A stretch of 64,000 nucleotides of DNA from a virus (IMGVR_UViG_3300045988_144274:21807-85806), one strand, 5' to 3'; counted from the first letter of the stretch, positions 1 to 64,000 are shown. Translations and numbers: made by a program. Notes: generated from the sequence alone by a model not told the origin.

Positions 1-2
1 CT

Positions 3-266
3 TTGTTGAATAATAAAAACCATATTAAAAGTGGTGATCCTGAATATGACAAAGTATATGATGCTTTATTTTGGGAATGCGAGGATATGAAAGACTGGGC
101 TACTATTCTATTTGAAGTTCTTAACTTATTGTCAGTTGAGTTTTTTTTTGCGATTACAGAATTGACACAGACGTTCCGCCAAATGACACTGGAAAGAAAG
201 ACGAAGATGGAAGAACGAAAACAGTCATCGCAAGAACAAGCTACGGGGAAATGTTTGATTTTATAA
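3..266 (+). CDS. tail assembly chaperone, G-like product (5' end outside window)
   Basis: Open from window edge and ends just upstream of the tape measure gene. Overlaps the next ORF, which lies in the -1 frame. Call is by position only. Confidence 0.45.
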   Translation: MLNNKNHIKSGDPEYDKVYDALFWECEDMKDWATILFEVLNLLSVEFFFAITELTQTFRQMTLERKTKMEERKQSSQEQATGKCLIL

Positions 267-463
267 AAGCTTATCCATCTGTGACTATGGAACAATACAT
301 GTGGCACATGACAGTTCCTCAAATATTGCTAGCACAATACGATACAACTCATATTGAATATTTGTCAGAAGAACAAGCTAAAAAAGACAAAGCACCAAAA
401 ATAAATTCAGCCGACGACTTATTTAAAAACGATTTTGGCATACCAATTTTTAATCAAAAATAA
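251..463 (+). CDS. tail assembly chaperone extension (T-like part, probably made by -1 frameshift from the preceding ORF)
   Basis: In the -1 frame relative to 3..266. That frame is open from 140 (stop at 137-139), well upstream of its own ATG at 251. Ends 9 nt before the tape measure start. Confidence 0.4.
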   Translation: MFDFIKAYPSVTMEQYMWHMTVPQILLAQYDTTHIEYLSEEQAKKDKAPKINSADDLFKNDFGIPIFNQK

Positions 464-472
464 ATAATAACA

Positions 473-3400
473 ATGGGAGCAACAGGATATGTATTAACAA
501 TACCTGATGAGGTATTAAAGAAACTAGAATTAGCAGATACTAAAATAAATGCTATAGCTGAAAGTAGCGAAAAAACAGCAAACAGGTTCAATCAAGCATT
601 TTCGAGCATGGCTTTATCTGTTGACCCATTGATAAAACGGCTTGATGCATTAAAAAATATAGGTAAATTAGATTTAGGGTCAGGGTTAAAAAAATACACG
701 AGTGATTCGGAAAAGGCTGCTGCTGGAATAGCCGAAGTTGCGAATAAGCTGAATCAATTAAAATATATATCTTCTCAATCATCGTCTGCCAATAATTCTG
801 TTTTGGCATGGCAAGGTATTAATGAGAACTTAAAGATACAACAACAGCGATTAGATGCAATAAATCGTTCAATCAAAGAATATGAAAACACTTTATCTCA
901 AATACAAAGTGGTAAGGGTGGTGTATTATCAAAAGAAGATCAGTCTAATTACGCTGCAAATCTAGCCGAAGCCGAATCAATCAAACAAACAATAGCATTA
1001 TATCAACAAAAACAACAAGCGATTGTAAATTACCAGTTAGAACAAAAGAAGGTTGCTGACAATTTAGCTAAACTAAAAAGTTTAGAATCCGACTCAAAAT
1101 CTTTGCCTGAACAAAGAAAACGTGAAGAATTAGAAAGATTGAATGCTTTATATAGAAGTGGTCAATCCTTACTGCAAAAACAAGCGAAGGCGGAAGATGA
1201 ACTTGGTAAAGCTGCTCAAAAGGTTGCAATAGCATTAGATAAAGCTGCGAAAGCCGAAGAAAAGAAAAATAGCGCAAGAGCAAATAAGGCTAATCAAGAA
1301 GCAGCAAGAGCCGAAGAACAATACGCAAGAGCATTAAATAAAAGCGAGGTCACTATTGTTCAACGGGCAAGAAAGATTGAAGCATTAGCTAATGCACAAA
1401 GAGCCTTAAACTCTACTGGACGAGATTACTCTTCCCAATTATCTAAAATAGCATCGGAAACACAACGGCTTCAACAAGCAAACGATAATGTTGCAAAAAG
1501 TATGGAACGAGTTAAAAGATCTCAAAGTAGTGTACTCAATACTACCGATCAATTAACTAGGAAAATAGCATTATTATTTAGCGTTTCAGCTATACAGGGA
1601 TATGTGGAAAAGCTAGTTTCTGTACGAGGAGAATTTGAACTACAGCAAAGAGCATTGCAAGCAATTTTGCAAAACAAAGATGAGGCAAACGCTTTATGGG
1701 AAAAAACAGTGGCATTAGCTGTTAAATCACCATTCCAAGTAAAAGAATTGGTAACTTATACAAAACAGCTAGCAGCATATAGAATAGAATCTGATAAACT
1801 ATATGATACAACCAAAATGCTTGCTGACGTATCAGCAGGATTAGGCGTAGATATGGGTCGTCTTATTCTTGCATACGGACAGGTTAAGGCTGCTAACTAT
1901 TTACGTGCGTCAGAAGTAAGACAATTTACAGAAGCTGGTGTCGGATTGCTTCAAGAGCTTGCCACTATGTATACAGAACTAGAGGGTCGTATGGTATCTG
2001 TTGGCGAAGTCCAAGCTAGAATAACTAAACGTATGGTTGCCTTTGGTGATGTAGAAGAAGTTTTTAAACGAATTACGTCAGCAGGAGGTATATTTTATAA
2101 CATGCAAGAAATCCAAGCCGAGACATTGGCAGGTATGATTTCCAATCTTAAAGATAACTTTGATGTTATGTTTAATGAGATAGGAAAGGCTAATGATGGA
2201 GTTTTGAAAGGATTTATAAATATATTAAATACTGTAGTTGCACAATGGAGAGATTTTGCAATAGCATTAAATACCGCAGGCGCAGTTTTTGTTACATATT
2301 CTATAAAAGCTGCAATAGCAGCAGCAGCGAATAGAAAGATTGGCGTATCGGCAATCGAAGCAATGATAGCACAAGGTGGATTAGCTAAAGCTATTGGGTA
2401 TACTACAAATGCTCTAATAAAATCATTTAATTTTGTAAAGGCAAACCCGTGGATTCTTGTAGCTACAGCTATTGCAGGAACTATCTTCTATCTAAAAGAT
2501 TTAACAGAAAGACTTGACGAAACTCGTGCTACATACGATGTTTTAAATAATCAAATAGATACTCAAAAAAGCAATCTTGAATCTTTAACAAATAAAATAG
2601 AGAAGCAAGTTAAGGCACAAGAAGATGCAGAATCTTCTTTATCAAACGTAAAGAAGGGGACGCAAGAATATAAAGAAGCCGAACAAAAAGCTAATGAAGA
2701 AAGAGAAAAAACGCAGAAACTTTTAAATATACTAAAAACGCAATATCCCGAAGTATACGCAAAGGTAATGCAGAATAAAGAAGGTATAAAATCATTAGCA
2801 TCTGAACAAAAAAAATACAATGATGAACTTGAAAGAACGCAGACCTTAAATCGCTTAATGCAAGCAGGAACTCCTTTATTTGGAGATAGTTTTAGAGAAC
2901 AAGCAGAATCTTATACACAATCTTTAGATAGACAAAAAAAAGCTATCAAAAATCTAACAGGAGATTATGATTCTTTAGTAAAAGAAATCCAATTCCTATT
3001 TAAAACGGAAAAAGAAATACCAGATTCTATTAAAACACAGGTTAATTCAATAATAAATAGTAATACGACTATTGAAGAAAAAACACAGGCTCTTTTAGCA
3101 TACGCTAGATCATTGGCGACGCATACTCAAACATCAAATCGTATGCTCAATAATCTAAGGATTACAGCTAAAAAATCACTTGAAGATTTAGAAGATGCTA
3201 ATAAAAATAGAGTAGTTCAAATGCAGGAGATGAACAAAAGTTATGTTTCTTTAAGAGATAACGCTCTTAAAGAAGCAAATATTACATTAGCTGAATTTAA
3301 AGCTTTATCAAAAGAGCAACAAGAAGATTTAGGAAAGAGAATGGCAACATTTATAAAATCTTCTGCCGGGGCGGAAAGCAATTTTGCACGCTTTTTTTTA

Positions 3401-6274
3401 AAAAATAGAATAAAACAAGATTTAGGTATTAGCATTTCTTATGACGAAAAGGAAGTCGAGAAAGAAATGACCGACCTGCAAAAAAAACTATCTGAATATG
3501 TAAATGAATATAATAATAAGCCTGAAATAAAAGGGAAAAACGCTTTAAAATTGCCAATTGTTACAGCAGAAACAGATGTAGAAGAATATAGAGATAAAAT
3601 TTTTGCAGCTGGTAAAGCCTTAATTGAAGCAGCGCAGGAAAATGCCAATTCTGTTGAGAATCTTGCACCTCATATAGATAAGAATCAAAAGGTCGCAATT
3701 CAGTTAGCAAAATCAGCTGGGGAGGCTCAACAAGCTCTAGCTAAACTTTTTGGATATACGGATAAGAAAGGCGAAAAAGCCGGAGAGACAGCCTATGAGC
3801 GTAAGATAAAGGCTCAATTAGACTTATTGAAAAAAATGCAATCTCAATATGAGAAGCTAAGACAGACAATGGGAGAAGAAGATGCTACAAGCACTATAAC
3901 TTCATCTTTTGGAACAGCTTATCAAAAATTATTCAATAAGCCATTAAAACTTAAATTTGATAAGGCTTCGATAGCTAATGAGATGGAGTCCATTTCTAAT
4001 ACTATTAGTGGTAAATCAGCGGAAGCATTAAAGAGAAGTTGGCAAAATACCATTGGTGAATTACGTTCAGAAATTACAGTTTCAGCAACTCTTGATAATA
4101 TCAGTGAATTTGAACGTCAAATGGACTCAATGTTTAATAGCTATCAACTGTATATCGAATTGGAGGCTAAAGGTGTTCCTAAAGATCTGATTCAAAATCT
4201 GTTTGGCATTGATGTAACTACGTTGGACGATATAGCTAGAGCGTTAGAGGAAAAATATCCCGATGTTAAAAAATTAGGAGAAAAAGAACTTGATTCTTAT
4301 TTCAAGATACAGAAAAAAATAACTGATAATCAAAAGAACGAACTTGAAAGACGTTCTGATTTATTGTATAATTATTTAGAACAATCTGTAGACAAGGTTA
4401 AACAAGTACAAAATTCAGGAGCACTTGAAATCAGCTTTGCCACTGATTTCTTCAATAAAGGAAGCTTGAATGCCGAACAATATGCGACAGTCGTTAAAAA
4501 TGTCACAGAGAAAGTAAATAAGGAAGTTAGCAAGATTAATACAGATAAGTTCAAAGAAACTCCTGAATATATTCAAGCTATGGGTGACTTATCCGCTTAT
4601 TCTGCTTCTCAATTAGAAGTAATGATAGCTAGAATGCAGGAACTTATAAACTCTTCTGCCGGAAATCTAAATGCATCAGATTTGAAAGTATATACAGATT
4701 TGATAGATAAGATACAAGACAGATTAAAGCAGATTAAATCTCCGTTTAGTAAAAATGCTTTTGCAGAATTTAGAGAACTAAAAAGACTACAAGCGGAATT
4801 TAATGCAGAAACAGAAAGATATAATCAACTGTTGAGAGAGCAGAATATTGCTAAAGATAGACTTGAAAGCGCAAAAACAGAAGCCGAACAAGCTAGAGGT
4901 AGAGTTGGAATAGATGCGTCCGCAAAAGATGACCTTATAGCAGCTACAGAGAGTTTGCAAGATGCTAATAGTGCTTTAAATAATTCTAATGATAAATTGA
5001 ACATTTCACAAGGTAAACTGTCTAACATATCCGGTAAAATGGGACAGATACAGGGTGGAATGAGTGCAGCCATGTCAATGATTGACAAGATAGTTACTGG
5101 TATTTACCAATCTATTGAAGCGACCATTGATATAATGAATCAATTTAAAGAACTTCAAGAATCACAAGGCGTTGATACGTCCAAAGGAGGATGGAGAGAA
5201 GCGGCACAAGCAGGAGAATTATTGGGTAATGTAAATAATAAAGTGATGTCCTCTTGGAACAATTTCAAGAGTGGCAATATTGCCGGAGCAGTAGCCGATG
5301 CGGTTGGCTCTATAACATCTATTTTCACAACATTAAATAAGCAACATGATGCTAGAAGAGAGCAAACCATTCAAGAGGAAATAAAGCAAGTAGAAAAGCT
5401 TCAAAAGGCTTATCAAAGATTAGGTGATGCAATAGAAAATGCATATACTATTGATACTCTGAATATGAGTACTGAAAATGCTCAACGTAATATTCAAGAC
5501 CAAATCAAGAGCTATCAAAACATGATAGCTGCCGAAGAAGATAAGAAAGATACAGATTGGGATAGAATAGATGAATGGAAAGAAGCTATAATTGATTTGC
5601 AAGAACAGGCAGATGAACTTAGGAGTCAAAAACTTAATGAATTAGGAGGTTTTGGTAGCGGAGCAGACATGAAATCTGCCGCAGAAGAATTTGCATCTGC
5701 TTGGCTAGAAGCCTATAAAGAAACAGGTGATGGATTAACAGCATTAGAAGATAAATGGGATGAATATATCAATAATGTAATTATGAAACAGTTGGCTCTA
5801 AGAGGAATAGAAAAATTCTTAGAACCAATAATGAATAATCTGAATAATATGATCGGTTCGGATTCATATTTATCTGATGATGAATTAAAAGCGTTGCAGA
5901 AACAAATTGAAGAAAAGATGCCTGCTTTAAATGAGTATTTCAAAACAATATCAGAGAATTTCGGTGTACCAATTACTGGTGGAGAGGACAATGGCTCTAC
6001 TCTTAACAAAGGTATTCAAGGTGTGACGGAAGAAACCGCTAATGTTATTGAAGCTTATCTTAATTCAATGAGATATTTTGTCGCAGACACCAATATGGTT
6101 ATCAACAATTTCTTTGCTGCATTTACTAGCTTAGACCCATTGCAGAACCCAATGTACAGTGAGCTTGCAAATCAAACTAAACTTTTGAGAAGCATAGATG
6201 ATAGATTGGCAAGTGTTATTACATACAGTGGCGACCATCCTAACGGTGGGGCATCAATAAAAGTACTAACATAA
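473..6274 (+). CDS. tail tape measure protein
   Basis: 1933 aa, extremely helical/coiled-coil K/E/Q/A-rich sequence with central hydrophobic segments (FAIALNTAGAVFVTYSIKAAIAAAA, NPWILVATAIAGTIFYL). Follows the chaperone pair. Confidence 0.9.
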   Translation: MGATGYVLTIPDEVLKKLELADTKINAIAESSEKTANRFNQAFSSMALSVDPLIKRLDALKNIGKLDLGSGLKKYTSDSEKAAAGIAEVANKLNQLKYISSQSSSANNSVLAWQGINENLKIQQQRLDAINRSIKEYENTLSQIQSGKGGVLSKEDQSNYAANLAEAESIKQTIALYQQKQQAIVNYQLEQKKVADNLAKLKSLESDSKSLPEQRKREELERLNALYRSGQSLLQKQAKAEDELGKAAQKVAIALDKAAKAEEKKNSARANKANQEAARAEEQYARALNKSEVTIVQRARKIEALANAQRALNSTGRDYSSQLSKIASETQRLQQANDNVAKSMERVKRSQSSVLNTTDQLTRKIALLFSVSAIQGYVEKLVSVRGEFELQQRALQAILQNKDEANALWEKTVALAVKSPFQVKELVTYTKQLAAYRIESDKLYDTTKMLADVSAGLGVDMGRLILAYGQVKAANYLRASEVRQFTEAGVGLLQELATMYTELEGRMVSVGEVQARITKRMVAFGDVEEVFKRITSAGGIFYNMQEIQAETLAGMISNLKDNFDVMFNEIGKANDGVLKGFINILNTVVAQWRDFAIALNTAGAVFVTYSIKAAIAAAANRKIGVSAIEAMIAQGGLAKAIGYTTNALIKSFNFVKANPWILVATAIAGTIFYLKDLTERLDETRATYDVLNNQIDTQKSNLESLTNKIEKQVKAQEDAESSLSNVKKGTQEYKEAEQKANEEREKTQKLLNILKTQYPEVYAKVMQNKEGIKSLASEQKKYNDELERTQTLNRLMQAGTPLFGDSFREQAESYTQSLDRQKKAIKNLTGDYDSLVKEIQFLFKTEKEIPDSIKTQVNSIINSNTTIEEKTQALLAYARSLATHTQTSNRMLNNLRITAKKSLEDLEDANKNRVVQMQEMNKSYVSLRDNALKEANITLAEFKALSKEQQEDLGKRMATFIKSSAGAESNFARFFLKNRIKQDLGISISYDEKEVEKEMTDLQKKLSEYVNEYNNKPEIKGKNALKLPIVTAETDVEEYRDKIFAAGKALIEAAQENANSVENLAPHIDKNQKVAIQLAKSAGEAQQALAKLFGYTDKKGEKAGETAYERKIKAQLDLLKKMQSQYEKLRQTMGEEDATSTITSSFGTAYQKLFNKPLKLKFDKASIANEMESISNTISGKSAEALKRSWQNTIGELRSEITVSATLDNISEFERQMDSMFNSYQLYIELEAKGVPKDLIQNLFGIDVTTLDDIARALEEKYPDVKKLGEKELDSYFKIQKKITDNQKNELERRSDLLYNYLEQSVDKVKQVQNSGALEISFATDFFNKGSLNAEQYATVVKNVTEKVNKEVSKINTDKFKETPEYIQAMGDLSAYSASQLEVMIARMQELINSSAGNLNASDLKVYTDLIDKIQDRLKQIKSPFSKNAFAEFRELKRLQAEFNAETERYNQLLREQNIAKDRLESAKTEAEQARGRVGIDASAKDDLIAATESLQDANSALNNSNDKLNISQGKLSNISGKMGQIQGGMSAAMSMIDKIVTGIYQSIEATIDIMNQFKELQESQGVDTSKGGWREAAQAGELLGNVNNKVMSSWNNFKSGNIAGAVADAVGSITSIFTTLNKQHDARREQTIQEEIKQVEKLQKAYQRLGDAIENAYTIDTLNMSTENAQRNIQDQIKSYQNMIAAEEDKKDTDWDRIDEWKEAIIDLQEQADELRSQKLNELGGFGSGADMKSAAEEFASAWLEAYKETGDGLTALEDKWDEYINNVIMKQLALRGIEKFLEPIMNNLNNMIGSDSYLSDDELKALQKQIEEKMPALNEYFKTISENFGVPITGGEDNGSTLNKGIQGVTEETANVIEAYLNSMRYFVADTNMVINNFFAAFTSLDPLQNPMYSELANQTKLLRSIDDRLASVITYSGDHPNGGASIKVLT

Positions 6275-6294
6275 TATTGTTTTCAGGAAGGATT

Positions 6295-6322
6295 AGCCGG
6301 AGTAAATTCCGGCTTTTCTTAT
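6295..6322 (+). terminator. intrinsic terminator after tape measure gene
   Basis: AGCCGGA-gtaaat-TCCGGCT hairpin followed by TTTCTTATTT. Confidence 0.7.
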
Positions 6323-6329
6323 TTAATAG

Positions 6330-6525
6330 CTATTCTATACAAAAATATAGGAGTATGTTTTCTAGACCACTCCTATATATAAATAAGACAACCATAATAA
6401 ATAGACTCGTACGCATTGTACGTACTGTACGAGTTAGAACTCAAATTAGAAACCGAATTATTAAACATTAATCTCTTTTTGCAATGCAGGTAGCTCCAAC
6501 TATCTGCATTCTTTGCTCCTAACTT
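6330..6525 (-). ncRNA. candidate ~190-nt small RNA (unit A)
   Basis: ORF-free segment between the minus-strand TATATTTGCAG box (6530-6540) and the minus-strand hairpin ATAGGAGT...ACTCCTAT followed by ATTTTTG. Contains hairpins 6483-6510 and ACTCGTAC...GTACGAGT with three GTACG copies. Confidence 0.25.
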
Positions 6526-6529
6526 TCTG

Positions 6530-6540
6530 CTGCAAATATA
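6530..6540 (-). promoter_or_regulatory. Bacteroidota-type -7 promoter box, extended form TATATTTGCAG
   Basis: Reverse complement of ctgcaaatata. Matches TAnnTTTG. Identical 11-mer at four other sites. Confidence 0.35.
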
Positions 6541-6543
6541 GTA

Positions 6544-6891
6544 CTAATTTTCTCTATTCCAAAATTTGTCTAAGTCTTTTGGTAGAATTGGTTCTATTTT
6601 TTTCAGTAAATCTTCATAAATAGAAGTATATACCTTGTGAAATTTCAATCCATTCTTTATTTTAGCACACATTTTTTTTATAGATCGAGGTTGTCTTGGA
6701 TATACTTTACTAATTGTCAATGGAGACATTTCCAACTTATAATGTAATATATAAAAAAGGAAAGCTCTAGCCGATACGACATTTTCCATCCTTTCTTTAT
6801 TTACAAGTTCTTGTTCTGTCACTCCAAAATGAGTGCAGACTATTTTCTCAATCTCATCTATTTTCTTTGCTACATCAAGTTCTAAAGTCAT
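6544..6891 (-). CDS. DnaA C-terminal-domain-like helix-turn-helix protein (putative regulator)
   Basis: Pattern FGVTEQELVNKERMENVVSARAFLFYILHYKLEMSPLTISKVY..RSIKK resembles the Bac_DnaA_C HTH domain. Isolated minus-strand gene between plus-strand blocks. Confidence 0.5.
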   Translation of the reverse strand: MTLELDVAKKIDEIEKIVCTHFGVTEQELVNKERMENVVSARAFLFYILHYKLEMSPLTISKVYPRQPRSIKKMCAKIKNGLKFHKVYTSIYEDLLKKIEPILPKDLDKFWNREN

Positions 6892-6913
6892 AGTGTACTA
6901 TTATGGACACAAA

Positions 6914-6929
6914 TGTACTAATTAGTACA
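6914..6929. promoter_or_regulatory. perfect 16-bp palindrome TGTACTAATTAGTACA (candidate operator)
   Basis: Lies between the -7 box at 6938-6945 and the start codon at 6891. Overlaps a second inverted repeat, TAGTGTACTA (6891-6900) / TAGTACACTA (6923-6932). Confidence 0.4.
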
Positions 6930-6937
6930 CTACCTTC

Positions 6938-6945
6938 CAAATATA
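6938..6945 (-). promoter_or_regulatory. -7 promoter box TATATTTG for the HTH gene
   Basis: Reverse complement of caaatata, 47 nt upstream of the ATG at 6891. Confidence 0.4.
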
Positions 6946-7075
6946 TTCGGGAATATTTCATATACAGTTGGTATTCAACGTGATATATACTATAAAATAC
7001 TGCGTAGTGTATTTCTGTAGTTTTCACCTTATTTATTGCATAGTTCAATGTCGGACTATATTAAATGTATTTTTT

Positions 7076-8059
7076 ATGGAATCAAAAACAGTTGTTTATA
7101 CTCCTGATGCAGGGAGTGGAAGCGGAAGTGGAATGATGGCTATGCTTGCTCCACTTTTGCAGCAGAAAGGTATTGATCCTAACTTGTTAATGGCTTTGAA
7201 TAGCAAAGGAAATGGAAACGGGTTTGGTGGAGATGGCTCATGGTTCTTATGGATTATCTTCTTGTTCTTCCTTTTCCCTCTTTTCGGTCGTAATGGTTGG
7301 GGTAATAATGGTGGTAACGATGGTGGAAATGGTGGCGGATATGGTGTCGCTGGTATTCCAAATTTGATTAACAATGATGCAGGAAGGGAATTACTAATGA
7401 GTGCTATTCAAGGAAATGGTCAGGCTATTAACACTTTAGCTACCAATTTGAATTGTTCGGTTGGACAAATTCAACAGTCTATTAATGGCGTTATGACACA
7501 AATTCAAGGTGTTGGTAATCAAGTGGGTATGTCAAGCCAACAAATTATCAATAGCATTCAATCTGGAAATTGTCAGATTGCACAGGCTATTGCAGATTGT
7601 TGCTGCAAGACACAGAATGCTATTACTACGCAAGGTTATGAAAATCAGTTGTCTATTTGCAATCAGACCAATACATTGGTTAACACTGCAAATCAGAACA
7701 CTTTGGCTTTACGTGATGGAGCAACTGCCAATACGCAAGCTATCTTGTCTAAATTGGATGCTATGCAGAATCAGAACTTGCTTGATAAAATTGACAAGCT
7801 TCGTGAAGATAAGAGTACTTTGCTTGCTCAAATTTCTAACGATGCACAGACAAGAAATATTCAAGCTTTCCAAGCTCAAACTATTGCGCCTGTAAATGCT
7901 GCTCTTAGTGATTTAAGTGCTCGATTGGCTAAAATTGAATGTAAACAACCTGAAACAGTAACAATTCCATACATTCCAGCAATGGGAAGTATGATTCCTG
8001 TAAACTATAGTGTGCCTGTAAGTATGGGGGTTACTCCTTACACTAACTGCGGTTGTTAA
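7076..8059 (+). CDS. Gly/Asn/Gln-rich single-pass membrane protein with Cys cluster, unknown function
   Basis: Track ORF 6968..8059 starts at TTG. ATG at 7076 (MESKTVV) is the more plausible start. Contains a GSGSGSG tract, TM segment WFLWIIFLFFLFPLF, GNNGGNDGGNGGGYG tract, long Q/N-rich helical region, CCC motif and C-terminal NCGC. Confidence 0.6.
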   Translation: MESKTVVYTPDAGSGSGSGMMAMLAPLLQQKGIDPNLLMALNSKGNGNGFGGDGSWFLWIIFLFFLFPLFGRNGWGNNGGNDGGNGGGYGVAGIPNLINNDAGRELLMSAIQGNGQAINTLATNLNCSVGQIQQSINGVMTQIQGVGNQVGMSSQQIINSIQSGNCQIAQAIADCCCKTQNAITTQGYENQLSICNQTNTLVNTANQNTLALRDGATANTQAILSKLDAMQNQNLLDKIDKLREDKSTLLAQISNDAQTRNIQAFQAQTIAPVNAALSDLSARLAKIECKQPETVTIPYIPAMGSMIPVNYSVPVSMGVTPYTNCGC

Positions 8060-8073
8060 GAAAGGAGGTATCT

Positions 8074-8562
8074 ATGTATGGTAATCCTTTAAATCCGTTC
8101 AATCCATATTGGTGGGTAGGTGGTCCCGGTCCAGCTATTCCGACAAGACAACGTTCTTGTTTGAAACAACTCTGTATATTTGAGTTGCCGACAACAAACG
8201 TAGCCTTATCAGAGACGAGTGTAGACTATGGGATTGATAAATGTCTGTATAATCAGCTTCCTTGTGAATGTTATGTGACTGTGCAAGTTAATCAAGCAGT
8301 TCCAACAGGTGGTGAAGCACTGCCTGTAACGATTGCTATTCCAACGTCCAATAATAGTACAAATGTAGGGAGTTCTTCTTCTAATAATGGTGAAAGTAAA
8401 GTAAATGTTATAGACCATAACAGTTCAAATGTTATTGGTTCTGATATAACAAACTCAAAAGAAGTATTTGCTTTTATCAATAAAAGAGAAGGGATTATAC
8501 GTTTTGTCAATTTTCAGACAGGCGGAACAACCCCTGCACCTACATCAGTAGCAAGTAAGTGA
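8074..8562 (+). CDS. hypothetical protein
   Basis: ATG at 8074 preceded by AAGGAGG (8062-8068). Track ORF starts at 8053. No motif recognised. Confidence 0.6.
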   Translation: MYGNPLNPFNPYWWVGGPGPAIPTRQRSCLKQLCIFELPTTNVALSETSVDYGIDKCLYNQLPCECYVTVQVNQAVPTGGEALPVTIAIPTSNNSTNVGSSSSNNGESKVNVIDHNSSNVIGSDITNSKEVFAFINKREGIIRFVNFQTGGTTPAPTSVASK

Positions 8563-8566
8563 ATCT

Positions 8567-8592
8567 ATAGACGGGAGTAAAATCCCGTCTAT
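8567..8592 (+). terminator. hairpin, possible terminator
   Basis: ATAGACGGGA-gtaaaa-TCCCGTCTAT directly after the stop codon. No U-tract. Confidence 0.4.
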
Positions 8593-8617
8593 GTAAAACA
8601 AATTAAAAGTTTATTAT

Positions 8618-9148
8618 ATGTTTTCATCAAGTAGACAAGGTGGTTTTATATATGTTCTTTCTAAAGGAGAAAGACCAACAGTTAAGATAGGGCAGATTGA
8701 ATCTGTAAGTTCACCTGTCCCTAAATATCCTACTTATAATCCGTCAATACCTTATAGTCCTCAACCAGAAATGCTTATTGACATTAAGGTAAGATGTGGC
8801 GAGGAAGTTTTAGACTTTCAAAAATTACCAGCAAATGGTGAAATGTTCGCTTATCCAAATGTGATTGTTTCCGAAAAGAAGGAGGCTATCATTTCGGAAG
8901 TTGAAGCAATGATACAAACTAGTAAGCAAATTGTAGAAAGCGTTCCATATCATAAGTCTGTTATAGAATCTTGTGATAGTATTTTAAAAGAACTAAATCC
9001 TCAATTTGCTAAAGAGAAGCAACAAGAAGATAGGATTAATTCATTGGAACAGGAGGTTAAATCCGTAAAAGATGGATTGGGAGATATAAAATCTCTTTTG
9101 ATAGAAATGAATACGTCTAATAAACCCAAAACAACAAATTCTAAATAA
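8618..9148 (+). CDS. hypothetical protein with C-terminal coiled coil
   Basis: Track ORF in a co-directional block. No motif recognised. Confidence 0.6.
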   Translation: MFSSSRQGGFIYVLSKGERPTVKIGQIESVSSPVPKYPTYNPSIPYSPQPEMLIDIKVRCGEEVLDFQKLPANGEMFAYPNVIVSEKKEAIISEVEAMIQTSKQIVESVPYHKSVIESCDSILKELNPQFAKEKQQEDRINSLEQEVKSVKDGLGDIKSLLIEMNTSNKPKTTNSK

Positions 9149-9155
9149 TAATATT

Positions 9156-9431
9156 ATGGGAATGATTGAAATAATGGAAGGCGAAAGAAAAGGCGGATTA
9201 GGAAAAGCCTTTAAGGACTTCAAAGAGAGTCTTGAATGCCTAAAAGAAGATTTCGAAACCCTTTGGGACGAAATGGAATCAATGGGAGAACGTAGCGGAC
9301 AAGGCGGTTCTTATGGTGGTGGTAGTCGTGGTGGTTCTTACGGGAATAGATACGATGAATACGATGATGAAGAAATGATGGGAGAACGCAGAGGTGTAAG
9401 AGGCTCTGGTCGTGGTCGTCGTCGTCGCTAA
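9156..9431 (+). CDS. small acidic/RGG-rich protein
   Basis: GGSYGGGSRGGSYGNRYDEYDDEE followed by RRGVRGSGRGRRRR at the C-terminus. Confidence 0.6.
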   Translation: MGMIEIMEGERKGGLGKAFKDFKESLECLKEDFETLWDEMESMGERSGQGGSYGGGSRGGSYGNRYDEYDDEEMMGERRGVRGSGRGRRRR

Positions 9432-9439
9432 TACAAACT

Positions 9440-9463
9440 AAGGGGGATATAATAGTCCCCCTT
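9440..9463 (+). terminator. hairpin, probable terminator
   Basis: AAGGGGGA-tataatag-TCCCCCTT after the stop codon. Confidence 0.45.
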
Positions 9464-9477
9464 TAATACTAAAAGAT

Positions 9478-9894
9478 ATGAAAAAAGGAGCAAGCTTTGA
9501 TTTATATGATAATATCCCGGAAGATATGCGGATTTATCTACAAAATTATGGGTTTAATTTTAGTGAGAAAATGGCAGAATTTGCTATTTCTAAAATGAAA
9601 GATAAAGATGATAATCCATACATTCCTGTGCCAAAAGAAAAAGTAAAAGAGCTATTAACCAGATATGGTGTCACATTAGAATTAGACAATGGCTCTAATA
9701 GTTGGTATGTATGCAACATGCTTAAAAGTGATAACTGGGGTAGTTCTATTTCCGATGAGCAGCATTTGGCATTAGCAATTAAAGATTATATAGATGACAA
9801 AGATGCAGGAGTTGGTACAGAAAAGCCTTTCAGATATTTTTTCGCTTTATGTATGGGTAATGGTACAGCATTAAATTGGAGAGAAATGCTTTAA
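9478..9894 (+). CDS. hypothetical protein
   Basis: Track ORF flanked by terminator hairpins. No motif recognised. Confidence 0.65.
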   Translation: MKKGASFDLYDNIPEDMRIYLQNYGFNFSEKMAEFAISKMKDKDDNPYIPVPKEKVKELLTRYGVTLELDNGSNSWYVCNMLKSDNWGSSISDEQHLALAIKDYIDDKDAGVGTEKPFRYFFALCMGNGTALNWREML

Positions 9895-9898
9895 TTTT

Positions 9899-9923
9899 AG
9901 GCACTTAAAATGTGCCTTTTTTT
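9899..9923 (+). terminator. intrinsic terminator
   Basis: AGGCAC-ttaaaat-GTGCCT followed by T7. Confidence 0.7.
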
Positions 9924-9929
9924 AATGTT

Positions 9930-10343
9930 ATGGAAATAAAAACAATATATTTATCTAAATACGATTGGACTGTCACTATCTTTTATGATTATACTTGCAA
10001 ATATTTTGAAGATGTAATAGAAGAATTAGAATATATCGAATGTGGAGAAGAGTCTCTTAAAAGAGCTTATAAAAATCTAACTACATGTGGATATAATAAC
10101 GGACTTACATTTTCTAATCACTTAGCGCATAAAAGTGTAATTGTTATAGGTAGAACGAGCAGTGCAAAAGAGTTTGAAAAAACTTGGTCTCATGAATCAG
10201 GACACTTAGCAGACCATATATGCCTTACTTATGATATAAGTCCTCATGGTGAGGAAATACAATATTTAGGTGATTACATCATAGATAAGACATGGGATTC
10301 GGCAAAGAAATATTTATGTGATTGTTGTAGAATAAAGAAATGA
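9930..10343 (+). CDS. small HExxH zinc-metallopeptidase-like protein
   Basis: Motif WSHESGHLADH followed by GEEIQYLGDY. The track start (GTG 9912) lies inside the terminator hairpin, so ATG 9930 is preferred. Paralogue-like to 54539..54943. Confidence 0.55.
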   Translation: MEIKTIYLSKYDWTVTIFYDYTCKYFEDVIEELEYIECGEESLKRAYKNLTTCGYNNGLTFSNHLAHKSVIVIGRTSSAKEFEKTWSHESGHLADHICLTYDISPHGEEIQYLGDYIIDKTWDSAKKYLCDCCRIKK

Positions 10344-10347
10344 TAAT

Positions 10348-10509
10348 ATGAAAAACAAAGATTTCAAGAAAGCATTACAGAGTGATAAACCTATCAACTC
10401 TATGTTTGCACTTATTCCCGAAAAGCAAAAGAAGTCTTTTATGAAATTTGCTAAGCAATTTGGATTTACAGAAGAGAAAATAGAGCAACTTTTGAAGTCT
10501 GAAAAATGA
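10348..10509 (+). CDS. small hypothetical protein (53 aa, below track cutoff)
   Basis: ATG-to-TGA ORF fills the gap between neighbouring genes. Read by hand. Confidence 0.45.
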   Translation: MKNKDFKKALQSDKPINSMFALIPEKQKKSFMKFAKQFGFTEEKIEQLLKSEK

Positions 10510-10515
10510 TAGCCT

Positions 10516-10701
10516 ATGAAAACAAAAAGAGTAAAATATGATGCTGTCAAATTGGCAATCATACGTAAGAATTACATGATTAATGAGGCAATCAATGATT
10601 TAGTGAGAGATTTACCTCATTGTGATTTTGAGAAATTAAGATTTCAACTTACAAATGAAATTATGGAGTTGCAATCACTAAAAAGCGAAGGGGCTAAATA
10701 G
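10516..10701 (+). CDS. hypothetical protein
   Basis: Track ORF. Last gene of the plus-strand block. Confidence 0.5.
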   Translation: MKTKRVKYDAVKLAIIRKNYMINEAINDLVRDLPHCDFEKLRFQLTNEIMELQSLKSEGAK

Positions 10702-10712
10702 CCCCTCTTCTT
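10690..10712. terminator. bidirectional terminator between convergent blocks
   Basis: GGGGCT-aaat-AGCCCC followed by TCTTCTT. Sits between gene ends at 10701 (+) and 10711 (-). Confidence 0.6.
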
Positions 10713-11178
10713 ACTCTATCGTAATTACAATTTTCTCACCTCTTTTATGTGCTGCATCCATTTTTTTATAAAGATTGGTGAATGTTTCAGTACTATTAAT
10801 GACTTGTCCTTTAATCTTATTTTGTCCAACAAGAATGCAACCTAGCGTATCTTCCGGCTTGTTTCCAACATGAATTAATACTCCTTCAAATCCTCTAACA
10901 TCACATAATCTAGGAAGTTTACCATCACAGAATTTAGCCCATATCCTATCTTTGAATTTAGGACTAACAATATTCATGTCAATTGCATAAGTTCCCGTAG
11001 GAATAGCGGTTTTCCCATACACCTTTTTTGTTTGAATAACAGACAAAGGCATCTCATTGCTTAGTCCTCTATCTGTATCTTCGATAGTGTCACATTCATA
11101 TACATTATTTATAAAAAGAGAACCAATAGTATAATTCGTTCCTTTAAATCTTCTTTTTAATTTTATTTCCATATTCAA
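10711..11178 (-). CDS. DUF5675 / YkuD-like fold protein (possible cell-wall enzyme)
   Basis: Motif LIHVGNKPEDTLGCILVG (His ... Gly-Cys) as in L,D-transpeptidase-like catalytic domains. Confidence 0.5.
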   Translation of the reverse strand: MNMEIKLKRRFKGTNYTIGSLFINNVYECDTIEDTDRGLSNEMPLSVIQTKKVYGKTAIPTGTYAIDMNIVSPKFKDRIWAKFCDGKLPRLCDVRGFEGVLIHVGNKPEDTLGCILVGQNKIKGQVINSTETFTNLYKKMDAAHKRGEKIVITIE

Positions 11179-11399
11179 TCTTTATTTTCATTACGTGTAT
11201 TATATTTCTTCAATGCAAGTTCGCTTATATTATTATCTTTGATATATTGATTACGTCTTTTCAGAGCATCTTCTAATGTTCTAAACATGCCGACATCAAT
11301 ACTTTTAGCACCGTAATATACACGAACCTTATACCTTATCGGGTTTTTAAGACGAGGTATTATTTTGCGGTATATCCATTTATGTCCAGTATTACTCAT
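11175..11399 (-). CDS. AP2-like DNA-binding domain protein
   Basis: YKVRVYYGAKSIDVGMFRTLEDALKRRNQY resembles the AP2/integrase-type DNA-binding pattern. Confidence 0.4.
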   Translation of the reverse strand: MSNTGHKWIYRKIIPRLKNPIRYKVRVYYGAKSIDVGMFRTLEDALKRRNQYIKDNNISELALKKYNTRNENKD

Positions 11400-11857
11400 T
11401 TCTTAAACAACAAAATTAATTCTTCAACACTAGCCTTATGATAATAATCTTTATCATTATCTTTGGGTGGATACAAAAATTCGATTTCTGATAATCCTCC
11501 TTCTAATTCGTTATCATGATATATACCCCAATCTCCTTTACTGTTAGTAAAGACTTGTCTGTCATCGGTATCATCTCGGAGTGCAGCAATAAAATAGAAT
11601 AAGTTTTCATTTTCACCGCAATCAATATCGTTTTCTTCCCTTTCTGATAAAAAACGTTTCAATTCGTCCTCTAATGAAAGATTATAACACTCATCAGGAT
11701 AACCAACGCCATGAATAGATTGGGTAGGAATACATATATGAATCCATACAGCTCTATCAAAATAACAGCAAGGACAAATATGATAACCAAGTTCCTTTAG
11801 TTTATCTAATATTTTCTTGTTGTTTGCTCTTAAAAAAGCTTTTTGAATAAATCCCAT
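11396..11857 (-). CDS. hypothetical protein, paralogue family A
   Basis: Shares IDCG-x-NENLF..A.LRDDT and HKA-x-VEELI..FK with 27256..27897. Confidence 0.6.
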   Translation of the reverse strand: MGFIQKAFLRANNKKILDKLKELGYHICPCCYFDRAVWIHICIPTQSIHGVGYPDECYNLSLEDELKRFLSEREENDIDCGENENLFYFIAALRDDTDDRQVFTNSKGDWGIYHDNELEGGLSEIEFLYPPKDNDKDYYHKASVEELILLFKK

Positions 11858-11862
11858 GACAT

Positions 11863-12381
11863 TTATTTTAAGCCAGTACTTCCATATCCATTCTCATTTC
11901 TATCTGTTTTTGACAATTCTTCTACTTCTTCCCATTCAATAGGCAAAGTAAAACCAAATTTACATTGAACAACTCTATCTCCGATTTTATATTTAGGCAT
12001 GTTAGGCATTACATGATAAAATACTGCTGATACTTCTCCGCGAAAAAGTTCATCAACAGTACCAACGCAATTACTTAATACCATCCCAGTTTTCCAAACA
12101 CTTGACCGAGGGCGGAAATCAATAGAAAAATTTAACGGAGAGTTCTTCATATTTACAACTGAATGGAATGCTACATTTTGTCTGTCCAATACATTAGAAT
12201 ATTCAGTTTCAATGATTTCATAACCACGTTCAATCTGAAATGCTAATCCCAAACCATATTTCCATACATTAGGAGCTATCTCTTCGCATGAAGTAGCATA
12301 TAAGTCATAACAAAAATCTTCATCGTAATGTTTTACTGGAATCTTTGCATCTGGATGCATTTTCTTAAATTTTACTTTCAT
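11863..12381 (-). CDS. dut: dUTPase
   Basis: The five dUTPase-like motifs are present: FCYDLYA, PRSSVWKTG, GTVDELFRGEV, GDRVVQ, GYGSTG. Confidence 0.7.
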   Translation of the reverse strand: MKVKFKKMHPDAKIPVKHYDEDFCYDLYATSCEEIAPNVWKYGLGLAFQIERGYEIIETEYSNVLDRQNVAFHSVVNMKNSPLNFSIDFRPRSSVWKTGMVLSNCVGTVDELFRGEVSAVFYHVMPNMPKYKIGDRVVQCKFGFTLPIEWEEVEELSKTDRNENGYGSTGLK

Positions 12382-13822
12382 CTTCTTTATCGTTTAATTG
12401 TTGAGCTTTAATAATACATTCACCAATAATGTTTGGGTTTTGATATGCGTCTACTAGATTCTTATATGCTTCTACACATTCAGAGCTATCATTGTAGTTT
12501 ATATCTTCTGCTTTTCTAAACACCCAGTTTACAAGATTGTTTATAATGTCCAATAATTCTTTCTGCTTATAATGTCTTAGAGCAATCGAATCTTCCGCAA
12601 ATTTAATACATTCTTTTATTCTGTTTGATATTTCGGTGATAGAAAGTTTAGTCATTGAGCGAGCAACTTCTACCAATGATGCAAAATAGGGATTTTCGAC
12701 ACCTTTAATTGTAGATAGATAATCCTCTAAAGCTTGACGATATTTGAATAAAAGAGGCTGTATGTAAACGTCTAAATTATCGTTGAAGTCTGCATAAACT
12801 GTTCCACTGGAAATAGTCAGGTTATTAACTTCCTTTTGATACCAATTTACCCTTTTCTTTGCGGCATAAAATAGTTTCTTGGTTTCTTTATCTTTATTTT
12901 TTATTGAGGGTTCAATATCCAAAACGCAACAGTTGCACATTTCATTTAGAGCCATTACCTGATAAACACTTACCAGCAATATCTGGTTAGATTTCATTGG
13001 TACTTCCTCTGGCTCTTCAAACTCTTTGGGATGCGCTTCTTCATACGACTTGCCAAATAGATAAAAATCAAGAGATGTTGGGTCATTAGGGCAAATAGTT
13101 TTAGCCCAATTGGTCGCTTCTATGACTGTTTTCATGTCATTACTCTTTCTCTTGATTGCTCCGATTTCTCTTAGGGTATTAAGAGAATGAACATCAAGCG
13201 GAAGAAGAAGTTTTGATTGGTCTAATGACTTCCATATTCCTACATCTATTGGACTATTTTTGCGACCTAACCATCTTAGCATTAAATTAAGTCGTTTACA
13301 ACACGATTTGGTATTTTGGGGTATTCCATTGCATCCAATAAAAATAGCCGTTAAAACCTCAATATGTGAGGTAAATCCATTATTATTCATTGCATCAATT
13401 ATGCAATCTTCAAGTGAATCAAATTTTTCATATATCTGTCTTAAAAAATAACAAATATTTGAAAAATCGAACTTTTTGAGCATCCTATACCAACAACCAT
13501 CATCTCCAATGTGTACTGGATATTTTTTAGACATAATCCATTGGTATGGTGAATCTCCCATAATAGCCAATGTCTTTTCGCAAGCTTTATAGATTTGTTG
13601 ACGGTTGCCGAAAGCTAGGATAGAACAGATTACTGCTGCGACTTCAATGTCTCGCTTGTCTTTATACTTCCAAAGGAAAGAAACAGGGTCTTTCTCGAAG
13701 TATTTTCGATCTTCATATTTCTTTGATAGTTCTATTATTTCTTGATTATTCATACGGATCTTAATATAACAATTAAACTTATGATGATAGATATTAGACT
13801 TATTATGTTTGGGATAAGCCAT
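12365..13822 (-). CDS. TIGR02757/DUF2400-like domain fused to a ~190-aa C-terminal helical domain
   Basis: DPVSFLWKY..DKRDIEVAAVICSILAFGNRQQI and LPLDVHSLNTLREIG resemble the TIGR02757 family from memory. A start at M24 (13753) is possible. Confidence 0.45.
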   Translation of the reverse strand: MAYPKHNKSNIYHHKFNCYIKIRMNNQEIIELSKKYEDRKYFEKDPVSFLWKYKDKRDIEVAAVICSILAFGNRQQIYKACEKTLAIMGDSPYQWIMSKKYPVHIGDDGCWYRMLKKFDFSNICYFLRQIYEKFDSLEDCIIDAMNNNGFTSHIEVLTAIFIGCNGIPQNTKSCCKRLNLMLRWLGRKNSPIDVGIWKSLDQSKLLLPLDVHSLNTLREIGAIKRKSNDMKTVIEATNWAKTICPNDPTSLDFYLFGKSYEEAHPKEFEEPEEVPMKSNQILLVSVYQVMALNEMCNCCVLDIEPSIKNKDKETKKLFYAAKKRVNWYQKEVNNLTISSGTVYADFNDNLDVYIQPLLFKYRQALEDYLSTIKGVENPYFASLVEVARSMTKLSITEISNRIKECIKFAEDSIALRHYKQKELLDIINNLVNWVFRKAEDINYNDSSECVEAYKNLVDAYQNPNIIGECIIKAQQLNDKEDESKI

Positions 13823-13828
13823 CGTAAA

Positions 13829-14125
13829 TCATCTTTTTTCATATCCCTTATTTTCTAAAATAATAATATGGCTATGTTCTTTCCCTGCCGACCAACTTTC
13901 TCCTTTGATAACAGTGTAATCTTTAAGAGAATTTTCTGCGCATTTAACAAAGTCATCGACTCCATCAAAGATTAATGGTTCTTTATTCTCTAATTTTTTC
14001 TTTGGTCTATTTAAGAACTTATAAGTTTTATCTCCAAGATAAGTTAAGACACGACCGATAAACAGTCCTATAATGAATGCTAAAAAGTTTCCTATTGTCA
14101 TAATCCAACGTAAAATGTGTAACAA
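13829..14125 (-). CDS. membrane-anchored hypothetical protein
   Basis: N-terminal TM segment IGNFLAFIIGLFIG. Confidence 0.5.
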   Translation of the reverse strand: MLHILRWIMTIGNFLAFIIGLFIGRVLTYLGDKTYKFLNRPKKKLENKEPLIFDGVDDFVKCAENSLKDYTVIKGESWSAGKEHSHIIILENKGYEKR

Positions 14126-14541
14126 TTTCTAAATTCTTTTTTTACTAATTCTATTGTATCTTCATTGTACCAATTAGGTACATTGTTTACAATAGCAAAC
14201 ATCTTTTCCCCTCCCATGTAATATTTATTTAAGAACTCTCCTGTTGTACATCTATATATATCGCAATTAGGAGCTTTAAACATTTCTTTCCCATCTATTT
14301 CTATAGGAGATATAGCTATATATCTTTTATGTTTGGTGAAAAAATAACATTGAGGGTTATAGGCTGCACCAAAATCGAATACAATATGGTTCTTTGGTAT
14401 TATCTTTGATAGATAATAATATGGTTCTAAAAAACCAATAAAACTATTATCTATACCACAACATTCTTGTCTGAATACTCTATCTTTTTCTTCTTTGGGA
14501 ATTAAGGATAAAGTATAGTTTATTAATTCTTGTTCCGTCAT
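14098..14541 (-). CDS. hypothetical protein
   Basis: Track ORF with GGAGAAG upstream of the ATG. VFDFGAAYNP only weakly resembles a SAM-binding motif. Confidence 0.55.
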   Translation of the reverse strand: MTEQELINYTLSLIPKEEKDRVFRQECCGIDNSFIGFLEPYYYLSKIIPKNHIVFDFGAAYNPQCYFFTKHKRYIAISPIEIDGKEMFKAPNCDIYRCTTGEFLNKYYMGGEKMFAIVNNVPNWYNEDTIELVKKEFRNCYTFYVGL

Positions 14542-14693
14542 TTCTTCTCCTTCCTTTTTTTACATTCTTCTTCATATAAGCGTTCCCATTTTTCAGCTTC
14601 TTTCTTATATGATTGCAAACTCATAACAGTTGGTATTAGAAGAGTTAATAAAAAACCTATAATAAATAAGCAAATGCTTAATGTTGTTTCCAT
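14538..14693 (-). CDS. small membrane protein (51 aa, below track cutoff)
   Basis: Hand-read ORF with TM segment. ATGA overlap with the downstream gene start. Confidence 0.4.
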   Translation of the reverse strand: METTLSICLFIIGFLLTLLIPTVMSLQSYKKEAEKWERLYEEECKKRKEKK

Positions 14694-14694
14694 A

Positions 14695-14886
14695 TTATAA
14701 TGATTTTAGAAGTTCCTCTTTTGTAGAAAACAAATGCTTTTCAGATAACCATATTTCATCAAACATATATTGGACATACTTGTGATATACGTCTATGTTT
14801 ATATTTTCAACTTTCTTTAATACACAGATATTGTCATACATAAACCAAACCATATCTCCAATATCATATTTTGTACTTATTGTCAT
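14695..14886 (-). CDS. hypothetical protein
   Basis: Track ORF in the tightly packed minus-strand array. Confidence 0.5.
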   Translation of the reverse strand: MTISTKYDIGDMVWFMYDNICVLKKVENINIDVYHKYVQYMFDEIWLSEKHLFSTKEELLKSL

Positions 14887-14890
14887 AAAG

Positions 14891-15133
14891 CTACATTTTT
14901 AACTGATTAATAATATCTTTTATTTCTTCCGAATTGATATGACCTCTCCCTTTTGGTTGAAGGAGCATATCTGCAAACAAGTCGGCTACAACGTTATTGA
15001 TAAATTCTTGAAGTAAATGCTTGGCTAAATAATCATCATCGGTGATTTTTTCTATGTGTGAGATTATCTTGGCAAGCATTTCATTGTTTTCTTTCGTTAG
15101 CCGAAGAAGCTCATTTATCTGTTCATCACTCAT
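14891..15133 (-). CDS. hypothetical protein
   Basis: Track ORF in the tightly packed minus-strand array. Confidence 0.5.
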   Translation of the reverse strand: MSDEQINELLRLTKENNEMLAKIISHIEKITDDDYLAKHLLQEFINNVVADLFADMLLQPKGRGHINSEEIKDIINQLKM

Positions 15134-15390
15134 GGCATTAATTCAGATAATTGTTCGTTGGTAAATTTGATAATTTCGGTTTCATATAGATCATAACCGG
15201 AATCATAAACTTTAACATTAATGAAATTTGGGTAAAAAACTATTCGTACAAGACTTGCATATTCGCCAAAAGAAGATTTAGCCTTTACTTCACTTTTAAT
15301 ATTATTCCAAATATAATCTTCAATGTCTAGTAGTCTTTCCTGTAAAACATGAGCTTCATTTGCCAAAAGCTTTATTTCTTTCTCTTTCAT
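15130..15390 (-). CDS. hypothetical protein
   Basis: Track ORF. 4-nt overlap with its neighbour. Confidence 0.5.
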   Translation of the reverse strand: MKEKEIKLLANEAHVLQERLLDIEDYIWNNIKSEVKAKSSFGEYASLVRIVFYPNFINVKVYDSGYDLYETEIIKFTNEQLSELMP

Positions 15391-15395
15391 AATCC

Positions 15396-15878
15396 TTAAT
15401 TTATTCGTACATATTTCCCTGCAATATTACAAGTTCTTAATATTTCGGCATTATCTTCACCGAAAGCTATTAGGATACTGCCGCAACCGGGCGAATCTCC
15501 ACGAGTTCCATCCGGTCGGTAGAAACGTATTCGGTTACGTAGAAATTTCATAGCCGTCGCTTTCTCAAATATAATGTCCTGAAACATCTTTGAATCACAA
15601 CGATTAAAGAGTAATGCAATTCCGTTTCCATGCTCCGCCATCCGTTTTATAAACTGTTCAATAAGCGGACGGGAATAAGGAGGATTTAGCCAAACACGAC
15701 CTACCCAATCTTTAGTTAATCCGTCATGGTTCTTGTTGTACATTTGTGTAGCTGTTTGCCAAAGCGGTTTAACCGGAGCGCATGGATCTAAATCGAACTT
15801 TCCCAATGCGTCTATAATTTCTTTTGGCGTGTACCATTCATCAGTGGTATTAGCCGATTTTTCAAAGGTTGTATTCAT
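15396..15878 (-). CDS. phage-type DNA N6-adenine methyltransferase
   Basis: EWYTP, DPCA and NPPYS motifs typical of the phage Dam-like family. Confidence 0.75.
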   Translation of the reverse strand: MNTTFEKSANTTDEWYTPKEIIDALGKFDLDPCAPVKPLWQTATQMYNKNHDGLTKDWVGRVWLNPPYSRPLIEQFIKRMAEHGNGIALLFNRCDSKMFQDIIFEKATAMKFLRNRIRFYRPDGTRGDSPGCGSILIAFGEDNAEILRTCNIAGKYVRIN

Positions 15879-15880
15879 TG

Positions 15881-16162
15881 CTATTTACCTCCAATTATTT
15901 TATAATCGCAAACATCATCTTTCAATATTAACCCATTGCTTTGAACGGTAGAATACAAATGGATTATAACCTGCGTATCATCTCTGTTGTCGATATAAAC
16001 TTCTTGCCAAAGCTTTGCTATTTGTTTCATTGTTTTTTCCAGCTTGTCTTTGCCTATATCTCCATATCCGATCCATTGTTTTTGCTCTAACAAAGAGATA
16101 TGTTCGTCTTTCGCCCAATGATAAGCGGATGCTTCTAATATATAAATATTTTTATTTTCCAT
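15881..16162 (-). CDS. hypothetical protein
   Basis: Track ORF in the minus-strand array. Confidence 0.5.
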   Translation of the reverse strand: MENKNIYILEASAYHWAKDEHISLLEQKQWIGYGDIGKDKLEKTMKQIAKLWQEVYIDNRDDTQVIIHLYSTVQSNGLILKDDVCDYKIIGGK

Positions 16163-16409
16163 ATTTTTCTTTAATTTGCTCCAAAGTTATTCTCATACCT
16201 TCTTGTAATCCTTTCGAATAGGCATCTTGTCTTTCTCCAAAATTCCAAAGTATATATGTAATAAGAAGTAGAATCATACATACTACTCTATGCCACATTG
16301 GTAGTTTAATACTAAATGGAGATAAATTTATTTCCATGTGTCCAACAAATGCAGCAACAAATACAAAGGCTACAATCATTATTATCAAATCTTTCATGGT
16401 TTCATTCAA
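16152..16409 (-). CDS. small membrane protein
   Basis: Two hydrophobic segments (IIMIVAFVFVAAFV, VVCMILLLITYILW). Confidence 0.5.
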   Translation of the reverse strand: MNETMKDLIIMIVAFVFVAAFVGHMEINLSPFSIKLPMWHRVVCMILLLITYILWNFGERQDAYSKGLQEGMRITLEQIKEKYGK

Positions 16410-16620
16410 TTAAATTACTTGCTAAATAATCATCTTCTGACATTTCAAAGATACCTGTAATTATCACATTATCACATTTTTTTGTCCTTTCTATATAGTG
16501 TTCAACTTCCCGTATAGACAGATCGCCTGTAACAGTGAATAGTTGTCTCCCATACACATATATTCCATATTTCACAGCCATGTAAGGGAATAAGAAGTAT
16601 CTAGTTTTGTTTATTTCCAT
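16402..16620 (-). CDS. hypothetical protein
   Basis: Track ORF in the minus-strand array. Confidence 0.5.
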   Translation of the reverse strand: MEINKTRYFLFPYMAVKYGIYVYGRQLFTVTGDLSIREVEHYIERTKKCDNVIITGIFEMSEDDYLASNLIE

Positions 16621-16792
16621 CTCCTATATATATTAATTGTTTTCCCCATAATTTGATTGTTTGCACCTTACCTTTTTTTATAAGATCATAAACCCATCTA
16701 CGCTTAATCCCTTTCAAAAATGCGTATGTGTCAATAGTAACCCATTTATCAGTATCTATCATCATAAGTTTTTTCTCCTTAAATATTCGCAA
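16601..16792 (-). CDS. excisionase/AlpA-like HTH protein
   Basis: TIDTYAFLKGIKRRWVYDLIKKGKVQTIKLWGKQLIYI resembles the small HTH proteins at 48918..49253 and 51154..51294. Confidence 0.45.
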   Translation of the reverse strand: MRIFKEKKLMMIDTDKWVTIDTYAFLKGIKRRWVYDLIKKGKVQTIKLWGKQLIYIGDGNKQN

Positions 16793-17289
16793 ATTAAAGT
16801 TGCATCTACTTTGTTATCATCAATATTATCACATCTATCGGTTCGCCTAAAATCCAATTCAGGGAAAAGACGTTTTGCGGCATTGATTGATGTTGCTTTA
16901 GTATTCACTTCTTTCTTGTTAATCTCTTTATTTTTGATTTTTACTTTCTTATATGTTACCACCATATCACCGTTTTGCCATATATCGCTTTGCCATGTTT
17001 TAGGAGCAATAAGATGATAAGGTATTTTATGAGCTATAAGCAAGGCTTGTAATTTCCCATATACTTCTCCAAAAGAGAATGTAGCTTTTGCACTACTACC
17101 AAATATAGCATGAACACATTCAAGTCCTGCTACTATGTTTGGATATTTAGACTTTAGATATTCAAGCATATCTGATATTTGGTAAAAGTCATTATCCTTT
17201 AAACTCATGTGAGTCCATTCTCCATTTACTTGTATCGCAAGATAACCCAAAGCACCGGGGTCTATCCCTATGTAACATTTATTTTCCAT
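16762..17289 (-). CDS. RuvC-like Holliday junction resolvase
   Basis: IGIDPGALGYLA N-terminal motif, LECVH, and C-terminal DDNKVDATLI acidic motif. Confidence 0.7.
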   Translation of the reverse strand: MENKCYIGIDPGALGYLAIQVNGEWTHMSLKDNDFYQISDMLEYLKSKYPNIVAGLECVHAIFGSSAKATFSFGEVYGKLQALLIAHKIPYHLIAPKTWQSDIWQNGDMVVTYKKVKIKNKEINKKEVNTKATSINAAKRLFPELDFRRTDRCDNIDDNKVDATLICEYLRRKNL

Positions 17290-17566
17290 ATCCCATCATT
17301 CTTTTAGCTTGTTCATAATATTCTTCTTCGTTTGAAGATGCAAATTCTCCTAAATATCCTAATCTCCTTATTTCATTAATCCAATCATCCTTTGTGAATG
17401 ATTCTGCAACATCGACATTACATTCTTTTAAAGCCATTTTAATAATATGACTATCTTCATATAACTCATGCTCTAATGTGTAGAAAAATACACGCATCGC
17501 AATATATTGACCATAAGTATATAGGATTTTCTTTATCAATTCAGATTTAATTAGTTCATTTTCCAT
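17279..17566 (-). CDS. hypothetical protein
   Basis: Track ORF in the minus-strand array. Confidence 0.5.
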   Translation of the reverse strand: MENELIKSELIKKILYTYGQYIAMRVFFYTLEHELYEDSHIIKMALKECNVDVAESFTKDDWINEIRRLGYLGEFASSNEEEYYEQAKRMMGYGK

Positions 17567-17933
17567 ACCATATATCTTTTAAAGTTTGAAGTTCATTTGA
17601 TACTTTCATATATTTAGAAAGTAAATCATCATAAGCTAATTTTAATCTTTTCCCTCTTAACCCTGAACCACTAAGGTTTTCAGCGGCAGGTTTTAGACCT
17701 ATTTGTTCATAATAAGCCATCATATATTCCTTTCTTTCATCTTTAGGTATATCCTTTAAATGGACTTGCATAATTTGAGGTCTTTTTGCCTTTTTTAATT
17801 GATAATTTAACTCTGCTATTTCAGATTGGAGCATTCCTATTTCAACCTTTGCAGCTTTATAATCTCTTAAAAGATACTTAAATAAAACCTCAATAGGTAA
17901 ATCTTCTAAATCAATTTTATTATCATTCTTCAT
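17556..17933 (-). CDS. hypothetical protein
   Basis: Track ORF in the minus-strand array. Confidence 0.5.
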   Translation of the reverse strand: MKNDNKIDLEDLPIEVLFKYLLRDYKAAKVEIGMLQSEIAELNYQLKKAKRPQIMQVHLKDIPKDERKEYMMAYYEQIGLKPAAENLSGSGLRGKRLKLAYDDLLSKYMKVSNELQTLKDIWYGK

Positions 17934-18141
17934 TTTTCTTTTTATCCATTATTTGCCATAATAAATTAACAGGTAATATATCCTTATTATACCCATTTTT
18001 TATTAATTCCATATTCTTTGCTAAATCCCTAGAATCAATAGGGAAATAATAGTATATAGAATTTTTATTCTCCGCTTCTATCGTCATATCTATTAAAGAT
18101 TGTAGATAGTCTCTAAGTTTAAAGTAATTAGGATTTGCCAT
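17923..18141 (-). CDS. hypothetical protein
   Basis: Track ORF in the minus-strand array. Confidence 0.5.
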   Translation of the reverse strand: MANPNYFKLRDYLQSLIDMTIEAENKNSIYYYFPIDSRDLAKNMELIKNGYNKDILPVNLLWQIMDKKKNEE

Positions 18142-18154
18142 ACTTGTACAACTA

Positions 18155-18322
18155 TTATATTACTTCATAATCTCTAATTATAAACTCCCAACTTTTAAAA
18201 TCTAGTTCTCTTGCTGTCATCATAGCTTTTTCTTTTGAGCTGAACACGCCAATAACAACTCTTCTTTCAACATTAGGGAAAGAAGAATTTTCAAACTTAT
18301 ACAATATCCAAACTTTATTCAT
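18155..18322 (-). CDS. small hypothetical protein (55 aa, below track cutoff)
   Basis: Hand-read ORF. ATGA overlap with the stop of 18319..18561. Confidence 0.4.
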   Translation of the reverse strand: MNKVWILYKFENSSFPNVERRVVIGVFSSKEKAMMTARELDFKSWEFIIRDYEVI

Positions 18323-18561
18323 AACCAAATCCTCACTTTCTTAACTCCATAACTTGTGAAAATATCAACTCCCATAATTTCGTTTCTTCTAAAATTTGAT
18401 AGAATATTATGAATACCATATTTTTTGTTAGCTTCATCCCATATACGTTTAGGTGTCTTTAATAAATAAGGAGGATTAATCCCTATTTCCTTATAATAAT
18501 TACATAGAAAATCAAGAGTTTTTAATAGTCCTTTGTAATTTACTTCTTTTATAAAATCCAT
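18319..18561 (-). CDS. hypothetical protein
   Basis: Track ORF with GGAGG upstream of the ATG. Confidence 0.5.
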   Translation of the reverse strand: MDFIKEVNYKGLLKTLDFLCNYYKEIGINPPYLLKTPKRIWDEANKKYGIHNILSNFRRNEIMGVDIFTSYGVKKVRIWL

Positions 18562-19275
18562 TTAGAATTCCTCCTTTTTTAGTTCTACTGTGATACCGCT
18601 ATCTGCAAATATAGCTCTAAATCCTGTCTCTTCAAATATTCTCTCACCAAACTTTTTTTCATCGCTATTTTGATTACTTAGATGAAGCCCTATGACTGTC
18701 TTTAAATTACGAGACTTATGTCTTTTAATAACTTCGATAGCCTGATCTAATGATAAGTGATTTTCAGATGCACTAGACGACCATTCATCATGTATCGCAT
18801 TATTTACAATCACATCATTACTGTAATTAGTTTCAATCATTAAAACATTTACATCTTTCACCTTATATTTAAAATAAGAACAATCAGTTATAAACAAGAC
18901 TCTCATTCCATCAGGGCAATCTATTATATATGAATAACATTGTGCATTATGAGGAACTTCTAAGCATTGGATATAAAAATTGCCAATATGATATTTCTTT
19001 TTAGGAAATATTGAAATAACTCCTTCATATTTATTTGCAACTTCTGAATTGCTATATACCGGAATAGTCCTTAATAAAAATTCCGGTATATATTTAGCAT
19101 GGTCAATGTGCAAATGGGAAACAATGCATCCAACAATATTCCTAAATTTATAGGAAATATTCTTATTTATAGGTCTAAATGGGATTCCTGCTTCAATTAA
19201 AAGAATTTCGTTATTACATTCAAGGATATACGCATTTCCTTTACTACTGCTCCCCGCTATCCTTAGAATTGTCAT
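18562..19275 (-). CDS. metallo-beta-lactamase-fold hydrolase (possible nuclease)
   Basis: HLHIDH motif (HxHxDH) and typical N-terminal GSSSKGNAYIL. Confidence 0.7.
   Translation of the reverse strand: MTILRIAGSSSKGNAYILECNNEILLIEAGIPFRPINKNISYKFRNIVGCIVSHLHIDHAKYIPEFLLRTIPVYSNSEVANKYEGVISIFPKKKYHIGNFYIQCLEVPHNAQCYSYIIDCPDGMRVLFITDCSYFKYKVKDVNVLMIETNYSNDVIVNNAIHDEWSSSASENHLSLDQAIEVIKRHKSRNLKTVIGLHLSNQNSDEKKFGERIFEETGFRAIFADSGITVELKKEEF
18603..18613 (-). promoter_or_regulatory. internal promoter box TATATTTGCAG
   Basis: Fifth copy of the 11-mer, inside the 3' end of the MBL gene and 45 nt upstream of the ATG at 18561. Confidence 0.3.
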
Positions 19276-19546
19276 AATCCTCTTTCATTAAATAAAATAA
19301 TTCTTCAAATATATTATAGTCCAACAAACGTGGGTCACATATTCCCATAATACTTTTGATTCTATATATTAAGCTTCCTACTAAATCGTCATCTGTTAAA
19401 ACTTGGAAAGGCTCTTGAAGATGATTGTCTAACTCATCGAGAATATCATCAATCGTATCAATGGTGAATTGTCTATATTTCCCCATATCATAATATAGTT
19501 TTAATTCTATATCCTCTACTTTACTTAATAATTCCTTCGCTGTCAT
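19244..19546 (-). CDS. hypothetical protein
   Basis: Track ORF in the minus-strand array. Confidence 0.5.
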   Translation of the reverse strand: MTAKELLSKVEDIELKLYYDMGKYRQFTIDTIDDILDELDNHLQEPFQVLTDDDLVGSLIYRIKSIMGICDPRLLDYNIFEELFYLMKEDYDNSKDSGEQ

Positions 19547-19736
19547 ATATTACTGTAAATTTTTCTTTTAACATTTCAGGTGTATATTCAGGATAATCTT
19601 CTTCATTGAAATCATCATATCTATATGGGTAAGATATCCATTTGTCAACTCCGGCACATTCCAATGCGTTTAATTCTCTTTCAGCGTTTAACAATGAAAG
19701 TAATTTTTCTTCTGATATTACATAAAAAGTTCTCAT
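19521..19736 (-). CDS. hypothetical protein
   Basis: Track ORF in the minus-strand array. Confidence 0.5.
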   Translation of the reverse strand: MRTFYVISEEKLLSLLNAERELNALECAGVDKWISYPYRYDDFNEEDYPEYTPEMLKEKFTVIYDSEGIIK

Positions 19737-19737
19737 A

Positions 19738-19938
19738 TCATTCTTCTTTTAATCCAAAATCACCAAAATCGCAATTTCTATCTTTCAATACTTCTACAAG
19801 TTCACTATCATCAAGATAGTCAAGAGCTATATCACAAAACTCTGCTTTTTCTTTTACAGACATAGATTCAAACAAGTCTTGTACATCAATACTAACAGTT
19901 ACATTTACGTTCATGATTATATCTTTTTGAAATAACAA
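19738..19938 (-). CDS. hypothetical acidic protein
   Basis: Track ORF in the minus-strand array. Confidence 0.5.
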   Translation of the reverse strand: MLFQKDIIMNVNVTVSIDVQDLFESMSVKEKAEFCDIALDYLDDSELVEVLKDRNCDFGDFGLKEE

Positions 19939-20327
19939 TTAATATCTTCCTCTTTTACCCACCAATGAGATTTATCACCATATTCATCAGTTATACACCC
20001 TTCATTTTCTGATAAGTATATTTCCCCTTGAAAATAAGCAATCTCGTCAGGTTCATTATTCATTATTACATCTTTAATACATAAGAATTTGTCCCCTCTC
20101 TGTATTCCTGTACTCTCTGATAATTCACCTTTTCTATATTTGTCGTATCGCTCAAAATAGTATTTGCTGAATTTTTCTGTTTTATGATTTATTAACTCCT
20201 CTTTAAACTGTTCATCGGTCATTGGAATTAATTCGTCATTAGACATGTATATTCGATACTTCCGCATATACAATTCAATACCTTTGCATACACATTTTGC
20301 GAGGAAATTTTCAATTCTTCTTTTCAT
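19917..20327 (-). CDS. hypothetical protein
   Basis: Track ORF in the minus-strand array. Confidence 0.5.
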   Translation of the reverse strand: MKRRIENFLAKCVCKGIELYMRKYRIYMSNDELIPMTDEQFKEELINHKTEKFSKYYFERYDKYRKGELSESTGIQRGDKFLCIKDVIMNNEPDEIAYFQGEIYLSENEGCITDEYGDKSHWWVKEEDINCYFKKI

Positions 20328-20331
20328 AATC

Positions 20332-20556
20332 TTAATTCACATAAACATATTGATAACTACTTATCCAAAAAAACTCTTGAAGATTATCCCCTAAATAATT
20401 ACGAATGTCTTTTTCTAAATAATCCTCAATATATTGGCAATCTTGTCGCCATCTTACTCCATTCTCTCTAGTAAGACATTGTACTTTTAAGTTTGAATAT
20501 TTATTACATAAGTATTCAAATAGTTTTTGAACTATGTCTGTTGTATTTTCACTCAT
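20332..20556 (-). CDS. hypothetical protein
   Basis: Track ORF in the minus-strand array. Confidence 0.5.
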   Translation of the reverse strand: MSENTTDIVQKLFEYLCNKYSNLKVQCLTRENGVRWRQDCQYIEDYLEKDIRNYLGDNLQEFFWISSYQYVYVN

Positions 20557-20716
20557 ATTTTTCTAATTAAAAAGTCCCATCCGAATAGGTATTACTACCT
20601 AAACAAAATGGGACTAAGTTGTGATTTATTTACTCAATATATATCTGCATCACCATCTATCCAATCGGGCATCATTTCGCCCAAAAAAGAATCTAGTTCA
20701 TCGTCATCATCCATAA

Positions 20717-21610
20717 TTAAAACGGGCGTGCTTTAACTTGTTTTTTCTTTTCTTCCTTGATAGTTTCCGGTTCACCTGCACTTGCATTTGCACCACTAAG
20801 CTCTTCTTTATTATTCAATGTGGACGCATCTACAGTTTCCGTTACTTCTTCGTATTCTACAACTTCACCTACTTGTTCAGTGCTTAGTTGCTTCAAATTA
20901 CTATTTGTTTGTTCCTCATTATCATCATCATCAAAAGCTTTTAATTCAGGAGTGGAATTTATAATCATTGTACATCCTGAATTTACAAGTGTCTTTTGCA
21001 GCATTTTCTCATCAAACTGTTTATGCGTTGCTTGCTCCCTAGATGAACTCTTAGACCATGCAGTCAATATTTGTTTACGAGTCATTTCGTAAAGATACAT
21101 CTCTCCATCTTTAGATGGCAAATATATATATCCTCCTATAAAATCTTTATCTAGGTTTTCTAATTTTTGTACGTGTTTCAAAAGTTTCTTCTTACCTGTC
21201 TTAGGATCAACTTCTGTTACATATTCATCCCCTTCTCTAATTGAGTGCGGCATTGGCTCCCAATCAGGAAATATGCGTTTTACCATAAGTACATTCCCAA
21301 AATATCCGGGGTCTATACAAAGATCTGTTCCACGAACTACAGCATACGCCTGATTATAAGCTAAATTCAATCCTTTTGTAGCCATTTTAAAAAGTGCTGA
21401 ACTAATGCTTACAGGGTCACAAACCTCTAATGCCGGACGCTTATCCTTATCTTTCAACTCTTGTAACTTTAGAACGCTCATCTTGATAGCATTCACATAG
21501 TTATAATCTTTAGGGAAATTGAAATTAGCTTGGGCTAATTCATTCAATCTTCCAATTACTTGGTCGCCAATGTTATTTCTTAAAGCGACATTTTTTTTCT
21601 CATCTGCCAT
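20717..21610 (-). CDS. recT: RecT-family single-strand annealing recombinase
   Basis: N-terminal two thirds resemble RecT/Bet-type proteins (PVSISSALFKMATKGLNL..AYAVVRG...GYFG). Acidic C-terminal tail. Confidence 0.6.
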   Translation of the reverse strand: MADEKKNVALRNNIGDQVIGRLNELAQANFNFPKDYNYVNAIKMSVLKLQELKDKDKRPALEVCDPVSISSALFKMATKGLNLAYNQAYAVVRGTDLCIDPGYFGNVLMVKRIFPDWEPMPHSIREGDEYVTEVDPKTGKKKLLKHVQKLENLDKDFIGGYIYLPSKDGEMYLYEMTRKQILTAWSKSSSREQATHKQFDEKMLQKTLVNSGCTMIINSTPELKAFDDDDNEEQTNSNLKQLSTEQVGEVVEYEEVTETVDASTLNNKEELSGANASAGEPETIKEEKKKQVKARPF

Positions 21611-22416
21611 TATTTATATTTATTATTGATTAATTTTCTAATGAAATCTACGCCCTTTTGATAAACTAAAGTCTTGAAATTAATACATTCTTCATAGTTT
21701 TTAGTATATTTCTGCTCTATTACTCTGAAATATCCTAAATCTTGATAACGCTGATACGGAATGTTATTATTCATAAGCACTTTTTCTTGTCGAAGAAATT
21801 CAAATAGGTTATTTCTTCCCATTCCTTTTATTCCAAGAACTTTAGCAACTTCTAGCATAGGAACAGCATCTTTACTATCTGCTACCGCATCGAAAAATTC
21901 TGCTTTAGGAGCTTGTTCTGCAATCAATGCTTGTTGTTTTTCTATTTGTTCAGCTTGTTCAGCAGCAAGCCTTAATGCTTCTGCAAAAGTTTTGGGGAGA
22001 GCTTTTTCTATAGTGCTTTTTGCTATTCTTTCACATTCCAAAAAGTAGTTTCTATACTCATAACTTTTTTCTGTTCTCGCCATCATTGCAAGATGTTTTG
22101 CAAAGTCAAGAGTGATAGCATAATCTTTTGTTTCATTACCGTTCGCCATTGTGGCGAACCCCACCCAATCTTCATTTTCATTGAAGAATTTATCTTCTTC
22201 AATGTTTTGCATACTCCATCTCGTCCAATGTGATTTGTCTAATCCAAGTCCAAGATACAATTCTTTAGCGGAAACGACTTGTTTTCCGTTTTTTTCTGTA
22301 ATTTTGATTAATTCATTCATATTACCAACATTATTTGTGAGCCAACAATAAGGAAGAAAGGGAAACCTGTTGGCATAGCTTTCAGTGGGAGTACTAAATC
22401 CACCTATCCCTTTCAT
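21610..22416 (-). CDS. phage antirepressor, N-terminal Rha/ORF6N-like plus C-terminal KilAC domain
   Basis: AEFFDAVADSKDAVPMLEVAKVLGIKGMGRNNLFEFLRQEKVL is KilAC-like. The likely true start is MNELIKITEKNGKQ at 22320, because a -7 box lies only 5 nt from the track start. Confidence 0.7.
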   Translation of the reverse strand: MKGIGGFSTPTESYANRFPFLPYCWLTNNVGNMNELIKITEKNGKQVVSAKELYLGLGLDKSHWTRWSMQNIEEDKFFNENEDWVGFATMANGNETKDYAITLDFAKHLAMMARTEKSYEYRNYFLECERIAKSTIEKALPKTFAEALRLAAEQAEQIEKQQALIAEQAPKAEFFDAVADSKDAVPMLEVAKVLGIKGMGRNNLFEFLRQEKVLMNNNIPYQRYQDLGYFRVIEQKYTKNYEECINFKTLVYQKGVDFIRKLINNKYK

Positions 22417-22420
22417 TCCA

Positions 22421-22428
22421 CAAATATA
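22421..22428 (-). promoter_or_regulatory. -7 promoter box TATATTTG
   Basis: Reverse complement of caaatata, in the gap upstream of the antirepressor gene. Confidence 0.35.
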
Positions 22429-22503
22429 GAGATATTATTTGTTATATCCAATAACCTCTACGTCAATTCCATTAACTTTAAACTTCTGTAACACATCAGA
22501 TAT

Positions 22504-22890
22504 TCAAAATGGTAGTGCATCGGCAGCACTTTGACTCATTGATGAAAAATTTTGTGTTGGTTGCGATGACTGTGGTGTTGGGACAGGAGGTGCTTGCTTA
22601 GCTGCCTGTGACTCAAACTTCTTTTTAACACTCCATGCTTTTATAGATGTATACCAACGTCCCTTAAATTCTCTGGATTCAAGATTTACTCCAATACTAA
22701 CAACATCTCCGATTCTAATGTTCGCTTCTTTAATCTTGTCTGCTCCCAAAATAGTGAAACAAATATTTTTAGGATAGTTATCGTCTGTCTTTAATACAAA
22801 ATCTTGGCTAACCCATTCACCTCTCTGTCCCACACCTCTAGTTTCGGGGAGTATGGCAGTAATTTGACCTTCAATATATATTGCTTCCAT
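22504..22890 (-). CDS. DUF3127-type OB-fold single-stranded DNA-binding protein
   Basis: GQITAILPETRGVGQRGEWVSQDFVLKT pattern, Pro/Gln-rich linker, and C-terminal tip DALPF resembling the SSB acidic tail. Confidence 0.6.
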   Translation of the reverse strand: MEAIYIEGQITAILPETRGVGQRGEWVSQDFVLKTDDNYPKNICFTILGADKIKEANIRIGDVVSIGVNLESREFKGRWYTSIKAWSVKKKFESQAAKQAPPVPTPQSSQPTQNFSSMSQSAADALPF

Positions 22891-22892
22891 TA

Positions 22893-23330
22893 TTATTTGT
22901 TATTATATGGATAAACGTCCATTATTTTACTATTAGATACACTTTCGATTCTATAATCAGCCATTGTACCTTTCATGTATTCGTCTAAATTCTTTACAGC
23001 TTGTCTTAAATCTGCTGCTTGTACAAGCATATTGGTTGTCATAGTCTTTTCAGCCCCAGTCTTTTCGTCTAAGGTGATATACCCAAGTTTACACTTAAAC
23101 CAAGTATCATCAGCTTCATTATCGCTTGGAACTACTTCTGCGTATTTTGTATCTACCACAGCTTTTATCGAAAAATCACCACTGATAAAGGGAGACATCT
23201 CTTCTATTAGTCTAGCTTCGGCTTCTGTCACAGATAAGGCATCTATTAGATATTTTTCTGTAACTTTTTTTTCTTTCCCGTTCTCCATTACTTTTTCGTA
23301 TTTCAGAGAACCTAAAAACCATTTTTTCAT
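22893..23330 (-). CDS. DUF4494 family protein
   Basis: MKKWFLGSLKYEKVMENGKEKKVTEKYLIDALSVTEAEARL. ATG at 23330 preferred over the track start at 23375. Confidence 0.55.
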   Translation of the reverse strand: MKKWFLGSLKYEKVMENGKEKKVTEKYLIDALSVTEAEARLIEEMSPFISGDFSIKAVVDTKYAEVVPSDNEADDTWFKCKLGYITLDEKTGAEKTMTTNMLVQAADLRQAVKNLDEYMKGTMADYRIESVSNSKIMDVYPYNNK

Positions 23331-23362
23331 AATAATGTTTTTTAAAATGTAAATATATAAAA

Positions 23363-23728
23363 CTAACAATCGCAATTTTTATTATCTACTTCTTCATCTT
23401 CATCTTCATTAAATAAGCCGTTAAAGGTTTCATCATATTCCTTAATAGCAACCAATACATTCCTTTGAAACTCAAAGAACTTTCTATGATTCATAGAACA
23501 TTGTGAACCCATCGTTAATGTAGCTATATAAGACAAAGCATGTCCTAAATCGTCATCATCATGTGATTGTTTTGCAAATAATTCCGTAATATCATCTATA
23601 TTAGAAATTGTTGCTGAAAAATGACTTTCATTTGTTTTAATTAATATTAAAGCAGGAATATCATTTTCTTCTATAAATTTAGAAAGACTTTCAAATTTCT
23701 TTATTAATTCATTTTCTTTATTTTTCAT
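23363..23728 (-). CDS. hypothetical acidic protein
   Basis: Track ORF with acidic C-terminus. Confidence 0.5.
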   Translation of the reverse strand: MKNKENELIKKFESLSKFIEENDIPALILIKTNESHFSATISNIDDITELFAKQSHDDDDLGHALSYIATLTMGSQCSMNHRKFFEFQRNVLVAIKEYDETFNGLFNEDEDEEVDNKNCDC

Positions 23729-23732
23729 ATTG

Positions 23733-24086
23733 TTATTTTTTTAACGCATCATCTATTGACACTCTGTTTTTTTTAACTTTTGTATATTCAGTGCTTCTTA
23801 TTATATTTCCACACCAAGTATTAGTACTTTGTCCTAACATTTCAAGCTCTTTATTTTTTTTCTTGGAAGCTTTAGGGAGTAAGCCGTATACATAACCATA
23901 CTGATTAGGCTTTTTCTCAACAGCTTTCAATGTCAGTATGTACTCCCCTTTTCTGTTCCTATATATTGTATTAAATCTTAGTGGGATAAAAATACCTTTT
24001 TCCTCCACCCCACCCACCTCATCATTAGTTATGATAACCCCATTCAGTTCAGATAGGGTCACATTTACACTTAAATTATTATTCAT
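23733..24086 (-). CDS. hypothetical protein
   Basis: Track ORF in the minus-strand array. Confidence 0.5.
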   Translation of the reverse strand: MNNNLSVNVTLSELNGVIITNDEVGGVEEKGIFIPLRFNTIYRNRKGEYILTLKAVEKKPNQYGYVYGLLPKASKKKNKELEMLGQSTNTWCGNIIRSTEYTKVKKNRVSIDDALKK

Positions 24087-24481
24087 TTTCCTATTTCTAT
24101 TTTCTTAAAGATACGTTCATACCACGGAAGATTATTGAAATCATCTATTTTATTTTTAATGTTAGTTACTTTTTTACATTCTTTATCTAACATATCTAGC
24201 CGTTCTTTATAATTTTCTAGCTGTTCTTCCATCTTTTTTATTAGATTATCCTCATCACAAATATAAACAGAAGAAAGTGTCCCCCAACCCCAAAACCTAG
24301 TATACGCTGCCATCTTTTCAGATATTAATGCGGTAATAAGAGCTAAATCTTCTGCATTTATCAGATAATCTCCTTTTAGTTCGAAATCTTCTGGGAATTT
24401 ACCATTAATAACTTCTACATCACCAACCTTGTAGCTAAGTTCCCTACCATTAAAATAAACACGATTAAATTTGTCATTCAT
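24083..24481 (-). CDS. hypothetical coiled-coil protein
   Basis: Track ORF in the minus-strand array. Confidence 0.5.
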   Translation of the reverse strand: MNDKFNRVYFNGRELSYKVGDVEVINGKFPEDFELKGDYLINAEDLALITALISEKMAAYTRFWGWGTLSSVYICDEDNLIKKMEEQLENYKERLDMLDKECKKVTNIKNKIDDFNNLPWYERIFKKIEIGK

Positions 24482-24492
24482 AACTTTTACTT

Positions 24493-24927
24493 TTAAAGAT
24501 TTATATTTAATTCTTTCCCATTAATTGCAAAAAACAAGTTTTGTAATTGGTGGACATATTCTACATTTTGTTTTACTGTGAAATCAGCTATTTTAGCACA
24601 ATTAGGGTTAAGGTATATGTATAATGGCATGTAAGCATTTATATCTTTTAAACTCTTTCTATTAAAAGAATAAAAAGAATATCCACAAATATGATTTATT
24701 TTCTCAAATCCGCAATTTAAAAGTATTTCTTCTGTTAGAGGAATTCCTTTAACTTCATGTAATATTGCGGTAATAAATCCATCAAAAAGCAAATCTACAA
24801 GAATTGTATTGTCGTATCTCTTTTCACTTCTTGGATATTTATTTTCAAAAGAATATACTTCTAAATTTAATCCATTATAGCTGACATAATTCCCAACTCT
24901 TAATTCATTTATTTCCATGTTATTCAA
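24493..24927 (-). CDS. hypothetical protein, paralogue family B
   Basis: Shares ELR[VI]GNYV, GIPLTEE.LL.CGFE and VH..QNL[FY]FAI..KELNI.L with 30155..30571. Confidence 0.6.
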   Translation of the reverse strand: MNNMEINELRVGNYVSYNGLNLEVYSFENKYPRSEKRYDNTILVDLLFDGFITAILHEVKGIPLTEEILLNCGFEKINHICGYSFYSFNRKSLKDINAYMPLYIYLNPNCAKIADFTVKQNVEYVHQLQNLFFAINGKELNINL

Positions 24928-26881
24928 CTCTTAATTCATTATCACTGTCATTTACTATTAATTCGATTAATTGATGGCAAGTTTTTATTTCATTGCTAGA
25001 ATCTATTAGATTCATATCATCAACAAACAGAGGCAAACTTACATTGAAGAAATCTGCAAAAGCATTTGCAATATCAATACCAATAAGTATTCTTTCTGCA
25101 CCGTTTGATGTAGCAGCAATTGCTCCATCTATTCCAGTAATCACGCAATCAGGAATCCAAACACCGGATTTATCCTGTGACATCATGGTAATATTGCACC
25201 GTTTGAAGAATTTATTTACTCTATCAGAAATAATCTTAGCTCTTTCTTCTTCGTATGTTTTAATTTGATTATCTAACTTTTCTTGTTCTGCTAAAGCATT
25301 GGCAGTATCTTTCAGTTGTTTCTTAAATTCTTCTATTTTTTTCTCTTGTTTTTTGCGCTCATCAATAAGTCCCATTTTTTTGCTTTCCTCTTCAATATTC
25401 GACATTAAAGCTTTTTTCATGGAAAGTAAACCTGAATTATCTTGTTCAGGAATAGTTGTTATTGTCTTTTTCTTTTCTTCTAATAAGCTAACTAATGATT
25501 TATATTTTTCAGTTTGCTCAAATGGGATAACATTTTGTTGAACTTCATCATATTCTTTTTGTAAAGTAGACAGATCTTTCTTCTCCAAAAGAGCAGTCGG
25601 AATATCAGCAAGATTCTCTTCACATTCTGCAATTACTTTAGTTACATCATCAATTCTTGCTTTTACATTCAGCCCTTCTTTTATTATATTTTCTTTTTCT
25701 ATTTCTACTTGTTTATAAAACTCCTTTTTTAATAATTCTAATTTGTCATCAGGAAGAGTTTGTCCACAATAAGAACATTTATCTGCTGAAAATTCCTTTT
25801 CCAAACATTCATCCAATTTAGTTAATAGATTATTTCTTCTTTCATTTAGAATTCCTAAATCTATATTTAATGATTTTATTTTATCAGATAGAACTCTTCT
25901 TTTTCTTCGGTTTTCTTCGTTTTTATTATCTATATTTTTATTCTCTTCTGTTACAGAACATATATTAGAAAGAATAGAAGCTGAAATCTTATTCTGTTCT
26001 TCATCGTATTTTTCTTTTTCAGTTCTAATATTCCGTTCCCAATCAGATATTTCTTGCAAATCTTTATTTCTCTTTTCTATTAGAGGTTTAATAGATTCAG
26101 CACTTCCTTGTAATTCTTTATCTATATCCGAAATTTGATTTTTATAATTTTCTATGGCTTTCTTAGCACTTTCCGCCTCTTCTACATTTGGCAGATTTTC
26201 CTCCAAAGTTTTTATCGTAAGAGGAAGGGATTTAAGAGAGTCTTTTAGAGGTTTAATATCTGACGAAATTCGGGCTTTTAATTCAGAGAGTGAATACTTC
26301 TCTAGTTGCTCTAATAATTCCTTGTAATTACCCGTTAAGTCGTTGTCTGTTATTTCACCTGCCATTACAGCAAGATATTTACGTTGTTCTTTCCAATCTA
26401 AATATAAAAAGTAATTAATATCCAAAATAGAGCGAAGAACTTCCAAATCACAAAATAAATCTGCAATCTTTTCTTTATACTTTCCGGCACTTAACTCTAC
26501 TCCATCAATAAAGAACTTATAATCATCTGTTCCTTTTCTTTCATAAGAATTGCTTCCTCTACGTCTAATCCATCCCACTTCTGCTGTTTTTTTCAATGAA
26601 TATTCATATCCATTTGCCTCGATGATAGCCTCAACGACAGCGGCAGGAGAATCTTCTGGTATATATGTTTTAGTATTGTCGAATAAATTATAGTTCATTC
26701 TATTTTCCCCATCATATCCTGTAATAAGCCATAGGAATGCATGACGAAGAGAGGACTTACCTGCTTTATTTTGACCATATACTTTAGTAATATCTTCATT
26801 AAAAGATATTTCTTTGTTTTGTTTTCTCCAATTTTGAAGAATAAGCTTTTTTAAAATTACTTTTTTCATTTCGTTTATCAT
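24920..26881 (-). CDS. SMC/SbcC/Rad50-like AAA ATPase
   Basis: Walker A GQNKAGKSS in an SbcC-like N-terminus, ~400-aa coiled coil with a central CSYCG hook-like motif, and C-terminal LPLFVDDMNLID Walker B-like motif. Confidence 0.7.
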   Translation of the reverse strand: MINEMKKVILKKLILQNWRKQNKEISFNEDITKVYGQNKAGKSSLRHAFLWLITGYDGENRMNYNLFDNTKTYIPEDSPAAVVEAIIEANGYEYSLKKTAEVGWIRRRGSNSYERKGTDDYKFFIDGVELSAGKYKEKIADLFCDLEVLRSILDINYFLYLDWKEQRKYLAVMAGEITDNDLTGNYKELLEQLEKYSLSELKARISSDIKPLKDSLKSLPLTIKTLEENLPNVEEAESAKKAIENYKNQISDIDKELQGSAESIKPLIEKRNKDLQEISDWERNIRTEKEKYDEEQNKISASILSNICSVTEENKNIDNKNEENRRKRRVLSDKIKSLNIDLGILNERRNNLLTKLDECLEKEFSADKCSYCGQTLPDDKLELLKKEFYKQVEIEKENIIKEGLNVKARIDDVTKVIAECEENLADIPTALLEKKDLSTLQKEYDEVQQNVIPFEQTEKYKSLVSLLEEKKKTITTIPEQDNSGLLSMKKALMSNIEEESKKMGLIDERKKQEKKIEEFKKQLKDTANALAEQEKLDNQIKTYEEERAKIISDRVNKFFKRCNITMMSQDKSGVWIPDCVITGIDGAIAATSNGAERILIGIDIANAFADFFNVSLPLFVDDMNLIDSSNEIKTCHQLIELIVNDSDNELRVE

Positions 26882-26894
26882 TATAGTTAATTAT

Positions 26895-27269
26895 CTATTC
26901 CTCCCATTCTATTTTAGCGGTATCAATAAAAAGCTTGTCTGATGCTTTATACTTCAACGCTTCTTCTTTTGTCTTATATATGATTGAAGAACCAATAAAA
27001 TTTTCTCCATTGGTGCACTTGTATATATTTATCCATCCTTCTCTCTTCTCTCCGACCATACATAAATTCTTGTCTTTTGTAAGTGCTTTTTCCCAATATA
27101 TGCCATCTTGGGTATAAGAATATGGTTTTTCGCCTTCGTCCGTAAAAATTAACGCAACAATAGGATATTGGTAATTCACAGCGTCAAAACATATAATCCG
27201 AACTGCTTCACCTTTCACTGTGCATACTTTAGCACCTTCTTTGGCTTTTTCTAAATCAAATGGTTTCAT
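26895..27269 (-). CDS. hypothetical protein
   Basis: Track ORF in the minus-strand array. Confidence 0.5.
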   Translation of the reverse strand: MKPFDLEKAKEGAKVCTVKGEAVRIICFDAVNYQYPIVALIFTDEGEKPYSYTQDGIYWEKALTKDKNLCMVGEKREGWINIYKCTNGENFIGSSIIYKTKEEALKYKASDKLFIDTAKIEWEE

Positions 27270-27897
27270 ATTTTTTATTTTTAAAGTGTTTAATTAGCTC
27301 TTCCACGGTAGCCTTGTGAAAACTTCCTGAAATGATTGTTGCGTGCATCCAATTTATATCCCAAAAGAATACGCTACCTTTAGGTTCTGTAAAATAGTGG
27401 TCGTTACCCACAGCATCATCATAAGAAACGCTAAGGGGTGAATCTGCTATAAACCATTGATTTTCATTTGTATCATCCCTTAATGCAACTATAGCAAGAA
27501 AAAGATTTTCGTTGGTTCCGCAATCAATAAAACTATCGTCTAGTGATACATTATAAGGAACGTATTCGCCATCAATAGTTGTAATTAATTTGCTATCATC
27601 AGTTATTTGGAAAGGATTTCCATATTTTTTATATCCCAACTCTTCCAACTTCTTCCGAAGCTCCGGTGTATTTTTGCGTATAAACGCTGCTGTTGTAAAT
27701 CTCATAGTTATTTCCTCCTTCTTTACCAATTCAACTTCTGTCGGCTCTTCATCTTCCCATTTTACTTCGGGAAACAGTTCAGAATCAAGCCTAATCCAAT
27801 CAAAGCAATGTTTTGTTGGTTGCCAATATTCATCAATCTTTACGGGTCCTCCAGTGAAAAGGCATAAATCCCCACATTTGTCTCTTGTTACATACAT
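27256..27897 (-). CDS. hypothetical protein, paralogue family A
   Basis: C-terminal 150 aa align by eye with 11396..11857. Confidence 0.6.
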   Translation of the reverse strand: MYVTRDKCGDLCLFTGGPVKIDEYWQPTKHCFDWIRLDSELFPEVKWEDEEPTEVELVKKEEITMRFTTAAFIRKNTPELRKKLEELGYKKYGNPFQITDDSKLITTIDGEYVPYNVSLDDSFIDCGTNENLFLAIVALRDDTNENQWFIADSPLSVSYDDAVGNDHYFTEPKGSVFFWDINWMHATIISGSFHKATVEELIKHFKNKKYETI

Positions 27898-27925
27898 ATT
27901 ATCATCCTTTCTATTTAACGCTATG

Positions 27926-28168
27926 CTAATTAATCTTATAAGTTACGCCCAAACATAACACTTTATCAGACACACCTATATCGTCAAATTCAAGTTCTAC
28001 ATATTGGGTTTCGTATGGATAAGGATATATTCGACCATATTTGTTATGCAACTCTCTTACTTCATCATCCGACAATTTGCGCCTAACTCTCATCTCAATT
28101 TCGTAATCATCGGAAAGATTTTCAATGATTTTTCTAAGCTGCCCTACATTCTTTACCTCCATGTTCAA
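27926..28168 (-). CDS. hypothetical protein
   Basis: Track ORF in the minus-strand array. Confidence 0.5.
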   Translation of the reverse strand: MNMEVKNVGQLRKIIENLSDDYEIEMRVRRKLSDDEVRELHNKYGRIYPYPYETQYVELEFDDIGVSDKVLCLGVTYKIN

Positions 28169-28368
28169 TCTCCTTCCCCCTTTAAATCATTAATTGCAAT
28201 ATCCCTAATACTTCTAGTGCCAAATCCGCTATAAGTCAACGTTCCTCCATAAAACTTAAGAGTGTCTCCTTTAACAGTAATAATCGTTCCACCTTTTAAA
28301 GGACCAGCTATATCATCTTTACAAGATAATAACATGATTATCATAAGTATAATTAATATAAATCTCAT
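28165..28368 (-). CDS. small lipoprotein with Bacteroidota surface-export-like signal
   Basis: Signal peptide ending LLSC followed by KDD. Confidence 0.55.
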   Translation of the reverse strand: MRFILIILMIIMLLSCKDDIAGPLKGGTIITVKGDTLKFYGGTLTYSGFGTRSIRDIAINDLKGEGD

Positions 28369-28387
28369 TAGTCAATCTCCTTTCTCT

Positions 28388-28525
28388 TTAATCTGTTCTA
28401 GTATATTCTATCTTAATTTTTTTAATTTTACACCACTCGTCAAAGGTTATTACACTTATATGCCCATATTGTTCCAATAAAGATTGTTCATATTGAAACA
28501 GTTCTTTTGCTGCTTCTTCAGTCAT
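28388..28525 (-). CDS. small hypothetical protein (45 aa, below track cutoff)
   Basis: Hand-read ORF preceded by AAAGGAG. Confidence 0.4.
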   Translation of the reverse strand: MTEEAAKELFQYEQSLLEQYGHISVITFDEWCKIKKIKIEYTRTD

Positions 28526-28547
28526 TTATTAATCTCCTTTCTAATAT

Positions 28548-28862
28548 TTATTCGTCAAACTTCGGTATTGGCATCCAGTGGGTAATTTCTCCGAAGACTT
28601 TATAAGCGTCTTCTCCGTAAGTAATAAATCCACTATTTTTGCCATGAAGATAGGCAGTGCACTTTCCACCATATTCACCACGTACTAATACTATGTCTTG
28701 ATTATCCGGCAACCTGTCCTCTACGCTTATCCATGGAGATTGCTTTGCGTTCCATTCAGCACCAGCGATAAAATCATCCTGTGTTTCTCTATACAAAATT
28801 CCTCTATCAGTAGGTTCATACTGCCCGTCAGCGTATTCTTTTGCAGCTTCTTGTATATTCAT
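28548..28862 (-). CDS. DUF551 domain protein
   Basis: WISVEDRLPDNQD ... ITHWMPIPKF. Confidence 0.6.
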   Translation of the reverse strand: MNIQEAAKEYADGQYEPTDRGILYRETQDDFIAGAEWNAKQSPWISVEDRLPDNQDIVLVRGEYGGKCTAYLHGKNSGFITYGEDAYKVFGEITHWMPIPKFDE

Positions 28863-28874
28863 ATTTTATTTGTT

Positions 28875-29090
28875 TTAAATAAATACATAATCTCCGTTTT
28901 GGAATCCCCAAATAGTATGTAGTAAAATCCAATCATCTTGAAATTTACATCCATCCTTTTCGCATTCAACCACCAGCATATTTGCTTTATCAGCATAAAT
29001 TAATGGGGTTACGATACCTGTAAATACACCATTTCGTCCGGTGAATTTATTACCTTCCTTTAATCGCTTGATTATTTCCTCTTGATTCAT
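28875..29090 (-). CDS. hypothetical protein
   Basis: Track ORF in the minus-strand array. Confidence 0.5.
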   Translation of the reverse strand: MNQEEIIKRLKEGNKFTGRNGVFTGIVTPLIYADKANMLVVECEKDGCKFQDDWILLHTIWGFQNGDYVFI

Positions 29091-29092
29091 AT

Positions 29093-29332
29093 TTATCTTG
29101 TTTTACGTTTTTCTATTAGTTCTTCTTCACTGACGGTCGTATTAGAAAGGTCGCAAAGATTAGAAATATTTGTTGTATTATTTGGTTTACAATACAAACA
29201 CATTTGAGTAAACGGTGAATATACCCTTCCACACTTCGGACAAATCCATCCTTGCTGTCCGAACATTCCGTTATACGTATTTACTGCACTTGATTCTATT
29301 TTTGGGACAGAACCTTGATTTATACTTTCCAT
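29093..29332 (-). CDS. zinc-ribbon protein
   Basis: CPKCG-x13-CLYC. Confidence 0.5.
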   Translation of the reverse strand: MESINQGSVPKIESSAVNTYNGMFGQQGWICPKCGRVYSPFTQMCLYCKPNNTTNISNLCDLSNTTVSEEELIEKRKTR

Positions 29333-29347
29333 ATTTTTATATTTTAG

Positions 29348-29569
29348 TTATTTCTTATGTATCAATCGTTTAATAGCATCCTTTTTAGAGTATGCCATAA
29401 CTTTCTTTCCTTTTATGGTAAACTCTCTCAACTCTTTAATTGATGACTTAACTTTATAGTCAGGATTAAAAGCCATTTCTTTTTTACGATTTATTGAGTA
29501 TGAATTATAACTTTGCGCTGCTGCACACATTGCTGCTGTTGCCAGTAACATTTGCTTTATCTTACTCAT
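29348..29569 (-). CDS. small secreted basic protein
   Basis: N-terminal signal-like LLATAAMCAAAQS. Confidence 0.5.
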   Translation of the reverse strand: MSKIKQMLLATAAMCAAAQSYNSYSINRKKEMAFNPDYKVKSSIKELREFTIKGKKVMAYSKKDAIKRLIHKK

Positions 29570-29844
29570 AATGATAGTTTTTTAATGTCATCCACTGATA
29601 GTTTATCCTTTCCTTTGGCATATTCGAAGAATCCTACTACAGAACATACACGTTCAGGAAGGTCATAATCACCTGTTTCAGGTAATGTCACCAAGATACT
29701 AAGTCCTGTTCCATTAATATATTCGCAAGAAACGAAATCGTCAAAATCAATATACTTTTGTGCCTCTACAGCTAGAAGGTCGCAGTAGTGTAGATATGTA
29801 TTGTAGCCTCCAATAGCATCATCTATTAATTTATCTATATTCAT
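29566..29844 (-). CDS. hypothetical protein
   Basis: Track ORF in the minus-strand array. Confidence 0.5.
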   Translation of the reverse strand: MNIDKLIDDAIGGYNTYLHYCDLLAVEAQKYIDFDDFVSCEYINGTGLSILVTLPETGDYDLPERVCSVVGFFEYAKGKDKLSVDDIKKLSL

Positions 29845-29846
29845 TT

Positions 29847-30158
29847 CTATTCTTGTTTAACATATTTATAAATTAGGATAGTATCAGTAACAGTCTTATG
29901 TTCTGTATTAGCATCAATCTTCTGTTTAAATTCTGTACTATTCCTTTCTTTGCAATACTTACAATTCCCTTTATGATCGATGCTAGTTACTATATATCCA
30001 TAATAAGTCCTTGATTGAACCATAATGTACTCACACGAATCAATCTCAATTACATCATATTCAAGAGTTGAATCTTTCTCTGTTCTTGCTTTTTGTCCAC
30101 ATGACATTAATAATAACGCCATTAGTGCTAAAAATAAATAGTAAATATTACTTTTCAT
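29847..30158 (-). CDS. lipoprotein
   Basis: Signal peptide with lipobox LLMSC. Confidence 0.55.
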   Translation of the reverse strand: MKSNIYYLFLALMALLLMSCGQKARTEKDSTLEYDVIEIDSCEYIMVQSRTYYGYIVTSIDHKGNCKYCKERNSTEFKQKIDANTEHKTVTDTILIYKYVKQE

Positions 30159-30571
30159 AATTGTATGTTTAATTCTTTATTTGTAATTGCAAAATATAAG
30201 TTTTGTACCTCATGTATATAATTAATAGGCATGTAATTCCATGTATTCAATATCGTTCTAAAATTATTGTCAAAATACATAATTCGTTGTTTCTTTCCTT
30301 GTCCATCATCGGGAGAAAGCATACCACACATTTTATTATCAGAATTTATATATTCAAATCCACAAGTCAAAAGTACTTCTTCGGTCAGAGGAATACCTTC
30401 AACTTTAGATTCCTCCTCTTCTCTGAAAGTACCATCTTCCATCTCTATTGTTATGTTGTAATCGTCATTAGCACATTCATTACAAAATGTATTACTCATT
30501 AGAGATACTACTTTCCCAATTCCTTCGTCTATTTTAACGTAATTACCAATTCTTAATTCTTCTGCTTTCAT
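30155..30571 (-). CDS. hypothetical protein, paralogue family B
   Basis: See 24493..24927. Confidence 0.6.
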   Translation of the reverse strand: MKAEELRIGNYVKIDEGIGKVVSLMSNTFCNECANDDYNITIEMEDGTFREEEESKVEGIPLTEEVLLTCGFEYINSDNKMCGMLSPDDGQGKKQRIMYFDNNFRTILNTWNYMPINYIHEVQNLYFAITNKELNIQL

Positions 30572-30573
30572 GA

Positions 30574-30732
30574 TTATTTATATTTTTTAGAAAGTTTGAT
30601 AACAAAATCAATAACATCAAAGCCTATAAAAAAAGGCATACATATAGATAAAAGATCCACATTCTCGTTTACACATTGATGGTTAATGCTTTCAGCTATT
30701 AATATAGCTGATAATAATATTACTGTTCGCAT
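30574..30732 (-). CDS. small membrane protein (52 aa, below track cutoff)
   Basis: Hand-read ORF overlapping the upstream gene end by 13 nt. Hydrophobic. Confidence 0.35.
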   Translation of the reverse strand: MRTVILLSAILIAESINHQCVNENVDLLSICMPFFIGFDVIDFVIKLSKKYK

Positions 30733-31121
30733 AATGGTTTCATTCTTTGTATTAAGTGAAGAGAGAGAGTCATTAATTGTTTAACTTGCTCTTCATTTGG
30801 ATAATCTTCTTCGTAAAAGTCTATTATATTCAATAAGGTATCACAACCGGAACAAGAACCATAATAGGTATGTGTCATAAGATAATCTTCTATTCCAGGC
30901 TGATATACATCTTTTTCAGGGATGATGAATATCTCTGTACCTGACCAATCTCCATCATCAATTACGTGTATATTTTCCACATCATATTCAGATATAACAT
31001 ACGTGAATATAGCTCTTACTATTTTTAAGTATGAATCATATTCTTTCAATTCGTTTTCTCTAAACCATTTTTCCAACTTATGCTTATTAGCTTCCCATTG
31101 ATCTATAATTTCTTTTATCAT
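30720..31121 (-). CDS. hypothetical protein with YGSCSGCD motif
   Basis: Track ORF. Function not recognised. Confidence 0.55.
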   Translation of the reverse strand: MIKEIIDQWEANKHKLEKWFRENELKEYDSYLKIVRAIFTYVISEYDVENIHVIDDGDWSGTEIFIIPEKDVYQPGIEDYLMTHTYYGSCSGCDTLLNIIDFYEEDYPNEEQVKQLMTLSLHLIQRMKPLCEQ

Positions 31122-32714
31122 AGCTTTTATTATTAAATTCGTTTACACATTGGTATTATTACTTCTTCGATTTCTCTCCATGGTACTTATTTATGAGTCT
31201 ACACAAGTATTCTCAATGGTGTCTCCACTCCACCTCTACTCACTACTTGCATATAGCTTTCGTGAGATACTTTTCTTAAAATTCCTATCGTTCCGTTAAG
31301 GTCAGCATTCAGGATTTTCCCTGTACTGCTACGGTATAGACCTCTCTTTATTCGTTTACCCAAGTAACTATCATGGTGACACATCTCTTCTCCGGCATAG
31401 TGGTCAACTTTAGAAGTATAGCTTTCTTCTGTTATGACTACCCTTATTCCCACTTCTTCGGATTTATACTGTATCATGGATATAAGCTTTTCAAATGGTA
31501 TGCTTACAAAGTTCTGATTGTTTCTCTTTCCCATATTACAGTTTTGCTTCCAGTCTTTATTGTTTCCTATTACAATAGTACCGATATGATGTTCTATACA
31601 ATAGTTTACAATAAAACGTGATGCTTTATGCATATAGTCATTTACTTTACAATTTCTCTTTAATGTCAGCTTACCTATTCTATTACTCGTACCTCTGTTC
31701 CCTATATAGCTCATGAGTAATGATATTTTCTTGTTAAAGTATTGGTTGATGGATTTCAACGGTCTGCCATTTACGATAAAACTCTTTTGATTGAGTGAAT
31801 CGTATGAAGTTACAAGATTATTCAATCCTAAATCAATACTCAAATAAGAATCCGGCTCTAGTCCGGTGGTTTCAATACTTTCCTTTTCATATACTACTTC
31901 TATTATGTGGCAACTACATTGAGGTATAATCCTCACTTGGCACAAATTAGTCACCTTTGTTCTTAACGGTTGTATGTTCGCTTTCTTCGGGAAGTGGATG
32001 TATCCGTCATTCAACTTGCATTGTTGCGAGGTGAATACGACTATGTTCCGTCCTTTCGTCTTATGCTTGTACTTTGGAAGTTTCGGTTTTCCTTTCAACT
32101 TGTCCTTGCACTTGCACAGCTTGAAGAACGACTCCCAGTTCTTGAATAGCAACTTAACTATCTGTTGACTTGTCTGTGACGGTAGAACGATATAGTCAGC
32201 CTGTTTTTCTTTTGCAAGCCTTGTAGTAACTTCATATTCAGATAACATCTTCCCATTCTGCGTAAATTCCTGACGTATCAGATAGTTCACGTAGTTGTAC
32301 AAGTTCTTGGATAAAAAGCAAAGATTATCCAAATTCTTATCTCCAATGATAATATGTCGTTCTACTCGCTGCATACATAAATATAATCAATTATATGCTT
32401 GTTTTTATTAATTATCTTTCATTTATTAAACTATCCAAGAGCTTTAAGCCTTCACGAGCAGGTAAAAGTTTGCCTAAAGAGAAATATTTCTATCTCTCTC
32501 GGCTTAAACTTTAAAAGTCTACGATTGAACTATCCTGTCGCCCATCGCCTCTTTCGCAGTCTTGAATATCAACGTAAATAATTCAAGTTCACTCTAATCG
32601 GTTTACGTCCCGAACATACAGACATCGTTTATGCCATTGTGATATGTATGTAGCCCCTTGTATCACATTTACAACTTTCTTTCCAAGCGGTCTTTACTGC
32701 AATAATTTTCGGTG
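31122..32714 (-). mobile_element. tnpA-less IS200/IS605-type (IS1341-like) element, ends not resolved
   Basis: tnpB plus a 77-nt downstream gap and a ~340-nt ORF-free upstream segment. No Y1 transposase, terminal hairpins or target duplication could be assigned by eye. Confidence 0.3.
31199..32374 (-). CDS. tnpB: TnpB RNA-guided endonuclease (IS200/IS605-family accessory protein)
   Basis: RuvC-I SIDLGLNN, RuvC-II ITEESYTSK and RuvC-III NADLNGTIGILRK are all present. The usual CxxC...CxxC zinc finger between RuvC-II and RuvC-III is absent (single Cys). Confidence 0.85.
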   Translation of the reverse strand: MQRVERHIIIGDKNLDNLCFLSKNLYNYVNYLIRQEFTQNGKMLSEYEVTTRLAKEKQADYIVLPSQTSQQIVKLLFKNWESFFKLCKCKDKLKGKPKLPKYKHKTKGRNIVVFTSQQCKLNDGYIHFPKKANIQPLRTKVTNLCQVRIIPQCSCHIIEVVYEKESIETTGLEPDSYLSIDLGLNNLVTSYDSLNQKSFIVNGRPLKSINQYFNKKISLLMSYIGNRGTSNRIGKLTLKRNCKVNDYMHKASRFIVNYCIEHHIGTIVIGNNKDWKQNCNMGKRNNQNFVSIPFEKLISMIQYKSEEVGIRVVITEESYTSKVDHYAGEEMCHHDSYLGKRIKRGLYRSSTGKILNADLNGTIGILRKVSHESYMQVVSRGGVETPLRILV

Positions 32715-32752
32715 TAAAAAGAAAGCCGTATTAAGAATCAACTTAATACGGC
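32714..32752 (-). terminator. intrinsic terminator (second of a tandem pair)
   Basis: On the minus strand: GCCGUAUUAAG-uugauu-CUUAAUACGGC followed by UUUCUUUUU. Confidence 0.7.
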
Positions 32753-32764
32753 ATCCTAAAAAGG

Positions 32765-32816
32765 AAATCCGTATTAGCGAACTGTCTATGACAGGTAGGA
32801 CACACTATACGGATTT
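32765..32816 (-). terminator. branched hairpin with U-tract (first of a tandem pair)
   Basis: AAATCCGTAT / ATACGGATTT stem enclosing CTGTC-tat-GACAG. On the minus strand it is followed by CCUUUUU. Confidence 0.5.
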
Positions 32817-32991
32817 ATTATTATATCCAATTTTAAAAAAAAATGTTTCTATAATGTCTGCATAGGTGTCCTACTTCCTAATACATCGGCAAATATCTTC
32901 TTTATTTTTGAGATGAGCAAGAGAAAAGTAGTATTTAACATTTATATAACTTTTAAACAACCTTATGGATAACCATACTAAAACCACATGG

Positions 32992-33129
32992 TTATAATAG
33001 GATAACATCTTTGGTTGCTTCGGTTTTCACATTTTCAATGAGATAATCACTCCATCCATCGTTGAATTTCACATCTCTAGTTTTATCTTCTACTTCTTCA
33101 AGTAGTTCAATCAAAGCTTCAACTGTCAT
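32992..33129 (-). CDS. small protein (45 aa), tandem paralogue 2
   Basis: Hand-read ORF MTVEALIELLEEVEDKTRDV..., starting 2 nt after the paralogue upstream. Confidence 0.45.
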   Translation of the reverse strand: MTVEALIELLEEVEDKTRDVKFNDGWSDYLIENVKTEATKDVILL

Positions 33130-33131
33130 AT

Positions 33132-33266
33132 TCAATAATCATAAAGTTCAACACAATCTTCACGCTCTATGACATCTTTCACTTCATCGTCAAAAATGTC
33201 TATTCTCACAGGTTTGCTTTTATCTTTAATTTCAGATAAAATATCAATTAGTTCTTGCACTGTCAT
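33132..33266 (-). CDS. small protein (44 aa), tandem paralogue 1
   Basis: Hand-read ORF MTVQELIDILSEIKDKSKPV... preceded by TAGGAGGAT. Confidence 0.45.
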   Translation of the reverse strand: MTVQELIDILSEIKDKSKPVRIDIFDDEVKDVIEREDCVELYDY

Positions 33267-33307
33267 AATTTATCCTCCTATTTTACATTAAGTGTTCACT
33301 GCCTTAA

Positions 33308-33511
33308 TTAAACCTCTTGTACTTTCAATATTTCATCTAGCCGAAACAAAGCTCTATCATATTCTACTTCATTGTCAAAGTAGAAATACCTTGTTCCGTT
33401 CCCGTACTTCATTTCAATGCAGAATTTACCACTTGAAACACTATTTCCACGTCCTTTGTATTCTTTGATACTTGCGTCTTTCAATCGTTGATTTTGTATT
33501 CTTATCCACAT
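33308..33511 (-). CDS. hypothetical protein
   Basis: Track ORF in the accessory island. Confidence 0.5.
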   Translation of the reverse strand: MWIRIQNQRLKDASIKEYKGRGNSVSSGKFCIEMKYGNGTRYFYFDNEVEYDRALFRLDEILKVQEV

Positions 33512-33620
33512 ATTTTTATGATTTAAATGATTCTACTAGTCACCAAATTAACAAACTTTCTATTGCTATTCTAATAAAAGGGAATAAATTCAGTTTCTTT
33601 TAGCTTTCTCATATCATTTG

Positions 33621-33914
33621 TTATTGATTAAATACTATAATAATATCACCATTAATTAAAATAGATTCATAATTAGGGATACAAACATCTTTTATAAAGA
33701 TACAATTTGTCTTTTTCAATTTATATAAATATTCATCTAATAAATCTTGTTTCTTAATAGGAACATTCACTACTAGACAAATATCTTCATCGTTTCCGTT
33801 AATTGTTGTAATAAAAGCACCATCACTAGCGTTAATTGTTAATGTCTTAGGATTATTTGTCGTTTGAGAATCAAACACTAAGGTAATTTTATTTGTTTTC
33901 ATATCATTATTCAA
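33621..33914 (-). CDS. hypothetical protein
   Basis: Track ORF in the accessory island. Confidence 0.5.
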   Translation of the reverse strand: MNNDMKTNKITLVFDSQTTNNPKTLTINASDGAFITTINGNDEDICLVVNVPIKKQDLLDEYLYKLKKTNCIFIKDVCIPNYESILINGDIIIVFNQ

Positions 33915-34110
33915 TTACATACATTAATAAACCATCTTTTGCTTTTATTTCTACCAATATTTCTTTGCAATTTAATCTCTTTTTTAGAAATTCTAAGGTG
34001 CTTGTTCTAGCAAAGCAATTCTTTGTGGAAACATACATAACTTCCCCATTACTTTCAATAGAAACTATTCCTTTGATATACTTTCTAATAATATCTTCTT
34101 TGCTTTCCAT
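33907..34110 (-). CDS. hypothetical protein
   Basis: Track ORF in the accessory island. Confidence 0.5.
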   Translation of the reverse strand: MESKEDIIRKYIKGIVSIESNGEVMYVSTKNCFARTSTLEFLKKRLNCKEILVEIKAKDGLLMYVIE

Positions 34111-34113
34111 AAC

Positions 34114-34317
34114 TTAAATGTTTAATAATTCACTTTCTTTAATTCTTAACTCCAATGTTTTAGGGTATCTCATCTTCACATCTATAAATTCAACGACATA
34201 AAGATTATTTCCCTTGACTCCAAACATATCCTTTATAGTATGATATGCTTTGAACTGATACCTTTCATCAGGATATTTATTCCTGAAATAATTCTCTATT
34301 AAAATTCTTTTGCTCAT
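34114..34317 (-). CDS. hypothetical protein
   Basis: Track ORF in the accessory island. Confidence 0.5.
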   Translation of the reverse strand: MSKRILIENYFRNKYPDERYQFKAYHTIKDMFGVKGNNLYVVEFIDVKMRYPKTLELRIKESELLNI

Positions 34318-34348
34318 AGCTTTATATAAATTTAATATTATCTCGTTT

Positions 34349-35083
34349 TTACTTCATTATCTTTTTAAGTTTCCGATACATTGCAGCAGCACGAACTGAA
34401 TTATATTCCATTCCTGTAGCTGTCTTTTGATTCAGATTATTCAATTTTTGTGCAATATCTCCCCAAATTTCGTAGTTTCTAGGCTCTCCCTTATCTTTTA
34501 TCCAATCAGTAATGAAAGCCCAAAAAAACACATTACTTTCATTAACACGTGCATTTTCTCGCCTTTTGTTTGCGGACTCATCGTGCATCTTATTTATTGA
34601 AACTATTCTATCTGTAGAACTATTCTTTCCCCACAATTCTTTTGTTCCTCCTGTTTGCTCATTACGTTTTTTCTTTGCTGCTAAAGCCGCTTTTGTACGT
34701 ATGCTAACCAACAATGCTTCTCTTTCAGCCAAACTGAAGAATAATGTCAAAGTAAATTTGTCACTATTAGGTAAATCACAAAAAACAATATTGTTTTCAC
34801 CAATTTCCGCTAATACTTGTAGTGCCTCTAATGTATTACGGAAACGATCGCACTTAGCAATAATCAATTTAGCATTTTCTTTCTTTGCGTGTTCAATCGC
34901 TTTCCGTAATTCCGTACATTTAGACAATTCCGTTCCGGTATAAATTTCTTCATAGTCCGCCAACAACAAACCGTTATCTTTTTCTATGAAGTAATTTATA
35001 ATGTCTTTTTGTGCCTCAAGTCCTAAACCAGATCGACCTTGTTTTTGCGTTGACACCCTACGCCAAGAAATATACTTATTCAT
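34349..35083 (-). CDS. small serine recombinase (resolvase/invertase type)
   Basis: N-terminal catalytic domain with SWRRVSTQKQ (catalytic Ser), LEAQ, IIAKCDRFRN and FFSLAEREALLVSIRTKAAL. Short C-terminal domain. Confidence 0.8.
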   Translation of the reverse strand: MNKYISWRRVSTQKQGRSGLGLEAQKDIINYFIEKDNGLLLADYEEIYTGTELSKCTELRKAIEHAKKENAKLIIAKCDRFRNTLEALQVLAEIGENNIVFCDLPNSDKFTLTLFFSLAEREALLVSIRTKAALAAKKKRNEQTGGTKELWGKNSSTDRIVSINKMHDESANKRRENARVNESNVFFWAFITDWIKDKGEPRNYEIWGDIAQKLNNLNQKTATGMEYNSVRAAAMYRKLKKIMK

Positions 35084-35175
35084 ATTACTATTTTTTAGTT
35101 AGCCCTTCAAATACAGTACATCCACCCCAAATAATCAAACATATTATAAACAACATTTTTTACTCCTTTCTTTAT

Positions 35176-35379
35176 TTAAAGACCATTATCAATAGCCTTG
35201 TCGACACTCATAAATGAGAATATTTTTGAATTTATTTCATGTAAATTCATTCTATATTTGGCTTTTCTCATTTCGTAATAACTTTTAAAACCTTTCGTTA
35301 TTTCCGGCTTATTGGCAAAATTAGTGATTTCAACCAATACATGTGTATATCCATTCTCTTTGTAATCTTTTGCTTTCAT
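35176..35379 (-). CDS. hypothetical protein
   Basis: Track ORF in the accessory island. Confidence 0.5.
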   Translation of the reverse strand: MKAKDYKENGYTHVLVEITNFANKPEITKGFKSYYEMRKAKYRMNLHEINSKIFSFMSVDKAIDNGL

Positions 35380-35383
35380 ATTA

Positions 35384-35551
35384 TCACTTTTTATTAATAT
35401 GTTTATTACTTTTCTTTAATAATAACTCCCTTTGAATTTCATTCGCTGCAAGTCCTTCCAGTTCTTTTTCAAAAGATTCATTAAAAATACCTCTTTGATA
35501 TTTTGACTGATTAGGAATGAAATTTATTGGATCAAACTTTTTCTTTTTCAT
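35384..35551 (-). CDS. small basic protein (55 aa, below track cutoff)
   Basis: Hand-read ORF. ATGA overlap with the upstream gene stop. Confidence 0.4.
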   Translation of the reverse strand: MKKKKFDPINFIPNQSKYQRGIFNESFEKELEGLAANEIQRELLLKKSNKHINKK

Positions 35552-35892
35552 AGTATTTCATTTAATTCTTTTATAATTTCTTCCTTTGTAGCGTAATCTC
35601 GTAAACCTAACAACTTTATCATATATCTTCGGTCTACTTGATCAGGAAACAAATATTCCGAATAAGTTTTAACTATATCCTTTAAAATGATTTCCGGCTT
35701 GTCGTAACTTTCTATCAAGCTGTCGATTAAATGCCCTTTTTCTCCTCTAGCGTCCCACTGATTTACAATTTCATTTGTAGAAAGATTTTCAAAAGTAAAA
35801 TACCCTTCTTCGATTTCGTGAACATCACGTACAATCTTTCTACATAGTTCCGGGTATCCATCAATTTGAGATATTATACCGTTATTAATCAT
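35548..35892 (-). CDS. hypothetical protein
   Basis: Track ORF in the accessory island. Confidence 0.5.
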   Translation of the reverse strand: MINNGIISQIDGYPELCRKIVRDVHEIEEGYFTFENLSTNEIVNQWDARGEKGHLIDSLIESYDKPEIILKDIVKTYSEYLFPDQVDRRYMIKLLGLRDYATKEEIIKELNEIL

Positions 35893-35938
35893 TTCTTTAA
35901 ATGACTCTATTTGCTTTTCTGTATACTTTTTTCATAAC

Positions 35939-36088
35939 TCATTCCTCCATTAATTTTACTTTGAGTACTTTCAAGCCGTTTGTAAGTTGCTTTTCTATTA
36001 TCTCTTTTGCTTCTTTTTCGTCATTGGCTAATACACCTATATAATAACAAATATTTCCTAGTCCGTAATATACAATATATTCTTTCAT
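35939..36088 (-). CDS. small hypothetical protein (49 aa, below track cutoff)
   Basis: Hand-read ORF filling the gap. Confidence 0.35.
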   Translation of the reverse strand: MKEYIVYYGLGNICYYIGVLANDEKEAKEIIEKQLTNGLKVLKVKLMEE

Positions 36089-36092
36089 AATA

Positions 36093-36317
36093 TTATTCTT
36101 TAACCGCTACTTTTATACCGTTATGTATTAACTTTACTAAAATACTATCTAACAATTCCCAAGAAAAACACAATATACCGTTTTTATTTAATTTAATATC
36201 TAAAATTTCCTTAGCTATAATTGCATCACTTTCATATATTTGTCCCAAATTATTCTTTTTTATAATTATTAAATAATCGGGGTGTGATTTCTTTATTCGT
36301 TTAAATATCTCTTTCAT
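36093..36317 (-). CDS. stand-alone MutS domain I-like mini-protein
   Basis: KKSHPDYLIIIKKNNLGQIYESDAIIAKEILDIKLNK...LVKLIHNGIKVAVKE parallels MutS N-terminal K..HP..LLF.R.GDFYE.F..DA......L.I.LT......L..L...G..VA..EQ. Confidence 0.35.
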   Translation of the reverse strand: MKEIFKRIKKSHPDYLIIIKKNNLGQIYESDAIIAKEILDIKLNKNGILCFSWELLDSILVKLIHNGIKVAVKE

Positions 36318-36510
36318 GGCTTTAATATTTTAAATTGTTTAATATAAACATTCTTCTTTCTATTCTTTTGCGTTCTTTCTCTGAATAATATACTTTGTTA
36401 TTCATCACCGTACAAACGAATTCTATTCTTTTATGGCACTTATATACGACTCAACACCTAGCCTTGTGCCATAACTTTTAGTTATAACTTTGTTAATCTT
36501 TATGAGAGTA

Positions 36511-37284
36511 TCATTTTCTGATACTCTCTATTTTATTTGTAAATTCAGAAATGTCTTTTCCTTCTAGTTCTAAAGTCTCTTTGACCTCTGCTAGAACTTT
36601 TGGTAAATATTCTAATGAAAGTGGATCTTTCTTCCCTAAATATTTGGCAGCATAAACAGGTAGCCAAACTCCATGTACAAACTCTATAAATATATGAAGC
36701 ATTTCATTTGGATACATATTTGCAGGGAACTCATACCCATTAGGAAACTTGTGTTTATAGTTTCTTTTATTGTTCAGCATTTCAGGATATTTATCTTCTA
36801 AATAGGCGACAAAACGCCTTCCCACTGAATTATCTGGGCGAATCTCCTTATCATCAATACCTTTATTAGGTATAACATATCCATGATATTCAAATAATCG
36901 GTTTAATGTTAAATATAATTGAGATACAACAGAAAAATAAGTTATTGGTGTTCGTTTATCATTTTCTTTAAATCTAGTGAGAAAATTAGGTTCTTCTTTC
37001 CTATTAATTTTGCCATAATATCCTTTCTCCCGAATAGAAGGAATCACTTCATCAAATATCCATGATTCAAATCTTTCAGCAGATGGGAGTTTAGAACGAA
37101 TAATTAAGCGGTAAACATCTCCTTCGGGTATAAAATTCATATTTACTCCACCTATGCCATTGGCATGAGCAACATAGCATTTCTCTATATTGCCTGATTT
37201 ACAATGAGTTGTAACAGCTTCTGCGGGGTTTTCATATCCTAACATTTTCGCTACATCGGATGCACAAAAAAAGTATTTTACCAT
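36511..37284 (-). CDS. Bro-N domain protein (main frame)
   Basis: FFCASDVAKMLGYENPAEAVTTHCK ... DVYRLIIRSKLPSAERFESWIFDEVIPSIREKGYY is a strong Bro-N match. Confidence 0.8.
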   Translation of the reverse strand: MVKYFFCASDVAKMLGYENPAEAVTTHCKSGNIEKCYVAHANGIGGVNMNFIPEGDVYRLIIRSKLPSAERFESWIFDEVIPSIREKGYYGKINRKEEPNFLTRFKENDKRTPITYFSVVSQLYLTLNRLFEYHGYVIPNKGIDDKEIRPDNSVGRRFVAYLEDKYPEMLNNKRNYKHKFPNGYEFPANMYPNEMLHIFIEFVHGVWLPVYAAKYLGKKDPLSLEYLPKVLAEVKETLELEGKDISEFTNKIESIRK

Positions 37285-37375
37285 CTTCCTTTTCGATAGT
37301 TCTCAATTCGTTAAATTGAGATTCTTCTTCCGATTCATATTTGAATATCTCAAATTGATAATTAATATTTTCCAT
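37232..37375 (-). pseudogene. N-terminal Bro-N fragment in a different frame (frameshifted start of the gene above)
   Basis: MENINYQFEIFKYESEEESQFNELRTIEKEDGK supplies the missing first strands of Bro-N. It joins YFFCASDV only by skipping one nt in the A4 run (plus-strand TTTT 37276-37279). Confidence 0.5.
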
Positions 37376-37468
37376 ATTTTCTTCATTTATACTTATAAAT
37401 AAAAAAGCTCTTTCTAGTTGGTGTTAACTGGAAAGAGCATGTTTCTTTTTCGACTGCTAAGATAGCAA

Positions 37469-37666
37469 TTATTTTTCAATCTTCCAATTTATTTTTGTAT
37501 AAAGTGAAATAAAGAAGAAGCCTATCAGGCACATAGATACTATATCTGTTACCATAGATATAATTGGTGAAATTTTAGTGATTAGACAAATAATCGCCAT
37601 GATTGCTTTTAATAGGCATCCTATAAATGCTATTAAAGATGCTGTTTTGAAATTTGTTATTCTCAT
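37469..37666 (-). CDS. small two-TM membrane protein
   Basis: Hydrophobic segments SLIAFIGCLLKAIMAIICLI and IVSMCLIGFFFISL. Confidence 0.5.
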   Translation of the reverse strand: MRITNFKTASLIAFIGCLLKAIMAIICLITKISPIISMVTDIVSMCLIGFFFISLYTKINWKIEK

Positions 37667-37695
37667 TTTATTGGGTTATTAATTTACTTATAGAG

Positions 37696-38262
37696 TTATT
37701 TCCATTTATCAAGATTTCCTTTCTGTATTTCTTTCTCAAATAAACTATAGGCGTCCCTTGCTTTTTCAGCTGCACTCTTTTTGATTTTAAAATCAAAATA
37801 TCCATCAGTAGTATAGATTCTTACAGAAGTCATCAACTTATTTTTGAATACAGATAAATCACCTAATAACAAATACCTTATTCCCCATGAATCCATACCT
37901 AGTGCTCCTACAGTTCCTTCACCATGTCCTGCTGCATAATCTGATATAGTAAAGATGTGTGTATTATCATCTTCATCAAGGAAAATAACTTTAGATTCAT
38001 TTCTTTTGGCTATATATACATTTATTGACATCCATTTCATCAACATCATATCTAACCCATTCTCATGTCCAAAGCATATCCATATAGTTTTCCCTAATTG
38101 TCTCCCCATTATTAATGGTTCAGAAGATATTTTCTCATAAGACGTGTACACAACTTTGTCTTTTGTGAATTTATCAGTTTTGCTAACTTTAATACTTTGA
38201 GCTTGAATATTGATGCTAAACATCAATAATAATAGAAGTATAATATTCTGTTTCATAATCAT
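37696..38262 (-). CDS. secreted protein, unknown function
   Basis: Signal peptide ILLLLLMFSINIQAQ-S. Confidence 0.6.
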   Translation of the reverse strand: MIMKQNIILLLLLMFSINIQAQSIKVSKTDKFTKDKVVYTSYEKISSEPLIMGRQLGKTIWICFGHENGLDMMLMKWMSINVYIAKRNESKVIFLDEDDNTHIFTISDYAAGHGEGTVGALGMDSWGIRYLLLGDLSVFKNKLMTSVRIYTTDGYFDFKIKKSAAEKARDAYSLFEKEIQKGNLDKWK

Positions 38263-38639
38263 TTCTTGTTACATTTAAATTTAGTGTATATTGTTTCATT
38301 ATTTAAAGTGAACTGTAATTCACAATATTCCCACCATAATTCAGTTACATAACATTTAATGTACTCTTGTTCTCCTACATAAAAAGTTAGATTTCTTTTG
38401 GACAGGTGCCATGTACCTGATACATTTCCTAGATAGCCATTTGTCGAATATGAGCCATCAGGTCTGATTGTTAAAGTAATTTGTAAACTTGGATTTTTAG
38501 AAACTCCAACCCATTCTTCATTTTGTTTTATTTGTTGCAATTTCCATGTTCCCATCAAAGCATCTTTATAAAGATTGTCTTTTGCACAACTTGTGCATAA
38601 TAGAATAGTGAATACAAAAAACGGCAAATACTTTCTCAT
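38259..38639 (-). CDS. lipocalin-like lipoprotein
   Basis: Lipobox LLCTSC, then LMGTWKLQQI typical of Bacteroidota lipocalin-like lipoproteins. Confidence 0.6.
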   Translation of the reverse strand: MRKYLPFFVFTILLCTSCAKDNLYKDALMGTWKLQQIKQNEEWVGVSKNPSLQITLTIRPDGSYSTNGYLGNVSGTWHLSKRNLTFYVGEQEYIKCYVTELWWEYCELQFTLNNETIYTKFKCNKK

Positions 38640-38713
38640 ACACTTGTGTTTTATTGGTTAATACTAAATAATAATGTTTCCATTTAGTTAGCATCACCTC
38701 ACGCATATATATG

Positions 38714-38912
38714 AAAAAGGCGTAGAGCTAATGCCTAACGCCATCGAGGGCTACCACACCCTACTCACTTATAGGCAAAAGTCTACGCCAGTATATGGCG
38801 TATAAACGCAATACACCCATAAGTGAGTTCCAAAATAGCCTTATTGCTGTCAATGTGGTAGTTCGATGGCGATTAGGCTATAATACGTAAAAAGCGTACC
38901 ATCTATTCGATG
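38714..38912 (-). ncRNA. structured leader or ~200-nt sRNA with nested rod-like helices and terminator
   Basis: Perfect nested complementarity 38739-38758 / 38854-38871, 38763-38772 / 38819-38828 and 38785-38790 / 38796-38801. Promoter box upstream. GGCGU...ACGCC hairpin plus U5 at the 3' end. No ORF. Confidence 0.45.
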
Positions 38913-38918
38913 ATACGC
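38889..38918 (-). terminator. intrinsic terminator abutting the promoter box
   Basis: On the minus strand: GCGUAUCAUC-gaaua-GAUGGUACGC (one mismatch) followed by U5. Confidence 0.5.
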
Positions 38919-38928
38919 TGCAAATATA
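38918..38928 (-). promoter_or_regulatory. promoter box TATATTTGCAG
   Basis: Reverse complement of ctgcaaatata. Confidence 0.4.
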
Positions 38929-39027
38929 GATATAAAGTTTGATATTTCAAATTAAAGTATTAATTATAGTTACTGATAATCTTCCTTAAAAAATAAAGAA
39001 AATATTTTTTAATCACGTAATAAATTA

Positions 39028-39035
39028 TACATTTG
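39028..39035 (+). promoter_or_regulatory. -7 promoter box TACATTTG
   Basis: Matches TAnnTTTG, upstream of the plus-strand small gene cassette. Confidence 0.3.
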
Positions 39036-39093
39036 CATTGACTTTTGGAAAAGGAGCTAATAACACTTACCGTTTTTGCACCTAAAAAAAATG

Positions 39094-39121
39094 AAACCCA
39101 GTATCCTACTACTGGGTTTTT
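39094..39121. terminator. bidirectional terminator hairpin with alternative 12-bp pairing
   Basis: AAACCCAGTA-tcctac-TACTGGGTTT flanked by A8 upstream and T-rich sequence downstream. GTATCCTACTAC (39101-39112) can instead pair with GTAGTAGGATAC (39127-39138). Confidence 0.55.
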
Positions 39122-39184
39122 GTCTTGTAGTAGGATACAGGACATTAAACAGGCTAAAAGCCAAAAAAGGAAGGAGGTGTTATT

Positions 39185-39322
39185 ATGTCCAATTCCAAAG
39201 TCATCAATGGTAAATTATGCAAGTTGATATTTGCTAAATCTATTATTAGAAATGGTAAAACGATTTATCCAAAGAAATCTAAAGTATTCGCTTTTTGGAT
39301 TCCAGTAGAGAAATCGGCTTAA
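39185..39322 (+). CDS. small basic protein (45 aa, below track cutoff)
   Basis: Hand-read ORF MSNSKVINGKLCKLIFAKSIIRNGKTIYPKKSKVFAFWIPVEKSA preceded by AAGGAGG. Antisense to the surrounding array. Confidence 0.45.
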   Translation: MSNSKVINGKLCKLIFAKSIIRNGKTIYPKKSKVFAFWIPVEKSA

Positions 39323-39334
39323 TAATTTATCGCT

Positions 39335-39356
39335 ATGGGGTGGTAGGACACCCCAT
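39335..39356. terminator. hairpin ATGGGGTG-gtagga-CACCCCAT
   Basis: Lies between convergent small genes. Loop carries the GTAGGACAC motif. Confidence 0.45.
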
Positions 39357-39376
39357 ATTTAATCATAGCATTACCG

Positions 39377-39568
39377 TTACTCCTTCTTCTTTTCCTCCTT
39401 GTCTTTATCTTTCTCATCTTCAACTTGATCCGGTGTTTTCCCTTCCGCAATGTGCGCCATCTTTCGGAGCAGTTCATCGAACTGTTCTTTAGGAACAGAA
39501 AAGTTAATCTCTAACCTCACTGTTTTAATGTTACTTAGGTCTATTTCTTGTTTCTTTTTCTTTCCCAT
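39377..39568 (-). CDS. small K/E-rich protein
   Basis: Track ORF immediately downstream of the transposase. Confidence 0.45.
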   Translation of the reverse strand: MGKKKKQEIDLSNIKTVRLEINFSVPKEQFDELLRKMAHIAEGKTPDQVEDEKDKDKEEKKKE

Positions 39569-39570
39569 AA

Positions 39571-40473
39571 CTAAGCTGCATTACGCAAAAGTAAATTAAA
39601 TCTTTGAGAATCGGTAAAATTTCGAGTATTAAATCGGAAAATATATTCGTCAATATACCTCTGCATATATTTTTTGCTTACATGATAGTATATCCCAAAT
39701 ATCATTCTCTTGAAATGCGACCACACATTTTCGATACCGTTCGTACTAACAACGATTATCTCACCTTCATCTGTTGCATAGGTCGTACCATAGAAATGTT
39801 TTTCATGGTCTACTGACCTTTGTACATACTTCCCATGCAGTCCACTGTAATCCCAACCATCAGTATAAACAACACTACCTAATTCAACTTTTTCTTTGAT
39901 AATCGGAACTATAGTTTTAGCTTGTGTATTGGGAACAACTTTGGCAATAACCTTACCACCTCTTTCAAGTATTCCGAATACAGGAACTTTATCCTTATAA
40001 CTACGTCCTTGACATTTCTCTACTTTCTTATCCTTATGTCTATTTTTATTCTTCCCACCTACAAACGCTTCATCAATTTCAACCTCACCGGATAAAGTAT
40101 GGCTATTCTCCATCTCCATATATTGTCTAATCTTATGGAGCATCTTCCACGCTGTTTTTTGAGTTATACCTAAATCTCTCGCTAATTGACATGATGAAAC
40201 ACCTCTCTTATGTGACAAGAATAACATCATAGCATAAAACCATGCTTTCATAGGCAGTTTAGTATTGGCAAATGCAGTACCAGTTTTAACATCAAAGTAT
40301 CTTCCAGTATTCTTGCATTTATACTTACCATTACCACATTTATAAACCTTAGAATTGCTGTCATAAGGCGAAATGACTTCATCTCCCCATCGCATCTTCT
40401 CAAAATATCTGATGCAACTTTCTTCATCAGGAAAGTTTTCAGATAGAGTTAAAAGAGTAAAATCGGTTTTCAT
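39571..40473 (-). CDS. IS1595-family (ISXO2-like) DDE transposase
   Basis: N-terminal zinc-ribbon region (CIRYFEKMRWGD..YKCGNGKYKCKN), HTH (SSCQLARDLGITQKTAWKMLHKIR), and DDE_Tnp_IS1595-like core (EVEIDEAFVGG ... VYTDGW ... TNGIENVWSHFKR). Confidence 0.8.
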   Translation of the reverse strand: MKTDFTLLTLSENFPDEESCIRYFEKMRWGDEVISPYDSNSKVYKCGNGKYKCKNTGRYFDVKTGTAFANTKLPMKAWFYAMMLFLSHKRGVSSCQLARDLGITQKTAWKMLHKIRQYMEMENSHTLSGEVEIDEAFVGGKNKNRHKDKKVEKCQGRSYKDKVPVFGILERGGKVIAKVVPNTQAKTIVPIIKEKVELGSVVYTDGWDYSGLHGKYVQRSVDHEKHFYGTTYATDEGEIIVVSTNGIENVWSHFKRMIFGIYYHVSKKYMQRYIDEYIFRFNTRNFTDSQRFNLLLRNAA

Positions 40474-40494
40474 AACGTCAAATTTTTAGCTATC

Positions 40495-40502
40495 CAAATA
40501 TA
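40495..40502 (-). promoter_or_regulatory. -7 promoter box TATATTTG for the transposase
   Basis: Reverse complement of caaatata, 22 nt upstream of the ATG at 40473. Confidence 0.35.
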
Positions 40503-40625
40503 CTAAAAATCAACGATATTAGCAAGCCATTTGCAATATATTTTCAAGGAAGTTTTTCGCAAGAATGCTAAAGAACATTCTTATACAACATATAGAGCAA
40601 TGTACTGCTTACAAACTATAAACAG

Positions 40626-40633
40626 TACATTTG
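40626..40633 (+). promoter_or_regulatory. -7 promoter box TACATTTG for the KTSC gene
   Basis: TACATTTGCGAC, 32 nt upstream of the ATG at 40665. Embedded in the inverted repeat AATGTACTG / CAGTACATT. Confidence 0.4.
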
Positions 40634-40664
40634 CGACTAGTATTAACCATTAAAACGACAAAAT

Positions 40665-40856
40665 ATGATACCTATTGCATCCTCTGCATTTCTCGGAGTA
40701 GATTATAATTCCGAAACAAGAGCTTTAACAGTATATTTTAGAGATGGAAGAAATTACACTCATCATGGAGTGCCAGAATCAGTATACAAACAATTTCTTA
40801 ACGCTCCTTCAAAGGGCAAGTTTTACAATCAGTACATAAAAGGGATTTATCAATAG
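40665..40856 (+). CDS. KTSC domain protein
   Basis: SSAFLGVDYNSETRALTVYFRDGRNYTHHGVPESVYKQFLNAPSKGKFYNQYIKG matches the KTSC pattern. Confidence 0.7.
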   Translation: MIPIASSAFLGVDYNSETRALTVYFRDGRNYTHHGVPESVYKQFLNAPSKGKFYNQYIKGIYQ

Positions 40857-41016
40857 GTTTTAATTGCCAAGCATTTTCCCTAATCCAATCAATATCTACC
40901 TCATGTGGGTCACGGTCTATAGCCCATGCTCCACATGAGGTATCATAAAACTCTCTTAATTGTTCATACGTAAGCTCATTTTTTACTTTTTTTTCTTCTT
41001 CAATTTTCTTTTCCAT
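40798..41016 (-). CDS. hypothetical protein
   Basis: Track ORF. 3' end overlaps the convergent KTSC gene by 59 nt. Confidence 0.4.
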   Translation of the reverse strand: MEKKIEEEKKVKNELTYEQLREFYDTSCGAWAIDRDPHEVDIDWIRENAWQLKPIDKSLLCTDCKTCPLKER

Positions 41017-41120
41017 AATCTTTATTTTTTAATTGTTATTACTTTTTGTTATGACCTAAACACTAGTGTCGGGTCGTATATAAGTGCCTCTTTTATTTAT
41101 AATTGTTCTTTTTTTCATGA

Positions 41121-41336
41121 TTACATATTTTCTTTAATAACGTTACCGCTTAAATTCCATTCATCGAATGTGTCTAGTATAATTTCCTCTGTTTTTCTTT
41201 CCGAAATTATAATACGGTCGCTATATAAACCGCTAATATCAGACCCTCCGCTACATGTAAATATTATATTTACGTTATACTCGTCTAACAAACTAGCTAA
41301 TTTTGTTAGAAACTCTTTTCTTTTTTCTTCACTCAT
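41121..41336 (-). CDS. hypothetical protein
   Basis: Track ORF in the minus-strand array. Confidence 0.5.
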   Translation of the reverse strand: MSEEKRKEFLTKLASLLDEYNVNIIFTCSGGSDISGLYSDRIIISERKTEEIILDTFDEWNLSGNVIKENM

Positions 41337-41640
41337 TGGTAAAATCTTTATTTTCTATCAAATTAGGTTCGTGCCTTTCCAAAAAAGATATTAATTCTTT
41401 GTAAGACGTATTATTATCTATAGCACAAGATAGCGAATAATTAAACTTACCTTTATACATTTTGGGCTTCAATTCGCCTAGATTATTAAAATACATTTGT
41501 CTAACTGATACAAATAATTTACTTTGTAAATATTTGGAAAAAGACACAATATGATCACAAATAGATACAATGTTATTATTATAAACGTTACTATAAACTA
41601 GTTCGTTATCTCTATAAATATCTAATTTAAATGCTTTCAT
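41329..41640 (-). CDS. hypothetical protein
   Basis: Track ORF in the minus-strand array. Confidence 0.5.
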   Translation of the reverse strand: MKAFKLDIYRDNELVYSNVYNNNIVSICDHIVSFSKYLQSKLFVSVRQMYFNNLGELKPKMYKGKFNYSLSCAIDNNTSYKELISFLERHEPNLIENKDFTNE

Positions 41641-41759
41641 GACTTTCTTTTTTATTTGGTTAGCAAAATATAATTCCTAATATATACAATACTAAAAGTA
41701 TTCCATATAAAGCGGAAAAGCCTTTTATTATCTCTTTAAATTCTTTCCGTTCCATAAAA

Positions 41760-42008
41760 TTAAAATTTCATTCTCGATAATATTTCTATATTTTTATAGC
41801 CTCTATTTTTTAAATAGTCTAGTAATTCACTTGTATTATACCCTTTTGCTGGTTTACATTCTCTTATATAGGTACTGTCAGCCTCAAAGTGCATGTTATC
41901 ATACAAAGAATATACTAAAAAATTATCATTAATTAGCTTTTCTATAAACACGGCAATAATTTCACCGTCTCGTGTTATTCTAAAATTTACTTTTGTTTTC
42001 ATTTCCAT
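41760..42008 (-). CDS. hypothetical protein
   Basis: Track ORF in the minus-strand array. Confidence 0.5.
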   Translation of the reverse strand: MEMKTKVNFRITRDGEIIAVFIEKLINDNFLVYSLYDNMHFEADSTYIRECKPAKGYNTSELLDYLKNRGYKNIEILSRMKF

Positions 42009-42337
42009 TATTTATTAAAACGTTTCCTACAGTAATCGAAAGCCTCGCCGGATAAACTATTGCTAAAGCCCCTTTTATCAATGTAAAAACATTGAAACAA
42101 ACTAGTATCTCCGTAATTATTTACAAGGTTATGAAACATTTGTTTTTGCGCTTTCTTTGTTGCAAAACAATATTTGGAAAAGTTTTGCAATACCTTTTTC
42201 TTTTCTTCTTCATTTAATTTAAAGTTTATCCACCCTTTTGTATTATGGTGAAAACGTCCGTTTATAAATTGTTCTACTGTCATTTGTCTAGTTTGGTTTA
42301 ATAAACCTATTAAAGTCTTATATTTAATTGTTTTCAT
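42008..42337 (-). CDS. hypothetical protein
   Basis: Track ORF in the minus-strand array. Confidence 0.5.
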   Translation of the reverse strand: MKTIKYKTLIGLLNQTRQMTVEQFINGRFHHNTKGWINFKLNEEEKKKVLQNFSKYCFATKKAQKQMFHNLVNNYGDTSLFQCFYIDKRGFSNSLSGEAFDYCRKRFNK

Positions 42338-42624
42338 AACTCTATTATTTTAATTCCTTATAACTATATATATTTAAAAAATAAAAGCAATTTGTATATA
42401 GCCCCTTCTTTGTCTTTTTTCTACGATAACTTTTGCTTTATCCGCTTGATGAAAGGCAAATCTATTTCGGGGTATATTACAGGTAGAAGAAGAAATACCT
42501 TTTGCGCCTATATTTATTTCACCGCAAAGTTTATTAAAACTTTCTACATTAATAATGAGTCTATAAAAGAGTCAGACCAATATTTTTGCGATATATTAAA
42601 TGTTATTTCCATGCTATAATGTAT

Positions 42625-42993
42625 TTAGTTTAATTTCTCTTTTAACTGTATTAATCTCCACGCAATAACCGAAAACCAATTATTTTGAAAATCAACTATT
42701 TGTCTTTCCGTTCTGCAATATCCCCACGATTTGCCTATATTAATTATAGTATCAGTGCAATAAGCCACACCGAAACAAGACGGCAAACCTTTTATATATT
42801 CTTTCACTCGTTCCTGTAAACTAGGATATAACCGCTTATAATAAGCGTCGTTATATTCTCTATCAAAACAGTCAAAGAAGTAATTAATAGCTTCTTTATC
42901 ACTCATATCTAATTTTTCATCGTTATAAATGCAGTCCAAAACGTATGCAAATTGTACCCCTACATTTTTATGTTCTCTTACATTCTTTTTCAT
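42625..42993 (-). CDS. hypothetical protein
   Basis: Track ORF with GGAGAAAC upstream of the ATG. Confidence 0.5.
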   Translation of the reverse strand: MKKNVREHKNVGVQFAYVLDCIYNDEKLDMSDKEAINYFFDCFDREYNDAYYKRLYPSLQERVKEYIKGLPSCFGVAYCTDTIINIGKSWGYCRTERQIVDFQNNWFSVIAWRLIQLKEKLN

Positions 42994-43019
42994 GATTTGT
43001 TTCTCCTATTTCGTTTAAT

Positions 43020-43271
43020 TTAACCTATTCTTTCAAAGCCTATATAATCTAATTTATCCCAAAGAATTTCTATATTTGCATCTATAGAAAGATCATCGTC
43101 GTAATCTATCGAAGTTATCGGAATTATTACGGTATTACATACGTTACCGGCTATTAATTCGTTCGTGTCGTCTCTATATCCAATATAAATGACATTTGTA
43201 TTTCCTTCATTGTCTAAGAATTCGCCTAAACAATTAGATATAATGCTATTGTTAAATTCTTTTGTAGTCAT
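43020..43271 (-). CDS. hypothetical protein
   Basis: Track ORF in the minus-strand array. Confidence 0.5.
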   Translation of the reverse strand: MTTKEFNNSIISNCLGEFLDNEGNTNVIYIGYRDDTNELIAGNVCNTVIIPITSIDYDDDLSIDANIEILWDKLDYIGFERIG

Positions 43272-43274
43272 AAC

Positions 43275-43532
43275 TTATTTATTATTTAAAGGTAAATTTA
43301 AAAATTCTTTTTTATTTAGTCCGCAAAAACTTGCTATATGTCTGCCAGTTGTAGCACTCCAACCGTTCCACAATCGTATAACATTTCCGTTTGCATCTAT
43401 TTTTGCAACGTCGGTGTTATAAGATTGAAGTACTTTTGTATTATCGCTATATATTTTTACTTTCGCTTTCCCGTAAAAAGACTTATGGCTATCGTTTGGA
43501 TATAAATCGCAAATATTTACTAAATTTTTCAT
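43275..43532 (-). CDS. hypothetical protein
   Basis: Track ORF with AGGAGG upstream of the ATG. Confidence 0.5.
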   Translation of the reverse strand: MKNLVNICDLYPNDSHKSFYGKAKVKIYSDNTKVLQSYNTDVAKIDANGNVIRLWNGWSATTGRHIASFCGLNKKEFLNLPLNNK

Positions 43533-43556
43533 GTTTATTCCTCCTTTATTTAATTA

Positions 43557-43808
43557 TTATTGATTTGGTAGTATTATAGTCTCAACCTTGTTAAACTTTT
43601 CATCATCAACTTTAACCGCTATATATTTTTGTGCCTTAAAATCATAAAGAACTGCTATCGTATTGCCGCCAAAAGCGGTTTTATTATCATCGCACACATT
43701 TACAAATTCATAAGTTTTTTTTCCTACTTTTATAAGTACGTTTGTATGTCTGTATAACATACAAGTAACAACATACTTAAACGTCTTTTTTTCTTCTATC
43801 TTTCCCAT
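43557..43808 (-). CDS. hypothetical protein
   Basis: Track ORF in the minus-strand array. Confidence 0.5.
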   Translation of the reverse strand: MGKIEEKKTFKYVVTCMLYRHTNVLIKVGKKTYEFVNVCDDNKTAFGGNTIAVLYDFKAQKYIAVKVDDEKFNKVETIILPNQ

Positions 43809-43844
43809 GATTAAAAAGTATTGATTAGTATTTTATACGAATGC

Positions 43845-44027
43845 TTACAAATATATCACATTCGTAATATATATTTTAAAATTACGTTCAATGTGGTCTA
43901 CTATTTCGTTATGGCAAAAACTACCATCAAACCACAAAAACGTACTAGAATCTAAACTAACACGTTTTTTTAATTCCGGTATATATACTAATACATTGCC
44001 GGATCTCTTAGATACTATTATTTCCAT
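43845..44027 (-). CDS. hypothetical protein (first gene of the leftward array)
   Basis: Track ORF. Confidence 0.45.
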   Translation of the reverse strand: MEIIVSKRSGNVLVYIPELKKRVSLDSSTFLWFDGSFCHNEIVDHIERNFKIYITNVIYL

Positions 44028-44134
44028 AGATTTATATTAATATTGGTAATTATATTGCAACTCTGTATTTATCGGGCTTGTAACCGTCTATATATTACAG
44101 GAATATATAGGCTACATTAACAAAAATAGCAAGC

Positions 44135-44142
44135 CAAATATA
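44135..44142 (-). promoter_or_regulatory. -7 promoter box TATATTTG for the leftward array
   Basis: Reverse complement of caaatata, 108 nt upstream of the ATG at 44027. Confidence 0.35.
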
Positions 44143-44614
44143 ACAGAACTTGAGTAATAACTAATTATTGTTAGTTGTTACTAGATTTACCCGTTATATT
44201 GGATACTTGCTATTATTAGATGTTATTTAGAATTTAATTGTTATTGTATTGGTTTATTCACTATATTATAACTACTAGGGTCGGTCTCCTTTCGTTTCAC
44301 CCGTATAACTCACTACTACGGTCTCATAACTAATTACTAGTTTGTAGGTACTGATATAACCAATGTTTGAGTAATACCTACTTAATAGTCTTATGCTTGT
44401 AAGGTTGCTACGATGCAACAAATAAGCCGCTATTTTCAACATGTGAATGAACGAAAACCAATTAACCAACAGCAGAACGAAACGCAAAAAAGAAAAGGGA
44501 TATTATAATATAGCTCTATTTCCAGTAAATCGAAAACCTGTTATACAGGTGTATAATATAATATCTTGCGGTCTGCATAAGATAGGAGTCAATCAGTATT
44601 TTAAAGAACTACTT

Positions 44615-44638
44615 GGGAAACTGTTTCCCTTTCTTTGT
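44615..44638 (+). terminator. palindromic hairpin GGGAAAC-t-GTTTCCC plus T-rich tail
   Basis: Read directly from the sequence. Followed by TTTCTTTGT. Confidence 0.35.
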
Positions 44639-44642
44639 ATTG

Positions 44643-44650
44643 CAAATATA
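44643..44650 (-). promoter_or_regulatory. second leftward -7 box (TATATTTGCAA)
   Basis: Reverse complement of ttgcaaatata. Confidence 0.3.
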
Positions 44651-44664
44651 CACACATTATCGGA

Positions 44665-44724
44665 ATGCGCAAAATATGCACTAATATATTAACCTTTGTT
44701 AGGTTATGCGCACTGTGTGCACTA
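44665..44724. repeat. direct repeat of bipartite motif ATGCGCA-N5-TGCACTA (two copies, 41 bp apart)
   Basis: Copies at 44665-44683 and 44706-44724, with an AACCT/AGGTT hairpin between them. Confidence 0.5.
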
Positions 44725-44836
44725 TTGAATTAACACAAATAACTACGATTTTACCGTAGTTAAGTTAATTTCGTGTTAAATGTAAACAATAACGAAAAAA
44801 CACACTGGAACGTACACAACGCAACGCAAATAAAGC

Positions 44837-44863
44837 GGGGAAAAGGGATAAAGGGAAAAGGGG
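44837..44863 (+). repeat. G-quadruplex-forming purine tract
   Basis: GGGGAAAAGGGATAAAGGGAAAAGGGG: four G3-4 runs with 4-5 nt loops, inside a ~50-nt purine-rich tract. Confidence 0.5.
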
Positions 44864-45130
44864 AAACGGAAAGCAAACAGGATAGCACTATTAACGAATA
44901 TACTATAATATCGAAGATGTTATAGTATATGAGTAAATAATATATATATACTATATAGAGAAAAATAAACGTGTAAAAAAAATAGAAATAGATAAAACAT
45001 ATCGAAAAGATAAACATCATAGAAAAAATCTATAAGAAGAAAACAAAATGCGAAAGAGGTTATATATGAGAAAGTGCGGCTTTCTCACATGCCAAACATT
45101 TTTTTTTGTGTATGCTTGTTTAATGCAGCC

Positions 45131-45138
45131 TATTTTTG
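45131..45138 (+). promoter_or_regulatory. -7 promoter box TATTTTTG(CA)
   Basis: Matches TAnnTTTG. Same TATTTTTGCA as at 45421. Confidence 0.3.
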
Positions 45139-45320
45139 CACATTACAGAGCAAAAACGATGTTTCCAGAACACGAAACGAGTGTTTTAGACGTGTTTTAA
45201 GGCTGAATGCGATATTTTAATACAAAATGCTATGTTTATATTGTCTTATTATTGATCTTTTAAAATTAAGCCTAAAAATACGTTCATTCCTGTATTTTGC
45301 CCTCTGTTTTCCGGTGGCTT

Positions 45321-45344
45321 CCCCGTGCCTACCCACCCCCCCCC
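45321..45344 (-). repeat. C9 homopolymer and C-rich tract (G-quadruplex motif on minus strand)
   Basis: ccccgtgcctacccaccccccccc on the plus strand. C9 at 45336-45344. Confidence 0.5.
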
Positions 45345-45420
45345 TATTTGCATCCATCGGTTGAACCGGCTATACTCCTCAATTTTTTATTTTTATTTTT
45401 TTTATTTTGCTAAGAAGTTA

Positions 45421-45428
45421 TATTTTTG
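45421..45428 (+). promoter_or_regulatory. -7 promoter box TATTTTTG(CA)
   Basis: Matches TAnnTTTG. Confidence 0.3.
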
Positions 45429-45447
45429 CATACCTTCTTTCTTTTTC

Positions 45448-45500
45448 AATCCCCTTCCTGTTTTTTCGTGTTTTTCAGGTTGGGGATTTTATATTTTTTT
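45448..45500 (+). terminator. terminator hairpin
   Basis: AATCCCC-tt-CCTG ... CAGG-tt-GGGGATT followed by a T-rich run. Confidence 0.45.
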
Positions 45501-45585
45501 GGTGTCATAAAGTAGCATTTAATAGCCATAATTGATTTTTGTCTATTTTCTGCTATTTTTTGTTGTGTCTATTGGCTTAATTTAT

Positions 45586-45593
45586 TATATTTG
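45586..45593 (+). promoter_or_regulatory. -7 promoter box TATATTTG
   Basis: Matches TAnnTTTG. Confidence 0.3.
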
Positions 45594-45632
45594 TGCTTAG
45601 CTATAAAACTAAGATTTTATAATTTGTACTTT

Positions 45633-45667
45633 CTCCCCTGTCTGTGAAGATGGGGGTTTTCTTTTTT
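45633..45667 (+). terminator. terminator hairpin
   Basis: CTCCCC-tgtctgtgaagat-GGGGG followed by TTTTCTTTTTT. Confidence 0.45.
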
Positions 45668-45836
45668 AGTTTAACTATTCCTATATTTCTTCTATTTTAG
45701 CCATTAAGATGATAAGTTCTTCATTTTTGGCATGAAAATCGCTATTTATACCACTTATTAAACCTTATTTGGTGTTTATTTAGTTAAAGTCAGTGTTATA
45801 TTTTGTATATTTCTTGTTTTTTGCTTTAAATGGGTG

Positions 45837-45844
45837 TATATTTG
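45837..45844 (+). promoter_or_regulatory. -7 promoter box TATATTTG(CGAC) for the rightward operon
   Basis: 31 nt upstream of the ATG at 45875. TTG about 20 nt upstream as a possible -33 element. Confidence 0.45.
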
Positions 45845-45874
45845 CGACATGTTTAACTAAAAAAGATAGAAATC

Positions 45875-46318
45875 ATGTTTATGAAGAAGAAAGAAGAGAA
45901 GGATTTGTCTTGGTATCAGGACAAGTTGGCGCAATTGGATGAGGAGCTTTATGTTGTTAGGAAGGAATATGAAAATTACCTTGCTAAAAGGTATTATCCT
46001 GAATTTAAGGATAAGATAGGTCGTTATTATAAATCCGAACATCGCTATAGTTCCCGTTCTCCTTTTTACGAATATCATGTATTGTTAGATGTTCAGCCGG
46101 AAGATTTGTATGCTGGTTCAGATGGTAAAGTGTTAGCAGAATGTATGGTATCTTCTGTTAGTCGTGATGATAATGGCTGTATTAGGATTAACTTATCAGA
46201 GAAGGCTTATGTTCATTATTTGGGCGATGAGATAAGCGAGAGGGAGTATAAAGATGCTGTTTCTAGTATTTTGTTTGATGCTGCCGGTGTTTTACCTAGT
46301 TTGAAGATTTCTGAATGA
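45875..46318 (+). CDS. hypothetical protein
   Basis: Track ORF. First gene of the rightward block. Confidence 0.55.
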   Translation: MFMKKKEEKDLSWYQDKLAQLDEELYVVRKEYENYLAKRYYPEFKDKIGRYYKSEHRYSSRSPFYEYHVLLDVQPEDLYAGSDGKVLAECMVSSVSRDDNGCIRINLSEKAYVHYLGDEISEREYKDAVSSILFDAAGVLPSLKISE

Positions 46319-47295
46319 GGGTATTGTCTTTGTTTGATGGTATGGGCTGCGGCATGATTGCTTTGAGGGAGCTTGGCATAGAGCCGGAGGTTTATTATGC
46401 TTCCGAGATAGACAAATATGCTATTATGCAGACAAGTCGCAACTTCCCTAACGTTATCCATGTAGGTGACGTTAGGGAATTGGATGCATCCAAACTTGGC
46501 AGGATAGACTTGCTTATTGGCGGTTCTCCGTGCACTTCGTTCAGTTCCGCTGGTAAGATGAACGGTATGAGTACTAAGTGCAGTGAAGAGGTGGTTACCC
46601 TTGACCGATATTTGGAATTGAAAGAACATAATTATGAATTTGAGGGTGAATCCTACCTGTTTTGGGAGTATGTGCGTATTTTGAAGGAATTGAGAAAAGT
46701 CAATCCTGATATTCTGTTTTTGTTGGAGAATGTGGAGATGCAGACTAAATGGGAGAATGTGATAGATAGCGTTCTTGGAATCAAGGGTGCGCATATTAAT
46801 TCCGCATTGGTATCCGCCCAGAACAGGAGACGAATATATTGGAGCAATATAAAGACTACAAGATATGGTCTTTTTAATCATGATTTATATACCCATATAC
46901 CTCGTCCTGCTGACAGATGTATCTATTTAAGGGATATTCTTGAAGATGAAGTTGATAAAAAGTACTTTATCAGTGACAATATGCATGATTGGCTTGTATC
47001 TCGTAGCAAAAAGAAGAATGTAAAAATAAGAATTATGTCAGGAGATGATAAGTCTCATTGTATAACAGCCACAGCGATATATAAAGGGAATTTAGATACT
47101 GATTATGTTCCTGTTACTATAAATGGTGAAAGAAGGCTTAGGAGATATACTCCTTTGGAATGTGCTCGTTTGCAAACTGTTCCTGATTGGTATAAATGGT
47201 ATTGTTCAGACACCCAAATCTACAAGATGCTTGGCAACGGATGGACTGTAGAAGTCATAAAACATATATTTTCTTTTATAAAAAACAAAAAATGA
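46315..47295 (+). CDS. DNA cytosine-5 methyltransferase
   Basis: Motif I LSLFDGMGCG, motif IV GGSPCTSFS, motif VI ENV, motif VIII QNRRRIYW, motif X GNGWTV. Confidence 0.85.
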   Translation: MRVLSLFDGMGCGMIALRELGIEPEVYYASEIDKYAIMQTSRNFPNVIHVGDVRELDASKLGRIDLLIGGSPCTSFSSAGKMNGMSTKCSEEVVTLDRYLELKEHNYEFEGESYLFWEYVRILKELRKVNPDILFLLENVEMQTKWENVIDSVLGIKGAHINSALVSAQNRRRIYWSNIKTTRYGLFNHDLYTHIPRPADRCIYLRDILEDEVDKKYFISDNMHDWLVSRSKKKNVKIRIMSGDDKSHCITATAIYKGNLDTDYVPVTINGERRLRRYTPLECARLQTVPDWYKWYCSDTQIYKMLGNGWTVEVIKHIFSFIKNKK

Positions 47296-47594
47296 AAGAG
47301 TTGGAATTGGTTATAAAGGGTCGTGGTGAGACTAAGGGTTTTACTTTTACTTTGGTGAACAAGTCTCCTTATGCTTATATGTATAGAAGCGTTGACGATT
47401 GTGGCGGTAATGTTGTTTATGAAGTTTTCCGTCGTGTTGAGAACAAGATGTTTGATTGTGTGAGTTATCCCAGTAGCAACGGGTTTGGCGATTCGCTGTA
47501 CATGGGTAAAACGTATAGGTCTGCCGACCTTGCTGTTCGTTGGTTTAACCATTTGACAGAGATGGGGCAAAAAAAACAAGGAATTTCTTTGTAG
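47292..47594 (+). CDS. hypothetical protein (methyltransferase-adjacent)
   Basis: ATGA overlap with the methyltransferase stop. The track ORF starts further upstream in the same frame. Confidence 0.55.
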   Translation: MKELELVIKGRGETKGFTFTLVNKSPYAYMYRSVDDCGGNVVYEVFRRVENKMFDCVSYPSSNGFGDSLYMGKTYRSADLAVRWFNHLTEMGQKKQGISL

Positions 47595-47620
47595 TATTGA
47601 AAATGTTCTCTATATTTGCA

Positions 47621-47631
47621 GTACTGGTACA
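47621..47631 (+). promoter_or_regulatory. promoter box TATATTTGCAG
   Basis: Exact 11-mer. Confidence 0.4.
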
Positions 47632-47637
47632 GTAGAA

Positions 47638-47806
47638 TTTACTTATAAGTGTTTGACAAAAAATGTAGGGGTGATAGTGATATTACCCCTATATATTATC
47701 TCTAATTTTTTATTCATTTAAAGGTGTTTGATTACTTTTTTCTTTCAGTTGAACATGGGGACGGGGATGACTTAGTGAAGCTGTCCCTTGTTTTTTATAT
47801 ATGCTA
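47638..47806 (+). ncRNA. candidate ~170-nt small RNA (unit C)
   Basis: ORF-free. Contains hairpins TACTG-gta-CAGTA and TAGGGGT-N12-ACCCCTA (47676-47701). Ends in a weak GGGAC...GTCCC hairpin followed by TTGTTTTTT. Confidence 0.25.
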
Positions 47807-47841
47807 AACGTTAATGTAGTGTTAAAGCCTTAATTACATTT

Positions 47842-47858
47842 GGCGATTGCCAATCGCC
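47842..47858. promoter_or_regulatory. 17-bp perfect palindrome GGCGATTG-C-CAATCGCC (candidate operator)
   Basis: Ends 4 nt before the promoter box at 47863, covering the expected -33 region. Confidence 0.45.
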
Positions 47859-47862
47859 AACT

Positions 47863-47873
47863 TATATTTGCAG
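47863..47873 (+). promoter_or_regulatory. promoter box TATATTTGCAG
   Basis: Exact 11-mer, 25 nt upstream of the ATG at 47898. Confidence 0.45.
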
Positions 47874-47897
47874 AACATTAATTTAAAACCAAAAAAT

Positions 47898-48191
47898 ATG
47901 GAACGTATTAAAGTAAGTTGTTATGTTGATGCTTCTAATTTGAGAAGCATTTTGAATTTACCGGAATTGAAAGATAATGGTGTGTCCGGTTCTGATTTGG
48001 ATGGTGTTTCGGAGATTATACTTGACCCTCCAACTCTTCCTCTTGAAGATGATAATCAGAGAACCCAGTTCGTAAACAGTATTTTCGGTGCTGCTATCAT
48101 GACTATAATTCAATGGAAAAGTCAGCAAAAGGGAAATACTATGAACGTTGAACCTGAAAAAGAGGGAGGACAGGACGATGAAAGTAGATAA
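47898..48191 (+). CDS. hypothetical protein with acidic C-terminus
   Basis: ATG at 47898 preferred. The track TTG start at 47847 lies inside the palindrome/promoter. Confidence 0.55.
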   Translation: MERIKVSCYVDASNLRSILNLPELKDNGVSGSDLDGVSEIILDPPTLPLEDDNQRTQFVNSIFGAAIMTIIQWKSQQKGNTMNVEPEKEGGQDDESR

Positions 48192-48338
48192 TAGTATTCG
48201 TGTACCGTTTAATGTTGATGTCTTGAAAAAGATTAGGCAATCGCAGCAAAAGAAAATGGCATACTTATAACATCAATAACAAACTGCCTTAAAGGACGGT
48301 CTAAGTCTGCCGGAGGTTTTTATTGGAAACTAAAATAA
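48178..48338 (+). pseudogene. frameshifted remnant of a NUMOD1/IENR1-like homing-endonuclease DNA-binding module
   Basis: Frame 1 reads MKVDNSIRVPFNVDVLKKIRQ... and stops at 48270. The -1 frame from 48237 reads AIAAKENGILITSITNCLKGRSKSAGGFYWKLK, the typical C-terminal motif of such modules, with no start codon of its own. Confidence 0.35.
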
Positions 48339-48345
48339 ATGTGAT

Positions 48346-48918
48346 ATGAGTAAAAAAATAATGTTCAATGATAAATTTGGCTTAACCCAAGCCGTATTGG
48401 ATGGTCGAAAGACTATGACGAGACGTATTTCGGAAGACCAAATACGCAACAGCATCTTTTGTAAGAGTGGTTATGAAAGCATACATGGGTATGAAATAAA
48501 GCCTAAATACAAGGTTGGTGAAGTCGTTGCCATTGCGCAAAGTTATGAAAGCGTTTATAATGAGAAAGGGCTTGAAACTATGGATATGCTTGTTTCGGGG
48601 CTTAAAAACCATAAAGGATGGCAAAATAAGCTTTTTGTCGCCGCAGGTTATATGATTCACCACATCCGCATTACAGACATCAAGATTGAGCGTTTGCAAG
48701 ATATATCAGATGAAGATTGCATGAAAGAGGGAATTATTCATGCGTATACTAATAATAATGGAATAAAGATATATCATACCCCTCATACAAAAAGAGGATA
48801 TTTGTCAACAGATGTAGCTCAAGAAGCTTTTGCGTTCTTGATAAACAAAGTTTCCGGCAAAGGCACATGGGAAAGTAATCCTTATGTATTTGTATATGAA
48901 TTTAAACTAATAGATTAA
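48346..48918 (+). CDS. ASCH-like domain protein
   Basis: N-terminal MFNDKFGLTQAVLDGRKTMTRRI pattern. Confidence 0.4.
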   Translation: MSKKIMFNDKFGLTQAVLDGRKTMTRRISEDQIRNSIFCKSGYESIHGYEIKPKYKVGEVVAIAQSYESVYNEKGLETMDMLVSGLKNHKGWQNKLFVAAGYMIHHIRITDIKIERLQDISDEDCMKEGIIHAYTNNNGIKIYHTPHTKRGYLSTDVAQEAFAFLINKVSGKGTWESNPYVFVYEFKLID

Positions 48919-49253
48919 TGAGTAAATTTAAAGATTTAGTAGTCGAAGATTCAATCATACTTTCTGTTAGCGACCCTATTACAATGAACAAAGCTGATAA
49001 TATTAGTTCTCATGTAAATGTAGGGGTAAATATGAAAGTCTTTTATTATCCTGACTCCTATCCATGTATTGATAAAAAACTAAAGGAGATACTTGATTGT
49101 ATTGAAGACAATCAAGTGTATGATAACTTAGTAACCATCCGTCATTATGCAGAGATGAACAATCTTGCTAAGGAAACGGTTAGACAGCGAATAAAGAAAG
49201 GTCTTATACCTTATGTGTTGATTGATGGTGTTTATTTTGTAAAAATGGAATGA
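48918..49253 (+). CDS. protein with C-terminal excisionase/AlpA-like HTH
   Basis: VTIRHYAEMNNLAKETVRQRIKKGLIPYVLIDGVYFV. Confidence 0.5.
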   Translation: MSKFKDLVVEDSIILSVSDPITMNKADNISSHVNVGVNMKVFYYPDSYPCIDKKLKEILDCIEDNQVYDNLVTIRHYAEMNNLAKETVRQRIKKGLIPYVLIDGVYFVKME

Positions 49254-49254
49254 T

Positions 49255-49434
49255 ATGAAACCGGAAAATTTAAAGAAGTTGGAAGAAACCATTAATAAAA
49301 TGGACGAAATGTATGAGAACCAGCTAAAGCCTTATATCTCAATATCACAGCAGGTAGGAGAGGCAGCAAGCTTCTTGGTAGACAGGATGAATGAATTAAT
49401 AGCAATTTACAATGATGAGGGAGGACCAGTGTAG
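49255..49434 (+). CDS. small hypothetical protein (59 aa, below track cutoff)
   Basis: Hand-read ORF. Confidence 0.45.
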   Translation: MKPENLKKLEETINKMDEMYENQLKPYISISQQVGEAASFLVDRMNELIAIYNDEGGPV

Positions 49435-49438
49435 TATT

Positions 49439-49609
49439 ATGTGCGATGGTATGAATTGTAAAATCAGAGATACTTGTAAAAAATATCAAGAATATCTTGA
49501 TTACTATATCTTTGACCCATTAAATGGGGAGGATTATCTTTATTACGGTTTTTTAGAACCTGCATATAATGGAACTTTTTGTGATAATTATGTAAAATCG
49601 AACAAATGA
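49439..49609 (+). CDS. small Cys-rich protein
   Basis: MCDGMNCKIRDTCKKY... ATG at 49439 avoids overlap with the preceding ORF. Track start is 49412. Confidence 0.5.
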   Translation: MCDGMNCKIRDTCKKYQEYLDYYIFDPLNGEDYLYYGFLEPAYNGTFCDNYVKSNK

Positions 49610-49824
49610 AAGCAGAATTATATGATAAAATTAGAACGGCTGAAAAAATAGTGGATCAGACAGATCAAGCTGTTCGTGCATTGAAGGATTTGAAGAGCTT
49701 TTTACAGCTTCGTCGTGAAGAGTGCCCCGAAGTCATAAAATGCCTGAATACTATGGTGGATTTTAGAATAAAAAAAAGAGATGAATATTATAACAATTTA
49801 TTATTGCTAAACGATGAGGATTAA
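49606..49824 (+). CDS. hypothetical protein
   Basis: Track ORF. Confidence 0.5.
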   Translation: MKAELYDKIRTAEKIVDQTDQAVRALKDLKSFLQLRREECPEVIKCLNTMVDFRIKKRDEYYNNLLLLNDED

Positions 49825-50914
49825 GTTTAATAAGAAAGATTTTTTAAACGCAATAAAGACAGGTGGTAGTTTCTCTTCCAAAAGAACTCCATTGCCAATT
49901 TTGCAATCTGTTAAAGTTCAAATAGTCGATAATACGTGTTGGTTGTTATCTTACAATGACAAGAATGCGATAAAGACCCATTTCAAGTTGGAAGAGTCTT
50001 ATAAGAATATCGAGTTTTGCATAGACAAGGACGATATTGAGAACTATGTTTCTCTTCTGATGGAGGATTACTTTGATATAGATGTAGATAATGAGAAACT
50101 GAATGCTATTGTCTCCACACCAAACAGTACGATGAATTTTCCTTTGCATGATGTAAGAGTATACCCTACATTGGCACAGGAGGTTAATTGCGATACATTT
50201 ACATTGGATGCTAATTTGCTTGGCTATTGGATTCAAAAAGGTATGCCATTATTGGAATATGATGAATTTCAGCCTAATAACCAGCATCTTCATTTGTTTA
50301 TAAAAGACAATAAGGTTGATGTATTTGCTTTCAATTTTGATAAGATGTACCATGATAGCGCATATATTGACTACGAGGGAGAACTGAAAGTATCTATAGA
50401 CATGTCGGCTTTTGCGGCTCTGCGTAAGGCGTTATCAAACGAACAAAAGGTCACTATAAAAAATGGAGAAAAGAATATCATTGTAATAGGAGACAATTCA
50501 ATGTTGCTTATCCGCAAATATGACTTCAAACCATTGGACTTTTATATGTTGCTCAAATATCAGCCATTGTTTGAAGTGGAAATAGACAAAAAAATATTTC
50601 ATTCTATTGTATCAAGAGCAATATATGTACAAGATGATACCAAGACAGGAACAATGACTCTTAATTTTGATGAAACTGGAATCACATTTGTCTCGGAGAA
50701 TATGGAGTTAAATAAAAAATTAGAGGAAAGAGTTGAAGTTGTAGGAGGAAAAGAATTTAAGCAGACGTTTATCCTGCAAAAGTTATTGCTAGTCCTAAAC
50801 TCTATATCTTCTGACAAAGTAGTCATTCGCCCATGCGGACAGAATGCGCTATTTGAGATAGGTAATACTGAATATACAACTGAAAGTGGATATATATCCC
50901 CTTGTAGAGATTAA
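49814..50914 (+). CDS. dnaN: DNA polymerase III beta sliding clamp
   Basis: 366 aa. N-terminal MRIKFNKKDFLNAIKTGGSFSSKRTPLPILQSVKVQI matches the DnaN pattern. Length typical. Confidence 0.7.
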   Translation: MRIKFNKKDFLNAIKTGGSFSSKRTPLPILQSVKVQIVDNTCWLLSYNDKNAIKTHFKLEESYKNIEFCIDKDDIENYVSLLMEDYFDIDVDNEKLNAIVSTPNSTMNFPLHDVRVYPTLAQEVNCDTFTLDANLLGYWIQKGMPLLEYDEFQPNNQHLHLFIKDNKVDVFAFNFDKMYHDSAYIDYEGELKVSIDMSAFAALRKALSNEQKVTIKNGEKNIIVIGDNSMLLIRKYDFKPLDFYMLLKYQPLFEVEIDKKIFHSIVSRAIYVQDDTKTGTMTLNFDETGITFVSENMELNKKLEERVEVVGGKEFKQTFILQKLLLVLNSISSDKVVIRPCGQNALFEIGNTEYTTESGYISPCRD

Positions 50915-51013
50915 AGATATTGATTCAGAAAGTGAAATGGAAACTAAAATGTTAATTGCAGCTCTTGTCGCAATGAAAATACACAAAAGGTTGGAGGATT
51001 AAAAATAAAACTT

Positions 51014-51021
51014 TATATTTG
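51014..51021 (+). promoter_or_regulatory. -7 promoter box TATATTTG
   Basis: In the gap after dnaN. Confidence 0.35.
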
Positions 51022-51067
51022 TAATCCTATCCCTCACTTGGGATTATTACAATCATGAGTAATTGAG

Positions 51068-51103
51068 TAAGCCGGAAGCCGCCTATTATTCCGGCTTATT
51101 TTT
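51068..51103 (+). terminator. intrinsic terminator
   Basis: TAAGCCGGAA-N11-TTCCGGCTTA followed by T5. Confidence 0.7.
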
Positions 51104-51153
51104 CACCTCGTGTTGTTGCAGGTAAAACATATAACATTATAAATAAATTGGAT

Positions 51154-51294
51154 ATGAAAAAGAAATTAGTAAAAGTATCAAATTACGCTCATGCAACAGG
51201 ATTGTCTGCTGTTCATGTATATCGTCTCATTAAACAAGGTAAGATCAAATCAGAAAATATTGATGGAGTTATATTTGTTGTAAAGGAGGATTAG
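51154..51294 (+). CDS. excisionase/AlpA-like HTH protein (46 aa, below track cutoff)
   Basis: Hand-read ORF MKKKLVKVSNYAHATGLSAVHVYRLIKQGKIKSENIDGVIFVVKED. Confidence 0.5.
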   Translation: MKKKLVKVSNYAHATGLSAVHVYRLIKQGKIKSENIDGVIFVVKED

Positions 51295-51296
51295 TT

Positions 51297-52136
51297 ATGG
51301 CATTGAGGAATAATCCGTATTTACCTCTATATATACAGGATTTTATGACAGATGAAAAACTAGCAGAATGTAGTCCTCATGCAACAGGGGTATATATTCG
51401 TATAATGTGTCTACTTCATAAATGCGAAATATATGGAAAGTTTTTGCTTAACCAAAACTACAAGCAAAGTTCTAACCAAATTTTTAATTTTGCTTGTAAC
51501 TTTGCTAGACATTTGCCGTATACAACAGAAGAAATTGAAAGAGGCTTAATAGAACTTATTAATAATCATGTGTTGTATATTGAAGGTGATTATCTATGTC
51601 AAAAAAGAATGGTAAAAGACGGAGAAATAAGTCTAAAAAGGGTTTTGGCAGGTTCTAAGGGTGGAAATCCCAATCTTAAAAAGAGTAAAGTTTGCTTAAC
51701 CAAATCTCCAAGCAAAAGCTCAAGCAAAAATGAAGCAAAGCTTCAAGCAAACTCTGATAATGAAATTGATAATGATATTAATATTAATGATAATATAGAG
51801 AATAAGAAAGAGGGTTTAAGGGAGGGAGAAAAGGAGAAGAAGAAGAAACTAACTTTTTCAGAAGATGTCGAATATCTGTATTCTCTCTATCCATCAAAAT
51901 GTCCGAAGAGGAATATGGGGACTGGCAAAAGTTCTAATGACAAGAAGAAGCTGGAATCTTTGCTAAAAACGATGCCCAAAGAGGAATTGGAGTTTACTAT
52001 AAAATCCTATGTAGAAGAAAGTTTAAGAAATGATAGTTTTTTGAAGAATTTTTCTACATTGCTCAATAACTTGCCGGACATGGGATATTTGAAAGAACAG
52101 CCAATCATTAAAGCTCAAACGAGCAAATATAGATGA
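51297..52136 (+). CDS. DUF1376-family replication-associated protein
   Basis: PYLPLYIQDFMTDEKLAECSPHATGVYIRIMCLLHK. AGGAGG upstream of the ATG. Confidence 0.55.
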   Translation: MALRNNPYLPLYIQDFMTDEKLAECSPHATGVYIRIMCLLHKCEIYGKFLLNQNYKQSSNQIFNFACNFARHLPYTTEEIERGLIELINNHVLYIEGDYLCQKRMVKDGEISLKRVLAGSKGGNPNLKKSKVCLTKSPSKSSSKNEAKLQANSDNEIDNDININDNIENKKEGLREGEKEKKKKLTFSEDVEYLYSLYPSKCPKRNMGTGKSSNDKKKLESLLKTMPKEELEFTIKSYVEESLRNDSFLKNFSTLLNNLPDMGYLKEQPIIKAQTSKYR

Positions 52137-52168
52137 TTGTTGATTATTAATTCAAAACGAATAAATAT

Positions 52169-54271
52169 ATGAATGAACCAATGATACGTAAATGGTACGA
52201 TATATTCAAACATAACCATGAGCTTGTTGAGATTCGTATTGTTGACAATAATAAAAAAGGCACATATTCAGGATATTTTACGGATATTGATACTCTTCTT
52301 AATGCTATCAGGCGTTATGATGATTGTAATATTTATTTCACTCTTAATTCTATATTAGATTCATGTTATTCACGTGAACAGAGAGATAGAATAGTGACTA
52401 GACCAAAATCTACAACATCAGATGCTGAAATTATTGGTAGAGATTGGTGTTTGATAGATATAGACTGCGAGAAGCCATCTGATACCAATTCTACTGATGA
52501 AGAGAAAGAAGCTGCCAAAGCTGTAGTAAATGATGTATTCAAATTTTTAAGAGATGAAGGATTTACTAAACCAATTGTTTGTGACAGTGCCAATGGCTTT
52601 CATCTGTTGATAAATATGAATATGGCTAATACTCCTGAAAATACTCAAACTATGAAGGATTTTCTACAAGTATTAGATATGCTTTTTTCTACAGAAAAAG
52701 TAAAAGTAGATACAAGTACTTTTAATGCTAGTCGAATATGTAAATTATATGGTTGTTATAGTAGGAAGGGGAGTGATACACCTGAACGACCTCAACGTGA
52801 AAGCAAAATATTAAAAATACCTGACGAAATAAAACCTACCCCAAATGAGTTTTTTGAAAAGGTAGCCGCCATGCTTCCTAAGCCGGAACAACCGAACAGG
52901 GCTAACAACTATCAACCGACTCAATTTGATTTACAGGAATTTTTAACCAAGTATGGAATAAAAGTCAGAAATATAGTAAAAACAACATCTTTTACTAAGT
53001 ATGTATTAGAAGAGTGCCCATTTAATAGTTCACATCGTGCGCCTGATTCAGCTATTTTTGAAATGGCAGGTGGAGGATTTGGATTCAAATGCTTGCATTC
53101 GAGTTGCAGCGGATATACTTGGAAAGATTTTCGTTTACATTTTGACCCTAATGCCTATACTAAATCAGACTATGTTGAATATCAAAGTAAAGCGCATAGA
53201 CCTTATTTCCATAATCGTGAAAAAGAGGAATTTGTTCCTATAGGTGAAACGGAAGATAAGGGGAAGAAATGGCTTGCGATGAAGGATATTCAATATGTGG
53301 ATATGAATAATATACCACGTATGCCTACTGGATATAGGGTTTTAGATAAAAATATCGGAGGTCTATTGTTTGGAGAAGTGACATTGGTATCAGGAAGTAA
53401 TAGCTCTGGTAAATCTTCTTGGTTGAACAATTTATCTTTGAATATAATCAACTACGGATATAAAGTAGCAATATGGTCTGGGGAATTAGTGGCTTCTCGA
53501 TTGAAAGGGTGGATTAACCAACTTGCAGCTGGAAAAAACTATGTCCAGAAAGTACAAGGGTATGATGAATTTTATTATGCTCCAAAACATATTTCTGACC
53601 GTATAGATAGTTGGACGGATGGAAAGTTATTCCTCTATAATAACAAATATGGAACACGTTGGAAGCAATTAATGAGCGATATTACAAATCTGATTGAATC
53701 TGAAGGTGTAAATTTAGTCGTAATTGATAATCTGATGACTCTTAACTTAGAGGATTACGAAGGAGACAACAATAAGAAACAAAGCCAGTTTATATTGGCT
53801 ATTTGTGATTTCGCTAAAAAATATAATGTTCATATTATACTTGTAGCTCACTCTCGTAAACAGACTGACTTCCTTAGAAAAGAATCTATTTCAGGTTCAG
53901 CCGATTTAACTAATGCAGTGGATAACTGTTTTATTATTCATCGTGTAAACAAGGATTTTGAGACACGTGGAAAAGATTTCTTCGGAACAGTTAGGATAGC
54001 TGAAATGCTTCAATATGGCAATGTATTGGAAGTATGTAAAAATCGCAGTTTCGGGAAGGTGGATTTGTTATGTGGAATGTATTATGAGATTGAGACAAGA
54101 CGCTTTAAAAATGATATTGCAGAAAATATAAACTATAATTGGCAAGAAGAACCCAAACCTGTTCCTCTTATACAGAATAGAGAACCAGAACGGGATTATA
54201 TGAGTGATTATCAACAATATTATTATGACGATGATAATGTGTTCAAGGAAAGAGATTATTGTCCATTTTAA
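52169..54271 (+). CDS. AEP-type primase(-polymerase) fused to DnaB-like helicase
   Basis: AEP motifs WCLIDIDCE (DxD), DSANGFHLLI and ASRICKLYG. Zinc motif CPFNSSH...FKCLHSSC. Helicase Walker A GSNSSGKSS and Walker B LVVIDNLM. Confidence 0.7.
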   Translation: MNEPMIRKWYDIFKHNHELVEIRIVDNNKKGTYSGYFTDIDTLLNAIRRYDDCNIYFTLNSILDSCYSREQRDRIVTRPKSTTSDAEIIGRDWCLIDIDCEKPSDTNSTDEEKEAAKAVVNDVFKFLRDEGFTKPIVCDSANGFHLLINMNMANTPENTQTMKDFLQVLDMLFSTEKVKVDTSTFNASRICKLYGCYSRKGSDTPERPQRESKILKIPDEIKPTPNEFFEKVAAMLPKPEQPNRANNYQPTQFDLQEFLTKYGIKVRNIVKTTSFTKYVLEECPFNSSHRAPDSAIFEMAGGGFGFKCLHSSCSGYTWKDFRLHFDPNAYTKSDYVEYQSKAHRPYFHNREKEEFVPIGETEDKGKKWLAMKDIQYVDMNNIPRMPTGYRVLDKNIGGLLFGEVTLVSGSNSSGKSSWLNNLSLNIINYGYKVAIWSGELVASRLKGWINQLAAGKNYVQKVQGYDEFYYAPKHISDRIDSWTDGKLFLYNNKYGTRWKQLMSDITNLIESEGVNLVVIDNLMTLNLEDYEGDNNKKQSQFILAICDFAKKYNVHIILVAHSRKQTDFLRKESISGSADLTNAVDNCFIIHRVNKDFETRGKDFFGTVRIAEMLQYGNVLEVCKNRSFGKVDLLCGMYYEIETRRFKNDIAENINYNWQEEPKPVPLIQNREPERDYMSDYQQYYYDDDNVFKERDYCPF

Positions 54272-54282
54272 AAAGAATTAAT

Positions 54283-54549
54283 ATGAATGAAAAAGCTAAA
54301 AAGTATATCGAGGATAATACTTTAGATTTGAATAAAAATGAGCGAATGGATACAACTGGATATGTATCTTTAGCGGTGTCTATTAGCAAAGCGTATGGAG
54401 CATTAGCCATAGTGGAAGATGATCTTATAGCAAAGGTCGCAGATGCATGGAATTACATGTCAGAAATGACTAGATTTGATATACCGACTGATATTATGAT
54501 TAAGGCAAAAGATATATTTATTTCTAAATTGTTAGAAGATGAAGAATAA
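54283..54549 (+). CDS. hypothetical protein
   Basis: ATG at 54283 avoids overlap with the primase-helicase. Track start is 54259. Confidence 0.5.
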   Translation: MNEKAKKYIEDNTLDLNKNERMDTTGYVSLAVSISKAYGALAIVEDDLIAKVADAWNYMSEMTRFDIPTDIMIKAKDIFISKLLEDEE

Positions 54550-54943
54550 AGAACATTGTTTTGTAAATCACATATATCCGAGAAAGTTATATGTAGTTAT
54601 AACGGATTCAGCTTTATTTTTAAATCAGCATTTTACAAATAGGGAATGTGATAAAGGAATTTCACAAGAAGAATTTGACAATAATAAAGCAATAACTTTC
54701 AGATGTACTTATTATGTAAATGGAGATTATGGAGTATGTGTTGCCTTTCATAAAAAGGAATATATGACTGTAAGAGAAATAGCACACGAAGCATTGCATG
54801 TAGCTACCGCCATACACAAGGATTTAGGAATGTCTATGGGTTTTGATATAGGAGAGGATGAGACTTGTGCATATATTGTAGGTTGGGCTGCCGATTGTAT
54901 TAATAGAGTTAAAACTAATAATTTTGATTATGAAAAGATTTAA
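54539..54943 (+). CDS. small HExxH zinc-metallopeptidase-like protein
   Basis: AHEALHV followed by GEDETCAYIVGW. Same architecture as 9930..10343. Confidence 0.55.
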   Translation: MKNKEHCFVNHIYPRKLYVVITDSALFLNQHFTNRECDKGISQEEFDNNKAITFRCTYYVNGDYGVCVAFHKKEYMTVREIAHEALHVATAIHKDLGMSMGFDIGEDETCAYIVGWAADCINRVKTNNFDYEKI

Positions 54944-55085
54944 ATACCTAGTAAAAGAATATTATTTAGATAATTTTCCTTCCTATGAACTAAATAATTA
55001 TGGGGCAGATGGTTGGGAATTAGTAGAAACAGTAAAGGGAATTAAAAAAGTAGCTTTCATTTTTAAAAAGGAATATGATGAATAA
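54930..55085 (+). CDS. DUF4177-like small protein (51 aa, below track cutoff)
   Basis: Hand-read ORF MKRFKYLVKEYYL...LNNYGADGWELVETV...FIFKKE. Confidence 0.4.
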   Translation: MKRFKYLVKEYYLDNFPSYELNNYGADGWELVETVKGIKKVAFIFKKEYDE

Positions 55086-55551
55086 GATCGTTTTTCTTGA
55101 TTTTGACGGTGTTATAACCACACTGAAAAGTAATTGGACTATTGATAATGAAAAGGTTGAGCTAGTCAAACAGATTTGCGATGCGACCGGAGCTAAAATT
55201 GTTATATCCTCTTCTTGGAGAAGATATACATTGGAACAGACTATTGAAGCTATTACAACGCAAGAAACAGTTTATGGTCATAATCCTTTTCCATATCCTG
55301 AATATATCGTAGGTATTACTTCAAGAATGTACGGCTTCAAACATGGAAATAGAGAAAAACATTATGGTCTATGTCGTGGTATAGAAATAGACCGCTGGTT
55401 ATGGGAACATGAAGATGTAATTAATTATGTAATCCTTGATGATGATTCAGATATGTTACTTTCTCAAAAGAAACATTTCATAAAAACTCATGCTCTTCGT
55501 GGTATATCTAAACGTGATGTTGAAAAAGCTATAAAAATTTTGAATAGTTGA
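55075..55551 (+). CDS. HAD-superfamily hydrolase
   Basis: N-terminal VFLDFDGVITT (DxDG) and later VILDDDSD. Confidence 0.6.
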   Translation: MMNKIVFLDFDGVITTLKSNWTIDNEKVELVKQICDATGAKIVISSSWRRYTLEQTIEAITTQETVYGHNPFPYPEYIVGITSRMYGFKHGNREKHYGLCRGIEIDRWLWEHEDVINYVILDDDSDMLLSQKKHFIKTHALRGISKRDVEKAIKILNS

Positions 55552-55561
55552 TATTTATATT

Positions 55562-55569
55562 TATATTTG
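55562..55569 (+). promoter_or_regulatory. -7 promoter box TATATTTG
   Basis: 20 nt upstream of the ATG at 55589. Confidence 0.4.
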
Positions 55570-55588
55570 TCCCAAATATGAGGCAGTA

Positions 55589-56119
55589 ATGATAGATTTA
55601 AAGCAATTTAAAAATAATGCAATCGCAAAAGGTTTGTGTGACAATTACACAAATCTATGGGATGATAATAAAAGCAAAAAGCAATTATTTGAGCTTGCTT
55701 GCGATGTAAACTCTATAAAGTACATGGCTAAGTCTCTTTCCGAAGGATGGGGGCTTAGTCCTGTTTTTATTAGTGACAAATTCAAAGCTTACATAAATGG
55801 TAAATATATATGTGAGTATGAGAATAAAAAAAGAGGTTGCTATACAAGTACAATGCTTTGTAATTATGACAAAGATGAGTTTTATGTAGACACAACATTG
55901 CTTTGTATCTTAGAATCTAAAACAACCTTAGATATTAAACCTAATCATATATGCGAGATATACGTTGCTGGAAATACCTATTTGGATATTAAAGTAGGCG
56001 AAAACAGCAAGGTATATCTTTTTGTTTATGGAGGAGAACCATTCATAACAGGTGATATAGATAAAGATAAAGTGATAATTAAAAGATATATAGACGAAAA
56101 GGAGGTAGCCAATGTCTGA
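55589..56119 (+). CDS. hypothetical protein
   Basis: Track ORF. Confidence 0.55.
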   Translation: MIDLKQFKNNAIAKGLCDNYTNLWDDNKSKKQLFELACDVNSIKYMAKSLSEGWGLSPVFISDKFKAYINGKYICEYENKKRGCYTSTMLCNYDKDEFYVDTTLLCILESKTTLDIKPNHICEIYVAGNTYLDIKVGENSKVYLFVYGGEPFITGDIDKDKVIIKRYIDEKEVANV

Positions 56120-56561
56120 TTATAAATGCTATATGCGTAGAGTCGATATTCTCGGTGAGCCGGAAAAAGATTTGGAAGTAGATTTCCCCGGTTTGATTTA
56201 CAAGGAATTTTCTGGTCTTGATTCTTATGGAAAAATAAAATCTGTATATACCGAAGAATTTGCAGAGACAGATGAACTTCAAGTATATCAGAACTCTACT
56301 CCTATTAGAGAAAATACTGATTTGACTTTTACATGCATATTTATAGGAAACGATAGAAGAAAGACATATCACTCATTCGTTGATTTTCTAAGCAAAGGGA
56401 AAATACAATATTGGGACAACATTAGAAAACGTAAAGTTACATTTATTTTAATTGAAGCTATTGAACCGTCAGATGACAAATTGTATGGTGGATCTCCATA
56501 CATTATGGCTTCTTTCAAATTGAAAAATATCAAAGGTCAAACAGATGCATTAGAAATTTAA
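56112..56561 (+). CDS. hypothetical protein
   Basis: Track ORF with AGGAGG upstream of the ATG. Confidence 0.55.
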   Translation: MSDYKCYMRRVDILGEPEKDLEVDFPGLIYKEFSGLDSYGKIKSVYTEEFAETDELQVYQNSTPIRENTDLTFTCIFIGNDRRKTYHSFVDFLSKGKIQYWDNIRKRKVTFILIEAIEPSDDKLYGGSPYIMASFKLKNIKGQTDALEI

Positions 56562-56572
56562 AAAAAATAATT

Positions 56573-57142
56573 ATGAGAACATTAGAAGAAGTAAAAAAAC
56601 ATGTTTATGAAATCGGCTACACAAATGAAGCTCAATTAAGAATTGCTGGATTTCTTATAGGTGTCGGTGTTAAAGGGGAATATGAAATTATAAGATTTAA
56701 AAATGGAGTAAATGAGTTTTCAACTTTCCTACATTGGTTCAATGATTCGCCTAGTGATTATTTTCGAAGGAAAGACGTTTTTGAAGATGAGTTTAAAAAT
56801 GAGAAGCCCAAATTAAAAGCCAAAGCTTATCAAAATGGAGAATGGGAAGAAGTCAATTTTGATGAAATTGTAAAGAGTTTAAAGGATTTCAAGCCTGTAA
56901 TTTGCGAAAAAGTTCTTTCAGATAGTATGCTTGAAAAAATAATGAAAGAACTAGGCATTGGAGATAATGATAACTCGAAAAAATCTAATAAATATAAAGA
57001 AAGAGAATTGTCTATTTTGGACTCTATGGGATTAGATAAAATAAACCCTTTGGCTTTATCAACCGAAGCATTGAAGGCTGTAAATAAGCTTTTACAGATA
57101 AGGAATGATTTAGCACGAGAAATTGATGAGGAAGTGGATTAA
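56573..57142 (+). CDS. hypothetical protein
   Basis: Track ORF. Confidence 0.55.
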   Translation: MRTLEEVKKHVYEIGYTNEAQLRIAGFLIGVGVKGEYEIIRFKNGVNEFSTFLHWFNDSPSDYFRRKDVFEDEFKNEKPKLKAKAYQNGEWEEVNFDEIVKSLKDFKPVICEKVLSDSMLEKIMKELGIGDNDNSKKSNKYKERELSILDSMGLDKINPLALSTEALKAVNKLLQIRNDLAREIDEEVD

Positions 57143-57680
57143 AACATATAGTCCATATATTATAATCGGTATCTGTTTAGTATGGATTGTTACCTCTTTT
57201 TTAGCTAACAGGAAACCTCATATTGAAACAGTTCATACAACAGATACCTTTTATATTACTAAATGGGACACATTGACAATAGAGAAACCGATATATAAAT
57301 ATAAAAAAGTAATAGATACTTTGATTGTTTATGTCAATGACTCAACCAATGTGAATCTTCCTATTGAGGAGAAATATTATTCCGAGACAGGAAAATATGA
57401 AGCTTGGATTTCTGGTGTTAATCCAAGTTTGGATAAAATAAACGTATTCAATAAAATAGAATATAAAACCGTAACGAATACTACAACTAACACCGTTTAT
57501 AAAGATGCTTGGAAAGGATATATCGGAGCTGATATTACAACATTTGATGGGAATGTAATCCCAAGCGTTAATCTCCTGTTTGTTACTCCTAAAAATATAG
57601 CTTTTGGAGGAGGCGTAGGAATTTATAAAAATAGTGCTGTATATAAAATAAATTTCAACTATTTAATATTTAAAAAATAA
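57123..57680 (+). CDS. membrane-anchored protein
   Basis: N-terminal TM segment YIIIGICLVWIVTSFL. Confidence 0.55.
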   Translation: MMRKWIKTYSPYIIIGICLVWIVTSFLANRKPHIETVHTTDTFYITKWDTLTIEKPIYKYKKVIDTLIVYVNDSTNVNLPIEEKYYSETGKYEAWISGVNPSLDKINVFNKIEYKTVTNTTTNTVYKDAWKGYIGADITTFDGNVIPSVNLLFVTPKNIAFGGGVGIYKNSAVYKINFNYLIFKK

Positions 57681-58288
57681 TGAGAACTAAAAGCAGAACA
57701 GAAGAATCATTGTTGGAGATGCTAATGTATAGTGGCGTTTCATCTCTTCCTGAACCCAACGATAAAGAACAGGTATGGGCTAGGGCGATTGTTAAGATTT
57801 TAAGAAAAAATGGACACATGGACTATGCTCTTGCATATCATGATTTTTTCGCATGGAATGAGGTAAATGTAACAAAAACATTGCCGGGATTAGGTATAGC
57901 ACATGAACTTGTGGAGATATATCCCTATGAATATTTGAAAGATGAATTTATCCCTGCCGTGGAAAATAAAAAGGATATTATAGATTTCATCTCTTCCAGA
58001 ACATCTGATGATGAAGAATACCTTAATGGCATGACGAATGATGATCTTAAAAAATATTTCTTCAATGTTTGCATTAAAGAACAAATTAGCAGAAATGAAT
58101 TTAAGAACAACATGAAAAATTATAAGCGTCAGCCTATAACCTTTGAAGAAGATTTAAAAGAAGAAACAAATAAAGAGGAGGAAAATGAACATGAAGAAAT
58201 TGGAAATGATGGAGAATCAGAAAGAAGAAGCGGTCAAGAAAACAGACAAACAAATAATAGAGGAAGGAAAAGCAAAGCTGAAAAGTAA
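57680..58288 (+). CDS. hypothetical protein with charged C-terminal tail
   Basis: Track ORF. Confidence 0.55.
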   Translation: MRTKSRTEESLLEMLMYSGVSSLPEPNDKEQVWARAIVKILRKNGHMDYALAYHDFFAWNEVNVTKTLPGLGIAHELVEIYPYEYLKDEFIPAVENKKDIIDFISSRTSDDEEYLNGMTNDDLKKYFFNVCIKEQISRNEFKNNMKNYKRQPITFEEDLKEETNKEEENEHEEIGNDGESERRSGQENRQTNNRGRKSKAEK

Positions 58289-58859
58289 GCTTGACGAAAA
58301 GATAGCATTACTTAAATCCCAATGTAAGGATGCGCATTTCTTCGACTCTATAATGGACGAAATCATATCTTTAAAAGGACAATATGATGTAGTTCCAACT
58401 AGAATCTTTGTACGTGAGGAGGATTTACTCGAAGAGTATGATTATGGGTCATTTAATATTTCAAGATTTACAACAGGAATTCTTTTTCAAATGACTGGTT
58501 ATTATATGTTTGTAAAACCGATATGTAGGACTCTATATGGACATTTAGATTTTCTTCTTGAATATAAATCTAAATATGATTCTTTAAGAAAAGAGCAGAA
58601 AGATATTTACGATACATTCTTTAATGCAACTATGGATATTCTGTTTACTCCTCCACTTTGCTTTATTGATGATCCTTATTATCTTGATATTGCTACATTT
58701 ATTTGTAAAAGAAGAAACCAATTATTTGAGGAATTAGGAGATACAAAATTACTTCCTGAAACCGAAGAAGATGATAAATTTATGGAAGAGGTTCAAAGAA
58801 TGGAAAAACTTAAAGATTCAGTAGATAAATATGTCGAAGAGCATGAAGATGGAAGATGA
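58185..58859 (+). CDS. hypothetical protein
   Basis: Track ORF with GAGGAGG upstream of the ATG. Overlaps the previous gene by 104 nt, so the true start may lie downstream. Confidence 0.5.
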   Translation: MNMKKLEMMENQKEEAVKKTDKQIIEEGKAKLKSKLDEKIALLKSQCKDAHFFDSIMDEIISLKGQYDVVPTRIFVREEDLLEEYDYGSFNISRFTTGILFQMTGYYMFVKPICRTLYGHLDFLLEYKSKYDSLRKEQKDIYDTFFNATMDILFTPPLCFIDDPYYLDIATFICKRRNQLFEELGDTKLLPETEEDDKFMEEVQRMEKLKDSVDKYVEEHEDGR

Positions 58860-59199
58860 TGCAAGACCACATGGGTTAGAAGCTATTCCGATTGAAATAA
58901 ATAAGGCAATTAGCGCATTAAATACCCAAGAGGGAGGTTCGCATTACAAAAAACTAGCAATAGAACCTGTTGAGTTTATATATGCAAATGATATACCTTT
59001 TATGGAGGGTAATTGCATAAAGTATCTATGTCGGCATAAGAACAAGAATGGGGCAGAAGATATAAAGAAAGTTATTCATTATTGTCAACTAATACTTGAA
59101 TTAGAATATGGCGAAGAAGGCGATTCGTGTCAAAACAAACACGAAGGTTGTACGTGCGCAAAAGGGCAATGCTCCTGTAAAACCTCAATTGAGGTCTAA
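58831..59199 (+). CDS. DUF3310 family protein
   Basis: GGSHYKKLAIEPVEFIYANDIPFMEGNCIKYLCRHKNKNGAEDIKKVIHY. Confidence 0.7.
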   Translation: MSKSMKMEDDARPHGLEAIPIEINKAISALNTQEGGSHYKKLAIEPVEFIYANDIPFMEGNCIKYLCRHKNKNGAEDIKKVIHYCQLILELEYGEEGDSCQNKHEGCTCAKGQCSCKTSIEV

Positions 59200-59290
59200 A
59201 GCTCCGGGTTTATTTACCGAGAAGATTGTAATTGCTGTTAATTCTAATAAAAAATAGCTGGATAATATTTTATATTATAAATATTAATAT

Positions 59291-59298
59291 TATATTTG
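59291..59298 (+). promoter_or_regulatory. -7 promoter box TATATTTG(CAT)
   Basis: 27 nt upstream of the ATG at 59325. Confidence 0.4.
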
Positions 59299-59324
59299 CA
59301 TATAATTTAATAAATAATGTAATA

Positions 59325-60044
59325 ATGAAAACAACAGTTACAATGAAGTCGAAAGACAGGGAGTTATTTGGAGTTACAATTAGACAAGATACTAAAAGTC
59401 AATTCTTGTCTGTGACGGATTTACAAGAAGCTTATACTCATGCTAGGATTGAAAAAGGATGGTCTGAAAAAAGGATTGAAAATATCCTTTCAAACATAGA
59501 ATCATCAGAAAGAGTGTTTTATATACTTGAAAAACAAGGACTTATAAAAACAGGATTTCCTGTTTTTATGGAAGAGGTTAGAAAAACGTCTCTTATAAAA
59601 GTAATGAAGAAGTATGGGGTATATAAAACAGTAGGTGCTAGGGCTAATAAGCATGTTTCATGTAATCCTTATATTTGGGTATTGTTAGCATTAGAACTTA
59701 ATCCTGAAATATATGCAACTGTAGTAATGTGGTTGACTGATAATTTAATTATTAATAGAATTGAAGCAGGAGATAGATACAATGAACTTTGTCGTGCTGC
59801 ATCTATTTTTAATAATGTTGATTATAGAATCATTGCAAAAGGATTAAATTACATTGTATTTAATGTACATGAAACTTTATTACGTAATAAAGCAACCCAA
59901 GAACAATTAAAAGAATTGGATGATTTACAAAAATCTTTAGCCTTTGCAATAGATATGGGTTATATTAAATCGTTTGAACATTTAATAAATGAAATGAGAC
60001 TGTTATATCAAAAAAAATGGAATAATGGAAAAGCTAATAGTTAG
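59325..60044 (+). CDS. hypothetical protein (possibly KilA-N-like DNA-binding)
   Basis: ATG at 59325 preferred, because the track start at 59232 overlaps the promoter. The KilA-N resemblance is weak. Confidence 0.5.
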   Translation: MKTTVTMKSKDRELFGVTIRQDTKSQFLSVTDLQEAYTHARIEKGWSEKRIENILSNIESSERVFYILEKQGLIKTGFPVFMEEVRKTSLIKVMKKYGVYKTVGARANKHVSCNPYIWVLLALELNPEIYATVVMWLTDNLIINRIEAGDRYNELCRAASIFNNVDYRIIAKGLNYIVFNVHETLLRNKATQEQLKELDDLQKSLAFAIDMGYIKSFEHLINEMRLLYQKKWNNGKANS

Positions 60045-60408
60045 AGCAACTATATTTGGAATGGCTATTTATTTGCTTATTATATTTTGTTTCGCATGGA
60101 ATGGGATATTGGTAACATTTGATGGCTATGTGGTATTATTGGATTACTGTTTATACCGATTGGCTTGCGATGAGGGTCGTTATCATTGTAAGTATGCAAG
60201 AGCAATACCAATTAACCTCATGTTTACTGATACTATTGCTTGTCTTGATGACACATTCAATATTATGCCAACTGCGGAAATATATCTGTTTATCGTATCA
60301 ACTACTTGGATTATCAGTATTGCACTTACTGTCTATCTTGGTATTCGCCATTTCATTAAAGTACGTAGAATTAAAAAACAAAAGAAAAGCTATGGTAACG
60401 AAGAATAA
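60025..60408 (+). CDS. multi-pass membrane protein
   Basis: Several hydrophobic segments. Confidence 0.5.
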   Translation: MEKLIVRATIFGMAIYLLIIFCFAWNGILVTFDGYVVLLDYCLYRLACDEGRYHCKYARAIPINLMFTDTIACLDDTFNIMPTAEIYLFIVSTTWIISIALTVYLGIRHFIKVRRIKKQKKSYGNEE

Positions 60409-60874
60409 CAATAAGATTAGTAAACTAAAAGCAGACGCATACGATCTTTTAAAAGAAGAGGTAAGTAAACTTAGTGGATTGAAGAAGATATTGTTTGATA
60501 CAGTATTTTCACGTCTGTTAGATATACTTTCAGAGGATTGCAGCGAGAATGATGTGGCGCAAGCAATTAATAGTATTGAAAAAGTAAATAGTGAATATGT
60601 TCGAGAAGATGATTTCCTTAATTACGATGGCGCAATGCGACTATTGGGTTATTCTTCTAATAGAGTTGGTTTCTCTAATTTAATGAAGAAGCATGGAATT
60701 AAGCAGCAAGTTTTTAGGAATCAAAAAGTAGGATTTAAGAAGTCCGAAATCCTAGCCTTAAAATCAGAGCTAGAAGCGGAACAAAAAGCTAAGAAAGCAA
60801 AGGAAAAACCTTATAAGCAAAATAAGGCAGTGAACAAGAAACCAAGACTCTCCAATATGGAGAAGATGTACTAA
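60392..60874 (+). CDS. hypothetical protein
   Basis: In-frame ATG at 60392 within track ORF 60119..60874. The upstream part overlaps the membrane-protein gene in another frame. Confidence 0.5.
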   Translation: MVTKNNNKISKLKADAYDLLKEEVSKLSGLKKILFDTVFSRLLDILSEDCSENDVAQAINSIEKVNSEYVREDDFLNYDGAMRLLGYSSNRVGFSNLMKKHGIKQQVFRNQKVGFKKSEILALKSELEAEQKAKKAKEKPYKQNKAVNKKPRLSNMEKMY

Positions 60875-60877
60875 ATA

Positions 60878-60901
60878 AAAGGGAGCAATTAAGCTCCCTT
60901 T
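60878..60901. terminator. bidirectional terminator
   Basis: AAAGGGAGC-loop-GCTCCCTTT between convergent gene ends. Confidence 0.65.
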
Positions 60902-60905
60902 ATTG

Positions 60906-62903
60906 TCATCCTAACCATTTTACTTCAAATGCAAAATCTCCATCATTAACAGTTGAATCGTCTGATAGCCATACATCAAAGCCGTTAGTTATCCATCCTT
61001 TAAAGGTTGCTTTAATTGGCGCATCTGTGGCTCCACTAGCTAAACTAAAACCTATTCCCGTCAACATAACGTATGCATTTGTAGCACTTATATTAAGACT
61101 TTTCCATGAAGTAGGAAAGTTAATTCTATAAACACCTTCTCCTATTCGAGTAGCAGCAGGAAAGGTACTTCCATCAAAAGTTTTTATAGCTTTATAAGTA
61201 GGGGTATTTCCACCCCACACAACGCCATAGGCAATTAATGAAGGTAAAAGTCCCCAATGACCATTTATTTTAGAGTAAGACCCCGATGTATCTATTTTCA
61301 GCCCTGAAAAATCATTCATAACTCCAAAAAATAGATTTTTAATATTAAGCGATGGATTAGGTTGTTTATTTATTGCATAAAAAAGATTGTTTGTAGAAGA
61401 ACCTAATACAATACCATTAGCAAATAAACTAGCTAAATAAGAATCAATAACAAATTCAACATTTAAAGAACTGATTGAAAAACTAGTGACAGATCTATCT
61501 TTTAATATAAGGAATCTAAGAGTATGATAACCTTTTTCTATAGTAGTAGTATTTCTTACAACAAAAGTTCCTGTTCCCGTAACATCTACATTAAATGATG
61601 CTATAACACTGCTATTCTGATAGTTGCTATAAGAAGAATCTGAAAAATTATCAAGATATAGAGTTCCTGAAATGTTACCCGAAGCTGAACTTTCTGAATA
61701 TTGTGAATAATTATAATTAAATTCTACGGAAAGATTCATCAATGTACTAGTATAAAATCCTTCTGTAACAGTCATTTCCGCTCTTGTAACTGTTGCAGCA
61801 AAAGAAAATGGGATATTCTTGATAGTTATAGTTGGAGGAGTACCACCAAAAAAATCGCTTATATCATTTCTATTAGAACCTTCGATAGAAAGGACATTAT
61901 TATTACTATCATCAAAAACTTTAATATCTTGACTAACAGGGCTTATTACTATTCTTTTCCCATCTTTGTTCCCAATAATATTTTCGCCAGCTTCGGTAAC
62001 TTCCCAAACATTATTATTATCTATCTGCAACAAAATAGTCCCTGAAAATTTAGGAGAACCATCTTTAGTCCATGAGAATTTTCCTCTAGCGAAATATCCT
62101 GAACCATCAGGATTAATCTCATATACTATATCATTGTTTTCATCAACAGATATTATTTTCCCATTTACGCTGTAAAATCCTCTATCACCATCAGTGCCGG
62201 GTAAATTTCCTCCTATACGAACTTTTATAGCATTAGACCAATCTTTAGAATACATGTTGGTCATAAGATCTATAGCAGGTTCATCCTCATCTACATGGAG
62301 ATAAAGGGCAGAATGTCTGTTTTTATATTTATCTTGGTGTGACGCATTCCCAAATTGAACAATTTCATCTCCTGCTTGTGGAGCATTTAATACTTCACCC
62401 GTTTCTGCATCTGAATCAAATTCGGTTATAGGAATATTAATATAGTATTGAAAGACGCTTCCAACTTGAACCAAGTATTGTCTATCGCCTTTTAAACATT
62501 GTACAAAATCATATTCTACAATAGAATTTGATTCATCGTCTATTTCCAAGCGGTAACATTGTTCTTGGGTGATAGTTTCCTCTCCATCATTCTCTCTATA
62601 TACGTCTGCTTCAATTATTGTTACAGCCTTTATTTTGGCGTGCCCTTGACTTATTGTTTGCCCTCCCCTAATGGAAGTTATTTGTGATATGATATGTTCA
62701 AAGGTCGTGAATGATTTGCGAACAAGAAGCTCGTCGATTTCAAGTCTCCAAAGATTACTTTTCTTCCACAATTTCCATCCGTACCCATTGAAGCCGGAAA
62801 GAAAATCTTCAACCATAACGGCTGCACCGTCTTTGAGTTTTTTACCTGTGTCCCTTATGGAACACAGGAATCCTGAAAATTTACCATTTGATAGAATTGC
62901 CAT
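60906..62903 (-). CDS. tail fibre / receptor-binding protein candidate
   Basis: 665 aa, beta-rich, S/T/N/G-rich. Followed by a DUF4376-like gene. N-terminal FLSGFNGYGWKLW...LEIDELLVRK pattern seen in Bacteroidota phage fibre proteins (from memory). Confidence 0.5.
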   Translation of the reverse strand: MAILSNGKFSGFLCSIRDTGKKLKDGAAVMVEDFLSGFNGYGWKLWKKSNLWRLEIDELLVRKSFTTFEHIISQITSIRGGQTISQGHAKIKAVTIIEADVYRENDGEETITQEQCYRLEIDDESNSIVEYDFVQCLKGDRQYLVQVGSVFQYYINIPITEFDSDAETGEVLNAPQAGDEIVQFGNASHQDKYKNRHSALYLHVDEDEPAIDLMTNMYSKDWSNAIKVRIGGNLPGTDGDRGFYSVNGKIISVDENNDIVYEINPDGSGYFARGKFSWTKDGSPKFSGTILLQIDNNNVWEVTEAGENIIGNKDGKRIVISPVSQDIKVFDDSNNNVLSIEGSNRNDISDFFGGTPPTITIKNIPFSFAATVTRAEMTVTEGFYTSTLMNLSVEFNYNYSQYSESSASGNISGTLYLDNFSDSSYSNYQNSSVIASFNVDVTGTGTFVVRNTTTIEKGYHTLRFLILKDRSVTSFSISSLNVEFVIDSYLASLFANGIVLGSSTNNLFYAINKQPNPSLNIKNLFFGVMNDFSGLKIDTSGSYSKINGHWGLLPSLIAYGVVWGGNTPTYKAIKTFDGSTFPAATRIGEGVYRINFPTSWKSLNISATNAYVMLTGIGFSLASGATDAPIKATFKGWITNGFDVWLSDDSTVNDGDFAFEVKWLG

Positions 62904-62904
62904 A

Positions 62905-63348
62905 TTACTTTCTATTTTTAAATAAGAACTTCATCCATGAATAATAGTGGCTGTTTTCAAGATAGTTGTCATCTTTCTCTGCCATTCTAGCCTCTTGCTC
63001 AAAAGAGACTTCCCTATAAGCTATACTCTGTTTATCTCCTTTATCCGAAGAGAATAAACCAATACAACGCCTAATAATATATTCCAATCCATACCACACA
63101 TAAAATATAATGGGCGATAAAGCCAAATACCAAGCTGAATAATCCCAAATAAGTAGCCCAATCCAAAGCAATAAGCCGGATGCTACTGTAAGCTCTATCC
63201 ATTGTCTAGCATGAGTACATTCGTGGTTTATCGTTTCTTGTGTCAACTTCTTGTATACAGTCAATACCCAAGCAAATATTGTTATTGTTGAATAACCATC
63301 AAATAAAATAGCTTTAGCTACCTTTGAATCATAAAATACTTTCTTCAT
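62905..63348 (-). CDS. membrane protein with HExxH motif
   Basis: INHECTHARQW motif adjacent to TM segments, then FEQEARMAE. Confidence 0.5.
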   Translation of the reverse strand: MKKVFYDSKVAKAILFDGYSTITIFAWVLTVYKKLTQETINHECTHARQWIELTVASGLLLWIGLLIWDYSAWYLALSPIIFYVWYGLEYIIRRCIGLFSSDKGDKQSIAYREVSFEQEARMAEKDDNYLENSHYYSWMKFLFKNRK

Positions 63349-63877
63349 AATAATTGAATTTCAATTTAGTTGGATAATTCTTTTCGTAATCGTAATCGTC
63401 AGCCTCATCTATATTGGTTATAGCATTTACATTGGCAATATGTCTTTGTGTAACGCTATTACAAGTATCTGCGTATATCTCAATATCATCAAGCATATTT
63501 AAGATAAAATCAACAGGTAATACATACTCTTTCTGATTATACCAAATACTTGATGTCTTAATATTTCTGCTCTTTTTAATCGCAACTGCATTCATTATAG
63601 AGGTTCGTAAATCTTTGCTTAACCAAATACTATCTCCATTGAGCAAGAAACTATTTACATATTCAGATTTATCGTACCTCTGAATATTGTATAATGTATG
63701 CTCTTTTACTTCTTCTAAAGTAAGTACGTGTTCTTGAAGGATAGGACGACCATTTACATCTTCTACTATCTCCTTTCCTTCGCTTTGCCCATCAAGTAAT
63801 GATTGCCAATACTCGTCTGTTATCTCTACCGAACCTTCTATCGGTTCATCGTAAAATCCTTGTTTCCAATATTTCAT
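63329..63877 (-). CDS. DUF4376-like tail-fibre-associated protein
   Basis: The pattern of the central and C-terminal region resembles DUF4376. Sits at the head of the fibre operon. Confidence 0.45.
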   Translation of the reverse strand: MKYWKQGFYDEPIEGSVEITDEYWQSLLDGQSEGKEIVEDVNGRPILQEHVLTLEEVKEHTLYNIQRYDKSEYVNSFLLNGDSIWLSKDLRTSIMNAVAIKKSRNIKTSSIWYNQKEYVLPVDFILNMLDDIEIYADTCNSVTQRHIANVNAITNIDEADDYDYEKNYPTKLKFNYYEESIL

Positions 63878-64000
63878 ATCTCTTTTTTTTTTGTAAAGTT
63901 AATGATTTATTTCAAATTTCTCTCAAAACGGTTATCAAAAGTTCAATAATGGGCTGATGATTCAGTGGGGGAGAGTTGGAGGTTCATCTACAGCTTCGTA

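Follow-up and report, generated by a model that had tools for sequence, protein, structure and literature searches.

A segment of approximately 38714-38928 on the minus strand of the window, the whole 64,000-nt stretch of viral DNA analysed here, encodes one member of a large RNA family that is present in gut phages, Bacteroidales genomes and metagenomes. Our preferred reading, to which we assign a probability of about 0.5, is that this RNA acts in cis as a transcription-attenuation leader with a built-in intrinsic terminator and would thereby gate transcription of the cargo genes that follow it. The coordinates of the segment, its helices and its neighbours are compiled in Table 1.

Table 1. 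Features of the structured RNA and of the DNA that surrounds it.
Feature	Position	Strand	Remarks
Structured RNA segment	~38714-38928	minus	within the 64,000-nt viral window
-33 TTTG of predicted promoter	38948-38951	minus	19 nt upstream of -7 box
-7 box TATATTTG	38921-38928	minus	matches Bacteroides TAnnTTTG consensus
P0, 5'-terminal hairpin GCGUAUCAUC / GAUGGUACGC, then U5	38889-38918	minus	terminator-like by terminator scan
PK 5' strand AUAGCCU	38875-38881	minus	pairs with 38835-38841
AAU linker between PK and P1	38872-38874	minus	invariant in 81/81 sequences
P1 5' strand CGCCAUCG	38864-38871	minus	partner 38739-38746
P2 5' strand CUACCACA	38854-38861	minus	partner 38751-38758; core ACCAC invariant
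PK 3' strand AGGCUAU	38835-38841	minus	internal loop between P2 and P3
P3 5' strand ACUCACUUAU	38819-38828	minus	partner 38763-38772
P4 apical hairpin ACGCCA-UAUAC-UGGCGU	38785-38801	minus	arms 38796-38801 / 38785-38790
T-long 5' arm GGCGUAGA	38782-38789	minus	conserved, apical; partner 38719-38726
P5 5' strand GCCUA	38772-38776	minus	partner 38733-38737
P3 3' strand AUAAGUGAGU	38763-38772	minus	partner 38819-38828
P2a hairpin AGGG[UGUGGUAG]CCCU	38747-38762	minus	stem 38759-38762 / 38747-38750
P1 3' strand CGAUGGCG	38739-38746	minus	partner 38864-38871
P5 3' strand UAGGC	38733-38737	minus	partner 38772-38776
T-long 3' arm UCUACGCC	38719-38726	minus	3' half of putative terminator stem, just before U-tract
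U-tract	38714-38718	minus	directly after T-long (sequence)
Spacer (cargo-gene 5' UTR)	38640-38713	minus	without canonical promoter
UTR motif UAGUAUUAACCAAUAAAAC	38648-38666	minus	recurs at 40638-40655, plus strand, behind plain promoter
Lipocalin-like lipoprotein	38259-38639	minus	first cargo gene in window
Secreted protein, 188 aa	37696-38262	minus	second cargo gene in window
63-aa ORF rich in lysine and acidic residues	39377-39568	minus	upstream of RNA
DDE transposase, IS1595 family	39571-40473	minus	Pfam DDE_Tnp_IS1595, E = 1e-42
Cargo transposon, 4,654 bp	36435-41088		36427-41096 including target duplications
Inverted repeats	36435-36488 and 41035-41088		outer 16 nt GGCACTTATATACGAC identical
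8-bp target duplication TCTTTTAT	36427-36434 and 41089-41096

A family of homologous RNAs

All ten sequence segments quoted in a preliminary description of this DNA (four nested helix pairs, AUAGCCU/AGGCUAU, TATATTTGCAG and an ATG) were located in the window at precisely the positions given there; as read from the sequence, the TATATTTGCAG box lies at 38918-38928 and the ATG of the lipoprotein gene at 38637-38639. The segment has a GC content of 0.44, compared with 0.21-0.30 in its flanks, in line with the enrichment ascribed to it. It had also been described as free of ORFs, and the homologue alignment, with its 1-2-nt indels, indeed contains no conserved ORF. Neither a tRNA nor a tmRNA was detected.

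The unannotated phage record MT838557 carries a homologue of 68% identity, which already displays compensatory changes in every helix. Pattern scans with the conserved core yielded three additional homologue sets: 22 IMG/VR contigs of 18-115 kb, 23 contigs of species-representative genomes and at least 120 metagenome contigs, mostly from the human gut. The genome hosts are Bacteroides, Paraprevotella, Alistipes, Barnesiella, Dysgonomonas, Segatella, Muribaculaceae and Porphyromonadaceae. One of the 23 genome contigs, assigned to Wolbachia (L035), is an evident false positive; another, labelled "Bacilli" (L038), does match the RNA model but has probably been mis-binned. The 156 usable occurrences were reduced to 81 distinct sequences and aligned by MAFFT (alignment A2). 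From A2 we built a covariance model, R1, and the R1-based alignment of the loci is termed A3. Searches of the loci with R1 returned a single copy each, at 118-165 bits. The collection of homologues and the inspection of their covariation, proposed in the preliminary description as a check, brought to light compensatory changes in sequences from phages and from Bacteroidales.

The 231-nt minus-strand RNA folds with a predicted energy of -91.4 kcal/mol (z = -7.5), a value equalled by none of 200 shuffled sequences. Folding of the plus strand is comparably stable (z = -7.7), so that energy alone does not settle the strand. Over all 56 pairs, counted in the minus-strand sense, G·U cells outnumber A·C cells by 196 to 28, or about 7 to 1, and this excess argues for an RNA of the minus strand rather than for a DNA palindrome or an RNA of the opposite strand. 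R1 detects exactly one copy in the window, with 162 bits on the minus strand compared with 16 bits on the plus strand, again in agreement with the strand originally proposed.

Covariation of the helices

In A3, 93.0% of the cells in the nested helices, PK and P2a are paired, as against 78.4% after column shuffling and 28-42% with slid partners, and 21 pairs have changed on both sides among the 81 distinct homologues. The structure is therefore more than chance. RNAalifold, run on the MAFFT alignment that had not been fitted to the model, recovered P1-P3 independently and found 14 of 28 pairs to be compensatory. Each of the four nested helices of the preliminary description has covariation support across the 81 distinct homologues, P4 being the weaker one. 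In P1, 95.4% of the cells are paired and two pairs covary, one of them with three pair types (AU, UA and GC). Both outer pairs of P2 covary with two pair types per column (UA/CG and CG/UA), and reading of the sequences reveals CU/AG, UC/GA, CC/GG (in L032) and UU/AA (in L031) as its end strands. P3 is paired in 99.2% of the cells and all 8 of its 8 pairs covary, with up to four pair types per position. P4 reaches 85% paired cells and is present in about 60% of the distinct sequences; in roughly a third it is missing or cut to about 3 bp, the latter being the case in the AUAGCUC lineage.

The pairing of AUAGCCU with AGGCUAU, introduced previously as a third pairing and here designated PK, covaries as well: 95.9% of its cells are paired, and two pairs have changed, one from CG to UA (27 sequences) and one from UA to CG (28 sequences). 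The AAU linker between PK and P1 may represent loop 1 of an H-type pseudoknot.

Three helices extend the earlier set, namely P2a, P5 and T-long. P2a is paired in 99.7% of the cells and three of its four pairs covary. P5 and T-long were first noticed by reading the sequences and then scored on the alignment; for P5, 93.8% of the cells are paired and three of five pairs covary. In the minimum-energy fold of the window, P1 is extended by GCCUAA/UUAGGC; this extension was rejected, as inspection of the other lineages showed it not to be conserved and UAGGC pairs instead with GCCUA in P5.

Terminator stem and competing folds

The preliminary description had assigned the terminator to a GGCGU...ACGCC hairpin followed by U5; the outer helix has 4 nt of its 3' strand (38739-38742) in common with this hairpin. 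This arrangement is present as sequence, but the role of the short hairpin as terminator is poorly supported by the homologues, in which a single one of its pairs covaries and the inner ones are for the most part unpaired. The short hairpin with GGCGU at 38738-38742 was accordingly replaced by T-long, which uses the same 3' arm, is paired in 98.6% of the cells and covaries at five of eight pairs, with many G·U pairs. T-long appears to be the real terminator stem: according to the sequence, it comprises 8-10 bp, is GC-rich and abuts U5, as is characteristic of intrinsic terminators. It is atypical in that its arms lie about 55 nt apart and enclose P5 and P2a, and at this distance it goes undetected by a simple terminator scan.

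The notion of competing pairings holds, but the hard conflicts are those between P4 and T-long and between P2 and P2a, and not only that between P1 and the short hairpin. The 3' arm of P4 (38785-38790) and the 5' arm of T-long (38782-38789) overlap by 5 nt, 38785-38789. Likewise, the 3' strand of P2 (38751-38758) constitutes the loop of P2a, and flanking nucleotides are also common to P2 and the P2a stem. Since P2 shares nucleotides with P2a and P4 with T-long, and covariation is seen in all four, at least two conformations are probably in use. This suggests that two folds, the nested helices P1-P2-P3-P4 (fold A) and the set of PK, P2a, P5 and T-long (fold C), alternate rather than coexist. 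T-long and P5, however, have no nucleotides in common with P1, P2 or P3, and much of folds A and C could therefore coexist in a pseudoknotted arrangement, in which case a switch would be unnecessary.

In calculations with a pseudoknot-free nearest-neighbour energy model, the nested fold A has the lowest energy in 17 of 18 lineages, with a margin of 3-20 kcal/mol; for L031 the same type of model gives a minimum-energy fold of PK, P3, P2a and a 3' hairpin. Folding of successive prefixes of the window RNA passes from PK to P2, then to PK with P2a and finally to P1 with P2 as the strands emerge. Such flipping, as modelled, is the behaviour expected of a co-transcriptional switch.

Flanking signals and downstream genes

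The box upstream of the RNA, which had been taken for a promoter element, recurs as part of a predicted Bacteroides-type promoter: in 88 of 90 distinct upstream regions TAnnTTTG precedes the core by 31-77 nt, and TTG or TTTG is present at the -33 spacing in 50 of 88 homologues. By motif, this corresponds to promoters of the Bacteroides housekeeping sigma factor (-7 TAnnTTTG; -33 TTTG about 19-21 nt upstream). Transcription would start about 5-8 nt downstream of the -7 box, near 38914-38917. A hairpin at the P0 position occurs in every lineage, with sequences that are unrelated between lineages; in the window lineage, P0 together with its U5 probably also terminates the upstream transposase operon.

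At the opposite end, the previously noted U-tract is present in the window and conserved among the homologues: in 74 of 82 distinct 3' regions, U accounts for at least 5 of the 8 nt that follow the stem; in some lineages it is interrupted, for example as UCUCUU or UUCCUU. Termination is predicted to occur at this tract. Between the terminator and the ORF, TAnnTTTG is absent from 78 of 82 variants. The four variants that contain it have longer spacers, their first ORF beginning 309-324 nt from the start of the core as compared with about 220-250 nt. The spacer may harbour a non-canonical promoter.

Although there are 101 different first ORFs, a same-strand ORF consistently begins about 45-85 nt past the terminator. 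In the homologues, the conserved leader and the variable gene meet at the start codon. Of the distinct first ORFs, 91 have a length of 60 aa or more; 74 of these encode a signal-peptide or TM-like segment (background, 268 of 784), and 39 of the 91 a lipobox. The products are mostly lipoproteins and membrane proteins, among them lipocalin-like, TM2-domain and zinc-ribbon membrane proteins. The location of the element in cis before envelope-protein genes, as first described for the window, is hence a property of the family, and these genes lack a promoter motif of their own in the 78 variants mentioned. Apart from envelope location, no coherent pathway or transport function was found among the 101 distinct first ORFs. 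Since the downstream genes share no metabolic theme, nothing in them points to a ligand.

An IS1595-family cargo transposon carries the RNA

IS1595 is an ISfinder family of insertion sequences, some of which have passenger genes. The RNA of the window resides in a unit with the hallmarks of this family: a DDE_Tnp_IS1595 transposase with an N-terminal zinc ribbon, terminal inverted repeats, 8-bp AT-rich target-site duplications and passenger genes. To our knowledge, no member of IS1595 has been described with a conserved structured RNA. The transposon around the element, with its cargo, had been missed in the preliminary description. A DNA invertase gene is located near the element.

Linkage between the RNA and the transposase was observed at 84 loci. 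At least 18 other loci have the RNA between the same inverted repeats, with perfect 8-bp duplications that differ. A second architecture, which spans about 2.8 kb, consists of inverted repeat, RNA, cargo, a transposase on the opposite strand and inverted repeat, with matching duplications in five loci. A sister phage (L172) contains the empty target site, and 775 of 800 bases are identical across the joined flanks. Taken together, the sequences indicate that the IS1595-family cargo transposon is active and moves envelope genes among gut phages.

In a related transposon, whose transposase is 56% identical, the repeats and duplications are intact and similar cargo follows a plain promoter and no RNA. 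Conversely, the RNA occurs with no transposase within 6 kb, for example in Muribaculaceae-type phages, on the Segatella maculosa chromosome and in an Alistipes contig, and an ORF lies downstream in every one of the loci that have no transposase nearby. A role of the RNA in transposition was rejected on both counts. That RNA and transposase are separable fits a role in cargo expression, not in transposition.

Comparison with known RNAs

The Rfam covariance search suggested by the preliminary description returned no Rfam 15 family (4227 models) at the gathering score in the 64-kb window. With E values of up to 10 admitted, the region 38500-39200 gave matches at chance level only, the best within the element being c4-a1b1 (E = 9.7), and no Rfam family was found on the RNA in seven diverse homologues. 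The models for T-box, EAR, Bacteroidales-1, Bacteroides-1 and Gut-1 likewise have no match in the window or in these seven homologues. The UGGU loop of the element is, in our estimation, reminiscent of T-box sequence; a T-box leader was nevertheless dismissed, as the Rfam T-box model has no match in the window or the seven homologues even at E = 10.

Among the RNA motifs of Bacteroidales described by Weinberg et al. (2010) are Bacteroidales-1, Bacteroides-1, Bacteroides-2 and Gut-1 (PMC2864571). Like the element, these motifs are candidate structured RNAs that come from Bacteroidales of the gut and from gut metagenomes, and Bacteroidales-1 shares with it the Bacteroides promoters upstream (PMC2864571). 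Bacteroides-2, which is not in Rfam, was ruled out as the identity of the element, being an unrelated GC-rich sequence (PMC2864571).

A full-text literature search found no description of the element. Together with the lack of an Rfam match, this implies a new RNA family. Judged by its sequences, it would be an attenuator- or riboswitch-like family that is unusual in its long-range terminator stem and in its use as the leader of a transposon-borne cassette.

As in riboswitches, the element is a conserved structured 5' UTR domain with covariation that precedes ORFs. It resembles the terminator/antiterminator leaders (riboswitch platforms, T-box, the protein-dependent PyrR and TRAP attenuators) in being a 5' leader behind a promoter, in having helices that exclude one another, among them a stem that leads directly into a U-tract, in the downstream ORF without its own promoter and in covariation for both alternatives. 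Unlike them, it matches no aptamer or family, its terminator stem is long-range, its genes have no metabolic theme, it is transposon-borne and it includes no leader peptide, because its AUGs are not conserved. A leader-peptide attenuator was rejected for this reason: the AUGs of the window RNA do not recur in other lineages, and there is no conserved ORF.

The HK022 put RNAs and the Bacillus EAR are processive antitermination RNAs that decide on read-through of terminators. Similar to these, the element is a structured RNA just after a promoter, on a phage or before envelope-related operons; in contrast to them, with which it has no match in sequence or structure (EAR being one of the Rfam models), it holds its own terminator within its fold and precedes very short operons. 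In class 1 integrons, the attI/Pc leader precedes exchangeable gene cassettes, and the "aminoglycoside riboswitch" ascribed to it is disputed. There, too, a conserved promoter and leader on a mobile platform drive whichever cassette lies downstream, whereas the platform of the element is a DDE transposon without attC or integrase, and its leader is much larger and strongly covarying.

A model for cargo expression and its alternatives

In the attenuation model that we favour, the promoter (TTTG, 19 nt, TATATTTG) would start the minus-strand transcript near 38915. In the nascent RNA the 5' hairpin P0 would form first, followed by the core of about 165 nt, which could take either of the two covarying helix sets. 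Fold A would engage the terminator stem's 5' arm in P4 and the P2a loop in P2, and the polymerase would read through the 75-nt spacer into the promoter-less cargo ORFs. In fold C, the 8-10 GC-rich pairs of T-long directly before the U-tract would bring transcription to a stop at about 38714, releasing an RNA of about 200 nt. We infer that a signal sets the ratio between the two folds; it could be a metabolite, a host protein or an RNA, or else folding kinetics alone might suffice. The element is a portable module, placed before interchangeable envelope-protein genes by IS1595-family cargo transposons and by some phages or chromosomes. A signal-sensing switch of a new class, that is, an orphan riboswitch or an attenuator that senses a host factor, serving as a plug-in unit on transposons and phages, is a tentative extension of this model that we consider possible but doubtful, and the label "riboswitch", in the sense of ligand binding, is used here hypothetically.

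The evidence also has to be weighed against other functions. An RNA of about 200 nt that acts in trans on targets in the host, the phage or the transposon, either stand-alone or with a dual function, and for which the position before the cargo is incidental or secondary, would account for the predicted promoter of its own, the protective P0 hairpin in every lineage and the strong stem with U-tract at the 3' end, and the invariant ACCAC/GUGGU segments could be its seed regions. We regard it as unlikely, since these segments pair with each other, since 78 of 82 variants keep a fixed orientation and distance to an ORF without canonical promoter motif, and since conserved complementarity was found neither to the transposase 5' UTR nor, by inspection, to the UTR motif that the cargo genes share. 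The incompatibility of P2 with P2a and of P4 with T-long, all of which covary, makes it quite unlikely that the RNA adopts a single static, compact pseudoknotted fold and works as a constitutive insulator or terminator instead of a switch, whether by blocking read-through from the transposase operon or the insertion site, by fixing cargo expression at a low level or by stabilising the transcript. Such a fold would draw on the absence of sequence overlap between T-long or P5 and P1-P3 and on the layout of PK, the invariant AAU linker and the 8-bp P1, which may be that of an H-type pseudoknot, and insulation wherever it lands would benefit the transposon. A plain terminator, however, needs no ~165 nt with at least seven conserved helices, and the related transposon manages with a plain promoter and without the element.

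Processive antitermination after the manner of HK022 put or Bacillus EAR, with the RNA binding the polymerase or a NusG-like factor so that the built-in terminator and any later ones are ignored, would suit an element that immediately follows a promoter, precedes a terminator, is carried by mobile elements and phages and lies ahead of envelope genes. The lack of similarity to EAR or any other Rfam family, the short operons of 1-3 genes and the absence of a linked NusG-like gene within the flanks examined render it very unlikely. A feature of the DNA itself, such as a palindrome, a cruciform, a MITE or a transposase or recombinase site, is extremely improbable. By energy both strands fold equally well, and the element lies inside a transposon with the invertase gene nearby; yet the predominance of G·U over A·C by 7 to 1 and the scores of the covariance model (162 versus 16 bits) are strand-specific, each locus has one copy without inverted repeats or target duplication of its own, promoter and U-tract flank the element in the RNA sense, and the transposon with 56% transposase identity moves without it. 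The MITE or repeated palindrome in particular was rejected in view of one copy per window and locus and the strong strand asymmetry.

If the attenuation model is correct, the element represents an elaborate regulatory RNA that is widespread in the human-gut Bacteroidales mobilome, comprises at least seven covarying helices and is absent from RNA catalogues. It would be a new orphan switch whose signal can be sought, and a natural portable cassette of promoter, leader and terminator for the engineering of Bacteroides. It would also offer a handle on how surface proteins are controlled by cargo transposons that hop between phages and chromosomes, the delivered surface proteins being plausible players in phage resistance and host interaction. 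Should the switch indeed sense a signal, an imported envelope protein would be expressed only under a particular cellular condition, and both the sensing fold and its use in a mobile cassette would be without precedent. Whatever the mechanism, an active IS1595-family cargo transposon with dozens of independent insertions has been identified.

Neighbouring motifs

Several short motifs around the RNA were considered and set aside. For a type I antitoxin there is an 8-nt match only, GAGCTAAT, which is about what chance would give, and most loci, L005 and L009 among them, lack the small neighbouring ORF. Regulation of the transposase in trans through the PK-like segment GAUAGCUAAAA of its 5' UTR was rejected because this UTR is not conserved and has no covariation with PK. 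A hairpin in which the post-terminator motif GGUUAUUGCU would pair with the UTR motif AGUAUUAACC was dropped on account of uncompensated U-to-C variants. The UTR motif UAGUAUUAACCAAUAAAAC itself is not counted as part of the RNA element, given that its plus-strand copy at 40638-40655 follows a plain promoter; its occurrence there marks it as a generic short UTR.

A cargo transposon carrying the structured RNA

The window contains a complete IS1595-family cargo transposon, bounded by imperfect inverted repeats of 54 nt and an 8-bp target duplication (TCTTTTAT); the corresponding empty site is present in the sister phage L172. Besides the transposase, a 63-aa ORF and the structured leader RNA, the element encodes a lipoprotein, a secreted protein, a small TM protein and two further proteins, one Bro-N/anti-repressor-like and one with a KTSC domain. 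The 5′ UTR motif TAGTATTAACCATTAAAA is common to the KTSC-domain ORF, where it lies immediately 3′ of a TAcaTTTG promoter box, and the cargo gene of the RNA, which suggests that the element reuses it as a short UTR.

Table. Coordinates of the transposon and neighbouring features
Feature	Window position	Strand	Details
Serine recombinase/DNA invertase gene	34349-35083	-	Pfam Resolvase, PHROG 125
Complete IS1595-family cargo transposon	36427-41096		4,654 bp
Small divergently transcribed unit	39027-39330	+	
45-aa lysine-rich ORF	39185-39322	+	after Shine-Dalgarno GGAAGGAGGTG
63-aa ORF	39377-39568	-	between transposase and RNA
KTSC-domain region incl. upstream UTR	40620-40856	+	
KTSC-domain ORF	40665-40856	+	Pfam E = 1e-19

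A 2.75-kb relative, also an IS1595 transposon, lies at about 4569-7315 on two IMG/VR contigs, L182 and L183, with a 56% identical transposase and target-site duplications TTAAAAAC and TTAAAATT. It brings along one secreted protein and one lipocalin-like lipoprotein as cargo, preceded by a plain promoter, and no structured RNA is present. Another contig, IMGVR_UViG_3300045988_128536, has at 615-2472 a copy that encodes a 97% identical transposase and keeps the small ORF as well as the inverted repeat on the left. The RNA, the cargo and the right repeat are missing and phage genes follow at once, so this insertion has apparently been truncated or has decayed.

Small units adjoining the RNA

At least 27 loci keep the 63-aa ORF where it lies here, and 7 more have a second type. 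It has no match in Pfam or PHROG; as a guess from sequence, it may encode a ribbon-helix-helix-like regulator. The N-terminus of the product is lysine-rich and its C-terminus acidic.

The divergent unit combines a TAcaTTTG promoter with a terminator-like hairpin (39093-39120), and an alternative hairpin (39098-39112/39127-39141) overlaps the latter. The Shine-Dalgarno sequence 3′ of these hairpins is strong, which is unusual for Bacteroidetes. Complementarity of 83% between the 5′ end of the unit (39044-39066) and the RBS and start region (39177-39199) resembles that of a type I toxin mRNA. In the phage record MT838557 the place of the 45-aa ORF is taken by an analogous ORF of 28 aa, rich in arginine, and L005 and L009, two loci with homologues of the RNA, lack the entire ~450-bp block.

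The serine recombinase gene lies about 1.3 kb outside the transposon end.
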